DNA from: an uncultured Actinomycetota bacterium
Lineage (GTDB): Bacteria; Actinomycetota; Actinomycetes; Mycobacteriales; Mycobacteriaceae
Length of the DNA stretch: 64,000 nt
NCBI GenBank assembly: GCA_963815705.1
Contig: CAWFHQ010000007.1
Coordinates: 170,687 to 234,686 of the forward strand
Direction of reading: 5' to 3'
Each line of letters begins with the position of its first letter. The first letter of the stretch is position 1. The translations under genes were made by a program, and so were the position numbers. Positions 1 through 64,000 of this stretch are shown piece after piece. The notes beneath the pieces were generated by a model. It saw nothing but the letters and a program-made list of their open reading frames with translations. It had not been told where the DNA came from and did not search any database.

Positions 1-377
1 CGTCGCTGAACAAGACGCCGATCGACAAGTCGCTGGCCGAGATTGTGCTGCGCGACCTGATCGCCGATGCCAGCACCATGCAGATCAGTGCGGCGACCAT
101 CATGGCCGCCACCGCCGAATACTTCGACACCACTGTCGAGGAGTTACGCGGGCCGGGCAAGACCCGAGCACTGGCTCAGTCGCGCCAGATCGCGATGTAT
201 CTCTGCCGCGAGCTCACCGACCTGTCGCTCCCCAAGATCGGCCAGGCGTTCGGCCGCGACCACACCACGGTCATGTACGCGCAGCGAAAGATCTTGTCCG
301 AGATGGCCGAGCGGCGTGAGGTATTCGATCACGTCAAGGAACTCACCACTCGCATCCGTCAGCGCTCCAAGCGCTGA
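1..377 (+). CDS. dnaA: chromosomal replication initiator DnaA, C-terminal fragment (5' end lies outside the window)
   Basis: The frame is open from the window edge to TGA at 375-377. The translation (..[46 protein letters not shown]..) is the DnaA domain IV DNA-binding signature. The oriC spacer and dnaN follow. Confidence 0.95.
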
Positions 378-462
378 TTCGGGCCGCCGCGCGTCAAACT
401 TTTTTCAAAAAACTTCTCGCGCATTTGTCACTCCAGCCACAGCCAAGCGATGTGCGCAGCGT

Positions 463-471
463 TGTGTACAA
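463..471 (-). promoter_or_regulatory. DnaA-box-like 9-mer
   Basis: TGTGTACAA matches 8/9 positions of the reverse complement of the mycobacterial box TT(G/C)TCCACA. Confidence 0.45.
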
Positions 472-564
472 ACGTGCCAAACAACAGTGCAGCAATCGCC
501 CTTGAAGTGCACGCCCCTGCCCATCCCCAACGGCCCAACATCGGCTGCACAGTTACCAACCCTG

Positions 565-573
565 TCATCCACA
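565..573 (+). promoter_or_regulatory. DnaA-box-like 9-mer
   Basis: TCATCCACA matches 7/9 positions of TT(G/C)TCCACA, with the TCCACA core intact. Confidence 0.45.
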
Positions 574-607
574 AGCCGATCGCTCCGCTAGCTGCGCCGA
601 GATGGAC

Positions 608-616
608 CTGTCCCCA
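608..616 (+). promoter_or_regulatory. DnaA-box-like 9-mer (weak)
   Basis: CTGTCCCCA matches 7/9 positions of TTGTCCACA. Confidence 0.3.
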
Positions 617-795
617 AAATGCACAGGCCTTAATACTGGTACTGAGATCTCTCCATTGTTTCTTCTTTGAAGAACAGCCTTGGGGACGCCTCGTTACACA
701 GCGCACACGAAGCTCTCGACCACTCGGCTTGTCGGCCTGCGCGATTAGCTTTCAAGATGGGCGCAGAAGCTCTACGGTTGTGATTCGACTCCCGT

Positions 796-804
796 TGTGG
801 ACGT
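796..804 (-). promoter_or_regulatory. DnaA-box-like 9-mer
   Basis: TGTGGACGT matches 7/9 positions of the reverse complement TGTGGA(C/G)AA, with the TGTGGAC core intact. Confidence 0.4.
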
Positions 805-906
805 CGTGGCGCGTGACCTGCCATCGGCGTTCGTTACGGGGCCCCACGCTGGCGGGGCTGGAAGGCTAGCTGCCGGATTCGATCTTTGGGTAGGTGAAGG
901 GACGCT

Positions 907-2106
907 ATGGACGTGGCGACGACAACGGCTGGCCGCACCGATCTGAAGTTCCGCCTGGTCCGAGAATCTTTTGCCGAAGCGGTGTCGTGGGTTGCGAAGA
1001 ACCTGCCGAGCCGGCCGGCGGTGCCCGTTCTTTCCGGCGTGCTGTTGACCGGCTCGGATGAGGGTCTGACGATCTCAGGATTCGACTACGAGGTTTCCGC
1101 CGAAGTTCAGGTTGCAGCCGAAATCGCGTCTCCGGGAAGCGTTTTGGTGTCCGGAAGGCTGTTATCCGACATCACTCGGGCGTTGCCGGACAAACCGGTC
1201 GACTTTTACGTCGACGGCAATCGGGTCGCCTTGACCTGCGGAAGCGCAAAGTTCTCGCTACCGACGATGGCGGTTGAGGATTACCCGACGCTGCCGACGC
1301 TGCCCGAAGAGACCGGAAGCTTGCCGTCGGATTTGTTCGCCGAGGCGATCGGCCAGGTCGCGATTGCCGCCGGCCGGGACGACACGCTGCCGATGCTGAC
1401 CGGCATCCGGGTCGAGATCTCGGGTGAGAAGGTCGTTTTGGCCGCCACCGACAGGTTCCGTTTGGCAGTTCGTGAGCTGACGTGGTCGGCGCTGGCGCCC
1501 GACATCGAAGCGGCAGTGCTGGTCCCGGCCAAGACGCTGGCCGAGGCGGCCAAAACCGGCACGGACGGTTCCGATGTCCGGTTGTCGTTGGGCGCCGGCA
1601 CCGGAGTCGGAAAAGATGGGCTGCTCGGTATCAGCGGCAACGGCAAACGCAGCACCACACGGCTGCTGGACGCTGAGTTCCCGAAGTTTCGCCAGCTGTT
1701 GCCCGCAGAGCACACCGCGGTGGCAACCATCAACGTCGCTGAGTTGACCGAAGCCATCAAGCTGGTTGCGTTGGTGGCGGACCGGGGTGCGCAGGTGCGC
1801 ATGGAATTCGCCGACGGCATGTTGCGGCTGTCGGCCGGCGCCGACGATGTCGGACGCGCGGAGGAAGAACTTGCCGTCGACTTCGCCGGTGAGCCGTTGA
1901 CCATCGCGTTCAACCCGACTTATCTGACCGACGGGCTTAGCTCGGTCAAGGCGGATCGGGTGTCGTTCGGTTTCACCACCCCGGGCAAGCCGGCGTTGCT
2001 CCGCCCGGCGTTCGATGCCGATAGCCATCCGATGGGCACCGGTCCGTTTTCCGCGTTGCCCACGGATTACGTCTACCTGTTGATGCCAGTTCGGTTGCCC
2101 GGGTAG
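907..2106 (+). CDS. dnaN: DNA polymerase III beta sliding clamp
   Basis: 399-aa ORF with an ATG start. The translation (..[46 protein letters not shown]) is typical mycobacterial DnaN. Its position after oriC fits. Confidence 0.97.
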
Positions 2107-3273
2107 GTGTACGTCCGGCATTTGGGGCTGCGCGATTTCCGGTCCTGGGCACACGCCGATCTCGAGCTCGAACCGGGCCGGACGGTGTTCGTCGGTCCCA
2201 ATGGTTTTGGGAAGACGAATTTGGTTGAGGCACTGTGGTATTCGACCACTTTAGGCTCACACCGGGTTGGGACGGATGCCCCGTTGATCCGGGCGGGTGC
2301 CGATCGAGCAGTGGTGTCCACGATCGTGGTCAACGAGGGGCGCGAATGCGCGATCGATTTGGAGATTGCCGCGGGACGGGCGAACAAGGCTCGGCTAAAC
2401 CGCTCGCCGGTGCGCAGCACGCGTGAGGTGATCGGGGTATTACGCGCCGTGCTCTTTGCTCCCGAAGACTTGGCCCTGGTCCGCGGGGATCCGGCAGACC
2501 GGCGTCGCTATCTCGACGAGTTGGCCACCGTGCGTCGCCCGGTGATCGCCGCGCTGCGCGCGGACTACGACAAAGTCTTGCGACAGCGCACCGCGCTGTT
2601 GAAATCATTGGCCGGGTCGCGGCATCGAGGTGACCAAGGCGCGTTGGAAACCCTTGATGTCTGGGATAGCCGATTGGCCGAGCACGGCGCCGAATTGATG
2701 GCCGCCCGCATCGATCTGGTGAACCAGTTGGCGCCAGAAGTGGAAAAGGCCTACCAGTTGCTGGCGCCGGCCTCGCGGCCGGCCGGGATCAACTATAAAA
2801 CCAGCATCGACGGTTCAGGTAGCGAAGGTGAGGGTGACGCCGCGGGCAGCGACCGGGAATTCTTGGAAGCCGCGCTGCTCGCCGCGCTGGCTTCCCGGCG
2901 TAACGCCGAATTGGAACGCGGCGTCTGTCTCGTCGGCCCGCATCGCGACGACCTGGAGCTGCGCCTCGGCGATCAACCCGCCAAAGGCTTTGCCAGCCAC
3001 GGGGAATCGTGGTCTTTCGCGATCGCGCTGCGGCTGGCCGCGTATGAATTGCTACGCGCGGACGGCAGCGAACCGGTGCTGTTGCTCGACGACGTGTTCG
3101 CCGAACTGGACGCAGCCCGCCGCAAGGCCCTGGCGGCCGTCGCCGAATCCGCGGAACAGGTGTTGGTAACCGCGGCGGTGCTAGAAGATATCCCCGCGGG
3201 CTGGGACGCTAGGCGGGTGCACATCAACTTGCAAGACGATGACGCCGGACGAGTCTCGGTGCTGCAAGCATGA
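2107..3273 (+). CDS. recF: DNA replication and repair protein RecF
   Basis: 388-aa ORF whose GTG start directly follows the dnaN stop. It has the N-terminal P-loop GPNGFGKTN and the SMC-like signature [11 protein letters not shown]. Confidence 0.95.
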
Positions 3274-3833
3274 CCGGAACCGGAGACGACCCACCCGCCG
3301 AGCGCTCCGCACAGCCGAGCGACCTCAGCGGTATCGACTTGGTGCGGCGCACCCTCGAGGAGGCCCGCGCGGCCGCGCGAGCGCAGGGCAAGGACGCCGG
3401 GCGCGGGCGAGGAAGCAATCCCGTTCCGCGTCGTGTTGCCGGGCAGCGGCGAAGCTGGTCGGGTCCGGGGCCCGACGTGCGCGACCCACAACCGATGGGA
3501 CGGGTCGCCCGCGACCTTGCGAAGAAGCGTGGTTGGTCGGGACGCGTCGCCGAGGGCACCGTGCTCGGCCACTGGGCGTCCGTGGTGGGCCATCAGATCG
3601 CCGATCACGCGACCCCCACCGCCCTCAATGAGGGGGTGCTCAGCGTGGCCGCCGAATCCACCGCCTGGGCCACGCAGCTGCGCATGATCCAGGCGCAGCT
3701 GTTAGCCAAGATCGCCGCAGCGGTCGGCAACGGCATAGTGACCTCGCTGAAGATCACCGGTCCGTCCGCCCCTTCCTGGCGGAAGGGGCCCCGGCACATC
3801 TCCGGTCGAGGCCCGCGCGACACGTACGGCTGA
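3270..3833 (+). CDS. dciA: DUF721 / DciA-type replication protein (Rv0004-like)
   Basis: 187-aa ORF with an ATGA overlap onto the recF stop. It sits in the conserved position between recF and gyrB. The basic N-terminus and the ..[37 protein letters not shown].. core are typical of DUF721. Confidence 0.85.
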
Positions 3834-4076
3834 CACGATTGGCTGGTTCATCGATATCGGCGATCCGCCGCCGGCGAGGCGCAAAAGTTCGCCCTCTCAG
3901 ATCCGCGAGAACGAAACGGACCCCCATGACGCACGTCCGGACGCGGTGTCAATAAAGAAAATAAGCGCACGGCGCGTCCAGATAGGTAGAAACGCGCCCA
4001 GAAAATCGGTCCCGACCCCCGATGACGGTAGAGTGAAGTGATGCGACTGCTGCGGTGACTGGAACCGCCCGCATGA

Positions 4077-6134
<2,058 letters not shown>

Positions 6135-6172
6135 GACATCGAGACGGCGAGTTCTAGCGACCGAAGGAACAC

Positions 6173-8692
6173 ATGACTGACACCACGTTGCCGCCGAGCG
6201 ACGCCGCGGGCGACCGCATCGAACCGGTCGACATCCAGCAGGAGATGCAGCGCAGCTACATCGACTACGCGATGAGCGTGATCGTGGGCCGTGCGCTGCC
6301 GGAGGTGCGCGACGGTCTCAAGCCGGTGCACCGCCGGGTGCTCTACGCGATGTTCGACTCCGGGTTCCGCCCGGACCGCGGTCACGCGAAATCCGCACGC
6401 TCGGTTGCCGAGACGATGGGTAACTATCACCCGCACGGCGACTCGTCGATCTACGACACCCTGGTGCGGATGGCACAGCCCTGGTCGCTGCGCTACCCAC
6501 TGGTCGACGGGCAGGGCAACTTCGGCTCACCGGGCAACGACCCGCCAGCCGCGATGCGGTACACCGAAGCCCGGCTGACGCCGCTGGCGATGGAGATGTT
6601 GCGCGAAATCGACGAGGAGACAGTCGATTTCATCCCCAACTACGACGGCCGGGTTCAAGAACCGACCGTCCTGCCCAGCCGGTTCCCCAACCTGCTGGCC
6701 AACGGTTCGGGCGGCATCGCGGTCGGCATGGCCACCAACATCCCGCCCCACAACCTCACGGAGCTTGCGGAGGCCGTCTACTGGTGCCTGGACAACCACG
6801 AGGCCGACGAGGAAGCCACGCTGGCCGCGGTGTGCGAGCGGGTCAAGGGGCCAGACTTCCCGACGTACGGTTTGATCGTTGGCTCACAAGGGATCAACGA
6901 TGCCTACACCACCGGCCGCGGCTCCATTCGGATGCGCGGAGTTGTTGAGGTCGAAGAAGATTCGCGCGGGCGTACCTCGATCGTCATCACCGAATTGCCC
7001 TACCAGGTCAACCACGACAACTTCATCACCTCGATCGCTGAGCAGGTGCGCGACGGCAAGCTGGCCGGCATCTCCAACATCGAGGACCAGAGCAGTGACC
7101 GGGTTGGCTTGCGCATTGTCATCGAGGTCAAGCGCGACGCTGTGGCCAAGGTCGTGCTGAACAACCTCTACAAGCACACCCAGCTGCAGACCAGTTTCGG
7201 CGCCAACATGCTGTCGATCGTCGACGGGGTGCCGCGCACGCTGCGCCTCGACCAGATGATCCGTCATTACGTCGAGCACCAACTCGACGTAATCGTCCGC
7301 CGCACCACCTATCGGCTGCGCAAGGCCAACGAGCGGGCCCACATTCTGCGCGGTCTGGTCAAAGCGCTGGACGCACTGGACGAAGTCATCGCCCTGATCC
7401 GCGCGTCGGAAACCGTCGACATCGCGCGGGTCGGCTTGATCGAATTGCTCGACATCGACGAGATCCAGGCCCAGGCCATCCTGGACATGCAGCTGCGCCG
7501 GCTGGCGGCCCTGGAGCGTCAGCGCATCGTCGACGACCTTGCCAAGATCGAAGCCGAAATTGCCGATCTGGAAGACATTTTGGCCAAACCGGAACGGCAG
7601 CGCCAGATCGTGCACGACGAGCTCGCCGAGATCGTCGAGAAGCACGGCGACGCGCGTCGTACCCGGATCATCGCGGCCGACGGCGACGTCAACGACGAGG
7701 ACCTGATCGCGCGCGAGGACGTCGTCGTCACGATCACCGAGACCGGATATGCCAAACGCACCAAGACGGACCTGTACCGCAGCCAGAAACGTGGCGGCAA
7801 GGGTGTGCAGGGCGCCGGACTCAAGCAGGACGACATCGTCGCGCACTTCTTCGTGTGCTCGACACACGACTGGATCCTGTTCTTCACCACGCAGGGGCGG
7901 GTGTACCGGGCCAAGGCGTACGAGCTGCCGGAGGCGTCGCGGACCGCGCGCGGGCAACACGTCGCCAACCTGTTGGCCTTCCAACCCGAGGAACGCATCG
8001 CCCAGGTCATCCAGATCCAGGGGTACGAGGATGCGCCGTACCTGGTGCTGGCCACCAAGAACGGTCTGGTCAAGAAGTCCAAGCTGACCGACTTCGACTC
8101 CAACCGCTCGGGTGGGATCGTCGCCGTCAACCTGCGCGACGGCGACGAGCTGGTCGGTGCCGTGCTCTGCTCCGCCGCGGAGGATCTGCTCCTGGTCTCG
8201 GCCAACGGGCAGTCCATCCGGTTCTCGGCGACCGACGAGGCGCTGCGACCGATGGGCCGTGCCACGTCCGGCGTGCAGGGCATGCGATTCAACGAGGACG
8301 ATCGGCTGCTGTCGCTCAATGTGGTGCAGGAAGGCATGTTCCTGCTTGTCGCCACGGCCGGTGGTTACGCCAAGCGCACCGCGATCGAGGAGTACCCGGT
8401 GCAGGGCCGCGGCGGCAAGGGAGTTCTGACCGTTCAGTACGACCGCCGGCGCGGCAGTCTGGTGGGTGCGCTGATTGTCGACGACGACAGCGAGTTGTAC
8501 GCGATCACCTCGGGCGGCGGCGTCATCCGCACCGCGGCGCGCCAGGTCCGCAAGGCCGGTCGGCAGACCAAGGGCGTTCGGTTGATGAACCTGGGTGAGG
8601 GCGACACACTGTTGGCGATTGCACGCAACGCCGAAGAAAGCGCCGACGACGACATCGAGGAAATCGAGGGCGGCGAGGAGTCGGAGAGCTAG
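6173..8692 (+). CDS. gyrA: DNA gyrase subunit A (no intein)
   Basis: 839-aa ORF. The QRDR reads [20 protein letters not shown], the catalytic Tyr context is [10 protein letters not shown], and the C-terminus has beta-pinwheel repeats and an acidic tail. Confidence 0.98.
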
Positions 8693-8817
8693 CTCGGCAG
8701 CGGTGCGGGTCGACCAGTGGCCTGCCAACGGGTATGGGCAATTAGACTCAGCCCGACCAGAGAAAATGCGAGTGCCACGGTCCGGTCGGGCAAGGCAGCA
8801 GAGGTAAGGAGTCTCCG

Positions 8818-9696
8818 GTGACCTCACCGAGCGAGCCGGGTGCCCCCAAGAAGGGCGACAGCCAGAACGTGGATGTTTCGGCCGAGCGTGCCGGTGCGCA
8901 CCCGCGTGGGGCCCCCAACCCGGCAGGCCGTAGTCAGGAGGGCGGGGATTCGCCACCGTGGCAGCGCGGTGCCGCCCGGGCCGCCAATCCCGCAAACCGT
9001 CAGGGCGAACCTCCGATCGAGGCGCGGCCGCCCGGGCCGCCGTCCGGTGTTGACGCCCGATTGAACCGTTTCATCTCGGGTGGCAACACGCAGGGGGCTA
9101 GCGCGCCACCGCAGTCGAAGAGCCAGGAATTCGATGCGCCGGCCCGCGGCGCCGGGCCAACGCACGAGGCCTACGCCAGTGAGTTGCCGGATCTGTCCGG
9201 CGGGATTCCGCGGGGATCACAGCGTAAGACCGCACCTGAGCGCAGCCCGGAAACGTCACAATCGGCGCGCTCGACGGGCACCGAACCCCGGGAGAGTCGC
9301 GACAGCATGGTTCAGGTGTCGCGGCGAAAGGGAGGCCCGGTCCGGGCCAGCATGCAGATCCGCCGGGTCGATCCGTGGAGCACGCTGAAGGTATCCCTGA
9401 TGCTTTCGGTGGCGCTGTTCTTCGTCTGGATGATCGCCGTGGCGTTCCTCTACCTCGTGCTCGGCGGCATGGGAGTGTGGGCAAAGCTCAACAGCAACGT
9501 CGGTGACCTGCTGAACAACACCAGCGGCAGCAGCGGAGAATTGGTCTCGAGCGGCACGATCTTCGGCGGCGCCGTGCTGATCGGCTTGGTCAACATCGTC
9601 TTGCTGACCGCCATGGCCACGATCGGCGCGTTCGTCTACAACCTGACGACCGACCTGATCGGCGGCATCGAAGTGACGCTGGCGGATCGGGATTAG
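8818..9696 (+). CDS. Rv0007-like membrane protein (Pro/Gly-rich N-terminus, two C-terminal TM helices, DUF3566-like)
   Basis: 292-aa ORF with a GTG start preceded by AAGGAG. The C-terminal block ..[63 protein letters not shown] is conserved, and the gene follows gyrA as in other mycobacteria. Confidence 0.8.
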
Positions 9697-9757
9697 TGCA
9701 GGTTTTGGGGTGGGGCGACGATTGCGGTAATCTCGTCGCTCGGCCGTACGCGTATAC

Positions 9758-9831
9758 GGGCCTATAGCTCAGGCGGTTAGAGCGCTTCGCTGATAACGAA
9801 GAGGTCGGAGGTTCGAGTCCTCCTAGGCCCA
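9758..9831 (+). tRNA. ileT: tRNA-Ile (anticodon GAT)
   Basis: I folded the cloverleaf by hand. The acceptor stem is GGGCCTA/TAGGCCC, the anticodon loop CTGATAA and the T-arm GGAGGTTCGAGTCCTCC. Length is 74 nt and CCA is not encoded. Confidence 0.95.
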
Positions 9832-9976
9832 CAACCATGTGCCCATCAAGACGTTGTGTGAGACTGGCATTGCCGCTGGCGCTGATTGCCTTGGTCACGG
9901 TGGTGGTGCGGTCCCGACGCGGGGTTGAGGTCTGGCACGTGGCGGCAGTGGATCCCGCATCCGTTGACCGGCAAGA

Positions 9977-10049
9977 GGGGCCTTAGCTCAGTTGGTAGAG
10001 CACTGCCTTTGCAAGGCAGGTGTCAGGGGTTCGATTCCCCTAGGCTCCA
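9977..10049 (+). tRNA. alaT: tRNA-Ala (anticodon TGC)
   Basis: The acceptor stem GGGGCCT/AGGCTCC carries the G3:U70 alanine identity pair. The anticodon stem-loop is CTGCC-TTTGCAA-GGCAG and the T-arm is GGGGTTCGATTCCCC. Length is 73 nt. Confidence 0.95.
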
Positions 10050-10253
10050 CAAATCAAAAAGGACGCGCTGCCGGATTGCTTACTCCCCCATAGATGTTGG
10101 CCCTCGCGGGTCGCGGGGCTCGGTTTTGCGCATCTGCTGCTGGGTGGTGAACCCCATCCACGGACGCGGCCGCTCGGGCAGCCGCCGAACCACGTCGACG
10201 ACTAAGCCCAGCCGCTTAGTGCGATTGCCGTTGGCGTACGCCGACCTCGAGAC

Positions 10254-10370
10254 CTACATATTGGGCGTAGCCGGCGCGGTGACGGTTTCACCGCATCCGG
10301 CAGCCGTCACGCTCAGGGTGGCGAAGGTGAGGAAGGCGGCGACAACGAGCTTGGTGGTCAGTCGAGACAT
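10254..10370 (-). CDS. candidate 38-aa mini-lipoprotein (not in the ORF track, which only lists ORFs of 60 aa or more)
   Basis: My translation is MSRLTTKLVVAAFLTFATLSVTAAGCGETVTAPATPNM*. The ATG is preceded by GGAG at -10..-7. It has a basic n-region, a hydrophobic h-region and an AAGC lipobox-like cysteine. About 76% of third codon positions are G/C, which is coding-like. Confidence 0.35.
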   Translation of the reverse strand: MSRLTTKLVVAAFLTFATLSVTAAGCGETVTAPATPNM

Positions 10371-10508
10371 GACTGCTCCGTTCATTCCGGCCCCCTTGGC
10401 CGAAACTCTAAGACGGGCCCCGGAGAGCTGGCCAGCTAGTCCACCGGAACGGATAGCGAACGAGCACAGTGCAAGTGGTGAATTCTCGTCTTGCTGTCCG
10501 ACTTGGGG

Positions 10509-10946
10509 TCAGGGGCGAGGTTGCACGTCCACACTGGGCGGCCGCGGTGACGGTTCGGCGTTGTTGCGGTTGGTCGAGCGCCGGACGATGCTGAAGGCGG
10601 CCGCGCCGCCGGCCAGGACGACGACGACGGCTCCGGCGATCAGCAGGGGGCGCTTTCCCCGGCGGCGTTGGGATTTGCGCGCGTCCTGCAGTGCCTGCGG
10701 CAGGCTCGAGACAACCTCTTGCGCGGCGGCCAGTTCCTGGGCGAGCGTTTCCTGGGCCGCGGCGATATCGCGAGAAAGTTGGCCCTGGCGGTAGCGGCGA
10801 CGCAACTCCGATGCCGTCGACTGCGTGGAATGGACCCCTAATCCGATGAGACCGCGTGTGACGTCCATCGGTCCCACTGCCGAGTAAGTCAGGCCCCGAG
10901 ACAGTCGCTGCCTAGGGGTCAGCTGGGATTCCGCCTGCGCGCTCAT
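10509..10946 (-). CDS. cwsA: CwsA-like small membrane protein (Rv0008c-like)
   Basis: I took the internal ATG at 10946 of the 212-aa ORF, giving 145 aa: MSAQAESQLTPRQRL..KRPLLIAGAVVVVLAGGAAAFSIV.. with one C-terminal TM helix. The longer ORF would run into the ppiA promoter region. Confidence 0.75.
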   Translation of the reverse strand: MSAQAESQLTPRQRLSRGLTYSAVGPMDVTRGLIGLGVHSTQSTASELRRRYRQGQLSRDIAAAQETLAQELAAAQEVVSSLPQALQDARKSQRRRGKRPLLIAGAVVVVLAGGAAAFSIVRRSTNRNNAEPSPRPPSVDVQPRP

Positions 10947-11040
10947 CTGCCGCCTTTCTGTGCCGCCCGTGGAACCTACAGACTGCCACCATAAGAACAC
11001 CGGCGCGCCTATTGCAGCGTGACGTCGGACTTTTCGGTCC

Positions 11041-11067
11041 CGGCTGTCCCGGCTGTCCCGACTGACA
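11041..11067. repeat. short tandem 9-mer (CGGCTGTCC x2 plus a degenerate CGACTGACA)
   Basis: Read directly from the sequence in the divergent cwsA/ppiA intergenic region. Confidence 0.6.
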
Positions 11068-11092
11068 CCGGGTGCGGGCCGGTCCGCGGGTA

Positions 11093-11641
11093 ATGGCAGA
11101 CTCTCGTGTCGTGACCAACAGCCCGCATCAGACTGCCACTGCCACACTGCACACCAACCGCGGCGACATCAAGATCGCCCTGTTTGGAAACCACGCGCCC
11201 AAGACCGTCGCCAACTTCGTTGGCCTGGCGCAGGGCACCAAGGAGTACTCGGCCCAGAACGCGTCGGGTAGTCCTTCCGGTCCGTTCTACGACGGCGCGG
11301 TCTTTCACAGAGTGATCCAGGGCTTCATGATCCAGGGCGGCGACCCGACCGGTACGGGACGCGGCGGCCCGGGCTACCAATTCGCCGACGAGTTCCACCC
11401 CGAGCTGCAGTTCGACAAGCCGTACCTGCTGGCGATGGCCAACGCGGGTCCGGGCACCAACGGCTCGCAATTCTTCGTCACCGTTGGCCCCACGCCGCAC
11501 CTGAACCGGCGCCACACCATCTTCGGCGAGGTGACCGACCCGGAGTCGCAGAAGGTCGTCGATGCGATCGCGACGACGTCCACCGACGGCAACGACCGTC
11601 CGACCGACGCGGTCGTCATCGAGTCGATCACGATCTCTTAA
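11093..11641 (+). CDS. ppiA: peptidyl-prolyl cis-trans isomerase A (cyclophilin)
   Basis: 182 aa from ATG 11093: MADSRVVTNSPHQTATATLHTNRGDIKIALFGNHAPKTVANF..FHRVIQGFMIQGGDP..MANAGPGTNGSQFF. These are cyclophilin signatures. Confidence 0.93.
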   Translation: MADSRVVTNSPHQTATATLHTNRGDIKIALFGNHAPKTVANFVGLAQGTKEYSAQNASGSPSGPFYDGAVFHRVIQGFMIQGGDPTGTGRGGPGYQFADEFHPELQFDKPYLLAMANAGPGTNGSQFFVTVGPTPHLNRRHTIFGEVTDPESQKVVDAIATTSTDGNDRPTDAVVIESITIS

Positions 11642-11670
11642 GCCCGTCCGGTAACTAAGCCGGCCCGTAG

Positions 11671-12105
11671 CTAAGCCGGCCCAGCACCGTCTCGGCCGGC
11701 GTAGCCGGCCGTGGTGAGCGCGTCGAGCACCTCCAGCGGGTCGGCGCCCAGATCCCATCGGGAGAACAGCACCAGCTGCTCGTCCACCGTTTCGACTTCG
11801 AGGAAACGCACCTTGCGCCCGAGGCGACGGAACTCGGTGATCCGAATGATCTTGATGTCGGAGTGCTGTAATACCTGCGTCCGGCACCACCCCCGGATTG
11901 CCAGCCCGCTGGAGGTAATAGCCAGCTTTGGACGCGCGCGCCACGTCGCGCCCGCAAACAACAGCAGACCCGCCCCGGCAATCCCCGCCATGACCCGGCC
12001 CGGCGGGTCTGTGACCACGGTCACACTGGCGATAGCCATGAAAACCCCGCCAAGGCCACAACCAGCAACTCCCGCAGCACGCGGCTGCCACTGTGTTTGC
12101 TGCAT
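11671..12105 (-). CDS. Rv0010c-like membrane protein (PH-domain-like)
   Basis: 144 aa from ATG 12105 (MQQTQWQPRAAGVAGCGLGG..), with two N-terminal hydrophobic helices followed by ..LAIRGWCRTQVLQHSDIKIIRITEFRR... The ORF track also allows a start at 12150. Confidence 0.7.
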   Translation of the reverse strand: MQQTQWQPRAAGVAGCGLGGVFMAIASVTVVTDPPGRVMAGIAGAGLLLFAGATWRARPKLAITSSGLAIRGWCRTQVLQHSDIKIIRITEFRRLGRKVRFLEVETVDEQLVLFSRWDLGADPLEVLDALTTAGYAGRDGAGPA

Positions 12106-12171
12106 ACCGTCCTTAACCCCTCCCACCACTGCCGATGCAGTTATCCACATCAGCTATCAACAGTGGGGATA

Positions 12172-12189
12172 AATCACACGCGTGTGATT
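12172..12189. promoter_or_regulatory. perfect 18-bp palindrome AATCACACG|CGTGTGATT (candidate operator or terminator)
   Basis: Read directly. It lies between the crgA stop (12261) and the start of the Rv0010c-like gene (12105). Confidence 0.4.
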
Positions 12190-12260
12190 GGGTAGTCACA
12201 AGGTTGCTGGCTTAGCCGCGAATCGACCCCAAGATGAATTTATCCGGCATCCGATCTTGG

Positions 12261-12542
12261 TCAGTGCCAGCGCATCGTGAGCAACAAACCGGTGATCATG
12301 AAAGCGAACGCGATCGCGTAGTTCCACGGGCCCAGGTGCGCCATCCAGGTAAGAGCGGTCGGCGCCTGGCTTCCGACGGCGGCCAACTGGAACACCATCA
12401 GCCAAACCAGACCGATCAGCATGAGACTCACGAACAGCGCGACGAACCACACGCTGGACGGTCCCACCTTCACTTTCACCGGCGTCCGGCTGACCGCGGT
12501 GACGGTGAAGTCGTTCTTCTTGCGGACCTTGGACTTGGGCAT
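12261..12542 (-). CDS. crgA: cell division protein CrgA
   Basis: 93 aa: [67 protein letters not shown]. It has two TM helices and the canonical CrgA sequence. Confidence 0.93.
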
Positions 12543-12660
12543 GACTACCTCGGGATCACGGTGAACGGGACGGGGTGCAACGATAGCGGTTATAGCTACA
12601 CGCAGGACTTGGCTACGAGATTAACCCACCTGGCCCCCCGACCAGGAAATTGGAGACTCG

Positions 12661-13404
12661 ATGATCCGGACCCGCCGGTCGTCATGGCGCTACGGTGTCC
12701 CGCTGGTTTGCCTGCTGGCCGGGCTGCTGCTGGCCGCCACGCACGGGGTCTCCGGCGGCACGGAGATCCGTCGCAGCGATGCACCGCGCCTGGTCGATCT
12801 GGTGCGTGAGACGCAGGCCTCGGTGAATCGCCTGAAGGCCGAACGTGACGAGCTGGCCGGCAAGATCGACTCCACGCACCTGAGATCATCCGATGCCGCG
12901 TTGGCGGCCATGCTGCGGCGTTCGGCGGAGCTGGCCGGCGAGGCCGACATGAACCCCGTCCACGGCCCGGGCCTCGCGGTGACCCTCGATGACGCCCAGC
13001 GGGACGCCAACGGCCGCTTCCCGCGTGACGCCTCCCCCGATGACCTGGTGGTGCACCAGCAAGACATCGGGGCCGTGCTCAACGCCCTGTGGAGCGCCGG
13101 CGCGGAGGCGATCCAGATGCAGGATCAGCGGCTCATTGCCACATCGGTGCCGCGCTGCGTCGGCAACACGCTGCTGCTCAACGGGCGCACCTACAGCCCG
13201 CCGTACACGATCACGGCGATCGGCAATGCCGCCGCCATGCAAGCCGCCCTGTCCGCCGCTCCCCTGGTGATTCTCTATAAGCAGTACGTCGTCCGGTTCG
13301 GGCTCGGCTACCACGAGGACGTCAAGCCCGACGTGCAGATCGTCGGCCACACCGAACCGGTCCGGATGCATTTCGCGCAGCCGCTGGGCCCGATCGGCTA
13401 CTGA
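12661..13404 (+). CDS. Rv0012-like membrane protein (DUF881-like, division-associated)
   Basis: 247-aa ORF whose ATG is preceded by GGAG. It has an N-terminal TM helix and sits in the conserved position divergent from crgA. Confidence 0.8.
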   Translation: MIRTRRSSWRYGVPLVCLLAGLLLAATHGVSGGTEIRRSDAPRLVDLVRETQASVNRLKAERDELAGKIDSTHLRSSDAALAAMLRRSAELAGEADMNPVHGPGLAVTLDDAQRDANGRFPRDASPDDLVVHQQDIGAVLNALWSAGAEAIQMQDQRLIATSVPRCVGNTLLLNGRTYSPPYTITAIGNAAAMQAALSAAPLVILYKQYVVRFGLGYHEDVKPDVQIVGHTEPVRMHFAQPLGPIGY

Positions 13405-13442
13405 GCAGTAGCCGGGGTTCGGCCGGGCGGTAACCTGACACG

Positions 13443-14129
13443 ATGCGGATCCTGGTTGTCGACAACTACGACAGCTTCGTGTTCAACCTCGTGCAGTACC
13501 TGGGGCAACTCGGAGTCGACGCTGAGGTGTGGCGCAACGACGACGCCAGGCTCTCCGACGAAGCCGCCATCGCCGCGCAATTCGACGGCGTTCTGCTCAG
13601 CCCCGGGCCGGGCACGCCGGAACGCGCGGGCGCGTCGATCGACCTGGTCCGCGCGTGTGCCGCGGCGGCCACCCCACTACTCGGGGTCTGCCTCGGGCAC
13701 CAGGCTATCGGGGTCGCCTTCGGCGCCACCGTCGACCGCGCGCCCGAACTGCTGCATGGCAAGACCAGCAGCGTCCACCACACTAATGTCGGTGTGCTGC
13801 AAGGACTTCCGGACCCATTCACGGCGACCCGCTACCACTCGCTGACCATCCTGCCGGAGTCGCTGCCGGAGGTGCTCGAGGTGACGGCCCACACCCGTAG
13901 CGGGGTCATCATGGCCGTGCGGCACACCGAATTGCCGATCCACGGCGTCCAGTTCCACCCGGAGTCGATACTCACCGAGGGTGGGCACCGGATGCTGGCC
14001 AACTGGCTGGCAGTGTGCGGATGGTCGCGTGACGACACCCTGATCCGACGGCTGGAGAACGAGGTTCGCTCCGCGGTACGGCCGCATTTCCCCGCCGACC
14101 CGGCGGCTACTGACCGAACTTCAGCGTGA
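13443..14129 (+). CDS. trpG: anthranilate/aminodeoxychorismate synthase glutamine amidotransferase component II
   Basis: 228 aa: MRILVVDNYDSFVFNLVQYLGQLG..PLLGVCLGHQAIG..HGVQFHPES. The class I GATase Cys-His-Glu motifs are present. Confidence 0.9.
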   Translation: MRILVVDNYDSFVFNLVQYLGQLGVDAEVWRNDDARLSDEAAIAAQFDGVLLSPGPGTPERAGASIDLVRACAAAATPLLGVCLGHQAIGVAFGATVDRAPELLHGKTSSVHHTNVGVLQGLPDPFTATRYHSLTILPESLPEVLEVTAHTRSGVIMAVRHTELPIHGVQFHPESILTEGGHRMLANWLAVCGWSRDDTLIRRLENEVRSAVRPHFPADPAATDRTSA

Positions 14130-15987
14130 TGATGCCGTCCCGGTTGACCCCGGCGCCGGCCGGCGGGTTCTGATACACCACCTTGTGGGACTGGGACCCA
14201 CCGGCGTCGACGTCGGCACCCTTGTCCAGCACCCCTGTCCAGCCCAGTGCGCGTAACCGCGGTTCGGCGTCGGTCCAGAACATGCCGGTCAGGTCGGGCA
14301 TTACGAACTGATTGCCCTTGGACACCTGCAGCTCGATGATCGAGTCCACCGGGACCGTCTGGCCCTTGGCCGGATTGGTGCCGATCACTTCACCGGCCGG
14401 CCGGGGGCTGTCCACCGCCGCCTGGGTGATCTTGGTGAAGCCGTAGACCGTGAGGTTCTTCTGGGCGATGTCGACGGTCTGGCCCGCGACATCGGGAACC
14501 TGCTTGGTCTCGGGTCCCGAGCCAACGATCACGGTGATCACGTTGGTGATCGCCGACGTCTGGTTGGCCGGTGGGTTGGTCCCGATCACCTTGCCCAGCA
14601 GCTCCGGGGTTGACGGCGAGTTCGCCTGCTTGAACTTGGTGAACCCGGCGGCCTTCAGCTTGCTCACCGCGTCGGAGTAACTCAGCGAGGACACGTCGGG
14701 CACTTCACGTTGTTCGGGCCCGGTCGACACGTTGATCGTGATCTCGTCGCCGGCGGCGACCGACGCGTTGGCGCCGGGATCGGTACTGATCACGTGATCG
14801 GGTGGGATCGCCGAGTCAGGCTTCTGCAGCGTGCGTGTCTTGAAGCCCCGATTCTGCAGGGCCGCAACGGCATCCGCGGACACCTGGCCCCGCATGTCAG
14901 GGACTTCAACGTCGCGGGTCGAGCCGCCGAACGTGTTGAACGCGATGACGACGACGATCGTCAGCACCGCGAGCACGGCTACCGCGACGACCCAGCGACC
15001 GACCGGACCGCCCATACGATCGGGGTCGGTGTCGCTGAGGCGTTGGCGTGGCAGCGGGTCGGAGCGCAGACCCCCATGGCCCGGGCCGCTGGCCGCCATC
15101 AGCGAGGTCCGTTCGGCATCGGTGAATACCTTTGGTGCTTCCGGAGTCTCACCGTTGTGCACCCGAACCAGGTCGGCGCGCATCTCCGCCGCGGTCTGAT
15201 ACCGATTGTCCGGGTTCTTGGCCAGCGCCTTGAGCACGACGGCGTCGAGGTCGGCGGAGATGCCTTGGTGCCGCGTTGACGGGGGCACCGGGTCTTCGCG
15301 GACATGTTGGTAGGCAACCGAAACCGGCGAGTCACCGGTGAAAGGTGGTTCACCCGTGAGGATTTCGTAAAGCACACAGCCCAGCGAGTAGACATCGGAG
15401 CGGGCATCGACGGAATCGCCACGGGCCTGTTCCGGCGAGAGATATTGCGCGGTCCCGATCACGGCCGCGGTCTGGGTGACGGTGTTGCCGCTGTCGGCGA
15501 TCGCCCGGGCGATGCCGAAGTCCATCACCTTGACCGCGTTGGTGGTGCTGATCATGATGTTCGCCGGTTTGACGTCGCGGTGGATGATGCCGTTCTGGTG
15601 GCTGAAATTCAGCGCCTGGCAGGCGTCGGCGATGATCTCGATCGCGCGCCGCGGCGGCAGGGGCCCGTCGTTGTGCACGATGTCGCGCAGCGTGACGCCG
15701 TCGACGTACTCCATCACGATGTAGGGCAGCGGACCAGCGGGGGTCTCCGCCTCGCCGGTGTCGTAGACCGCGACGATCGCCGGATGATTCAGCGCCGCGG
15801 CGTTTTGCGCCTCGCGTCGGAAGCGCAAGTAGAAGCTGGGATCGCGGGCCAGATCGGCGCGCAGCACCTTTACCGCTACGTCGCGGTGCAAGCGGACGTC
15901 GCGGGCCAGGTGAACCTCGGACATACCCCCGAAACCGAGGATGTCGCCCAGTTCGTAACGGTCGGACAGGTGCTGAGGGGTGGTCAT
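14107..15987 (-). CDS. pknB: Ser/Thr protein kinase PknB (kinase domain, TM helix, four PASTA repeats)
   Basis: 626 aa: [45 protein letters not shown].. with a central TM helix and a repeated PASTA-like C-terminus. Confidence 0.97.
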
Positions 15988-17297
15988 TGCGGTGTCTCGT
16001 GTTTGGCCGGCGACAGGCTGGGCGTCGAGGGGTGAGCCCAGCTCAGTTCGGGTGGCCTGCTATGGAATCCAGAATCGCCTACCGCCCGGCGTTCCGTCCA
16101 ATCAAGTCGCAAACTCGGGCCGGAACCGCTGGGGGTCTTGCTCGCCGGGGGCGTCCCGGTGTCGGTGACCGTCGGGGGCGGAGGCTGTTGCTGGCTATCG
16201 CCGCGGGAGTTGATCACGATGAGCACCGCGATGATGATCGCGAGCGCGCCCAGCACCCCGGCGGCCCACAGCAGCGCACGCTGTCCCGACGAAAAGGTGC
16301 GGCGGGCCGGTGGCGGACGATGACTACTCGTGGCCGGCCGCGATCGGCGCGGCGCAGCACTCCGCGCACTGGGCGCGGCGGTCGTCCTGGTCTGCGGGCT
16401 CGACGGAATGGCCGCCGGCGAGGCCCGTCCGGGCGGTGGTGACTGACTGGGCCGCGGGGGACGCCGGCCGGCCCGTACCGCGGCCACCGCGTCGGCGAAC
16501 GGCCCCCCGCTGCGATAGCGCATGCCGGGGTTCTTGACCAGCGTGATCTCGATGAGTTCGCGCACGTTGGGCGGAAGCTCGGGCGGCAGCGGCGGCGGCG
16601 GTTCCTTGATGTGCTTCATCGCCACGGTCAGAGCGCCGTCGCCGGTGAACGGTCGCTTGCCGCAAACCACTTCGTAGCCAACAACTCCCAGCGCGTAGAC
16701 ATCACTGGCCGGTGTCGCGTCATGACCCAGCGCCTGCTCGGGCGCGATGTATTGGGCGGTGCCCATCACCATGCCGGTCTGGGTCACCGGTGCTGCGTCG
16801 ACGGCCTTGGCGATACCGAAATCGGTGATCTTCACCTGCCCCGTCGGGGTGATCAAGATGTTTCCCGGTTTGACGTCGCGGTGCACCAGCCCGGCGGCGT
16901 GCGCGATCTGCAGCGCGCGACCCGTTTGCTCGAGCATGTCCAGGGCATGCCGCAGCGACAGCCGACCGGTGCGCTTGATCACCGAGTTCAGCGGCTCACC
17001 ATTGACGAGCTCCATCACCAGGTAGGCGGTGCGGCCCTCCCCGTCCATCTGGCTTTCGCCGTAGTCGTGCACGGCGGCGATCCCGGGGTGGTTGAGCATC
17101 GCGGTGGTGCGCGCCTCGGCGCGGAACCGCTCGATGAATTCGGGGTCCTGGGAGAACTCCGCCTTGAGCACCTTGACCGCTACCCGCCGGCCGAGCCGGC
17201 TGTCCACCGCCTCCCAGACCTGGCCCATGCCGCCGGTGGCGATCAGGCGTTGCAGTCGGTACCTGCCCGACAGCGTCACACCAACTCGTGGGCTCAT
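15984..17297 (-). CDS. pknA: Ser/Thr protein kinase PknA
   Basis: Start taken at ATG 17297 ([30 protein letters not shown]..), which forms an ATGA overlap with the pbpA stop. The 50-aa upstream extension in the ORF track overlaps pbpA and is Arg-rich, so I treat it as spurious. Confidence 0.93.
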
Positions 17298-18772
17298 GGG
17301 CCCCCCTGCAGTGCGGCCTGGATGACGGCCCGTCCGATCGGCGCGGCGAGCGCACCGCCGGTCGCAGAAAGGCGGTCGGCGCCGTTCTCCACGAGTACCG
17401 CTACGGCGACCTTCGGCGTCTGCGCGGGCGCGAATGCGATGTACCACGCGTGCGGCGGAGTGTTGCGTGGGTCGGCGCCGTGCTCTGCGGTACCGGTCTT
17501 GGATGCGATCTGCACGCCAGGAATGGCCCCTTTCTGCTGTGCGTCCTTCTCGGCGCCGACCATGAGCTCTGTCAGCTTAGCGGCGATCTGCGGCGATACC
17601 GCGCGACGCTGCTGATAGGGCACCGTCGTGCTGATGTTGGCCAAGTCCGGTCCTTTGAGGCTCTCGACCAGGTACGGCTGCATCGTCACGCCGCCGTTCG
17701 CGATGGTCGCGGCGATCTCCGCGTTCTGCAGCGGGGTCAGTGCCACGTCCTTCTGCCCGATGCTAGACATCCCGAGAGCGGCGGCATCCGCGATTATCCC
17801 AACAGTCGATTCCGCGACCTGCAACGGAATCACACTCGGGCTGCTGTCCAGGCCGAACGAATGCGCCATACTGCGCAGGGCCTCGGCCCCGGTGGCCATG
17901 CCCAACTGGACAAATGCGGTGTTGCACGACTTGGCGAAGGCTTGGCTCAGCGACACGGTTGGTAGGTCGCCGCACGGGGCGCCGCCGTAGTTCTCCAGGG
18001 TGGCCGTGCTGTTGGGCAGTGGGATCGTGGGCGCGGCCGTCAACTGCTCGTTGTCGGTGGCGCCGGCCTGCAGCGCCGCCGCGGTGGTGATCACCTTGAA
18101 AGTGGAACCGGGTGGGTAGGTCTCCGAGATCGCGCGGTTGGTGAGCGGATTGTCCGGGTCGTCGCGCAGCCGCTGCCAAGCCTGTGCCTGCACCTCGGGG
18201 TCGTGCGAGGACAGCAGGTTGGGGTCATAAGACGGCGACGACACCATGGCCAGAATTTTGCCGGTGGACGGCTCCAGGGCCACCACCGCTCCCTTGCACG
18301 GCGGCCCGCCGCAACCCTGCTGCATCGCGTCCCAGCCGGCCTGCTGCATGCGGGGGTTGATCGTGGTGTCGACATTGCCGCCGCGGGGATCGCGGCCGGT
18401 GAAGAAGTCGGCCAGCCGGCGCCCGAACAGCCGCTCGTCGGAGCCGTTCAGCAGCGAGTCTTCGGCTCGTTCCAGACCGGAACTGGAATACCGCAACGAG
18501 TAGAAGCCGGTGAGCGGCGCGTACACCGCGGGGTTGGGGTACACCCGCAGGAAACGGAACCGGCTGTCGGTGGCCACCGAGTAGGCAAGCAGCTGTCCGC
18601 CCGCGATGATCTGGCCGCGCTGTCGCGAATACTCGTCGAGCAGGACCCGCTGGTTGCGCGGGTCGGCCCGCAGCCCGTCGGCGGCGAAGACCTGCGTCAT
18701 GGTGGCGTTGAGTAGCAGCAGGACGATCAATGCCATCACGGTCACCGAGATCCGACGGAGAGAGGTGTTCAT
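17294..18772 (-). CDS. pbpA: penicillin-binding protein PbpA (class B transpeptidase)
   Basis: 492 aa with an N-terminal TM helix and the SxxK motif (STFK), SxN (SCN) and KTGT. Confidence 0.95.
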
Positions 18773-20178
18773 ACCCGCTCAATCGCCTCGGTGCCGGCCA
18801 CCGCGATCGGCGACGTGTCGCGTGTGCGCTGTCGCAAGGGGCGCCGGGCGCTATGCGAGATGCGCGCCAAGATGGCCAGCAGGATGTAATTCGCCAGTAG
18901 CGACGATCCGCCGTAGGACATCCACGGTGTGGTCAGTCCGGTCAGGGGAATGAGCTGGGTGACACCGCCGACGACGATGAACAGTTGGAGCGCCAGTGTC
19001 GACGCCAGACCCGCGGCCAGCAGCTTGCCGAAGCTGTCGCGTGTCGCGATCGCGGTGCGCAGGCCCCGGACGATGACGATGGTGTACAGCATCAAGATGC
19101 TGGCCAGCCCGACGAGTCCGAGCTCTTCACCGAAGGCGGCGGTGATGAAATCGGTGGACGCGGCCGGGACCGTGTCGGGCTGCCCGTTGCCTAGCCCGGT
19201 GCCGAAGATGCCTCCGGTGGCGAAGCTGAACAGCGACTGCACGCTTTGGTAACCGCTGCCGTCGGGGTCGGAGAACGGGTCCCACCACATCTGCACGCGA
19301 ACGCGCACGTGCGCGAATATGAAGTACGCGGCAACGCTTCCCGCGGCAAACAGCGCGAGACCGATGACCACCCAGCTGAAGCGTTGGGTGGCCAGGTAGA
19401 CCACCACCAGAAACGACGCGTAGAGCAGTAGCGATGTGCCGAGGTCTTTTTCGAAGACCATGACACCGATCGAGATCACCCAGGCCGCCAGCAGCGGTGC
19501 GAGGTCTCGCGGGCGCGGCAGCGTCATCCCCATCAGATGCTTGCCGACGCTGGTGAACAGGCCACGCTTGGCGACCAGCACCGCGGAGAAGAAGATCAGC
19601 AGCAGAACTTTAGAGAACTCGGCGGGCTGAATTGAGAAGCCCGGCAGGCGAATCCAGATCTTGGCGCCGTTCTGCTCGGACAGCGACGACGGCAGCAGGG
19701 CGGGGATCGCCAAGAAGACCAGGCCGGTCAGGCCAAAGATGTAGCCGTAGCGCGCGAGCTGTCGGTGGTCCTTGAGGAAGGTGACCACGAGCGCGAACGC
19801 GGCAACACTGACCAGGGTCCACAGCAGCTGTTGGGTCGCGCTGGCGTGATGACGACCGCTGAGCTCATTGCCGACAAGGTCGAGCCGGTGGATCATGACC
19901 AGGCCAAGTCCGTTGAGCAGCGCCACAATTGGCAGCAGCAGCGGGTCGGCGTAGGGGGCAAAGCGCCGAATGGCCAGGTGCGCACCGCCGAATACGGCCA
20001 GGAAGGCCAGCCCGTAGCCGGTCAGGCCCCAGCGCAGCCCGCGCTCCTGGTTGGCCTCGACGACGAGCAACGCGGCGAAGGTGATCGCCGCGGCGAAGCA
20101 CAACAGCAGCAGCTCGGAGTTGCGCCGAGTAGGCAGCGGCGGCGTGACCGTGACCGGGGCTTGAACCTGTGTGGTCAT
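18769..20178 (-). CDS. rodA: SEDS-family peptidoglycan glycosyltransferase RodA/FtsW-like
   Basis: 469-aa polytopic membrane protein with 4-nt overlaps to pbpA and pstP. It sits in the conserved operon position. Confidence 0.95.
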   Translation of the reverse strand: MTTQVQAPVTVTPPLPTRRNSELLLLCFAAAITFAALLVVEANQERGLRWGLTGYGLAFLAVFGGAHLAIRRFAPYADPLLLPIVALLNGLGLVMIHRLDLVGNELSGRHHASATQQLLWTLVSVAAFALVVTFLKDHRQLARYGYIFGLTGLVFLAIPALLPSSLSEQNGAKIWIRLPGFSIQPAEFSKVLLLIFFSAVLVAKRGLFTSVGKHLMGMTLPRPRDLAPLLAAWVISIGVMVFEKDLGTSLLLYASFLVVVYLATQRFSWVVIGLALFAAGSVAAYFIFAHVRVRVQMWWDPFSDPDGSGYQSVQSLFSFATGGIFGTGLGNGQPDTVPAASTDFITAAFGEELGLVGLASILMLYTIVIVRGLRTAIATRDSFGKLLAAGLASTLALQLFIVVGGVTQLIPLTGLTTPWMSYGGSSLLANYILLAILARISHSARRPLRQRTRDTSPIAVAGTEAIERV

Positions 20179-21689
20179 GCAGCCGCCCGGCAGTCGATGC
20201 CCGGCTGAGGTGGGAGTGGCGGGAGCGTAGTCACCGTCTGGGTGGTGGTCGCGGGCGACGTGGGCGCCGGCGCTGCTGGGGGGGTGCTTGCGGGGGGAGT
20301 GCTTGAGGCGGTGCTATTGGGTGGGGTGCCGATGGAAGAAGTGGGGGGCGCTGTGACGCTGGGCGATGTTGTCCCGCTGGTCGCCGGGCTCGGCGACCCG
20401 GGCGGTGAGGTCGCGCGCGGCGGCGGGCAGGGCGGCAGTAAGTTGTTGGCCGACAATTCCTTCAACTGCGATTCGGCCTCATCAAGAGTCCCGGCGGGAA
20501 GCCCGGCCAGCACTTGTGCGCGTGCGGCAGGGCGCAGATCCTGCAATTGCAGCAGTCGGCAGTCGAGGTGACCACCGGATTGGCTGTAGCTGATGATCGA
20601 TAAGTCGTTTCGTGAGTTGAGGCAACCAACCAAATAGGGCTCGTGCAGAGACATGCCCAGCAGCGACCCTTGAATCCCCTTCATGATCGACACCGTGCCG
20701 CTGTGTTCGGCGACGTAGTAGTTGCTTCGGATGATGGCCCGCCCGATGGCCAGGCCCGTGAGTGCCAGCAGAACCAGCAGCGTGACGACCATGAACGTCC
20801 GTCGCCACGCCCACCGGGGCGCAGTGGCCGGCTCCTCTTGTTGCACAACGCGTTTGGCGGCTTCTTTGCGAGGGCCAATGGCAGAAGCCCGGCCCGCCGA
20901 GGTGTTGGGCAGCGTCAGCTGGTCTTCTTCACCGGATACCGCGCCGGCCAGAATCGGCTGGGTCTGCCCGTAGTCGTAGTCGACGACATCGGCGACGACC
21001 ACCGTCACGTTGTCGGGACCGCCGCCGCGCAACGCCAATTCGATGAGACGGTACGCACTTTCGGCAACGTCGGGAATCTGCAGCGCCTCGGCAATGGTCT
21101 CGTCGCTGACCGGATCGGACAGCCCGTCCGAGCACAGCAGGTAGCGATCGCCGGCGCGCGCTTCGCGCATGGTCAAGGTGGGCTCGACCTCATGGCCGGT
21201 CAGCGCCCGCATGATCAGCGATCGCTGCGGATGGCTGTGCGCCTCTTCGCGGGTGATCCTCCCCTCGTCGACCAAGGTTTGGACAAAGGTGTCGTCCTTG
21301 GTGATCTGGGCCAGCTCGCCGTCGCGCAGCAGGTAACCGCGCGAGTCTCCGATATGCACCAATCCAAGGCGGTTGCCCGCGAACAGGATTGCGGTAAGCG
21401 TGGTGCCCATTCCCTCGAGATCGGGCTCCATCTCCACTTGTGCGGCGATGGCCGAGTTACCGGAGCGCACAGCCGCATCGAGCTTGGCGAGCAGGTCGCC
21501 ACCGGGCTCGTCGTCGTCGAGGTGAGCCAACGCGGCGATCACCAACTGGGACGCGACCTCGCCGGCGGCGTGGCCGCCCATGCCGTCGGCCAGGGCCAGA
21601 AGCCGCGCGCCGGCATAGACCGAGTCTTCGTTGTTGGTGCGCACCAGTCCGCGATCGCTGCGGGCGGCATATCGCAGGACTAGGGTCAC
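20175..21689 (-). CDS. pstP: PP2C-family Ser/Thr phosphatase PstP
   Basis: 504 aa: MTLVLRYAARSDRGLVRTNNEDSVY..LALADGMGGHAAGEVAS.. It has a TM helix and a Pro/Ser/Thr-rich extracytoplasmic tail. Confidence 0.95.
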   Translation of the reverse strand: MTLVLRYAARSDRGLVRTNNEDSVYAGARLLALADGMGGHAAGEVASQLVIAALAHLDDDEPGGDLLAKLDAAVRSGNSAIAAQVEMEPDLEGMGTTLTAILFAGNRLGLVHIGDSRGYLLRDGELAQITKDDTFVQTLVDEGRITREEAHSHPQRSLIMRALTGHEVEPTLTMREARAGDRYLLCSDGLSDPVSDETIAEALQIPDVAESAYRLIELALRGGGPDNVTVVVADVVDYDYGQTQPILAGAVSGEEDQLTLPNTSAGRASAIGPRKEAAKRVVQQEEPATAPRWAWRRTFMVVTLLVLLALTGLAIGRAIIRSNYYVAEHSGTVSIMKGIQGSLLGMSLHEPYLVGCLNSRNDLSIISYSQSGGHLDCRLLQLQDLRPAARAQVLAGLPAGTLDEAESQLKELSANNLLPPCPPPRATSPPGSPSPATSGTTSPSVTAPPTSSIGTPPNSTASSTPPASTPPAAPAPTSPATTTQTVTTLPPLPPQPGIDCRAAA

Positions 21690-22153
21690 GGGCGCAACTC
21701 GATTGCCGTCTTGCCGATCCGAATCGGCGTTCCGATTGGAACTCGTACCGCAGTCGTCACCTTCGCCCTGTCAAGGTAAGTGCCGTTGGTCGATCCTAGA
21801 TCCTCCGCGTACCATTCCGACCCGCGTTGCGACAGCCGGGCGTGCCGGGTCGAGGCATAGTCGTCGGTCAGCACCAGCGTCGAATCGTCGGCACGTCCGA
21901 TCAACACCGGCTGTCCGCTGAGCGTGATGCGTGCACCTGCCAACGCCCCTTCGGTCACCACCAGATAGCGGGCGGCATGGCCGCGCTGGCGGGACGGCAG
22001 CAACGTGCCGCGCAACGCCAAGCCGCGGCGGACCATGACCGCACCTGTTGGTGCGTAGATGTCAGTCTTCAAGATCCGGAGAACAGACCAGATGAATACC
22101 CATAACAGCATTAAAAATCCGGCACGCGTCAGCTGCAGTACCAGTCCCTGCAT
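21686..22153 (-). CDS. fhaB: FHA-domain protein FhaB/FipA
   Basis: 155 aa from ATG 22153 (MQGLVLQLTRAGFLMLLWVFIW..), with a C-terminal FHA domain (..TLVLTDDYASTRHARLSQRGSEWYAEDLGSTNGTYLD..). Confidence 0.9.
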   Translation of the reverse strand: MQGLVLQLTRAGFLMLLWVFIWSVLRILKTDIYAPTGAVMVRRGLALRGTLLPSRQRGHAARYLVVTEGALAGARITLSGQPVLIGRADDSTLVLTDDYASTRHARLSQRGSEWYAEDLGSTNGTYLDRAKVTTAVRVPIGTPIRIGKTAIELRP

Positions 22154-22262
22154 CTGGGCGTCCTTTCCGTCCTGGAGCCGCACCTCGTGAAACCAAGCAA
22201 CGTCACGATACTTGGAGGGCGGTCGACGCGGGGCGAAGCACGGCAGCTTATGCCCGGTGCGT

Positions 22263-23918
22263 TCAGTGGATCCGAACGATGATCTCCGAGTGGCCCAAAC
22301 GGATCACGTCGCCATCGGCCAACTGCCACTCTTGTATCGGCGCGTTGTTCACGGTCGTGCCATTCGTGGAGTTGAGGTCGGATAGCAGCGCGACCTGTCC
22401 ATCCCAGCGGATTTCCAAGTGGCGACGCGAGACACCGGTGTCGGGCAGCCGAAACTGGGCGTCTTGTCCGCGACCGACGATGTTGGAACCTTCGCGCAGC
22501 TGGTAGGTCCGGCCGCTGCCGTCGTCGAGCTGCAGCGTGACCGCCGTTCCGGCAGCGCCATAACCGCCCTGGCCGTAACCGGCGTATCCACCGCCGGCCT
22601 GCTGGCCATAGTCGGGCGGCTGGCCGTACTCGGGCGGCTGTCCGTGCTCGTAATCGCGGTGAGCGGTCTCGGGGTAGCCAGCGCCGCCCGCGGGGCCATA
22701 TCCACCGGCCGGTACGTTCTCCGCGTACTGCGTGTAGTCCCCGCCGGCGTACTCCTGCTGGCCGTAACTTTGACCGCCCTGCTGGTAACCCTGGTCGTAC
22801 CCGCCCCCCTGGTCGGGGTAGGACGGCCGTTGTGGTTCGGGCGCACCCGGCGGCGGGTACCCGCCGCGCTGGTCCTGATAGCCGCCCTGCTCGGGGTAGC
22901 CGCCGCCGTAGCCCGGCTGGGCGCCGCCCTGTTGACCGCCGCCGGGCTGACCGTAGCCGCCGCCGCCCTGGCGGTAGCCCTGGTCGTAACCCTGCGCGCC
23001 TTGGTCGTAGCCCGGGCCGCCGTAGCCACCACCGGCAGGCGGACGCTGCTCATACGACGGCGGGTAGCCGCCCTGCCCCTGGTCGGGGTAGCCGCGACCC
23101 TGGTCCGGGTAACCACCCTGGTCCGGGTATCCACCCTGGCCCGGGTATCCACCCTGCTGCGGATAACCCCCTTGTTCGGGGTAGCCCCCGCGCTGGTCCT
23201 GATAGCCGCCCTGGTCGGGGTAGCCGCCGCGTTGTTCGGGGTAGCCGCCCTGGTCGGGGTGGCGCGGCGGCTGGTATCCGCCCGGGGGCGGGTAGCCGGC
23301 CTGCTCCTGCGGATATCCCCCGCGAGAGTCGGGTCCGCCCGCCGGCTCCTGGCCGCCGCGCTGGTCGTCTTGCGGACGCCCGTACCGCTCGTCGTAGTAC
23401 TCGTCGCCGGGACGCCCCTGCTCCTGCCCGCGGTAGCTCGAGTTGTCAGTCATTGGTGGTACTCCTGGTTCTGCGCTGAACGCCTGGTTTGATTGTGGCC
23501 GGGCGGGATCGTTAACCGTCGGGCGGGGCTCGACATCGGGGTTGACAGCGCCGCGGGCGCGAAACTGTCCGGTATGCAGGTTCGGCAACTGCTCGAACCG
23601 AACGACGACATCACCATACGTTTCCCACCCCTGTTCATGGATATAGTCGGCCAGGTATCTAGCGAAAGCGCCCGACGTGAGATCCGGATCGGCGCCCACC
23701 TTCTCGAAGTCGTGCATACCGAGGGTAATGACGTATTCGTTAGGCGCCAAAAGGCGATTTCCCCGAAGGGGCCGCAGGCCGTCCTCGGCTTCGCGCCGCA
23801 ATAGCGCCTCAACCTCTTGGGGGACAATGGATCCCCCGAACATTCGGGCAAATGCGTCGCCGACGGTCGACTCGAGCTTGCGCTCGATCCGCGCCGCGAG
23901 CCCCCTTTGGCTACTCAC
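22263..23918 (-). CDS. fhaA: FHA-domain protein FhaA
   Basis: 551 aa with an N-terminal DUF3662-like domain ([29 protein letters not shown]..), a long Gly/Tyr/Pro/Gln linker and a C-terminal FHA domain (..[28 protein letters not shown]..). Confidence 0.9.
22548..23441 (-). repeat. low-complexity coding repeat (GGYP[DEQ]Q-type units) inside fhaA
   Basis: Residues about 160-457 of FhaA are iterations of [18 protein letters not shown]. The DNA in this stretch is correspondingly repetitive. Confidence 0.8.
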
Positions 23919-24172
23919 GTCTCAGCGCTCGCCCGCACTTGTCGCGGTGTATCGCCGGCGCAAGGCAAACGATTCACCCGCGTGTCGTATCACTCATGCA
24001 TGGTATCGGGACACCGCGACGCTGCGTCACCGTGAGAATTCTGAGAATCGCATCCATGCAGGTCAGACCGGTTCGAGTGCGAGCTGGCGGGGTGCTGAAC
24101 GGTCTCTGACGTGCCCGGGCGCGGTTAGGGCGAACGGCTACTACAGTGATATGGTCCATCGGTTGTTTTCCC

Positions 24173-24255
24173 GGGCGAGTGGCGGAATGGCAGACGCGCT
24201 GGCTTCAGGTGCCAGTGTCCTTCGGGACGTGGGGGTTCAAGTCCCCCTTCGCCCA
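24173..24255 (+). tRNA. leuT: tRNA-Leu (anticodon CAG), long variable arm
   Basis: The acceptor stem is GGGCGAG/TTCGCCC, the anticodon stem-loop CTGGC-TTCAGGT-GCCAG, the variable arm GTCCTTCGGGAC and the T-arm GGGGGTTCAAGTCCCCC. Length is 83 nt. Confidence 0.93.
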
Positions 24256-24283
24256 CAAAGCGGTTCGGTGGACCGCAGGCGCA

Positions 24284-24316
24284 AAGGCCACGAACTCTAC
24301 GAGGGGTCGTGGCCTT
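24284..24316 (+). terminator. hairpin downstream of tRNA-Leu (10-bp stem AAGGCCACGA/TCGTGGCCTT, 13-nt loop)
   Basis: The inverted repeat was read directly. There is no U-tract, which is common for mycobacterial terminators. Confidence 0.45.
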
Positions 24317-24379
24317 CGCTAATTCCGCTGCACGGGGACCGGCATTGGTCGCGCCCGGCACCGGTGATTAACTGCAATC

Positions 24380-25273
24380 GTGCGCAGAAATCCAGAGCTG
24401 GCGCGACGCTTCTTCGATCGCTTCGAGCCAGTGCATGCGGTGACCTACTTCGCCCCCGAGGCTCGGGCGGCACTCGACGAGCTGGGGTACCGAGGCTTCT
24501 GGATGGGCTACTTCGCGGCCCGGTCCGCCCCGCTTGGCATAGCGCCGCCGGAACTGGTGACCGCCGTCTTTTACAACTTCTCCCCCCAACGTGTCGCCAA
24601 GGCCCTGCCGACGGCCTGGCAGATCGCCGGCCCGGAAGCCGCATTGCGGGCACGGCAGAACTCGGCGGTCGCGGCGTTGCGGCGCTACGGCTTGAAAGAA
24701 GATGAAAACGTCAGTGCCGCAGCCGAATTAGCTGGAAAGGCAGCGCGACAGGCGGCTGTCGACGGGCGACCGCTGTTCGCCGCCAATCGCGCGTTGCCGT
24801 GGCCGGACAATCCGCTGGCCGCGCTGTGGCATGCGACCACGCTGTTGCGTGAGCAGCGCGGCGACGGCCATGTGGCGGTGTTGACCGCATCCGGCATCTC
24901 GGGCCGAGAGTGCAACGTGTTGCACGCCGCGGCGGACCGCGTCCCGCGGGATTACCTCGCCCGTACCCGCGATTACGACGACACGGAATGGCATCACCAC
25001 GAACAACGGCTGGCCGACCGTGGACTGCTGGACGCCGACGGCTCGCTCACCGCGGCCGGCCGGGAACTCAAGGACCACATCGAATCGAGCACCGACGCGC
25101 TCGGTCTGTCGGCGCTCGAGGCGCTCAGCGACGACGAGGTGGAGACGCTGTTCGGAGCGCTGACACCGATCACCCGAGCCGTGGTCGAGGGCGGCGACGT
25201 TCTGTCCGTTACCCCAATGGCGTTGCGCCGCGACGAATTACACGACGCCAGTGCGCATTTGAGCGCTCGCTAG
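24380..25273 (+). CDS. conserved hypothetical protein (actinobacterial, function unknown)
   Basis: 297-aa ORF with a GTG start and coding-like composition. I recognise no diagnostic motif. Confidence 0.6.
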   Translation: MRRNPELARRFFDRFEPVHAVTYFAPEARAALDELGYRGFWMGYFAARSAPLGIAPPELVTAVFYNFSPQRVAKALPTAWQIAGPEAALRARQNSAVAALRRYGLKEDENVSAAAELAGKAARQAAVDGRPLFAANRALPWPDNPLAALWHATTLLREQRGDGHVAVLTASGISGRECNVLHAAADRVPRDYLARTRDYDDTEWHHHEQRLADRGLLDADGSLTAAGRELKDHIESSTDALGLSALEALSDDEVETLFGALTPITRAVVEGGDVLSVTPMALRRDELHDASAHLSAR

Positions 25274-25284
25274 CAGGTTTGGCG

Positions 25285-26655
25285 CTACGGATCACGCGGC
25301 AGCAGCCGCTGCTTCTGCTCGACGAATTCGTCTTGGGTGAGAATCCCCGCGTCGCGCAACGAGGCCAGTTCCCGTAGCTCGGCGGCGATGCCCGTGATCG
25401 GGCCGCCCGCCGGAGTCTGCGGCACTTCGGCTGCCTCGGCCGGCTGCGAGTCCTTCGGTTTGCGCCAGGGCACCCCGATCCGCTCCTGGCGTCCCGCGCC
25501 ACCTGCGCCCGTGGTGCCGGCCATGGCGCGCCCGGCCATGCTCGCCAGGGCCATCTGGCTGAACAGGCTTCCCGCGCTGGAGCCGGTGGCTTGTGCGGCG
25601 GCCCCGACAGTCGCGGCCGGCAGCGCCGTGGTCATGGCGCGCAACTCGGGGGCCGCGGCCGCCCATCCCGGCGGCACCGACAATCTTCCGATCGGGTGGG
25701 CCTGGCCCAGGCCTGCGGCAACCGGGGACGGGCCTGGGCTGGTGATCACCGGAAATGGCGTCGGTGGTATCGGCGCGGAGCCCGGCCAGGTCTGTATGCC
25801 TGCCCAGCCACTGACGATGTCGTCGGTGTGAATACCGATGTAGTAACCAGCGATGTCGTACGGAAGAGCCGTGATTCCCAGGGTTGAGTCGGCGGCAAGT
25901 CCCGCTGCCCCGACTTCCGGGTCGACAAAAACTGCACTCAGGTCCGCGAGCAACCCCAGCAGGTTTCGCCCAAACCCCGGGAACGCCAGGTCCGGGCTCG
26001 CCAGATTCGTCAGCGCGTTGGGGACCGCGGAGAAGGTCTGCTGAATCGATGAGACCGCGCCCTGCGCATCACCGGCGCTGGTGTTGGCGGCTGCGCTGAC
26101 CGCCGCGGCTTGGTCAGCGGGCCCGCTGGCGTTGGTGTTCGACGGTGGCGAATTGAATGGTTCCAGCCGGGTGGCCGACGCCGCCGCAGCCGCGTAGCTC
26201 TGCATGGCGCCGGTGTCCTGGGCCCACATCTCGCCGTACTGCGCGTCGGTGGTCGCGATCGCCGACGTGTTCTGTCCGAAGAAGTTGGTGGCCACCAGCG
26301 CGGCCAGCAGGCTGCGGTTGCCGGCGACCACCGGCGGGGGCACCGTTTCCGCAAACGCGGCTTCGTAGGCAGCTGCCGCCAAAACAGCCTGGTTGCCGGT
26401 CTGCTCAGCCTGTTCGGCAGCGGTTCTCATCCAGGACACATACGGAGCGGCGGCGGCGGCCATCATCGCCGCTGCCGGGCCCAGCCAGGGTCCGGCGGTC
26501 AGCTCGCCGATCGCCGACTCATACGAGCTTGCTGTCGAGTGGAGCTCCGCGGCCAGCGTTTCCCACGCCGACGCAGCCGCCAGCATCGGTCCGGAGCCAG
26601 GTCCGGCATAGATGCGCGCGGAGTTGATCTCTGGCGGCAGAACCGCGTAATCCAT
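25285..26655 (-). CDS. PPE family protein (SVP-type motif) with a SHOCT-like C-terminal tail
   Basis: 456 aa from ATG 26655, preceded by GGAGGG. The N-terminus [38 protein letters not shown] is canonical PPE. It also has the [13 protein letters not shown] motif and the C-terminal [27 protein letters not shown]. The 59-aa upstream extension in the ORF track was rejected. Confidence 0.88.
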
Positions 26656-27006
26656 GTATCCCTCCGATCGAGCGGGCCCAGCTCTGGCGGCGTCGGTGAA
26701 CGGCAAACGAACACGACGCCCTCGTCGGGCCCGGCCGGCTGCGTCAACTATTTTGCTCACGGCGCTGTCAGTTAGCTGGGAGGCCCCCGATTCCGCGATG
26801 CAGCCCCGATGCCCGCCTACGGGAATACCCAATTTACCCAGCTGTACTGGTACAACACCTTATGCCACGCGAGTAGCCGATATCCGCCGAATTCGCACGC
26901 TCGGCCCAGCGCTGCGTGAAAGTTTTAGCTGCCCGGTCAGGCCAGCGGGTGCTGGACATTCGTCGCAGTAAAGCCAGTTTGAAGTCGTCGTCGACCAGAC
27001 GCCTGC

Positions 27007-27348
27007 TCAGCTGCTGGGTTGGGTCTGCGCCCAGCCCCTGACCTCGGCGGTTGCCGGGTCGGTGATCTCGTCGAACTCGGGGTGCTTCTTGAGCACCGTC
27101 TCGACCATCGAGCAGACCGCGACGACACGTTTGCCGGCGTCGCGCGCCCCGTTCAGCGCCGCCTCGACGAGGATGGTCGCCAGGCCCCGTCCGCCGAAGT
27201 CGGGGTCGACGACGGTGTGATAGAAAACGCGCTGGTTGCCGCGGTCTGTGTAGTCGGCGTGGCCGACGGTCTTGCCGTCGACGGCAATCGTGTACGTCTG
27301 GTGTCCGTCGGCGACGGTGGTCTCTGCGCCGGTCTTATCGGTTGTCAT
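27007..27348 (-). CDS. small GNAT-family N-acetyltransferase (YjdJ-like)
   Basis: 113 aa from ATG 27348: MTTDKTGAETTVADGHQTYTIAVDGKTVGHADYTDRGNQRVFYHTVVDPDFGGRGLATILVEAAL.. This is a minimal GNAT fold pattern. Confidence 0.8.
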   Translation of the reverse strand: MTTDKTGAETTVADGHQTYTIAVDGKTVGHADYTDRGNQRVFYHTVVDPDFGGRGLATILVEAALNGARDAGKRVVAVCSMVETVLKKHPEFDEITDPATAEVRGWAQTQPSS

Positions 27349-27362
27349 GTGGATTCCTTTCC

Positions 27363-28325
27363 TTACGGTCGGTGCGGTAGTGGTCGTGGCCGCAGCCGGG
27401 TGGTCGGCAGCGGCGGGGCGGGCAGTCGATTGACTGAGCCCCGGTAGCCCTCGACTGCGCCGAAGCGCGGGTCGGCGTCCTCCCATAGTTGGCGATAGCC
27501 GACGATCTCATCGTGGGTGCGCCCGACGAAGTTCCACCACATCAGCAGCTCCTCGGTGAACGGCGTACCGCCCAGCAGCACTACCCGCGCCGGCCGGTCT
27601 CCAACATTGCGCAGCCGCAGCATGGCGCTGCCCGGGCCTTGATACCCGAGCTCGGCGATTGCCAGGGGCGTGCGGCTCATCGCTACGGCGCCCACATCGC
27701 AGAGCACGCCGTGTTCGAAGGCCGGCTCGATGTCGAGGCACAGCTCAGTGTGGGCGTCGAGATCGATCTGGGCACCCAGCAGCGGGGCGAACGTAGGCAC
27801 CGGCGAGCGGCTGCCGGCCAGCTCGCCGAGAAACACCCGCGCCACCGCGCCGGGCAGTGAGATCGAGTCGGGCACATAGTGAGCGAAGCCGCGTCCGGTA
27901 TCGCGATCGGAGTCGGGCAGGGCGACCCACAGCTGGACTCCGTGCAGAACGGCGTCCGACTCGACCGATACCTCGGAATGACAAATCCCCGCGCCCGCGG
28001 TCATCAGATTCAACTCACCGGGCCGAACCAGAGCCTGCACTCCTGCACTGTCGCGGTGTTCCACTTCCCCACTGAACAGCCAGCTCACCGTTTGTAGTCC
28101 CGTATGCGGATGCGGGGGAACGTCCATGCGCGCAGCGGCGGGGCCGTAGTGGTCGATGAAACACCACGCGCCGATCAGCGAGCGCTGCCGTTGCGGCAGG
28201 GTGCGTTGCACCCGGATGGCCCGGGGGCCGCCGAGCGGAACTTCTCGCGGGTGTAGCACCTCGATGCCCGCAACCCGTGAAGCGCTGCAGGCGACTTCGG
28301 CCGGCGCGGTCTCGAGATTGCTCAC
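27363..28325 (-). CDS. pirin family protein (bicupin)
   Basis: 320 aa: ..FIDHYGP..PPHPHTGLQTVSWLFSGEVEHRDSAG..AGAGICHSE.. This is the pirin metal-binding cupin motif. Confidence 0.88.
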   Translation of the reverse strand: MSNLETAPAEVACSASRVAGIEVLHPREVPLGGPRAIRVQRTLPQRQRSLIGAWCFIDHYGPAAARMDVPPHPHTGLQTVSWLFSGEVEHRDSAGVQALVRPGELNLMTAGAGICHSEVSVESDAVLHGVQLWVALPDSDRDTGRGFAHYVPDSISLPGAVARVFLGELAGSRSPVPTFAPLLGAQIDLDAHTELCLDIEPAFEHGVLCDVGAVAMSRTPLAIAELGYQGPGSAMLRLRNVGDRPARVVLLGGTPFTEELLMWWNFVGRTHDEIVGYRQLWEDADPRFGAVEGYRGSVNRLPAPPLPTTRLRPRPLPHRP

Positions 28326-28380
28326 CGTGCACCCTTCGTTGCGGGCGTGATACGGCCGACCGTACCCGGGGCCCGCCGGC

Positions 28381-29763
28381 CTACCTGCCCGGCGGCCGCA
28401 GCGCCCGCATGGCCACGCGCATGATCGGCTCGGGGATCTGGTCCTTCACCGACAGGGCGGCGTCGGCCGCGCGGGATCGCAGCGGGGTGCCCCGGCCGAA
28501 GATGCGGTTCAGCGGTCCGCCGGTCGGCTCGAGCACGACATGCAGCGGCGGGGTGCCCACGGCGGCGCCCAGCGCGTTCGAGATGACCATCCGCTGGATC
28601 TCGCTGGTGCCCTCAAAGATGGTGTACAACTTGGCATCTCGATACCACTTCTCGACCGGATGGTCGGTGATGTAGCCCCAGCCGCCCATGGTCTGGAGCG
28701 CGCGTTCGGTGGCCTTGATCGCGACCTCGCTGGCGGCGAGCTTAGCCATCGAGCCCTCTCCCCGCTCGAACACGACGTCGTTGGCCGCCATCCAGGAGGC
28801 CCGCCAGGTCAACAGCCGGGCGGCGTCGATCTGGGTGGCCAGGTCGGCCAACGGGAAGGCGATGCCCTGGTTGTCGATGATCGGTCCGCCGAATGCTTCT
28901 CGCTCGGTGGCATACGCCGTCGCGTACTCCAACGCCGCCCGCGCGATGCCGATCGCCTGAGCGGCGACCATCGGACGGGTTTGCTCGAAGGTGCCCAGCG
29001 TCGCCGAGCCGGAGCGCTGTCCACCGGCGACGAGTTCGCGGGCTTTGGCGAGCTTGTGTTCGAGCTTGTCCTGTCCGCCAAGCAAATTAGCGCCCGGAAT
29101 GCGTACGCCGTTAAACCGCAACTCCGCGGTGTGCGACGCGCGGCAGCCCAGCTTGTCGAGCTTGCGCACCAGTTCCAGTCCAGGGCTGCCGCCCGGCACT
29201 ACGAAGAGGCCTTGACCGCGGTGGCCGAGCTCCTCGTCGACCACGGCGTTGACCACGTGCACGTTGGCGATGCCGCCGTTGCCGATCCACATCTTGTGAC
29301 CGTCGATGATCCAGTCGTCGCCGTCGCGGCGAGCTCGGGTGCGCAGATTGCGTACGTCGCTGCCGCCCGCGGGCTCGGAAATCGCGAGTGCGGCCAGTTT
29401 GAGATCACCTGGGGTGCCGAAACATTCGGGCGCCCACTGCAGCATCTGCTCCGGGGACGCGGCCTGGCCGATCGCCGAGAGCGCCAGTGCCGGCATCACA
29501 ATCGCCAACCCGATTCCGGCGCAGCCCCAGAACAGCTCTTCCATGAACATCGGCAGCGACAGGCCGGTGGGATCGCCGATCAGATCGCGGTAAAACAGCG
29601 GGCTATAGAAGCCGCGTTCGGCCGCCTCCTCGAGGACTGGCCAGGGAAACTCCTGGCGCTGGTCGTAGTCCAGCGCGATCGGACGTATCACCGACTCGGC
29701 GAATTCGTGCGTGCGACGGGCGAGGTCGTGCTGCGCTACCGTCGGTGTCAGGTCGAACGTCAT
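28381..29763 (-). CDS. acyl-CoA dehydrogenase with a 61-aa C-terminal extension
   Basis: 460 aa with ACAD motifs (..FEQTRPMVAAQAIGIARAALEYA..YTIFEGTSEIQRMVISNALG). An extra tail follows the usual C-terminus. Confidence 0.92.
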   Translation of the reverse strand: MTFDLTPTVAQHDLARRTHEFAESVIRPIALDYDQRQEFPWPVLEEAAERGFYSPLFYRDLIGDPTGLSLPMFMEELFWGCAGIGLAIVMPALALSAIGQAASPEQMLQWAPECFGTPGDLKLAALAISEPAGGSDVRNLRTRARRDGDDWIIDGHKMWIGNGGIANVHVVNAVVDEELGHRGQGLFVVPGGSPGLELVRKLDKLGCRASHTAELRFNGVRIPGANLLGGQDKLEHKLAKARELVAGGQRSGSATLGTFEQTRPMVAAQAIGIARAALEYATAYATEREAFGGPIIDNQGIAFPLADLATQIDAARLLTWRASWMAANDVVFERGEGSMAKLAASEVAIKATERALQTMGGWGYITDHPVEKWYRDAKLYTIFEGTSEIQRMVISNALGAAVGTPPLHVVLEPTGGPLNRIFGRGTPLRSRAADAALSVKDQIPEPIMRVAMRALRPPGR

Positions 29764-29856
29764 AGATGCACCTTTGCGTCGACGGTCTGATGTGCCGTCG
29801 CGATCGACTACCCCGTCGATTGGGTGAACAAACGTTCACGGTGCGCAGCGTGCCGG

Positions 29857-30273
29857 TCAGGCTGCCGAACGCGGGCCTACCTGTGCGATCGGCAGGTGCA
29901 GCACCACCGTGGGCGTTCCGATGGCCTCGTGCTCGCTGCGTGCCAACAACGCCGCGTTCTCGGGGAGCTGCCGGGAGCTGATCTCGCCGGCGGCGATGCG
30001 TCGCAGGATTTCGTGGGCTCGAGCAAGCTGCTCGCGCTTCCGGTACTGGCCGCCGGGAAGTTTGACGCCGGCCCAGACTCCGTATTCCTCCCGATGTGCG
30101 ATCGCGTGCTGGGCGCACCGCCGCTGCTGTGCCAACGGGCAGCGACGCAGGCATTGGATCCGCGCCTCGGTGGCCGACCGCTCGTAGGCACGCGCCTTGG
30201 CCGCGCCGTCACCACTGTCGTCGTCGGGGTAGCCGAACCACAGCTCCGGGTCGGTTGCGCAGGGGTGTCCCAT
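29857..30273 (-). CDS. whiB5: WhiB-family Fe-S transcription factor, WhiB5-like
   Basis: 138 aa from ATG 30273, preceded by AGGAG: MGHPCATDPELWF..IQCLRRCPLAQQRRCAQHAIAHREEYGVWAGV.. It has four Cys with C-X3-C spacing rather than C-X2-C, as I recall for WhiB5, and sits divergent from the Rv0023-like gene. Confidence 0.85.
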   Translation of the reverse strand: MGHPCATDPELWFGYPDDDSGDGAAKARAYERSATEARIQCLRRCPLAQQRRCAQHAIAHREEYGVWAGVKLPGGQYRKREQLARAHEILRRIAAGEISSRQLPENAALLARSEHEAIGTPTVVLHLPIAQVGPRSAA

Positions 30274-30294
30274 TTCGGTCTCCTTGTCTGGGAT

Positions 30295-30362
30295 GAAACG
30301 TAGGCAAAAGCGTATATCTAATAGGCCGCCCCGTGCAAGAGAAACGTGACAGAAACGTATAT
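30295..30362. promoter_or_regulatory. direct repeats in the whiB5/XRE divergent promoter region (GAAACGT x3, CGTATAT x2)
   Basis: GAAACGT occurs at 30295, 30341 and 30352. CGTATAT occurs at 30311 and 30356. The segment is locally AT-rich. Confidence 0.4.
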
Positions 30363-30393
30363 ACATAGCGATAGGGCCCGGCGTGTGTAATAT

Positions 30394-30408
30394 CCGGCCT
30401 ATGGCCGG
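30394..30408. promoter_or_regulatory. perfect palindrome CCGGCC-TAT-GGCCGG just upstream of the XRE start codon
   Basis: Read directly. It ends 9 nt before GTG 30418. Confidence 0.35.
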
Positions 30409-30417
30409 AGCCCGCGG

Positions 30418-31206
30418 GTGAGCCGTGAATCGGCAGGTGCGGCCATCCGTGCATTGCGTGAGTCGCGCGATTGGTCCTTAGCGGAGCTTGCTGCCGCGAC
30501 GGGCGTCAGCATAATGGGACTGAGCTATCTGGAGCGCGGCGCCCGCAAGCCGCACAAAAGTACAGTTCAGAAGGTTGAAAACGGCCTGGGCCTGCCGCCG
30601 GGCACCTACTCGCGGTTGTTGGTGGCCGCCGATCCGGACGCCGAGCTGGCCCGATTGATCGCTGCGCAGCCCCCCGAAACAATGTCTCCGCGAGGCGCCG
30701 GGGCGGTGGTCGTCGACCGACACAGCGACACCGAAGTGCTGGAAGGTTATGCCGAAGCCCAACTCGATGCCCTCAAATCCGTCATCGATCGGCTGCCAGC
30801 GACGACATCAAACGAATATGAGACGTATATTCTCTCTGTGATCGCGCAGTGCGTGAAGGCGGAGATGCTTGCGGCCAGCTCGTGGCGCGTGGCCGTGAAC
30901 GCCGGCGCTGACTCGACCGACCGGCTGATGGAGCATCTGAAAGCCCTCGAGGAGACGCGCGGCGCTCTGCTGAAGCGGATGCCGACCAGCTTGAGCGCGC
31001 GTTTCGACCGGGCTTGTGCGCAGTCATCGCTGCCCGACGCGATCATCGCGGCACTGCTCGGCGTGAGCAGTGACGAAATGTGGGATATCCGCAATCGTGG
31101 GGTGATCCCCGCAGGGGTACTCCCCCGCGTCCGTGCGTTCGCCGACGCGATGGAGCGGCCGGACGAAGACAGCACAGGTCAGGACAGCGGCGAGGGGGAC
31201 CGATGA
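30418..31206 (+). CDS. XRE-family helix-turn-helix transcriptional regulator (Rv0023-like)
   Basis: 262 aa with a GTG start. The N-terminal HTH is IRALRESRDWSLAELAAATGVSIMGLSYLERGARKPHKSTVQKVENGL. Confidence 0.85.
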   Translation: MSRESAGAAIRALRESRDWSLAELAAATGVSIMGLSYLERGARKPHKSTVQKVENGLGLPPGTYSRLLVAADPDAELARLIAAQPPETMSPRGAGAVVVDRHSDTEVLEGYAEAQLDALKSVIDRLPATTSNEYETYILSVIAQCVKAEMLAASSWRVAVNAGADSTDRLMEHLKALEETRGALLKRMPTSLSARFDRACAQSSLPDAIIAALLGVSSDEMWDIRNRGVIPAGVLPRVRAFADAMERPDEDSTGQDSGEGDR

Positions 31207-32027
31207 CCGACAGCGACATCGAGGCGTTGAGCCGCGCACATCAGTTGTTCGCCGGGAGCACCCAGCAGCCAACTCTCGACGCACCCTACCGCGCATCGAA
31301 CCGAATCATCGCACGCAATGATGTTGTGGGACAGGACAATTACCAATCCAGGGTAAACCGAAGCCATGAGGCGCTGCTCTCGTCAGCGCGCACGGATACC
31401 GCGGCGGCGCGCGTCATCGCCGGTGCCCACCGGGACCGGGCGCAGGCGCGTGAGCTGACCAGGAACGTCCTCGACGAGGCGCGCGCCGACGCCGCCGCTC
31501 CCCCGATCACGCCGATTGCCCAGCGCGAGGCGATGCGCCGTCGGGCCGCGAGGCTTCGGGCACAACATGCACATGTGTTGGCCGCCCGGCTACGCGCTCG
31601 ACGGCATTCGGCGGCGCTGCGGGTCCTGCGTTACCGAATGCTGCACCACCACGGTCCGGGATTGGCCGGACTGCGGCTGTCACCGCCGAGTAGCCGTGCC
31701 GGAATTGCGGTGCGCGCGGCGCTATCCCGATTGGGCCGGCCCTATGTCTGGGGCGCGACCGGTCCCGATCAGTTCGACTGTTCCGGGCTGGTCCAGTGGT
31801 CCTACGCGCAGGCGGGAATCCATCTGGACCGCACCACGTATCAGCAGATCAACGACGGAATCCCAGTGCCCCGGTCGCAAGTCAGGCCCGGCGATCTCGT
31901 GTTCCCGCACACGGGACACGTACAGATCGCGATCGGCAACAACCTCGTCGTCGAAGCGCCCTATTCGGGTGCCTCGGTACGGATCAGCCAGCTGGGCAAC
32001 TACGTCGCGATTCGCCGCCCGATATGA
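31203..32027 (+). CDS. NlpC/P60 peptidoglycan endopeptidase without a signal peptide (Rv0024-like)
   Basis: 274 aa from ATG 31203, with an ATGA overlap onto the XRE stop. The C-terminal domain is ..GRPYVWGATGPDQFDCSGLVQWSYAQAG..GDLVFPHTGHVQIAIG.. (catalytic Cys and His). The N-terminal 150 aa are helical and charged with no hydrophobic leader. Confidence 0.9.
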   Translation: MTDSDIEALSRAHQLFAGSTQQPTLDAPYRASNRIIARNDVVGQDNYQSRVNRSHEALLSSARTDTAAARVIAGAHRDRAQARELTRNVLDEARADAAAPPITPIAQREAMRRRAARLRAQHAHVLAARLRARRHSAALRVLRYRMLHHHGPGLAGLRLSPPSSRAGIAVRAALSRLGRPYVWGATGPDQFDCSGLVQWSYAQAGIHLDRTTYQQINDGIPVPRSQVRPGDLVFPHTGHVQIAIGNNLVVEAPYSGASVRISQLGNYVAIRRPI

Positions 32028-32042
32028 GATTAGGTTGAACGT

Positions 32043-32405
32043 ATGTCGGAACAAACCGGCCCTTCGCTAGCCGCGATTGCGGCGCGGCAGTCGGCGATGG
32101 CGACCCAGCACCGCTCGGTCGCCGAGGCAGACCGTGTGCTGATGGAGGTGCTGGCCAGTGCGCATGCCGCGATGCGGGAGAGCATCGCGCGGCTGGACGC
32201 AATCGCCGACGAGATCGAGCGTGGTGTTCCGCACCGGGCGAGCCTGGCCGTCGATAGTCCTATGGGCGCGCGCGAGTTTCAGAAGTTTCTGGTTGCCAAG
32301 CAACGTGAGATCGCGGCGGTCGTGGCGGACGCGCACGATCTCGATCGCGCGAAAACGGCTGTGCTGGAAAGCCTGCGGGACCAGTACGGCGCATCATCGG
32401 GCTAA
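32043..32405 (+). CDS. small helical protein, Rv0025-like (DUF4226-like as I recall)
   Basis: 120-aa ORF with an ATG start. It is a paralogue of the middle of the next ORF ([20 protein letters not shown] versus GARDFQRFLIGKLRDIRAVV). Confidence 0.7.
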
Positions 32406-32532
32406 CGCCGGGGTGTTCATCCACAGCCGCATCGCGGTGAATTGTCGACGGCTTGGAGCCTCAGTACTGTCACCGGGCATGGAGGGGTCGCGACACCGCC
32501 CGCGTTGGGGCGCAGCGCCGTTTGGCTAGCCG

Positions 32533-33972
32533 ATGTCGACGTATGACGAGCTGCTGGCCACAGTCAGAGCCGTGCGCGACCGCGCGGGCGACCCGAACGC
32601 GTGGCAGACCGGGTTGACGCCGACAGAGCTGGCCGCCGTGGTCACCCCCACGACACGTCCACAACAACTCGACGGGATCCTGGCCAAGATCCGCCAACAA
32701 CATCCGGACATGTTCGGCCCCAACGCGACACCGGCTGGCCCTCCGCGGGTGCCGAATCCACCTCAGGGAGATCGAGAGCAGGGCGCCGCGGCCGAAGCCA
32801 TAGCGGGTGCCGAAGCTGCTCTAGCACATCAGAATTCGGCGAGCTCTCAGCTCGACCTGCAAGTGATTTCGGCCATCATGAATGCCCATTTGCGGACCGT
32901 CGACGGCGCAGAAGCGTTGGGCGCGTTGCAGCGCGAGACCGAAGCCGCGGTGCAAACTCGATCGGACCTGGACACTCCGGCGGGAGCTCGTGACTTCCAG
33001 CGATTCTTGATCGGCAAGCTCAGAGACATCCGCGCGGTCGTGATGAACGCCAGCCTGGACGACACGTCGAAATCAGCACTGATGGCGGCATGGACATCGC
33101 TGTACGACGTCTCGAAGACCGTGCCGAGCGGTGCCGGCGAAAGCAAGCCGGCATCGGTGGTGGCCCCGGTTGCCGCACCCGTGCGCGACAGTGGTCAACA
33201 ACCGCCTGACGCGGCCGGCGCCGGATGGGATCCCCTACTGGATCCGCTGCTGACCGACGATCCCGGACTGCTGGGCGAGGATTCGGGCCAGGGTCCGCGC
33301 GAGAGCGCGGCGGCTCCCACGATGCCGTCGTCGCTGCCGGGCATTCCCAACGTTGGGCTGGGGTCGACGCCCGGGCCGGGTTCGATGGCCGGCTGGGGCA
33401 CGCCCAGCGGGTTGGCGCTTCCCGGGCGCGAGGGGGGCGGCGAAACCGATCCGGCGCTCGGTGGTCTGGACGACGAGGCCCTCGACGAGGACCCGGCCGA
33501 TGACGAGGATGCCGACAAACGCAAAGACAACGACCACGGCCAGGACGTGTCAACGGCGGAATCACCGCCGGCGGGCCCGACGACGGTGACTTTGCCCGAC
33601 GGTGAGATGGTGACGGCTGCCAGCCCGCAGCTGGCGGCGGCCATCCAGGCAGCGGTGGGCGGCGCGTCGATCCCGGATGCCTTCCATCAGCAGGGCATCA
33701 CCATTCCCGCACCGGGAACCGCGGTGGCCAATCCGGTCGATCCGGTTCAGGTCGGACCGGGAGATATCGGGATTTTCACCGATCGCCATGCGCTGGCCCT
33801 CGGCCACAGCAAGGCCCTGCTGGATGGCCAGATTCAGCACATCGCCACCGTAAGCGGCGCGAGCTTTCTAGGCTGGGAGCATCCGCCGGCCGCGGCCACC
33901 GCGACCGCGCCGGCCAGGACCGACGCACCGACACCAACTCGGCCGGCGGCGACGCCGACCACGCGACAATAG
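32533..33972 (+). CDS. Rv0026-like protein: DUF4226-like helical region, Pro/Gly/Asp-rich linker, degenerate P60-like C-terminus
   Basis: 479-aa ORF. The C-terminal ..VQVGPGDIGIFTDRHALALGHSKALLDGQIQHI.. aligns by eye with the ..VRPGDLVFPHTGHVQIAIGNNLVVEAP.. segment of the neighbouring P60, but I see no DCSG-type cysteine block. Confidence 0.75.
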   Translation: MSTYDELLATVRAVRDRAGDPNAWQTGLTPTELAAVVTPTTRPQQLDGILAKIRQQHPDMFGPNATPAGPPRVPNPPQGDREQGAAAEAIAGAEAALAHQNSASSQLDLQVISAIMNAHLRTVDGAEALGALQRETEAAVQTRSDLDTPAGARDFQRFLIGKLRDIRAVVMNASLDDTSKSALMAAWTSLYDVSKTVPSGAGESKPASVVAPVAAPVRDSGQQPPDAAGAGWDPLLDPLLTDDPGLLGEDSGQGPRESAAAPTMPSSLPGIPNVGLGSTPGPGSMAGWGTPSGLALPGREGGGETDPALGGLDDEALDEDPADDEDADKRKDNDHGQDVSTAESPPAGPTTVTLPDGEMVTAASPQLAAAIQAAVGGASIPDAFHQQGITIPAPGTAVANPVDPVQVGPGDIGIFTDRHALALGHSKALLDGQIQHIATVSGASFLGWEHPPAAATATAPARTDAPTPTRPAATPTTRQ

Positions 33973-34017
33973 TGAACTCGCCGGCCCGGCCGGCGGCGCA
34001 GGAACAGGAGACAGCGG

Positions 34018-34335
34018 ATGGCAGATCGAATCCAGGTGGTGCCCGCGCACTTACGTGAAGCCGCTGCGCGTCACCAGGAAACCTCCGAGTACCTGCGCAC
34101 CATTCCGTCGTCGCATGCCGCCATCCAGGAGAGCCTGGACTCACTGGGGCCGATCTTCGGTGAACTTCGCGACGCCGGACGCGAACTGCTTGACCTCCGG
34201 CGCCAGTGCTACGAGCAACAGGCGGACGACCACGCCGACATGGCGCACAACCTGACTGTGTCGGCCAGGACTTGGGATCAGCATGAACAAGATGCGGGCG
34301 GCCAACTCGGCCGCATCGTCGACGGCGGTCGATGA
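34018..34335 (+). CDS. about 100-aa helical protein, Rv0027-like, EspC/'ESX secretion-associated' type
   Basis: 105 aa with an ATG preceded by GGAGA: MADRIQVVPAHLREAAARHQETSEYL..SLDSLGPIFGELRD.. It has the opening '..I.V.P..L..AA..H' typical of EspC-like hairpins. Confidence 0.7.
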   Translation: MADRIQVVPAHLREAAARHQETSEYLRTIPSSHAAIQESLDSLGPIFGELRDAGRELLDLRRQCYEQQADDHADMAHNLTVSARTWDQHEQDAGGQLGRIVDGGR

Positions 34336-34643
34336 CAGACGCCAATCCCGCGTTCGACACCGTTCACCCGAGTGGGCACATCCTGGTCCGCTCGTGTCGC
34401 GGCGGGTACATGCACAGCGTTGCGCTGAGTGAAGAGGCGATGGATACCGACGCCGCGACCCTGGCCCAGGGCATTCTGCTGACCGCGGATGTGTCTTGGC
34501 TCAAAGCGTTGCTGGAAGTTCGGGAGGAGATCGTGGCGGCCGGACACACCCCGTCGGCGGAGGTTCCGACCCCGCATGACCTCGATGCGGCGATCGAGAA
34601 CCTGCTGGCGCACAAACTGCGCCGCCGCGACGGCGCGGACTAG
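34332..34643 (+). CDS. YbaB/EbfC-fold small protein, Rv0028-like (EspL-like)
   Basis: 103 aa with an ATGA overlap onto the previous ORF: ..GHILVRSCRGGYMHSVALSEEAMDTDAATLAQGILLTADVSWLKA.. The pattern of a beta-rich core followed by a helix is YbaB-like. Confidence 0.7.
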   Translation: MTDANPAFDTVHPSGHILVRSCRGGYMHSVALSEEAMDTDAATLAQGILLTADVSWLKALLEVREEIVAAGHTPSAEVPTPHDLDAAIENLLAHKLRRRDGAD

Positions 34644-34653
34644 CTCGCCGCGT

Positions 34654-34797
34654 CTAGATCAGCCAAGTTTTGGCGGCATCGGGATCCGGTGCGATATCGC
34701 CCGGTGGCTCGATGGGATTGGCGCCGAACAACTCTCGTGCGCGGCCGAGCATGGCACGCACCTCGTCGAGTTGCTGCTGCAGCGCAGAATCAGCCAT
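34654..34797 (-). CDS. candidate 47-aa ORF on the opposite strand, inside the cluster (below the ORF-track size cutoff)
   Basis: My translation is MADSALQQQLDEVRAMLGRARELFGANPIEPPGDIAPDPDAAKTWLI*. GC3 is only about 67% and I see no clear Shine-Dalgarno sequence, so support is weak. Confidence 0.25.
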   Translation of the reverse strand: MADSALQQQLDEVRAMLGRARELFGANPIEPPGDIAPDPDAAKTWLI

Positions 34798-34879
34798 GGG
34801 CTTACGCTACCGAGCCCGTCACACCCGCACAATTCACCTTTGGTAATGAGCGTTCGGCAGATATCGGTAGTCTGACCCG

Positions 34880-36397
34880 GTGGCGATCTTCGGTCGAAAG
34901 ACGGCGCGCCAGCGCCTCCGGAGAGCTACCCGGGAATCATTGTCGATGCCGGCCTTCAGCTCTCCTGTCGATTGCACCCCCTGGGTGATCGGTGGGCTTT
35001 GGCCTGCCGAACTGTCGACGGCGACCGACGAAACCGCCACGCTCGCACAGTGTCTCGAGAAGGATCTGCAGCGAATCACCAGCAGCGCCAACGACGAGCT
35101 GAGGATGGTCAAGCGGTCCGGACTCACCGATACGGCCCGGCACGCGGCAGAGGCCAAAGTCATCGACGAAGCCCGCGCCCGCGCCGTGCGGCGAGTGGAA
35201 TCGACAATTCGCCAACTGGACATGATGAAGGCGCAGATGCGTGCGCGGCGTCAAACCGCGCAGGTCGCGCGGCGTTATAGCGAGGCCGATATCGAGCGGA
35301 CGCAAGTCATCCCGGTGGTCGCGGCGGCGGAGCCCGCAATCGCTGATCCGACGCTCGATCAGACGCAGGTGATCCCAGTCGTCGCGGCAGAACCCGTCGC
35401 CGACGAGCCCGCGGCCGCTGCCGCTGCCGCTGCCGAGGAGCCTGCGGCGGACGTGTCAGCCGATGAGGACGACGAGGCCAAAGCTTCGGTGGGCCGGCAT
35501 CGGCTTCCGTCCGCGGCGGTCACTGCGGTCGTCGCAGTTCCGCCGGAGCCAGAGCCCGCGCCAGAACCTGAGCCCGCGCCAGAACCTGAGCCCGAGCCCG
35601 AGCCAGAACCTGAGCCCGAGCCAGAACCTGAGCCCGAGCCCGAGCCCGAGCCTGAGCCCGAGCCCGAGCCCGAACCGGAACCCGAACCGGAACCGGAACC
35701 TGAGCCCGAGCCGGAACCTGCTGAAGCTCCGGCGGTCTCCGTCGATACCGAATCCGACACGGAACGGCTGCACCGGCTGCTGGCGTTCGTGGTGCGCCAA
35801 GAACCACAGCTGAACTGGGCAGTCGGTGACCTCGCGGACGGCACGACGCTGCTGGTCACCGACCTCGCTCACGGCTGGATTCCGCCGGGGATCGCGCTTC
35901 CCGTGGGCGTGCGATTGTTGGCGCCGGGACGGCGCGCCGGCAAAGCCTCGGCGCTGCTCGGCGAGGCGACCCGGACCGCGACCTATACCCCCGGCGATCC
36001 GGTCGGCCGGTCGACAGACTTCGCCGAGACCGAGTCCTCGGTGCAGGCGCGCGAGCTGCCCGCAGTCGAAGACCTGGGGTGGGAGCTGGGTCGACTCACG
36101 CACTGGCGCGACGGAATACCACGGTTGGTACACACCCTGGCGAAAGCCGCCACTGCGGGAACTGGTGTCGTGGAAGAGGAAGCCGACCTGCTGCGGGTGC
36201 ATCTCGACACCGCCCGCTACCAGCTCCTGAGCCAGTATCCGGACGCCGAGTCTGCGCTGCTGCTGAATTGCCTGCTACTGGCCGCGACCGAAAGCAGTGT
36301 CGCCGGCGACACCACCTCGGCCAACTATCACCTGGCGTGGTTCCAAAAACTCGATGAGCCGCCGGCCAGCCAGTGGACCACGGACCCGTCGGAGTAA
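34880..36397 (+). CDS. Rv0029-like protein with an internal (Pro-Glu)n linker
   Basis: 505-aa ORF with a GTG start. The N-terminal region is helical and basic. A duplicated TQVIPVVAA(A)EP unit is followed by about 59 aa of PE/PA dipeptides, then the conserved C-terminal domain ..[31 protein letters not shown]... Confidence 0.8.
35543..35719 (+). repeat. in-frame hexanucleotide microsatellite (GAG/GAA-CCN)n encoding (Pro-Glu)n
   Basis: 177 nt of ccg gag cca gag ccc .. cct gag ccc gag ccg gaa cct. It translates to [20 protein letters not shown]...PEPEPEPEP. Confidence 0.9.
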
Positions 36398-36466
36398 TCG
36401 GGCAGGCGCCGCTCAAATCCCCCAAATCGTGAATTGACGCTGGTTGGAGGGGTCGATGATACTGAC

Positions 36467-36787
36467 ATGGTGTCGGGGTCGGGCGGTCGCACGAATCTGA
36501 GCGATAAGGATCTCGTCGAGTCGGTTCTGCGTGAACTGAGCGAGGCGGCTGACAAGTGGGAAGCCCTTGTCGCGCAAGCCGAGACGATCACGTACAGCGT
36601 GGACTTGGGGGATATTCGTGCCGTGGCAAATTCCGACGGCAAGTTGGTTGAGCTGACGCTGCATCCGGGCGTGATGACCGGCTACGCCCACGCAGCGCTG
36701 GCTGACAGGTTGAACCTCGCGATCGCGGCGCTGCGCGAGGAGGCAGAAGCCGAGAATCGGGCGAGGTACGGCGACGAGCTGCACTGA
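36467..36787 (+). CDS. YbaB/EbfC-fold small protein, Rv0030-like
   Basis: 106 aa from ATG 36467, with GGAGGGG at 36446-36452 (the ORF track offers TTG 36434). The sequence ..ITYSVDLGDIRAVANSDGKLVELTLHPGVMTGYAHAALADRLNLAIAALREEA.. shows the YbaB-like pattern. Confidence 0.7.
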   Translation: MVSGSGGRTNLSDKDLVESVLRELSEAADKWEALVAQAETITYSVDLGDIRAVANSDGKLVELTLHPGVMTGYAHAALADRLNLAIAALREEAEAENRARYGDELH

Positions 36788-36832
36788 TGTCGGTGTCGAA
36801 GCAGCATCCTGCATCGACCGCCGAAAGGAGTA

Positions 36833-38335
36833 ATGACCGTGCCACTCAATTTGTCCAACCGGGACCAGAATTCGGGGCACCTGTTCTACAACCGGCGGCT
36901 GCGTGCCGCGATCACCCGGTTTTCCGTCCGGATGAAGCACGACGACCGTAAACAGCAAGCGGCCGTGGCGCTGTCGATCGTGCTTGTGGTCATCGGCATC
37001 GGGTGGATGGCGCTGCTTCATGTCATGAAGCCGTCGGGGTTGGTCGGCCATTCGTCGATCATCGGCGACCGCGATACCGGCGCGGTCTACGCGAAGATCA
37101 ACGGTCGGCTCTACCCCGCGCTCAACTTGACTTCGGCACGATTGGCGGTCGGGAGCGCGGGCTCTCCGACTTGGGTCAAAGCCAACGAGATCGCCAAGTA
37201 TCCGACCGGCCCGATCATCGGGATTCCCGGTGCGCCGGACAGCTTGCCGGTCACGGCGAGCGCCGAATCGGCGTGGTCGGTCTGCGACGCCGCGGCCGCC
37301 CGCGGCAGTGGGACCGCTCCGGTGGTGACCTCCATCGCCGGCCAGCTCTCCCCCATCGGCCGGTCGGAGCCGATGGGCCCGAAGCAGGCCATCCTGGCGA
37401 CCCACAAGGGCGCAACGTATGTGATCTGGCGAGGCCAACGCTCCCGCATCGACCCCGCGGACCGATCGGTGACATTCAACCTCGGCCTCGACCCCGGGGT
37501 GACCTACCCGATCGAAATCTCCAACGCCCTGTTCGACGCCATGCCCTCAACGGAACCCTTTGTGCTGCCTACGATTCCGGGTCGTGGGACCCCGTCGCGC
37601 TGGGTGCCGGGTTCGATTGTGGGCAGGGTGCTGGAAACCCGTGACGCCAGCGGCACCGTCAACGGCTTCTATGTGCTGCTGCCGGACGGCGTGCAGAAAA
37701 TCACCGGCTTCGTCGCGGACCTCTTGCGGACCGCGGATTCAGAGGGTTCGACGACGCCTACCCTGGTCGCGCCCGACAAACTGATTCAAATCCCGGTGGT
37801 CGATGTGCTCGACGTCGACTACTATCCGTCGGAGAAGCTGGATTTCGTTGACACCGCGGCGAATCCGGCAACCTGCGTGGGATGGCAGAAGCAATCGGGT
37901 GATCCGCAGGCCAGGATCACGATCTTCACCGGCCGGGGATTGCCGGTTCCGATCGGCATGGATTCCCGCCTGGTTCGGTTGGTTCGCGACGACCGCGACC
38001 CCAATTCCGCTGAGGCGCAACAGACGTTGGTGTTACCGGGTGCGGCGAACTTCGTGACGACCACCAGCGGCGTCGCGACGGCCGACAGCCGGGAATCTTT
38101 GTATTGGATTTCACCGCAAGGTGTTCGATACGGCATCCAATCGGATCACGCGACCTTGCAGGCGCTGGGGCTGGATCCGCGGCTGGCTGTGCAAGCACCC
38201 TGGCCGATCGTGCGTACCTTCGCGACCGGGCCCGCGATTGGGCGTGACGCCGCCCTAGTGGCGCGCGACGCTGTCACCGGGGGCGGTGCCGTGGCGCCGA
38301 TTCCCGATCTCAATGAACTGGCGGGCGGGGGTTAA
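36833..38335 (+). CDS. eccB: type VII secretion system protein EccB
   Basis: 500 aa with an ATG preceded by AAAGGAG. The N-terminus ..SGHLFYNRRLRAAITRFSVRMKHDDRKQQ.. is followed by a single TM helix (AAVALSIVLVVIGIGWMALLHVM) and a large extracytoplasmic domain with EccB-typical blocks (..YAKINGRLYPALNLTSARL..YWISPQGVRYGI..). Confidence 0.9.
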   Translation: MTVPLNLSNRDQNSGHLFYNRRLRAAITRFSVRMKHDDRKQQAAVALSIVLVVIGIGWMALLHVMKPSGLVGHSSIIGDRDTGAVYAKINGRLYPALNLTSARLAVGSAGSPTWVKANEIAKYPTGPIIGIPGAPDSLPVTASAESAWSVCDAAAARGSGTAPVVTSIAGQLSPIGRSEPMGPKQAILATHKGATYVIWRGQRSRIDPADRSVTFNLGLDPGVTYPIEISNALFDAMPSTEPFVLPTIPGRGTPSRWVPGSIVGRVLETRDASGTVNGFYVLLPDGVQKITGFVADLLRTADSEGSTTPTLVAPDKLIQIPVVDVLDVDYYPSEKLDFVDTAANPATCVGWQKQSGDPQARITIFTGRGLPVPIGMDSRLVRLVRDDRDPNSAEAQQTLVLPGAANFVTTTSGVATADSRESLYWISPQGVRYGIQSDHATLQALGLDPRLAVQAPWPIVRTFATGPAIGRDAALVARDAVTGGGAVAPIPDLNELAGGG

Positions 38336-38340
38336 GTAGC

Positions 38341-46951: not shown

Positions 46952-47961
46952 CTCTCCTCCCCCACCTCCGTCGGCGCTGACTGCGACGACGTTTCATCAG
47001 CGTCACGTGCCAGCCTGCTCGCAATCATCGCGCAGACCACAAGTTGGATCTGGTGGAAGATCATCAGTGGCAGCATGGTCAGGCCGACGGTGGCGGCGGG
47101 GAAGAACACCAATGCCATCGGCAGCCCGGATGCCAGGCTCTTCTTCGACCCGCAGAACAGCAGCACGATCGCATCGCCGCGGTCCAGCTGGGCCAGTCGG
47201 CCGATCACCGTGGTGGCAGTCAGCACGACGGCCAGCAGCGCGGCGGCGACCACAGCAACCAAAATCAGTCGCCAGACGTCGACCCTGACCCAGATGCCCT
47301 GCACCACGCCCATCGAAAAGGCCGTGTACACCACCAGCAGGATGGACCCCCGGTCGACGACCTTGAGCACCGCCGCGTAGCGGGCGATCAACCCGGTGAT
47401 CCATGGCCGCACCAGCTGGCCGGCGGCGAACGGCAGTAAGAGTTGCAGCACGATGTCGCGGATCGAAGTACCGTTCACCCGGATTGCGCCGGGGGTGTTC
47501 ATCAGCAGCACCACCAGCAGCGGGGTCAGCACGATGCCGAGGATGTTCGACAACGACGCGCTGACGATGGCGGCGGAAACGTGGCCCCGCGCAATCGAAG
47601 TGAACGCGATCGACGACTGCACGGTCGATGGCACGAGGCACATGAACAGCACGCCGTGGTACAGGTCGATCGTTAGAACCGAGGGCACCAACACCCGAGC
47701 GGCCAGGCCCAGCAGCGGGAACAGCACGAACGTGGTGGCGAGCACCAGCAGGTGCAATTGCCATTGCCGGACGCCGTGCCAGGCCTGCTGCGGCGACAAC
47801 CGCGCGCCGTACAAGAAGAACAGCAGCGCGATCGCGGACGTAGCGGCGGTCTCCGCGGCGTCAGCGGCGTCGCCGTGGGCGGGTAGGAGGGCGGCAAGCG
47901 TCACGGTCGCCGCCAGGGCCAGCAGGAATGGATCGAGGATCGTCGACAGGCGTGTGAGCAT
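46948..47961 (-). CDS. bile acid:sodium symporter (BASS/YfeH-like) family transporter
   Basis: 337-aa polytopic protein: MLTRLSTILDPFLLALAATVTLAALLP..LFFLYGARLSPQQAWHGVRQWQLHLLVL.. It overlaps the yqgE-like stop convergently by 4 nt. Confidence 0.85.
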   Translation of the reverse strand: MLTRLSTILDPFLLALAATVTLAALLPAHGDAADAAETAATSAIALLFFLYGARLSPQQAWHGVRQWQLHLLVLATTFVLFPLLGLAARVLVPSVLTIDLYHGVLFMCLVPSTVQSSIAFTSIARGHVSAAIVSASLSNILGIVLTPLLVVLLMNTPGAIRVNGTSIRDIVLQLLLPFAAGQLVRPWITGLIARYAAVLKVVDRGSILLVVYTAFSMGVVQGIWVRVDVWRLILVAVVAAALLAVVLTATTVIGRLAQLDRGDAIVLLFCGSKKSLASGLPMALVFFPAATVGLTMLPLMIFHQIQLVVCAMIASRLARDADETSSQSAPTEVGEES

Positions 47962-47998
47962 GGTGGCTACCGCACGGCGTCGTGCCGGCGGGAATTCC

Positions 47999-48340
47999 TC
48001 AGTGGCAGGACTGCGTGCAGGCGCTGCACTCGCCGGCGCAACGGGGTGCCGCTGCCTCCCGGCGCAGCGCGAAGCGGGCGCTTTGCCACGAGCCGGCGGC
48101 CAGCGTGCCGAGGGCGCCGGCCACGCAGACGATCAGCACCACAAACGCGGTGTGCGCGGCTGCGGCCAGTGCCACGACACCGCCGGCGGTCAGCATCACC
48201 GCGGCCGCCAACTGCGTCGGCGCCATGGCGCGCAACGCGAGCTGAGTGGCATTGGCGGTGTGGTTGTGCGAGAGCGACCAAGTCCCGAACCCGGCGGAAG
48301 CGACCGCCGCACAAACACACACCACCCCAGCGATCAGCAT
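47999..48340 (-). CDS. small transmembrane protein (Rv0039c-like)
   Basis: 113 aa with three hydrophobic helices and a Cys-rich C-terminus (CAGECSACTQSCH). Confidence 0.65.
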   Translation of the reverse strand: MLIAGVVCVCAAVASAGFGTWSLSHNHTANATQLALRAMAPTQLAAAVMLTAGGVVALAAAAHTAFVVLIVCVAGALGTLAAGSWQSARFALRREAAAPRCAGECSACTQSCH

Positions 48341-48408
48341 GGCCTCACAATACGAGCCCGATCATCGATCCGCGCGTCGGGCTCCACAGCGCTTGTGCCG
48401 GTGCCGAA

Positions 48409-49608
48409 TTAGCGCGAGCCGAGGTTGCTGAAGTTCGGCAGCGGCGGCAGCCCAGGCACCAGCGCCAACAGGTTGGGCGTGAGCTGCGGGGAGGGCAGCT
48501 GGTTGGGCACGGCCAGCTGCGCGGGAAGCCGGGTCGGCGCGGCCACCGGCGCCTGCGCGGGAACCGCGGCAGGAGCGGGAGCGGCAACCGCCGCAGGCGC
48601 GGGGGCGGGTACCGCGGCGGGCGCGGGGGCGGGTACTTGCGCGGGAACCGCGGCAGGAGCGGGGGCGGGTACCGCGGCAGGAGCGGTAGCGGGCGCCTGC
48701 GCCGGGAGGCCGACTGGTGCAGCAGCCGGGGCCTGGGCGGGAGCGGTGGTGGGGGCCGGAGGGGCGGCCCCGGGCGCAGCCACCCGGAAGCCGTTGACGA
48801 TGGCGTCGGTGGCGGGCGCGTCTGCGACGGCCACTGCACGGTCGGTGGTCACCGACAGTGACACCAGGTATGTGTCGTGGCCCGATGTGGCGAGGACGTG
48901 GCGGCGCGAGGTGTTCAGCGTCATGTCGCCTTCGCGGTAGGTGCCCTCGATAACCGACGAAGGGAAGCCGTCGAAATCGGCCATCGATGCGTTGGTGGAC
49001 TGCCAGGCCAGAAGTTTCTGGCTGTCGACGTAGCCGTGGGAGATGGCTTCCTTGGGATCGAAGTTGCCGACCAGTTTGTAGACCACGACCTGCGCGTTTG
49101 AGGTGTAGACACTGCTGCCTTGCCGGTCCGCGATCACCGCGAACGCATCGGGCACATTGGGGTCGGGGACCTGGGTCCAGCGGGCCGGCACCGGCAGCGT
49201 GATGTCGAGCGCCTTGAATGCCTGCGGCTTCTGTGGCTCCAGCTTGACGCCCTTCGAACCGAAGTAGTCGCGCAGCGTTCCGGAGGCGGCCGGGGTGACG
49301 GTCTGCGGCGCCGGCGCAACCGCGGCGGCGTTAGGCGTGGCAGCCGGAGCTGCAGCGCTGTTCGGGGCGGCGAGGCTGGGCGGGGCGAACGGATTCGCCG
49401 ACGGCGGGGTGGGGACGAACCGGTTGCTGTTGGCCGTACTTGGAGCGGCCGGGATGTACTGGTTCGCCGGCACCGGAACGATCGGGCCGGGTGGCATGGG
49501 AACGAGAGGATCGGCCGAGGCCGTAGCACCCGAAAATAGGGCGAACGCGATCACACTGGCGGCGAAACCGCCTGCGACTACGCGCCAGGGGGCGGCGATG
49601 TGAGTCAT
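48409..49608 (-). CDS. mtc28: secreted proline-rich antigen Mtc28-like, with an expanded Ala/Pro C-terminus
   Basis: 399 aa with a signal peptide (..[13 protein letters not shown]) and the conserved core ..[27 protein letters not shown].. The C-terminal about 80 aa are [10 protein letters not shown]-type repeats. Confidence 0.85.
48532..48777 (-). repeat. imperfect tandem coding repeat (Ala-Pro-rich, about 30-nt units) in the mtc28 3' region
   Basis: Reiterated gggaaccgcggcaggagcggg(g/a)gcgggtaccgcggc.. units are visible on the + strand. On the - strand they translate to [39 protein letters not shown]. Confidence 0.8.
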
Positions 49609-49796
49609 CTCTGTCGGTCCTTCCGAATGGCTGGTCCACCAGCATCCGCACGTATAGAGGCTGACTGTAACCAGAGGTCAAACGCACTGGACAGGGCCGA
49701 AATAGAGCTGGGACAAACCCCTGATCTGCGCGCAATGCAACCTTTATCAACCTGTGGCCGGCGGGCTCGGCAAGTCGGCCCTTATACGCTGTTCAC

Positions 49797-52703
49797 GTGA
49801 CCCAATCGCCGACCGCCTCGTCTCGGAGCAACCCAGCGGGTGCTCAGACGGAGTCCGACGCGCCGCCATTCCGTTACACCGCGGAGCTGGCCGGCCGGAT
49901 CGAGGGCACCTGGCAGGACAACTGGGCGAGGCTCGGGACATTCAATGTGCCCAACCCGGTCGGGTCATTGGCGCCGACGGACGGCGCGCCGGTACCCGAC
50001 GACAAGTTGTTCGTGCAGGACATGTTCCCGTATCCATCGGGCGACGGGCTGCACGTCGGGCACCCCCTGGGCTACATCGCGACCGACGTATACGCCCGTT
50101 ATTTCCGGATGATCGGCCGTAACGTCCTGCACGCCTTGGGTTTCGATGCTTTCGGGCTGCCCGCCGAGCAGTACGCGGTGCAAACCGGCACCCATCCGCG
50201 CACCAGGACCGAGGCCAACATCGTCAACTTCCGCCGGCAGCTGGGCCGGCTGGGTCTCGGGCACGACAGCCGGCGATCCTTCTCGACCACCGACGTCGAG
50301 TTCTACAAGTGGACGCAATGGATCTTTCTGCAGATCTACAACGCGTGGTTCGACACCACGGCCGCCACGGCCCGTCCGATCGCCGAGCTGATCGCCGAAT
50401 TCGATTCCGGTGCCCGCTGTCTCGACGATGGCCGGGACTGGACGACGTTGTCGGCGGGGGAGCGCGCCGACGTGATCGACAGCCACCGGCTGGTTTACCG
50501 GGCCGACTCGATGGTGAACTGGTGCCCCGGGCTGGGCACGGTGCTGGCCAACGAAGAGGTCACCTCGGACGGGCGCAGTGACCGCGGCAACTTCCCGGTC
50601 TTCCGGAAACGGCTGCGGCAGTGGATGATGCGGATCACCGTCTACTCCGACCGGCTGCTCGACGACCTGGACGTGCTGGATTGGCCGGATCAGGTCAAAA
50701 CCATGCAACGCAACTGGATAGGCCGCTCCACCGGTGCTGAAGCGCTGTTCTCGGCGACCACGACCCGCGGCGACATCGTCGACATCGACGTGTTCACCAC
50801 CCGCCCCGACACCTTGTTCGGCGCAACCTATCTGGTGCTGGCACCCGAACACGACGTGGTGGACGACCTGGTCGCCACCGCCTGGCCGGACGGCGTCGAC
50901 CCCAGTTGGACGTACGGCGCCGCCACACCGGGGGAAGCCGTCGCGGCCTACCGGCGCGCGATCGGGGCGAAGTCAGACCTCGAGCGCCAGGAGAGCAAGG
51001 AGAAGACCGGCGTCTTCCTGGGCAGCTACGCGACCAATCCGGCCAACGGCAAACCGGTGCCGATCTTCATCGCCGACTACGTGTTGGTGGGGTACGGCAC
51101 CGGGGCCATCATGGCGGTGCCCGGCCACGACCAGCGTGACTGGGACTTCGCCAACGCGTTGCACTTGCCGATCGTGGAAGTAATTGCCGGAGGCGAAATT
51201 TCGGAAGCCGCCTACGCTGGCGAGGGTGTGCTGGTGAACTCCGGCTATCTCGACGGAATGGATGTGGCGGCGGCCAAGGACGCCATTACCGCACGCCTGG
51301 AGTCCGAGGGCCGCGGCCGTGCGCGCGTCGAATTCAAGTTGCGTGACTGGCTTTTCGCCCGCCAGCGGTATTGGGGTGAACCGTTCCCCATCGTCTACGA
51401 CAGCGACGGCCGCCCACATCCGCTCAGCGACGCCGCGCTACCGGTTGAGCTGCCCGACATACCGGACTATTCGCCGGTGCTGTTCGATCCCGACGACGCG
51501 GGCAGCGAGCCGTCGCCGCCGCTGGGCAAGGCAACCGACTGGGTGCACGTCGAGCTGGATCTCGGCGACGGCCTGAAGCCCTACAGCCGCGACACCAACG
51601 TGATGCCGCAGTGGGCCGGCAGCTCGTGGTACGAGCTGCGCTACACCGATCCGCACAACTCGGAACAGTTCTGCGCCAAGGAAAACGAAGCGTACTGGAT
51701 GGGCCCGCGGCCCGCCGAGCACGGTGCGCAGGACCCCGGTGGCGTCGACTTGTACGTCGGTGGTGCCGAGCACGCGGTGCTGCACCTGTTGTATGCCAGG
51801 TTCTGGCACAAGGTCCTCTACGACCTGGGCTACGTCAGCTCTCGTGAGCCGTACCGCAGGCTGGTCAACCAGGGCTACATTCAGGCGTTCGCCTATACCG
51901 ATGCCCGCGGTTCGTATGTGCCGGCCGACGAGGTGGTCGAACGCGACAACGGATTCGTCTACCCGGGACCCGACGGAGAGGTCGAGGTCTTTCAGGAATT
52001 CGGCAAAATCGGTAAGAGCCTGAAGAATTCGATATCTCCCGACACGATCTGCGACGAATACGGCGCGGACACCCTACGCGTGTACGAGATGTCAATGGGC
52101 CCACTGGAAGCGTCCCGGCCGTGGGCAACCAAGGACGTCATCGGCGCGCACCGCTTTCTGCAGCGAGTGTGGCGACTGGTGGTCGACGAGAGCACCGGCG
52201 GAACCCGGGTGGCCGACGCGCAGGAGCAGCTGGACACCGAGACCCTGCGCGCACTGCACCGCACCATCGACGGTGTAGCGGAAGACTATGCGGCCCTGCG
52301 GAATAACACGGCGGCAGCCAAGCTGATCGAGTACACCAACCACCTCACCAAGGCGCATCGCGACGCGGTGCCCCGGGCAGCGGTCGAGCCGCTGGTGCTG
52401 ATGCTGGCGCCGCTGGCCCCGCACATGGCCGAGGAGCTGTGGTCGCGGTTGGGGCACACCACCTCGTTGGCGCACGGCCCCTTCCCGGACGCCGACCCCG
52501 CCTACCTCGTCGACGACACCGTCGAGTACCCGGTGCAGGTCAACGGCAAGGTGCGCGGGCGTGTGGTGGTGGCCGCCGACGCCGACGAGGACACGTTGAA
52601 AGCCGCGGCGCTGGGGGATGAGAAGGTCCAGGCGTTCTTGTCCGGTGCCGCGCCCCGCAAGGTGATCGTGGTCCCCGGCCGGCTGGTCAACCTGGTGGTC
52701 TGA
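49797..52703 (+). CDS. leuS: leucyl-tRNA synthetase
   Basis: 968 aa with a GTG start. It has the class I HIGH motif ([14 protein letters not shown]) and KMSKS motif (KIGKSLKNS), plus the CP1 editing domain. Confidence 0.98.
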
Positions 52704-52710
52704 GCGGCGA

Positions 52711-53382
52711 CTACCGCCGGCCCGGCCGCAGCACCACGTCGTGGACGTGGCCGTCGCGCGGCGTCGCCACGGCCTGGGCGACGGCCGCGGCGACGGTCTC
52801 GGGCCGCAAGAAGTTGGCGGCGTCGTACTCGCCGCCCTCGAAAGCGATGAGGTCGCGTTGCATCTCGGTGTCGGTGCGGCCCGGAAATATCGTGGTGACC
52901 CGCAGGCCCGGCTCGTCGGCGCGCAGCGAGTCGGCGAACGCGCGCAACGCGAATTTGCTGGCCGAATACGACGCCATACCCGGTGAAACCGTACGGCCCG
53001 CCCCGGAGTTGATGAACACCACCTGACCCCGGGCGCTTCGCAGGGCGGGTAATAGCTCTAGCGTAAGAGCCACCGCACCAAAGACATTCACGTTGAAGGT
53101 GGCGCGCCATTCGTCGACATGCGATTCGGCGACCCGTCCCGGGACGGACAGCCCGGCGTTATGTACCAGCACGTCGAGCTCGTCGACGATTTCGCAGGCG
53201 GCCTCGATCTCGTCGGTGTCGGTCAGGTCCAGCGGGAAGGTGGTGGCGCCGAGCCGTTCCGCGACGGCGTCGAGCCGATCGGAGGGCCGACCGGCCAGCA
53301 GCAGCGTGTGCGTCGGGGCCAGCGCCGTGGCGATGGCGGAACCGATACCGCCGCCGGCACCAGTGATGAGTGCAGTTGGCAT
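52711..53382 (-). CDS. short-chain dehydrogenase/reductase (SDR)
   Basis: 223 aa: MPTALITGAGGGIGSAIA.. (TGxxxGxG), NAG, and YSASKFAL (YxxxK). Confidence 0.9.
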   Translation of the reverse strand: MPTALITGAGGGIGSAIATALAPTHTLLLAGRPSDRLDAVAERLGATTFPLDLTDTDEIEAACEIVDELDVLVHNAGLSVPGRVAESHVDEWRATFNVNVFGAVALTLELLPALRSARGQVVFINSGAGRTVSPGMASYSASKFALRAFADSLRADEPGLRVTTIFPGRTDTEMQRDLIAFEGGEYDAANFLRPETVAAAVAQAVATPRDGHVHDVVLRPGRR

Positions 53383-53430
53383 GTGGGTCAGTCTACGGAC
53401 GTCACCAATGCCGTTGAAAAGCAGGTACTT

Positions 53431-53937
53431 TCACGCACGCTTGCGCGCGGGAGATTCTCCGCCCGCGGGGCCCGATGTCGGTTCGCCCGAGGCCAGGCGC
53501 TCCAGCGGCGCCAGTGCTTTGGTCAGCATGTTCAGGTCGGACTCGGGAAGCTGGCGCAGCATCGCGGCGAGCGCTGCGCGCCGGTTGGCGAGCGACTCGG
53601 CGTGCACGGCCCGCCCGCGCGGGGTGATGTCGACCAGCACGGCGCGCAGGTCGGACGGGTCACGGGAGCGCTTCACCAGCCCGATCTTCTCCAGCCGGCG
53701 GATCGCCACGGTCGTGGTAGGGGTCCGTACCCGTTCGTGCGCGGCCAGGTCCGTCATCCGGATCGGGCCTTGATCGAGCAGAGTGACCAGGATCGACAGC
53801 TGCGCCAACGTCAATTCGCCGGCGACTACTCCGCTCGGGTCGCCGCGGCGCAGTATCGAAAACAGCTTGGACAGCGCGCGGTGCAAGCCTTCCGCAAGCT
53901 CGGTCGCCTCGGCCGCGGTGGATTCGCTGTCCGCCAT
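53431..53937 (-). CDS. MarR-family transcriptional regulator (Rv0042c-like)
   Basis: 168 aa from ATG 53937, with a winged HTH: ..LTLAQLSILVTLLDQGPIRMTDLAAHERVRTPTTTVAIRRLEKIGLVKR.. Confidence 0.85.
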   Translation of the reverse strand: MADSESTAAEATELAEGLHRALSKLFSILRRGDPSGVVAGELTLAQLSILVTLLDQGPIRMTDLAAHERVRTPTTTVAIRRLEKIGLVKRSRDPSDLRAVLVDITPRGRAVHAESLANRRAALAAMLRQLPESDLNMLTKALAPLERLASGEPTSGPAGGESPARKRA

Positions 53938-54001
53938 AAGTCGGCAGTCTAACCCGATATGGGTGACGTACAAGGTAGCTACGGCGACTATTTGTAGCCC
54001 G

Positions 54002-54751
54002 TCAAAGCACTTGGGACAGGAATCGCTGCAGCCGCTCGGTCTTGGCGGCCTCGAATATCTGCTCTGGCGGGCCGGATTCCACGACTTTGCCCTGATCCAT
54101 GAACACGACGGTGTCCGAAGCCGACCGGGCGAAACCCATTTCGTGGGTGACCACGATCATCGTCATGCCGCCGGCGCCGAGGTCGGCGATGAGCTGGAGA
54201 GCACCCTTGACCATCTCCGGATCCAGCGCGGATGTCGCCTCGTCGAAGAACATCACCTCTGGAGCCATGGCAAGCGCACGGGCAATCGCAACTCGTTGTT
54301 GTTGGCCACCGGACAGCATGCTGGGGCGGGCACCGGCCTTGTGCTTCAGGCCAACTCGCTCCAGCTGAGTCAGCGCGAGCTCTCGCGCGGCGTCGGCGGA
54401 CAGCCCGCGCAACTTGCGCGGTCCCAGAGCGACGTTCTTGAGGATGCTCAGATGTGGGAACAGATTGTAATTCTGGAACACCATGCCGATGCGCTGGCGC
54501 AGTTCGTCGGGATCGTCGTCCAGCACCGACCGCCCGTCGAGCAGGATGTCGCCACCATCGGGTTCGTGTAGTCGGTTCAGGGCACGCAGCAGCGTCGACT
54601 TACCCGAGCCAGAAGGCCCGATGACGGCCACTGTGCTGCCCGCCGGGGCGTCGAACGTGACGCCGCGCAGCACCTTTGTCCCACCGAGGGTCTTGTGAAT
54701 GTCCCTGGCTTCCAACGAGACTGACGCCCGTGCTGCGGTGCCGGCGGTCAT
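54002..54751 (-). CDS. glnQ: polar amino acid ABC transporter ATP-binding protein (GlnQ-like)
   Basis: 249 aa with Walker A GPSGSGKST, the ABC signature LSGGQQQRVAIARAL and Walker B VMFFDEATSALD. Confidence 0.93.
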   Translation of the reverse strand: MTAGTAARASVSLEARDIHKTLGGTKVLRGVTFDAPAGSTVAVIGPSGSGKSTLLRALNRLHEPDGGDILLDGRSVLDDDPDELRQRIGMVFQNYNLFPHLSILKNVALGPRKLRGLSADAARELALTQLERVGLKHKAGARPSMLSGGQQQRVAIARALAMAPEVMFFDEATSALDPEMVKGALQLIADLGAGGMTMIVVTHEMGFARSASDTVVFMDQGKVVESGPPEQIFEAAKTERLQRFLSQVL

Positions 54752-56556
54752 ATCATGCCCTGGCCGAGTGTGGAGCTGACCATCGTCGCCGGGTCCTCCG
54801 ACTCGTTGGCGGGACTGCCGCGGCGCAGCCGGATGTCGATGTAGTTCACCAAATGCGTTAACGGAACAGTCAATAACAGGTAGAACAGACCCGCGGCCAC
54901 CAGCGGTGACAAATTGCCGGTCTGCGCGTTGAGGTCGCGGCCCACCTGAAACAGCTCTCGTTGCTGGGCGACCAGGCCCAGGAAGTACACCAGTGCCGAG
55001 CCCTTCAACAACGCGATGAACTGATTGACCAGAGCGGGCAGTACACGCCGGATGCCCTGTGGCACGACCACCAGCCGCATCGCGGCCGGATAACTGAATC
55101 CAAGTGCCCGTGCGGCTTCCAGTTGGCCGGCGTCGACGCTCTGGATTCCCGAGCGCAGGATCTCCCCGATGTACGCGGCGGCCATCAGCCCCAGCGCGGC
55201 GATGCCCAACGGATAGGGGTTGTTGTTGGTCAGCCCGCCGACCAGAGGTCCGATGCCCATGCCGATGATGAGGATGATCACCACTTCAGGCAGACCCCGG
55301 AAGATATCGGTGTAGATCCGCGCGGGCCAGCGTAGCCAGCGCGACTGCGACATTCCGGCCATGGCCAGCACCATGCCGAGCGCCAGCCCGATCACGATGG
55401 CGCTGTTGGTCAGGATCAGCGTGTTGGGCAGCCCGGTCGTGAGCAACGCGGGGATGGCTTGTTTGTAGAGATCCCAGTCCAGAAACTGGTCACGCAGTTG
55501 CGCGAGCGTGGATTTCGGGGCCGCCGGGCCCACCGGCTTATGGTGATTGCTCGCTGCGATCGCGGCGAAGTCCGGCAGCTGTGGAGTCGGCGCGCCTTTC
55601 GATCCGGGTTTCCAGCCCGGCGGCAGCGGCCGCGGGACCCACTCGGAATACAGCTTCGCCCAGGTGCCGTCGGCAATCACCGCGTCCAGCCCCGAGTTCA
55701 GGGCAGCGATCAGCGGCGGGTTGTCGTTGGCGACCGCGTAGGCGACGAAGTCGCCGGGGCTGAAGGCATTCGCGACGACCACCGCCGGATCGCCGGGCCG
55801 CATCACGTTGGCGGCCAGGGCCGCCGGCGCTACCCAGGCGTCGATTTGATGCGTCTTGAGGCTGCCGTACACGGTGGCGAAGCCGGGATACTTCACCGGT
55901 TGCAGGTGCAGGGTGTCGACGACGTAGGACTCCTCGACGGTGCCCTGAACGACCCCGATACGTTGCCCCTCGGCGAGATCACTGAAGTCCTTGATCGGTG
56001 ATCCGGGCGGCACGATCAGCGCGTAGTAGCCGAAGTCGTAGCCGTTGGTAAACCCGACGGTGCGACGCCGGGCGGCCGTGGCTTTCACCGACGCCGAGCC
56101 GACGTCGAAGCGCCGCGACGCAACCTGGGCCAGCAGCGCGGAGAAATCCGTGCTGGCGAAACGGACTTGCAGGCGCAGCTTTTTCGCGATGGCGCCCAGC
56201 AGCTGATTGTCGAAGCCGCTGAAGGTGCCGGTGGCGTCGACGCAGACGGACGGCGGGGCGTCCGACAGCGTGCCGACGTTCAGGACGCCCGGCGTGCCGA
56301 GGCCTAACGCGTCGACGTTCACGGCGCTGAGCGGCTCGACGGTCGGCGTCGTGTGGTCGGCGTCCTGACCGACGCCGCCGACGTTGGCCAGGTCTTTCGG
56401 CAAGGTGGTCGCGCTCTCGGATCCGCCCGGCGCGCATTGGTTTCTATCGGCGAGCGCGGGTCCGGCCAGCACCAGGCCGCACACGATCAGGATTGTCGTG
56501 GCCAGTCCGAACAGCTTGGCGCCGCGCTTGGCGCGCGGGCTTTCGCACGGATTCAT
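54748..56556 (-). CDS. fused amino acid ABC transporter substrate-binding domain plus permease (GlnH-GlnP type)
   Basis: 602 aa from ATG 56556. It has an N-terminal anchor, an SBP family 3-like domain (..GFDNQLLGAIAKKLRLQVRF..) and a C-terminal permease with an EAA-like loop (..EAARALGFSYPAAMRLVVVPQG..). It overlaps glnQ by 4 nt. Confidence 0.88.
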   Translation of the reverse strand: MNPCESPRAKRGAKLFGLATTILIVCGLVLAGPALADRNQCAPGGSESATTLPKDLANVGGVGQDADHTTPTVEPLSAVNVDALGLGTPGVLNVGTLSDAPPSVCVDATGTFSGFDNQLLGAIAKKLRLQVRFASTDFSALLAQVASRRFDVGSASVKATAARRRTVGFTNGYDFGYYALIVPPGSPIKDFSDLAEGQRIGVVQGTVEESYVVDTLHLQPVKYPGFATVYGSLKTHQIDAWVAPAALAANVMRPGDPAVVVANAFSPGDFVAYAVANDNPPLIAALNSGLDAVIADGTWAKLYSEWVPRPLPPGWKPGSKGAPTPQLPDFAAIAASNHHKPVGPAAPKSTLAQLRDQFLDWDLYKQAIPALLTTGLPNTLILTNSAIVIGLALGMVLAMAGMSQSRWLRWPARIYTDIFRGLPEVVIILIIGMGIGPLVGGLTNNNPYPLGIAALGLMAAAYIGEILRSGIQSVDAGQLEAARALGFSYPAAMRLVVVPQGIRRVLPALVNQFIALLKGSALVYFLGLVAQQRELFQVGRDLNAQTGNLSPLVAAGLFYLLLTVPLTHLVNYIDIRLRRGSPANESEDPATMVSSTLGQGMI

Positions 56557-56605
56557 TACCGCCACGCTATCGACCGAACGGCAACTCGGCGCGATGAGAG
56601 CTGTA

Positions 56606-57346
56606 CTAGAGCGCCATCGACGGCGCACGGCAGACCGCCTCGGACCCCGCCAGCACGCCAAGGGGCTCGGGCACGACTTGGCGGGCGTCGTCGGGTGCGG
56701 CGAAAACCCTGCGCCGGAACAGTTCGGCCAGCATGGTTTGCGCCATCAGGTAGGCGCGGCCGACGCACGCCGCGCGCGCGGCTTCCGGGTCGCGCCGCTG
56801 GATCGCCGACGTTTCGTCTTCGTAGTACGGCAGCATGTCGTCGCGGTTGTTCTGGTAGCTCATCCAGAACGCGTGGGGGATGAGGTCCTGCGAGGCACGG
56901 ATGGTGGCGCGCAGTCGCGGACCCGCGTACTCGTCGTTGACGGTGCGCCGGTACTCCGCAGTGATTTCGGAAAAGACCCGGGAATCCTTCGCGGTGCGCA
57001 GCGAGCGCATCAGCGCGTCGAGCTGTCCCAGGATGCGCGGCGTCGGGTTGGTCGCGGCGCGTGCCGAGGCAATGCCGTTGAGCAAGCCGTCGAGTTCGTG
57101 ATGCTCGAGGACCGTAGTTTCATCGAACCGCTCGACGAACGCACCCCGGTGATAGCGGGTCGACACGATGCCGTCGTGCTCGAGTTGGACCAGTGCCTCT
57201 TGAATCGGGACGCGACTGACTCCCAAGCCGAGTGCGATCTCGTTGCGGTCGACCCGGTCGCCGCTGCGCAGCTTCCCCGTCAGCACCAGGTTGAGGATGT
57301 GGTTGACAACCTGGTCCTTTTCTTTGACTCCGTATTTCTTCGGCAT
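56606..57346 (-). CDS. GntR-family (FadR-type) transcriptional regulator (Rv0043c-like)
   Basis: 246 aa with an N-terminal wHTH: ..[40 protein letters not shown].., followed by an FCD-like domain. Confidence 0.9.
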
Positions 57347-57459
57347 GAGTCTCTTTCAGGTCTGTTGCAGCTCCGCACCAGCGATCAGCGGAGGAAAGTT
57401 TCTCATGTATTTGCGCATTCGTTAAGGTGTTCGGCGGATGAATTGCAGGCGAACCCGAA

Positions 57460-58266
57460 TTAGCGCGCGTCGCGCCAGCGGCACAATGCCTCGGCGGCGC
57501 TGAGGTCGTAGTCGGGACCATTGACGCCCACGGTCAGCAGCGTCACCCCCAATGCGGTCAGGCCTTCGGCGTTGGCGATCAACCCGTCGACGCCTTCGCC
57601 GCGGCGCACGCCGCTGTTGTCCTCCACGCCGGCCGACCTCTCGATGGTGGACGGGTCGCGCCCGACGGCGGCGCAGTGTTCGTCCAGCACGGCGGCCGCG
57701 GCCGGATAGCTGTCGACGGTGGTGAAGCCGTGCCAGATGTCGCCGTATTCGGCGACCAGTCGCAACGTCTTTCGCGGACCCTTGCCACCGATGAGTATCG
57801 GGATGTCGCGGGTCGGCGCGGGATTGAGCTTGGTCAGCCGCGACGTGATCCGGGGGAATGCGGCCGCCAGGTCGTCGAGGCGGCTGCCCGCCGTGCCGAA
57901 TTCGTAGCCGTACTCGGCGTAGTCCTTTTCCTTCCAACCCGATCCGATTCCCAGGATCAGCCGGCCTTCGGAAATGTGGTCGACGGTGCGCGCCATATCG
58001 GCCAGTAGCTCCGGATTGCGGTAAGAGTTGCACGTCACCAGCGCGCCGAACTCGATGCGCGATGTCTGCTCGGCCCAGGCCGCCAGAACCGTCCAGCATT
58101 CGAAATGCGCTCCGTCGGGATCACCGTAGAGCGGGAAGAAATGATCCCAAGTGAAGGCGACGTCGACCCCGATGTCCTCGCAGCGGCGCACGGCGTCGCG
58201 GATGTGGCGGTACTGGGGGGCGTGCTGGGGCTGCAGTTGTACACCGATGCGCACGGGACGGGTCAT
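57460..58266 (-). CDS. LLM-class F420-dependent oxidoreductase (Rv0044c-like)
   Basis: 268 aa: MTRPVRIGVQLQPQHAPQY..RLILGIGSGWKEKDYAEYGYEFG.. This is the luciferase-like monooxygenase fold pattern. Confidence 0.88.
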   Translation of the reverse strand: MTRPVRIGVQLQPQHAPQYRHIRDAVRRCEDIGVDVAFTWDHFFPLYGDPDGAHFECWTVLAAWAEQTSRIEFGALVTCNSYRNPELLADMARTVDHISEGRLILGIGSGWKEKDYAEYGYEFGTAGSRLDDLAAAFPRITSRLTKLNPAPTRDIPILIGGKGPRKTLRLVAEYGDIWHGFTTVDSYPAAAAVLDEHCAAVGRDPSTIERSAGVEDNSGVRRGEGVDGLIANAEGLTALGVTLLTVGVNGPDYDLSAAEALCRWRDAR

Positions 58267-58292
58267 GGAACCACCGTAGGAGCCGCGGCCGA

Positions 58293-64000: not shown

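Follow-up and report, generated by a model that had tools for sequence, protein, structure and literature searches.

The window analysed here is a stretch of 64,000 nucleotides from an uncultured bacterium of the Mycobacteriaceae. It carries a cassette placed like ripE (Rv0024) of M. tuberculosis: a block near oriC that contains dnaN, gyrBA and pknB is followed by genes for a WhiB regulator, an XRE regulator and an NlpC/P60 hydrolase (Table 1). By synteny, the hydrolase gene is the RipE/Rv0024 orthologue. Its product shares with M. tuberculosis RipE the length class, the DCSG motif and the Cys-His-Glu triad and, like its counterpart, is restricted to slow-growing mycobacteria. The WhiB gene is divergent from the XRE gene, and its true start probably lies downstream of the longest-ORF start. 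The XRE protein has an N-terminal HTH_3 domain and then a C-terminal region of about 200 aa without a characterised domain. The cassette also lies near the wall-growth genes pknB, pbpA and rodA.

Table 1. Features of the ripE cassette and of the ESX genes that follow it (nucleotide positions in the window).
Feature	Position	Strand	Evidence or content
WhiB-family regulator, WhiB5/Rv0022c position	29857..30366	-	Pfam Whib E 5.6e-11
XRE-family regulator, Rv0023 position	30418..31206	+	Pfam HTH_3 E 3.3e-12, aa 10-61
RipE/Rv0024-like leaderless NlpC/P60 endopeptidase (predicted), 274 aa	31203..32027	+	
RipE N-domain helical hairpin, aa 33-148, putative divergent DUF4226	31299..31646	+	AlphaFold2; Pfam matches of relatives
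Catalytic NlpC/P60 domain of RipE, aa 178-266	31734..32000	+	Pfam NLPC_P60 E 1.9e-22
DUF4226-only protein, 120 aa, Rv0025 position	32043..32405	+	Pfam DUF4226 E 6.3e-37
479-aa protein, Rv0026 position	32533..33972	+	N-extension, DUF4226, Pro/Gly/Asp-rich linker, predicted dead P60 fold
DUF4226 domain of 479-aa protein, aa 83-195	32779..33117	+	Pfam E 9.2e-38
Predicted pseudo-P60 domain, aa 349-452	33577..33888	+	AlphaFold2, Foldseek, hhalign, conservation
EspC-family small helical protein, Rv0027 position	34018..34335	+	Pfam T7SS_ESX_EspC E 3e-27
DUF2694 protein, Rv0028 position	34332..34643	+	Pfam E 4.6e-52
Rv0029-like protein	34880..36397	+	N-region, (Pro-Glu)n linker, DUF5632 + DUF5631 (Pfam)
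DUF2710 protein	36434..36787	+	Pfam DUF2710 E 2.4e-52; weak YbaB_DNA_bd E 6.7e-4
EccB, full length	36833..38335	+	Pfam E 1.9e-147
EccC, single 1359-aa ORF	38341..42420	+	End-to-end alignment with plasmid EccC
PE-like small protein, 99 aa	42600..42899	+	Position, sequence, upstream GGAGGG
PPE protein	42906..44111	+	Pfam PPE E 7e-17; ESX remnant ends here

An earlier note on this DNA had read the hydrolase start as coupled to the end of the XRE gene, and this was borne out: the ATG at 31203-31205 overlaps the stop codon TGA at 31204-31206 (ATGA). Among 77 related loci, 66 have the 4-nt overlap, as ATGA or GTGA, with a Shine-Dalgarno-like run of the GAGGGGGA type ahead of it. The start of the DUF2694 gene likewise shares 4 nt with the stop of the EspC-like gene (68 of 77 loci). 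The genes for WhiB (78/80), XRE, RipE, the DUF4226-only protein (80/80), the 479-aa protein, the EspC-like protein and DUF2694 were each found in 78-80 of the 80 species-level loci compared, and the DUF2710 gene in 63. RipE is the least studied among the five Rip NlpC/P60 proteins of M. tuberculosis (PMC12067865, PMC3987819). A 2025 review called the ripE neighbourhood 'not conserved' and left an ESX link unmentioned (PMC12067865). However, the neighbourhood is kept here in 78-80 of 80 species, and in 29 of them eccB and eccC still follow. When over-expressed in M. smegmatis, Rv0024 was associated with biofilm formation and drug tolerance (PMC12067865); these phenotypes do not require ESX.

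The P60 domain of RipE is intact, as the note had read it. Its triad consists of Cys193 (nt 31779), His239 (31917) and Glu251 (31953), located in the motifs FDCSGLV, TGHVQ and VVEAP, and all three residues were invariant across 22 orthologues. Among solved structures, the best matches included RipC (8idc, 1.8e-17), RipA and hydrolases of Tn916-like conjugative elements. RipE is thus predicted from its sequence to be an active gamma-D-Glu-DAP-type NlpC/P60 endopeptidase. Its P60 domain also resembles phage tail-associated lysins (PHROGs).

The N-terminal part of RipE is charged and helical, in agreement with the earlier description. The AlphaFold2 model contains helices at residues 3-17, 33-98 and 104-148, with pLDDT 82-88 in the hairpin, and the first 165 residues include 28 R+K, 14 D+E and 32 Ala. 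In a search of 1.84 billion proteins, just 58 representative clusters had this N-domain. A structure search with its model returned only generic hairpins (Vipp1, IpaB, HlyD), all with E above 1. RipE itself falls below detection by Pfam DUF4226, and a direct hhalign comparison with the DUF4226-only protein scored no higher than an XRE control (P 0.006). Relatives carrying the same N-domain did reach the Pfam gathering cut-off of 23.5 bits (P0295 27.9, P0262 25.0, P0286 24.7 and P0257 23.5 bits), and the distant members that do so have an NLPC_P60 or an SLT domain as well. Two other members have C-termini without a Pfam match, lysozyme-like and metallopeptidase-like by eye only. Since RipE does not reach Pfam DUF4226, its link to the family is transitive, and through these relatives its helical N-domain is assigned as a divergent DUF4226. 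With this assignment the locus would hold three consecutive DUF4226 genes, with an active P60, with DUF4226 alone and with a dead P60. What is new here is the putative DUF4226 in the N-domain of RipE, a module that elsewhere appears fused to SLT and to other wall-hydrolase-like domains.

The note had also stated that RipE has no Sec, Tat or lipoprotein leader, and simple heuristics agree. The maximal Kyte-Doolittle mean over 15 residues was 0.78 in the whole protein and 0.53 within the first 70 aa, compared with 2.78 for the EccB transmembrane segment and 2.26 for an LpqN-like signal peptide, both encoded in the window. The first 15 residues have a net charge of -2, and motif heuristics found neither a twin-arginine motif nor a lipobox. 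The sole in-frame start upstream (GTG 31080) would add 41 aa that are Arg/Gly/Pro-rich and have no hydrophobic core. Homologue clusters were 236-281 aa long in all 120 listed, and no N-terminal extension occurs among them, because 115 of the 120 span the whole query, beginning where it begins. The same kind of heuristics found a Sec, Tat or lipoprotein leader in none of the cassette proteins. Type VII signals YxxxD/E or WxG were likewise found in none of RipE, the two DUF4226 proteins and the EspC-like protein; the nearest WxG-like feature of RipE is only an FAG at aa 16-18.

Some leaderless NlpC/P60 enzymes act on cytoplasmic substrates. RipE, which has no leader from any possible start and is co-translated with a cytoplasmic DNA-binding regulator, could in the same way trim recycled muropeptides or peptidoglycan precursors inside the cell, with the dead P60 protein buffering or regulating it. 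We consider this quite unlikely: the N-module also occurs in fusion with lytic transglycosylases of the SLT type, which act on polymerised glycan beyond the membrane, the genes stand at the head of secretion loci, and the closest solved P60 relatives, including RipC, RipA and the conjugative-element hydrolases, are extracellular wall hydrolases.

In the 479-aa protein, the C-terminus had been aligned by eye with the His-containing half of the P60 domain, and both the resemblance and the missing Cys block were upheld. The AlphaFold2 model of this C-terminus had a mean pLDDT of 76 (core 84-90), and its best seven Foldseek matches in PDB were all NlpC/P60 proteins (Cg1735, RipA three times, TvNlpC1, TvNlpC2 and MepS). 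Profile-profile comparison at first yielded P 0.009, with the register that the earlier note had proposed. With broader alignments, hhalign reached a probability of 88.9% and E 2.4e-6 over 79 columns, covering P60 positions 2-105 of 114, compared with P 0.12-0.80 for six control profiles. Signature motifs of the type GD-hydrophobic...H...G fall in register. The alignment places a 16-residue deletion exactly opposite PYVWGATGPDQFDCSGL of RipE, i.e., the Cys block; His419 (nt 33787) is kept and the Glu position is an alignment gap. A chance or convergent resemblance, with the domain being something else, might be suspected, as pairwise BLASTP gave nothing significant, hmmsearch of PDB sequences with the pseudo-P60 gave no match, Pfam gave no P60 match on the 479-aa protein at E up to 0.1, and the top four Foldseek matches (probability 0.91-0.93) had E of only 0.12-0.20. 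However, given the 79 collinear columns set against the controls, the uniform NlpC/P60 identity of the seven structural matches and the aligned motifs, such a coincidence is extremely improbable. Model and profile comparison thus assign to this C-terminus a true P60 fold that is predicted to be catalytically dead, as the Cys segment and the Glu position are gone and only the His is left. The domain is 67-95% identical over 80 species, which suggests a maintained pseudo-enzyme and not a decaying gene; a pseudo-enzyme was one of the options in the note. RipE and the 479-aa protein appear to be closer paralogues than that note saw, since a DUF4226 precedes a P60-type fold in both.

A comparable case is RipD (Rv1566c), whose non-catalytic NlpC/P60 domain is adapted to peptidoglycan binding (cited in PMC12067865); in both, a P60 fold has lost catalytic residues but has been conserved. 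However, RipD has the full fold with substituted residues and a signal peptide, while the 479-aa protein is leaderless, has the Cys segment deleted and has its dead P60 placed after DUF4226 and a long Pro/Gly linker.

Downstream, the neighbours are ESX-type accessories: an EspC-family protein, a protein with the EspK-chaperone fold and one with a weak YbaB/EbfC match. The Rv0029-like protein matches 5IMU (Rv3899c) with E 1e-31, and its DUF5632/DUF5631 part has a fold that also forms the C-domain of the EspK chaperone (PMC9811218). A weak YbaB/EbfC match, as in the DUF2710 protein, was the basis for EspL-like calls in a 2026 paper (PMC13491425). EccB and EccC are indeed encoded on the same strand as the hydrolase, as had been noted, and the closest solved relative of EccB is EccB5 (304 bits). 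The ESX locus of the window is a remnant consisting of eccB, eccC, PE and PPE only: EccD, EccE, MycP, EspG and an Esx pair were not found there, and unrelated genes (MDMPI, MFS, SBF-like, LpqN-like, leuS) follow the PPE gene. Moreover, eccB and eccC were each present in only 29 of 80 related loci and absent from 51 species that keep the hydrolase module. The adjacent EccB/EccC therefore cannot be the general export route; the broader type VII link of the hydrolase is favoured by its ESX-type neighbours and by plasmid gene order (see below). Export of RipE by type VII secretion is plausible but, with a remnant here and none in 51 of 80 species, unproven. Because ESX has decayed here, the cassette may use another ESX system or may have been domesticated for general wall remodelling.

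Domestication would make RipE a housekeeping hydrolase of a former ESX cassette, remodelling the wall for growth, division or biofilm under XRE/WhiB control and reaching it by a non-ESX route, such as an export signal that escapes recognition, co-transport with another protein or vesicles. The retention of the module in 78-80 of 80 species against 29 for eccB/eccC, the missing canonical type VII signal, the over-expression phenotypes of biofilm and tolerance to wall-acting drugs (PMC12067865) and the proximity to pknB/pbpA/rodA all fit. However, every other gene of the conserved module belongs either to a family of ESX-type accessories or to a DUF that is still uncharacterised, DUF4226-hydrolase genes adjoin eccB on the sampled ESX plasmids, and leader and motif heuristics found no alternative export feature in RipE. 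We therefore regard domestication as unlikely, though worth keeping in mind.

Our comparison with plasmids points to ESX. All three sampled ESX plasmids carry a gene for a DUF4226-dead-P60 protein, an SLT gene and a third gene, followed by eccB through eccD or mycP; the third gene encodes an NlpC/P60 protein on two of them and a product without a Pfam match on pMchErm55. In the M. riyadhense plasmid, the SLT and C40 proteins matched DUF4226 over the same residues 65-156, the former with 24.0 bits (above the cut-off of 23.5) and the latter with 20.7 bits (below it). Ten plasmids carry two copies of the N-domain found in these proteins, and the pseudo-P60 domain is present on 65 mycobacterial plasmids. 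The gene order of pMUM001 is that of the window, ending at an eccB remnant. Plasmid P60 domains were only 41-52% identical to that of RipE, and plasmid pseudo-P60 domains 35-49% identical to that of the window; identity between the window EccB and its counterparts on the sampled plasmids was only about 35%, and tblastn with the RipE N-domain gave no plasmid match. With this EccB divergence and no N-domain match, plasmid descent would be read from gene order and pseudo-P60 homology only. ESX-P1 of the conjugative plasmid pRAW opens with two NLP/P60 genes (Ummels et al., 2014, PMC4173767). Like the ESX-plasmid counterparts of these genes, RipE joins a leaderless helical N-domain to a wall-hydrolase domain, there P60 or SLT, and the plasmid hydrolase genes stand immediately upstream of eccB, alongside the DUF4226-pseudo-P60 protein (pRAW being compared by description). 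However, the plasmid loci are complete ESX systems and the window locus is a remnant.

We therefore lean, with modest confidence, to the view that we see here the chromosomal version of a cassette for wall remodelling that accompanies plasmid-type ESX (type VII) loci, in which DUF4226 would bring the wall-cutting enzymes to the ESX machine. DUF4226 could serve as an export or docking hairpin, and the hairpins of the three proteins may pair with one another to form a bundle of helices, in the manner of PE/PPE and Esx pairs. On the far side of the membrane, local cleavage of peptide stems by RipE would allow a large apparatus that spans the envelope to be inserted or to operate. The dead P60 may still bind peptidoglycan or a partner and serve, like RipD, as a subunit for targeting or regulation. 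The XRE regulator would set the expression level of RipE, with the stop/start overlap tying its translation to that of XRE.

The same domain combinations could also describe delivered effectors, with DUF4226 as a constant delivery domain and variable wall-degrading C-termini aimed at competitors or at the wall of a conjugation partner, the DUF4226-only and dead-P60 proteins being adaptors or protectors; firmicute type VII LXG toxins and phage tail lysins would be analogues. The interchangeable P60, SLT and other C-terminal domains, the enrichment of the family on ESX plasmids with a conjugative relative in pRAW (PMC4173767), the likeness to phage tail-associated lysins (PHROGs) and the M. smegmatis P60 reportedly needed for conjugation (cited in PMC13491425) agree with it. 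However, no small immunity-like gene co-varies with the catalytic domain, the cassette on the chromosome shows strict synteny and conservation instead of polymorphism, and PADLOC and toxin-family searches gave no match. Delivery to other cells is thus very unlikely in our judgement.

Read as an ESX accessory, RipE with its dead P60 partner would be a variant of secretion-system-associated wall hydrolases, a kind already known. In M. abscessus, NlpC/P60 proteins of the SigM/ESX-4 regulon (Mab_3664, Mab_1832) were modelled as ESX substrates, and a SigM-regulon P60 of M. smegmatis was reported as required for conjugation (PMC13491425). As at the present locus, small helical partner genes and YbaB/EspL-like genes adjoin them; however, by description, those were modelled as PE/PPE-like pairs and neither DUF4226 nor a dead-P60 paralogue was reported. 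Other trans-envelope machines come with their own wall hydrolases, such as VirB1 in type IV systems and CwlT of ICEBs1 (cited in PMC4173767 and PMC4779608). There too, lytic transglycosylase and NlpC/P60 endopeptidase activities are encoded with the machine served, and the closest solved relatives of RipE include Tn916-type enzymes from conjugative elements. However, VirB1/CwlT-type hydrolases carry signal peptides or membrane anchors, and by heuristics the DUF4226 proteins have neither. The FtsEX-controlled RipC and CwlO share with RipE an N-terminal helical hairpin followed by NlpC/P60. However, the similarity is confined to the P60 domain, with no sequence relationship between the hairpins; RipC and CwlO leave the cell through Sec, and no ftsEX genes lie near RipE. 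JGI pipelines label RipE homologues 'CwlO', and RipC was the second-best solved-structure match.

The window comes from near oriC on the chromosome of a slow-growing Mycobacterium. Along it lie dnaN, gyrB and gyrA, followed by the pknB-pknA-pbpA-rodA-pstP block and, further on, by an LpqN-like gene and leuS, which is the layout of Rv0001-Rv0041 in M. tuberculosis. The nearest named relatives belong to the M. simiae group; RipE, the Rv0024-like NlpC/P60 hydrolase, showed 89% identity to its homologue in M. montefiorense, and the M. ahvazicum locus showed 72-96% identity across the proteins of the module. The RipE module lies in a plus-strand run with a divergent WhiB gene on one side and the ESX remnant on the other, and EccB and EccC, as the earlier note had stated, are encoded in the same strand run as RipE.

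Genes of the RipE module and of the adjoining ESX remnant (window positions)
Feature	Position (nt)	Strand
WhiB	29857-30366	-
XRE/HTH_3 regulator	30418-31206	+
NlpC/P60 hydrolase (RipE)	31203-32027	+
DUF4226-only protein, 120 aa	32043-32405	+
DUF4226 protein, 479 aa	32533-33972	+
EspC-family protein	34018-34335	+
DUF2694 protein	34332-34643	+
47-aa antisense ORF	34654-34797	-
DUF5632/DUF5631 protein (Rv0029-like), 505 aa	34880-36397	+
DUF2710 protein, weak YbaB match	36434-36787	+
EccB	36833-38335	+
EccC	38341-42420	+
PE-like gene	42600-42899	+
PPE	42906-44111	+

Among the five NlpC/P60 hydrolases of M. tuberculosis and its relatives, RipE/Rv0024 has been described as the one least understood, and its neighbourhood was called unconserved in a 2025 review (PMC12067865). 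Our comparison gave a different picture, that of a conserved module of seven to eight genes of ESX-type accessories: the block from WhiB to DUF2694 was found in 78-80 of the 80 species-level loci, the Rv0029-like gene in 75/80 and the DUF2710 gene in 63/80. We consider that the RipE region is most likely an ESX-associated wall-opening cassette. Prior knowledge covers Rv0024 as a P60 enzyme found in slow growers, the P60 genes at the start of ESX-P1 and the EspK-like fold of Rv0029. In the literature searched we found neither the DUF4226 identity of the RipE N-domain, nor DUF4226 as a front module common to several types of wall hydrolase beside eccB, nor an Rv0026-type protein ending in a P60 fold with its Cys segment deleted, nor a RipE module heading an ESX remnant kept in about a third of the related species.

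RipE is predicted to be an active NlpC/P60 endopeptidase. The intact Cys/His domain noticed earlier was recognized by Pfam NLPC_P60 with 79.7 bits (cut-off 23, E 1.9e-22), its catalytic residues Cys193 (in DCSG), His239 and Glu251 were invariant in 22 orthologues, and its best matches among solved structures included RipC, RipA and conjugative-element hydrolases. The ATG of RipE (31203) does overlap the TGA of the XRE gene (31204-31206), and this overlap of 4 nt, directly preceded by a purine-rich run resembling a Shine-Dalgarno sequence, was found in 66/77 related loci. The proposed lack of a Sec, Tat or lipoprotein leader was borne out by hydropathy, charge and motif heuristics: scanning the whole protein with positive controls from the window detected no hydrophobic segment, twin-arginine motif or lipobox, the N-terminus is acidic, and the maximum 15-residue hydropathy was 0.78, versus 2.78 for a transmembrane segment and 2.26 for a signal peptide. 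Nor does an upstream start supply a signal peptide, as the sole in-frame one adds 41 Arg/Gly/Pro-rich residues. All of the 120 listed clusters of RipE homologues measured 236-281 aa, and 115/120 aligned over the entire query, beginning at the same start. The front of about 150 residues, described as helical, was predicted to form a short helix followed by a long antiparallel hairpin (helices 33-98 and 104-148, pLDDT 82-88).

A search with this N-domain among 1.84 billion representative proteins found only 58 clusters, with the common pattern L.RAH.LFAG ... TD ... DHA ... VLD.AR.D ... DTPmGxREA.RR.ARLRAQ ... LRALRY. RipE itself did not match Pfam DUF4226 at E up to 0.1. Its phmmer relatives P0257 (3.3e-14), P0262 (5.5e-13), P0286 (1e-5) and P0295 (7.3e-4), which have the motif DTPmGxRE in common, scored 23.5-27.9 bits on DUF4226 (PF10774; gathering cut-off 23.5). 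Since these intermediate relatives match the family, the RipE N-domain is, by transitive homology, assigned as a divergent DUF4226, and on this assignment three consecutive genes (RipE, the DUF4226-only gene and the 479-aa gene) carry the domain. A direct hhalign of the RipE N-domain to the DUF4226-only protein was collinear (P 0.006, TPmAQRE with TPmGAREF), and it was discarded because an XRE control also gave P 0.006. Foldseek with the N-domain model returned generic hairpins only, with no Esx, PE, PPE or EspB structure.

The C-terminal domains attached to the relatives of the RipE N-domain were NLPC_P60, an SLT lytic transglycosylase and two without a Pfam match, which by eye resemble a lysozyme and a metallopeptidase. 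The SLT fusions speak against a role in the cytoplasm alone, and an enzyme confined to the cytoplasm, for which the leaderless RipE might be taken, seems improbable to us. That these fusions constitute a family of delivered effectors is a reading to which we give still less weight.

The last ~105 ordered residues of the 479-aa protein (aa 349-452) are well conserved and were modelled with a confident fold (core pLDDT 84-90), and the earlier note had aligned them by eye with the His-containing half of the P60 domain. Profile-profile homology and structure comparison both confirmed this likeness: the seven best Foldseek PDB matches were all NlpC/P60 (E 0.12-1.3; the top four with probability 0.91-0.93 and E 0.12-0.2). 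With shallow alignments, hhalign of the pseudo-P60 against P60 gave P 0.009 in the register originally proposed; when plasmid homologues were added to both profiles, the match reached a probability of 88.9% (E 2.4e-6) and extended through 79 columns, nearly the full length of the P60 domain. Six control profiles, taken from this locus but unrelated, gave P 0.12-0.8. Pairwise BLASTP between the RipE P60 and the pseudo-P60 domain was not significant, hmmsearch of the pseudo-P60 profile against PDB sequences had no matches, and Pfam assigned DUF4226 only, without P60, to the 479-aa protein.

The Cys block is missing as claimed: a 16-residue deletion lies exactly opposite PYVWGATGPDQFDCSGL of RipE, indicating that the nucleophile was removed, not substituted. 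PGDIG aligned with PGDLV, the histidine of DRH (His419) aligned with the catalytic His239, and the third catalytic (Glu) position fell in an alignment gap, leaving His419 alone. The 479-aa C-terminus thus lacks the Cys-His-polar triad and is not an active member of the P60 family. The domain was 67-95% identical across the 80 species, a higher conservation than in the protein's N-terminal part, and this pattern suggests a maintained function. Dead P60 domains are already known from RipD (cited in PMC12067865).

The remaining genes of the module encode ESX accessories, such as the EspC-family protein, or uncharacterised DUFs. The Rv0029-like protein was homologous to Rv3899c (5IMU, E 1e-31), a protein folded like the EspK chaperone domain that binds the EspB tip; Rv0029 is listed among the structural relatives (PMC9811218). 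The DUF2710 protein weakly matched YbaB/EbfC, a family labelled EspL-like in a 2026 paper, where NlpC/P60 proteins belonging to the SigM/ESX-4 regulon of M. abscessus are also modelled as ESX substrates (PMC13491425). A P60 protein of M. smegmatis is required for conjugation, according to work cited there (PMC13491425). Motif scanning detected neither YxxxD/E nor WxG in RipE, the DUF4226 proteins or the EspC-like protein; the nearest to WxG in RipE was FAG at aa 16-18.

The ESX genes of the window are limited to EccB, EccC, PE-like and PPE, with unrelated genes from 44132. EccD, EccE, MycP, EspG and an Esx pair were all absent from the window, and judged from this gene content the locus cannot work alone. 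EccB and EccC were both present in 29/80 loci, and elsewhere the module runs into an MDMPI gene. RipE may then be seen as a domesticated wall enzyme that acts independently of ESX, which we regard as unlikely. In the loci that have them, EccB and EccC were full length with 70-98% identity (77-98% for EccB), and thus show no obvious sign of being pseudogenes. One related locus (L008) keeps just part of the orphan EccB-EccC-PE-PPE remnant. The best solved-structure match of the window's EccB was EccB5, and its identity to sampled plasmid EccBs was about 35%. In the papers searched on ESX plasmid evolution, we found no mention of an orphan eccB-eccC beside Rv0029, an absence that does not prove novelty.

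The pseudo-P60 domain was detected on 65 mycobacterial plasmids, and its gene was annotated DUF4226 wherever a named annotation exists. Two NLP/P60 genes head ESX-P1 on the conjugative plasmid pRAW (Ummels et al., PMC4173767). In the three ESX plasmids sampled (M. chimaera pFLAC0070_1, M. chelonae pMchErm55 and an M. riyadhense plasmid), the locus was headed by DUF4226-pseudoP60, an SLT protein and a third gene, followed by eccB, eccCa, eccCb, PE, PPE, two small genes at the esx position, espG, a MinD/ParA-family gene and eccD; on two of the plasmids, mycP came next. The third gene was NlpC/P60 on two plasmids and had no Pfam match on pMchErm55. By inspection, the sampled plasmid P60 sequences lack a hydrophobic stretch at the N-terminus. 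On the M. riyadhense plasmid, residues 65-156 of the SLT and C40 proteins matched DUF4226 with 24.0 and 20.7 bits, respectively (cut-off 23.5). This SLT/C40-type N-domain was present twice on ten plasmids; a homologue search with the plasmid SLT N-domain returned just 8 proteins, and the RipE N-domain matched no plasmid by tblastn. The order on pMUM001 was that of the window, namely pseudoP60, type VII target, small protein, large protein (with weak PE and PPE matches), YbaB and then an eccB remnant. From gene order, we infer a plasmid ancestry of the window's locus.

The SLT and C40 N-domains of the M. riyadhense plasmid (L086, 15501-17815) also matched Pfam Phage_T7_Capsid (28.6 and 26.2 bits; cut-off 27.1), and one homologue is named 'capsid assembly protein' at NCBI. 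This match is probably a coiled-coil artefact and illustrates how such proteins come to be mislabelled. On pMchErm55 (L085), the macrolide-resistance gene erm(55) (1807-2616) lies about 11 kb from the head of the ESX locus.

In the wall-opening cassette that we favour, the active endopeptidase RipE, whose translation would be coupled to the XRE regulator, and its dead paralogue are each led by a DUF4226 hairpin, which may allow the proteins to reach, dock on or pass through the type VII machine. The hairpins may pair, RipE would cut the wall locally for insertion of the machine, and the dead P60 domain, by analogy with RipD, could have a binding or regulatory role. RipE thereby gains a context and a testable mechanism, in which it has the carrier-like DUF4226 domain in common with two neighbours, one of them a dead copy of the enzyme. 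For DUF4226 and the Rv0025 and Rv0026 proteins, three families without a known function, a first functional handle is provided, and a possible route of a large secretion or conjugation machine through mycobacterial peptidoglycan is suggested. We tentatively go one step further and propose, as a possibility still rather doubtful, that DUF4226 is an unrecognised type VII carrier hairpin for folded wall-degrading cargo, with the DUF4226-only and dead-P60 proteins as partners. P60, SLT and other cargo would cross the membrane without a Sec signal by means of the hairpin; the two partners would pair with the hairpins of the active enzymes into a secretion-competent bundle and would restrain the hydrolase until it is in place. 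If this were true, DUF4226 would be the actinobacterial counterpart of the LXG domain of firmicutes, and RipE, Rv0025 and Rv0026 of M. tuberculosis would form one three-part, ESX-dependent wall-opening device. If DUF4226 turns out to be a signal for export or for docking, the known type VII cargo would be extended by a class that current motif-based searches overlook.

Other roles and origins of the module were considered as well. Anti-phage defence or a toxin-antitoxin system was dropped, the PADLOC match being to the HTH of the XRE protein only, and so was a prophage lysis cassette, as PHROGs matched the P60 domain only (tail lysins) and other phage genes were absent. The G+C content at the third codon position was 0.72-0.77 in the module genes (30418-36787; DUF2694, 0.81) and 0.78-0.89 in the nearest flanking core genes, falling to about 0.60 in the linker and C-terminal domain of the 479-aa gene; the low values of the module would fit foreign origin or relaxed codon selection. 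A scan for promoters and terminators was uninformative, with two promoter-like sites (0.7 expected) and two terminator-like sites (3.6 expected).

Some minor features of the module were also recorded. As in the XRE/RipE pair, a 4-nt overlap (ATGA at 34332) joins the EspC-like gene to the DUF2694 gene; this second overlap was present in 68/77 loci. In the Rv0029-like protein, a long near-perfect (Pro-Glu)n linker (window about 35550-35740) joins the N-region to DUF5632/DUF5631 and leads to spurious matches to unrelated repeat proteins. The tblastn position of its C-terminal domain differed between species by several hundred bases, which may reflect variable linker length. The DUF2694 and Rv0029-like genes are 236 nt apart, and an antisense ORF of 47 aa (MADSALQQQLDEVRAMLGRARELFGANPIEPPGDIAPDPDAAKTWLI) was found between them; its RARELFG motif is similar to RAHQLFAG at the N-terminus of RipE. 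By tblastn it was present in 78/80 related loci, with 79-100% protein identity and nearly full-length alignment in the 60 matches inspected, and it is likely to be a genuine small gene.
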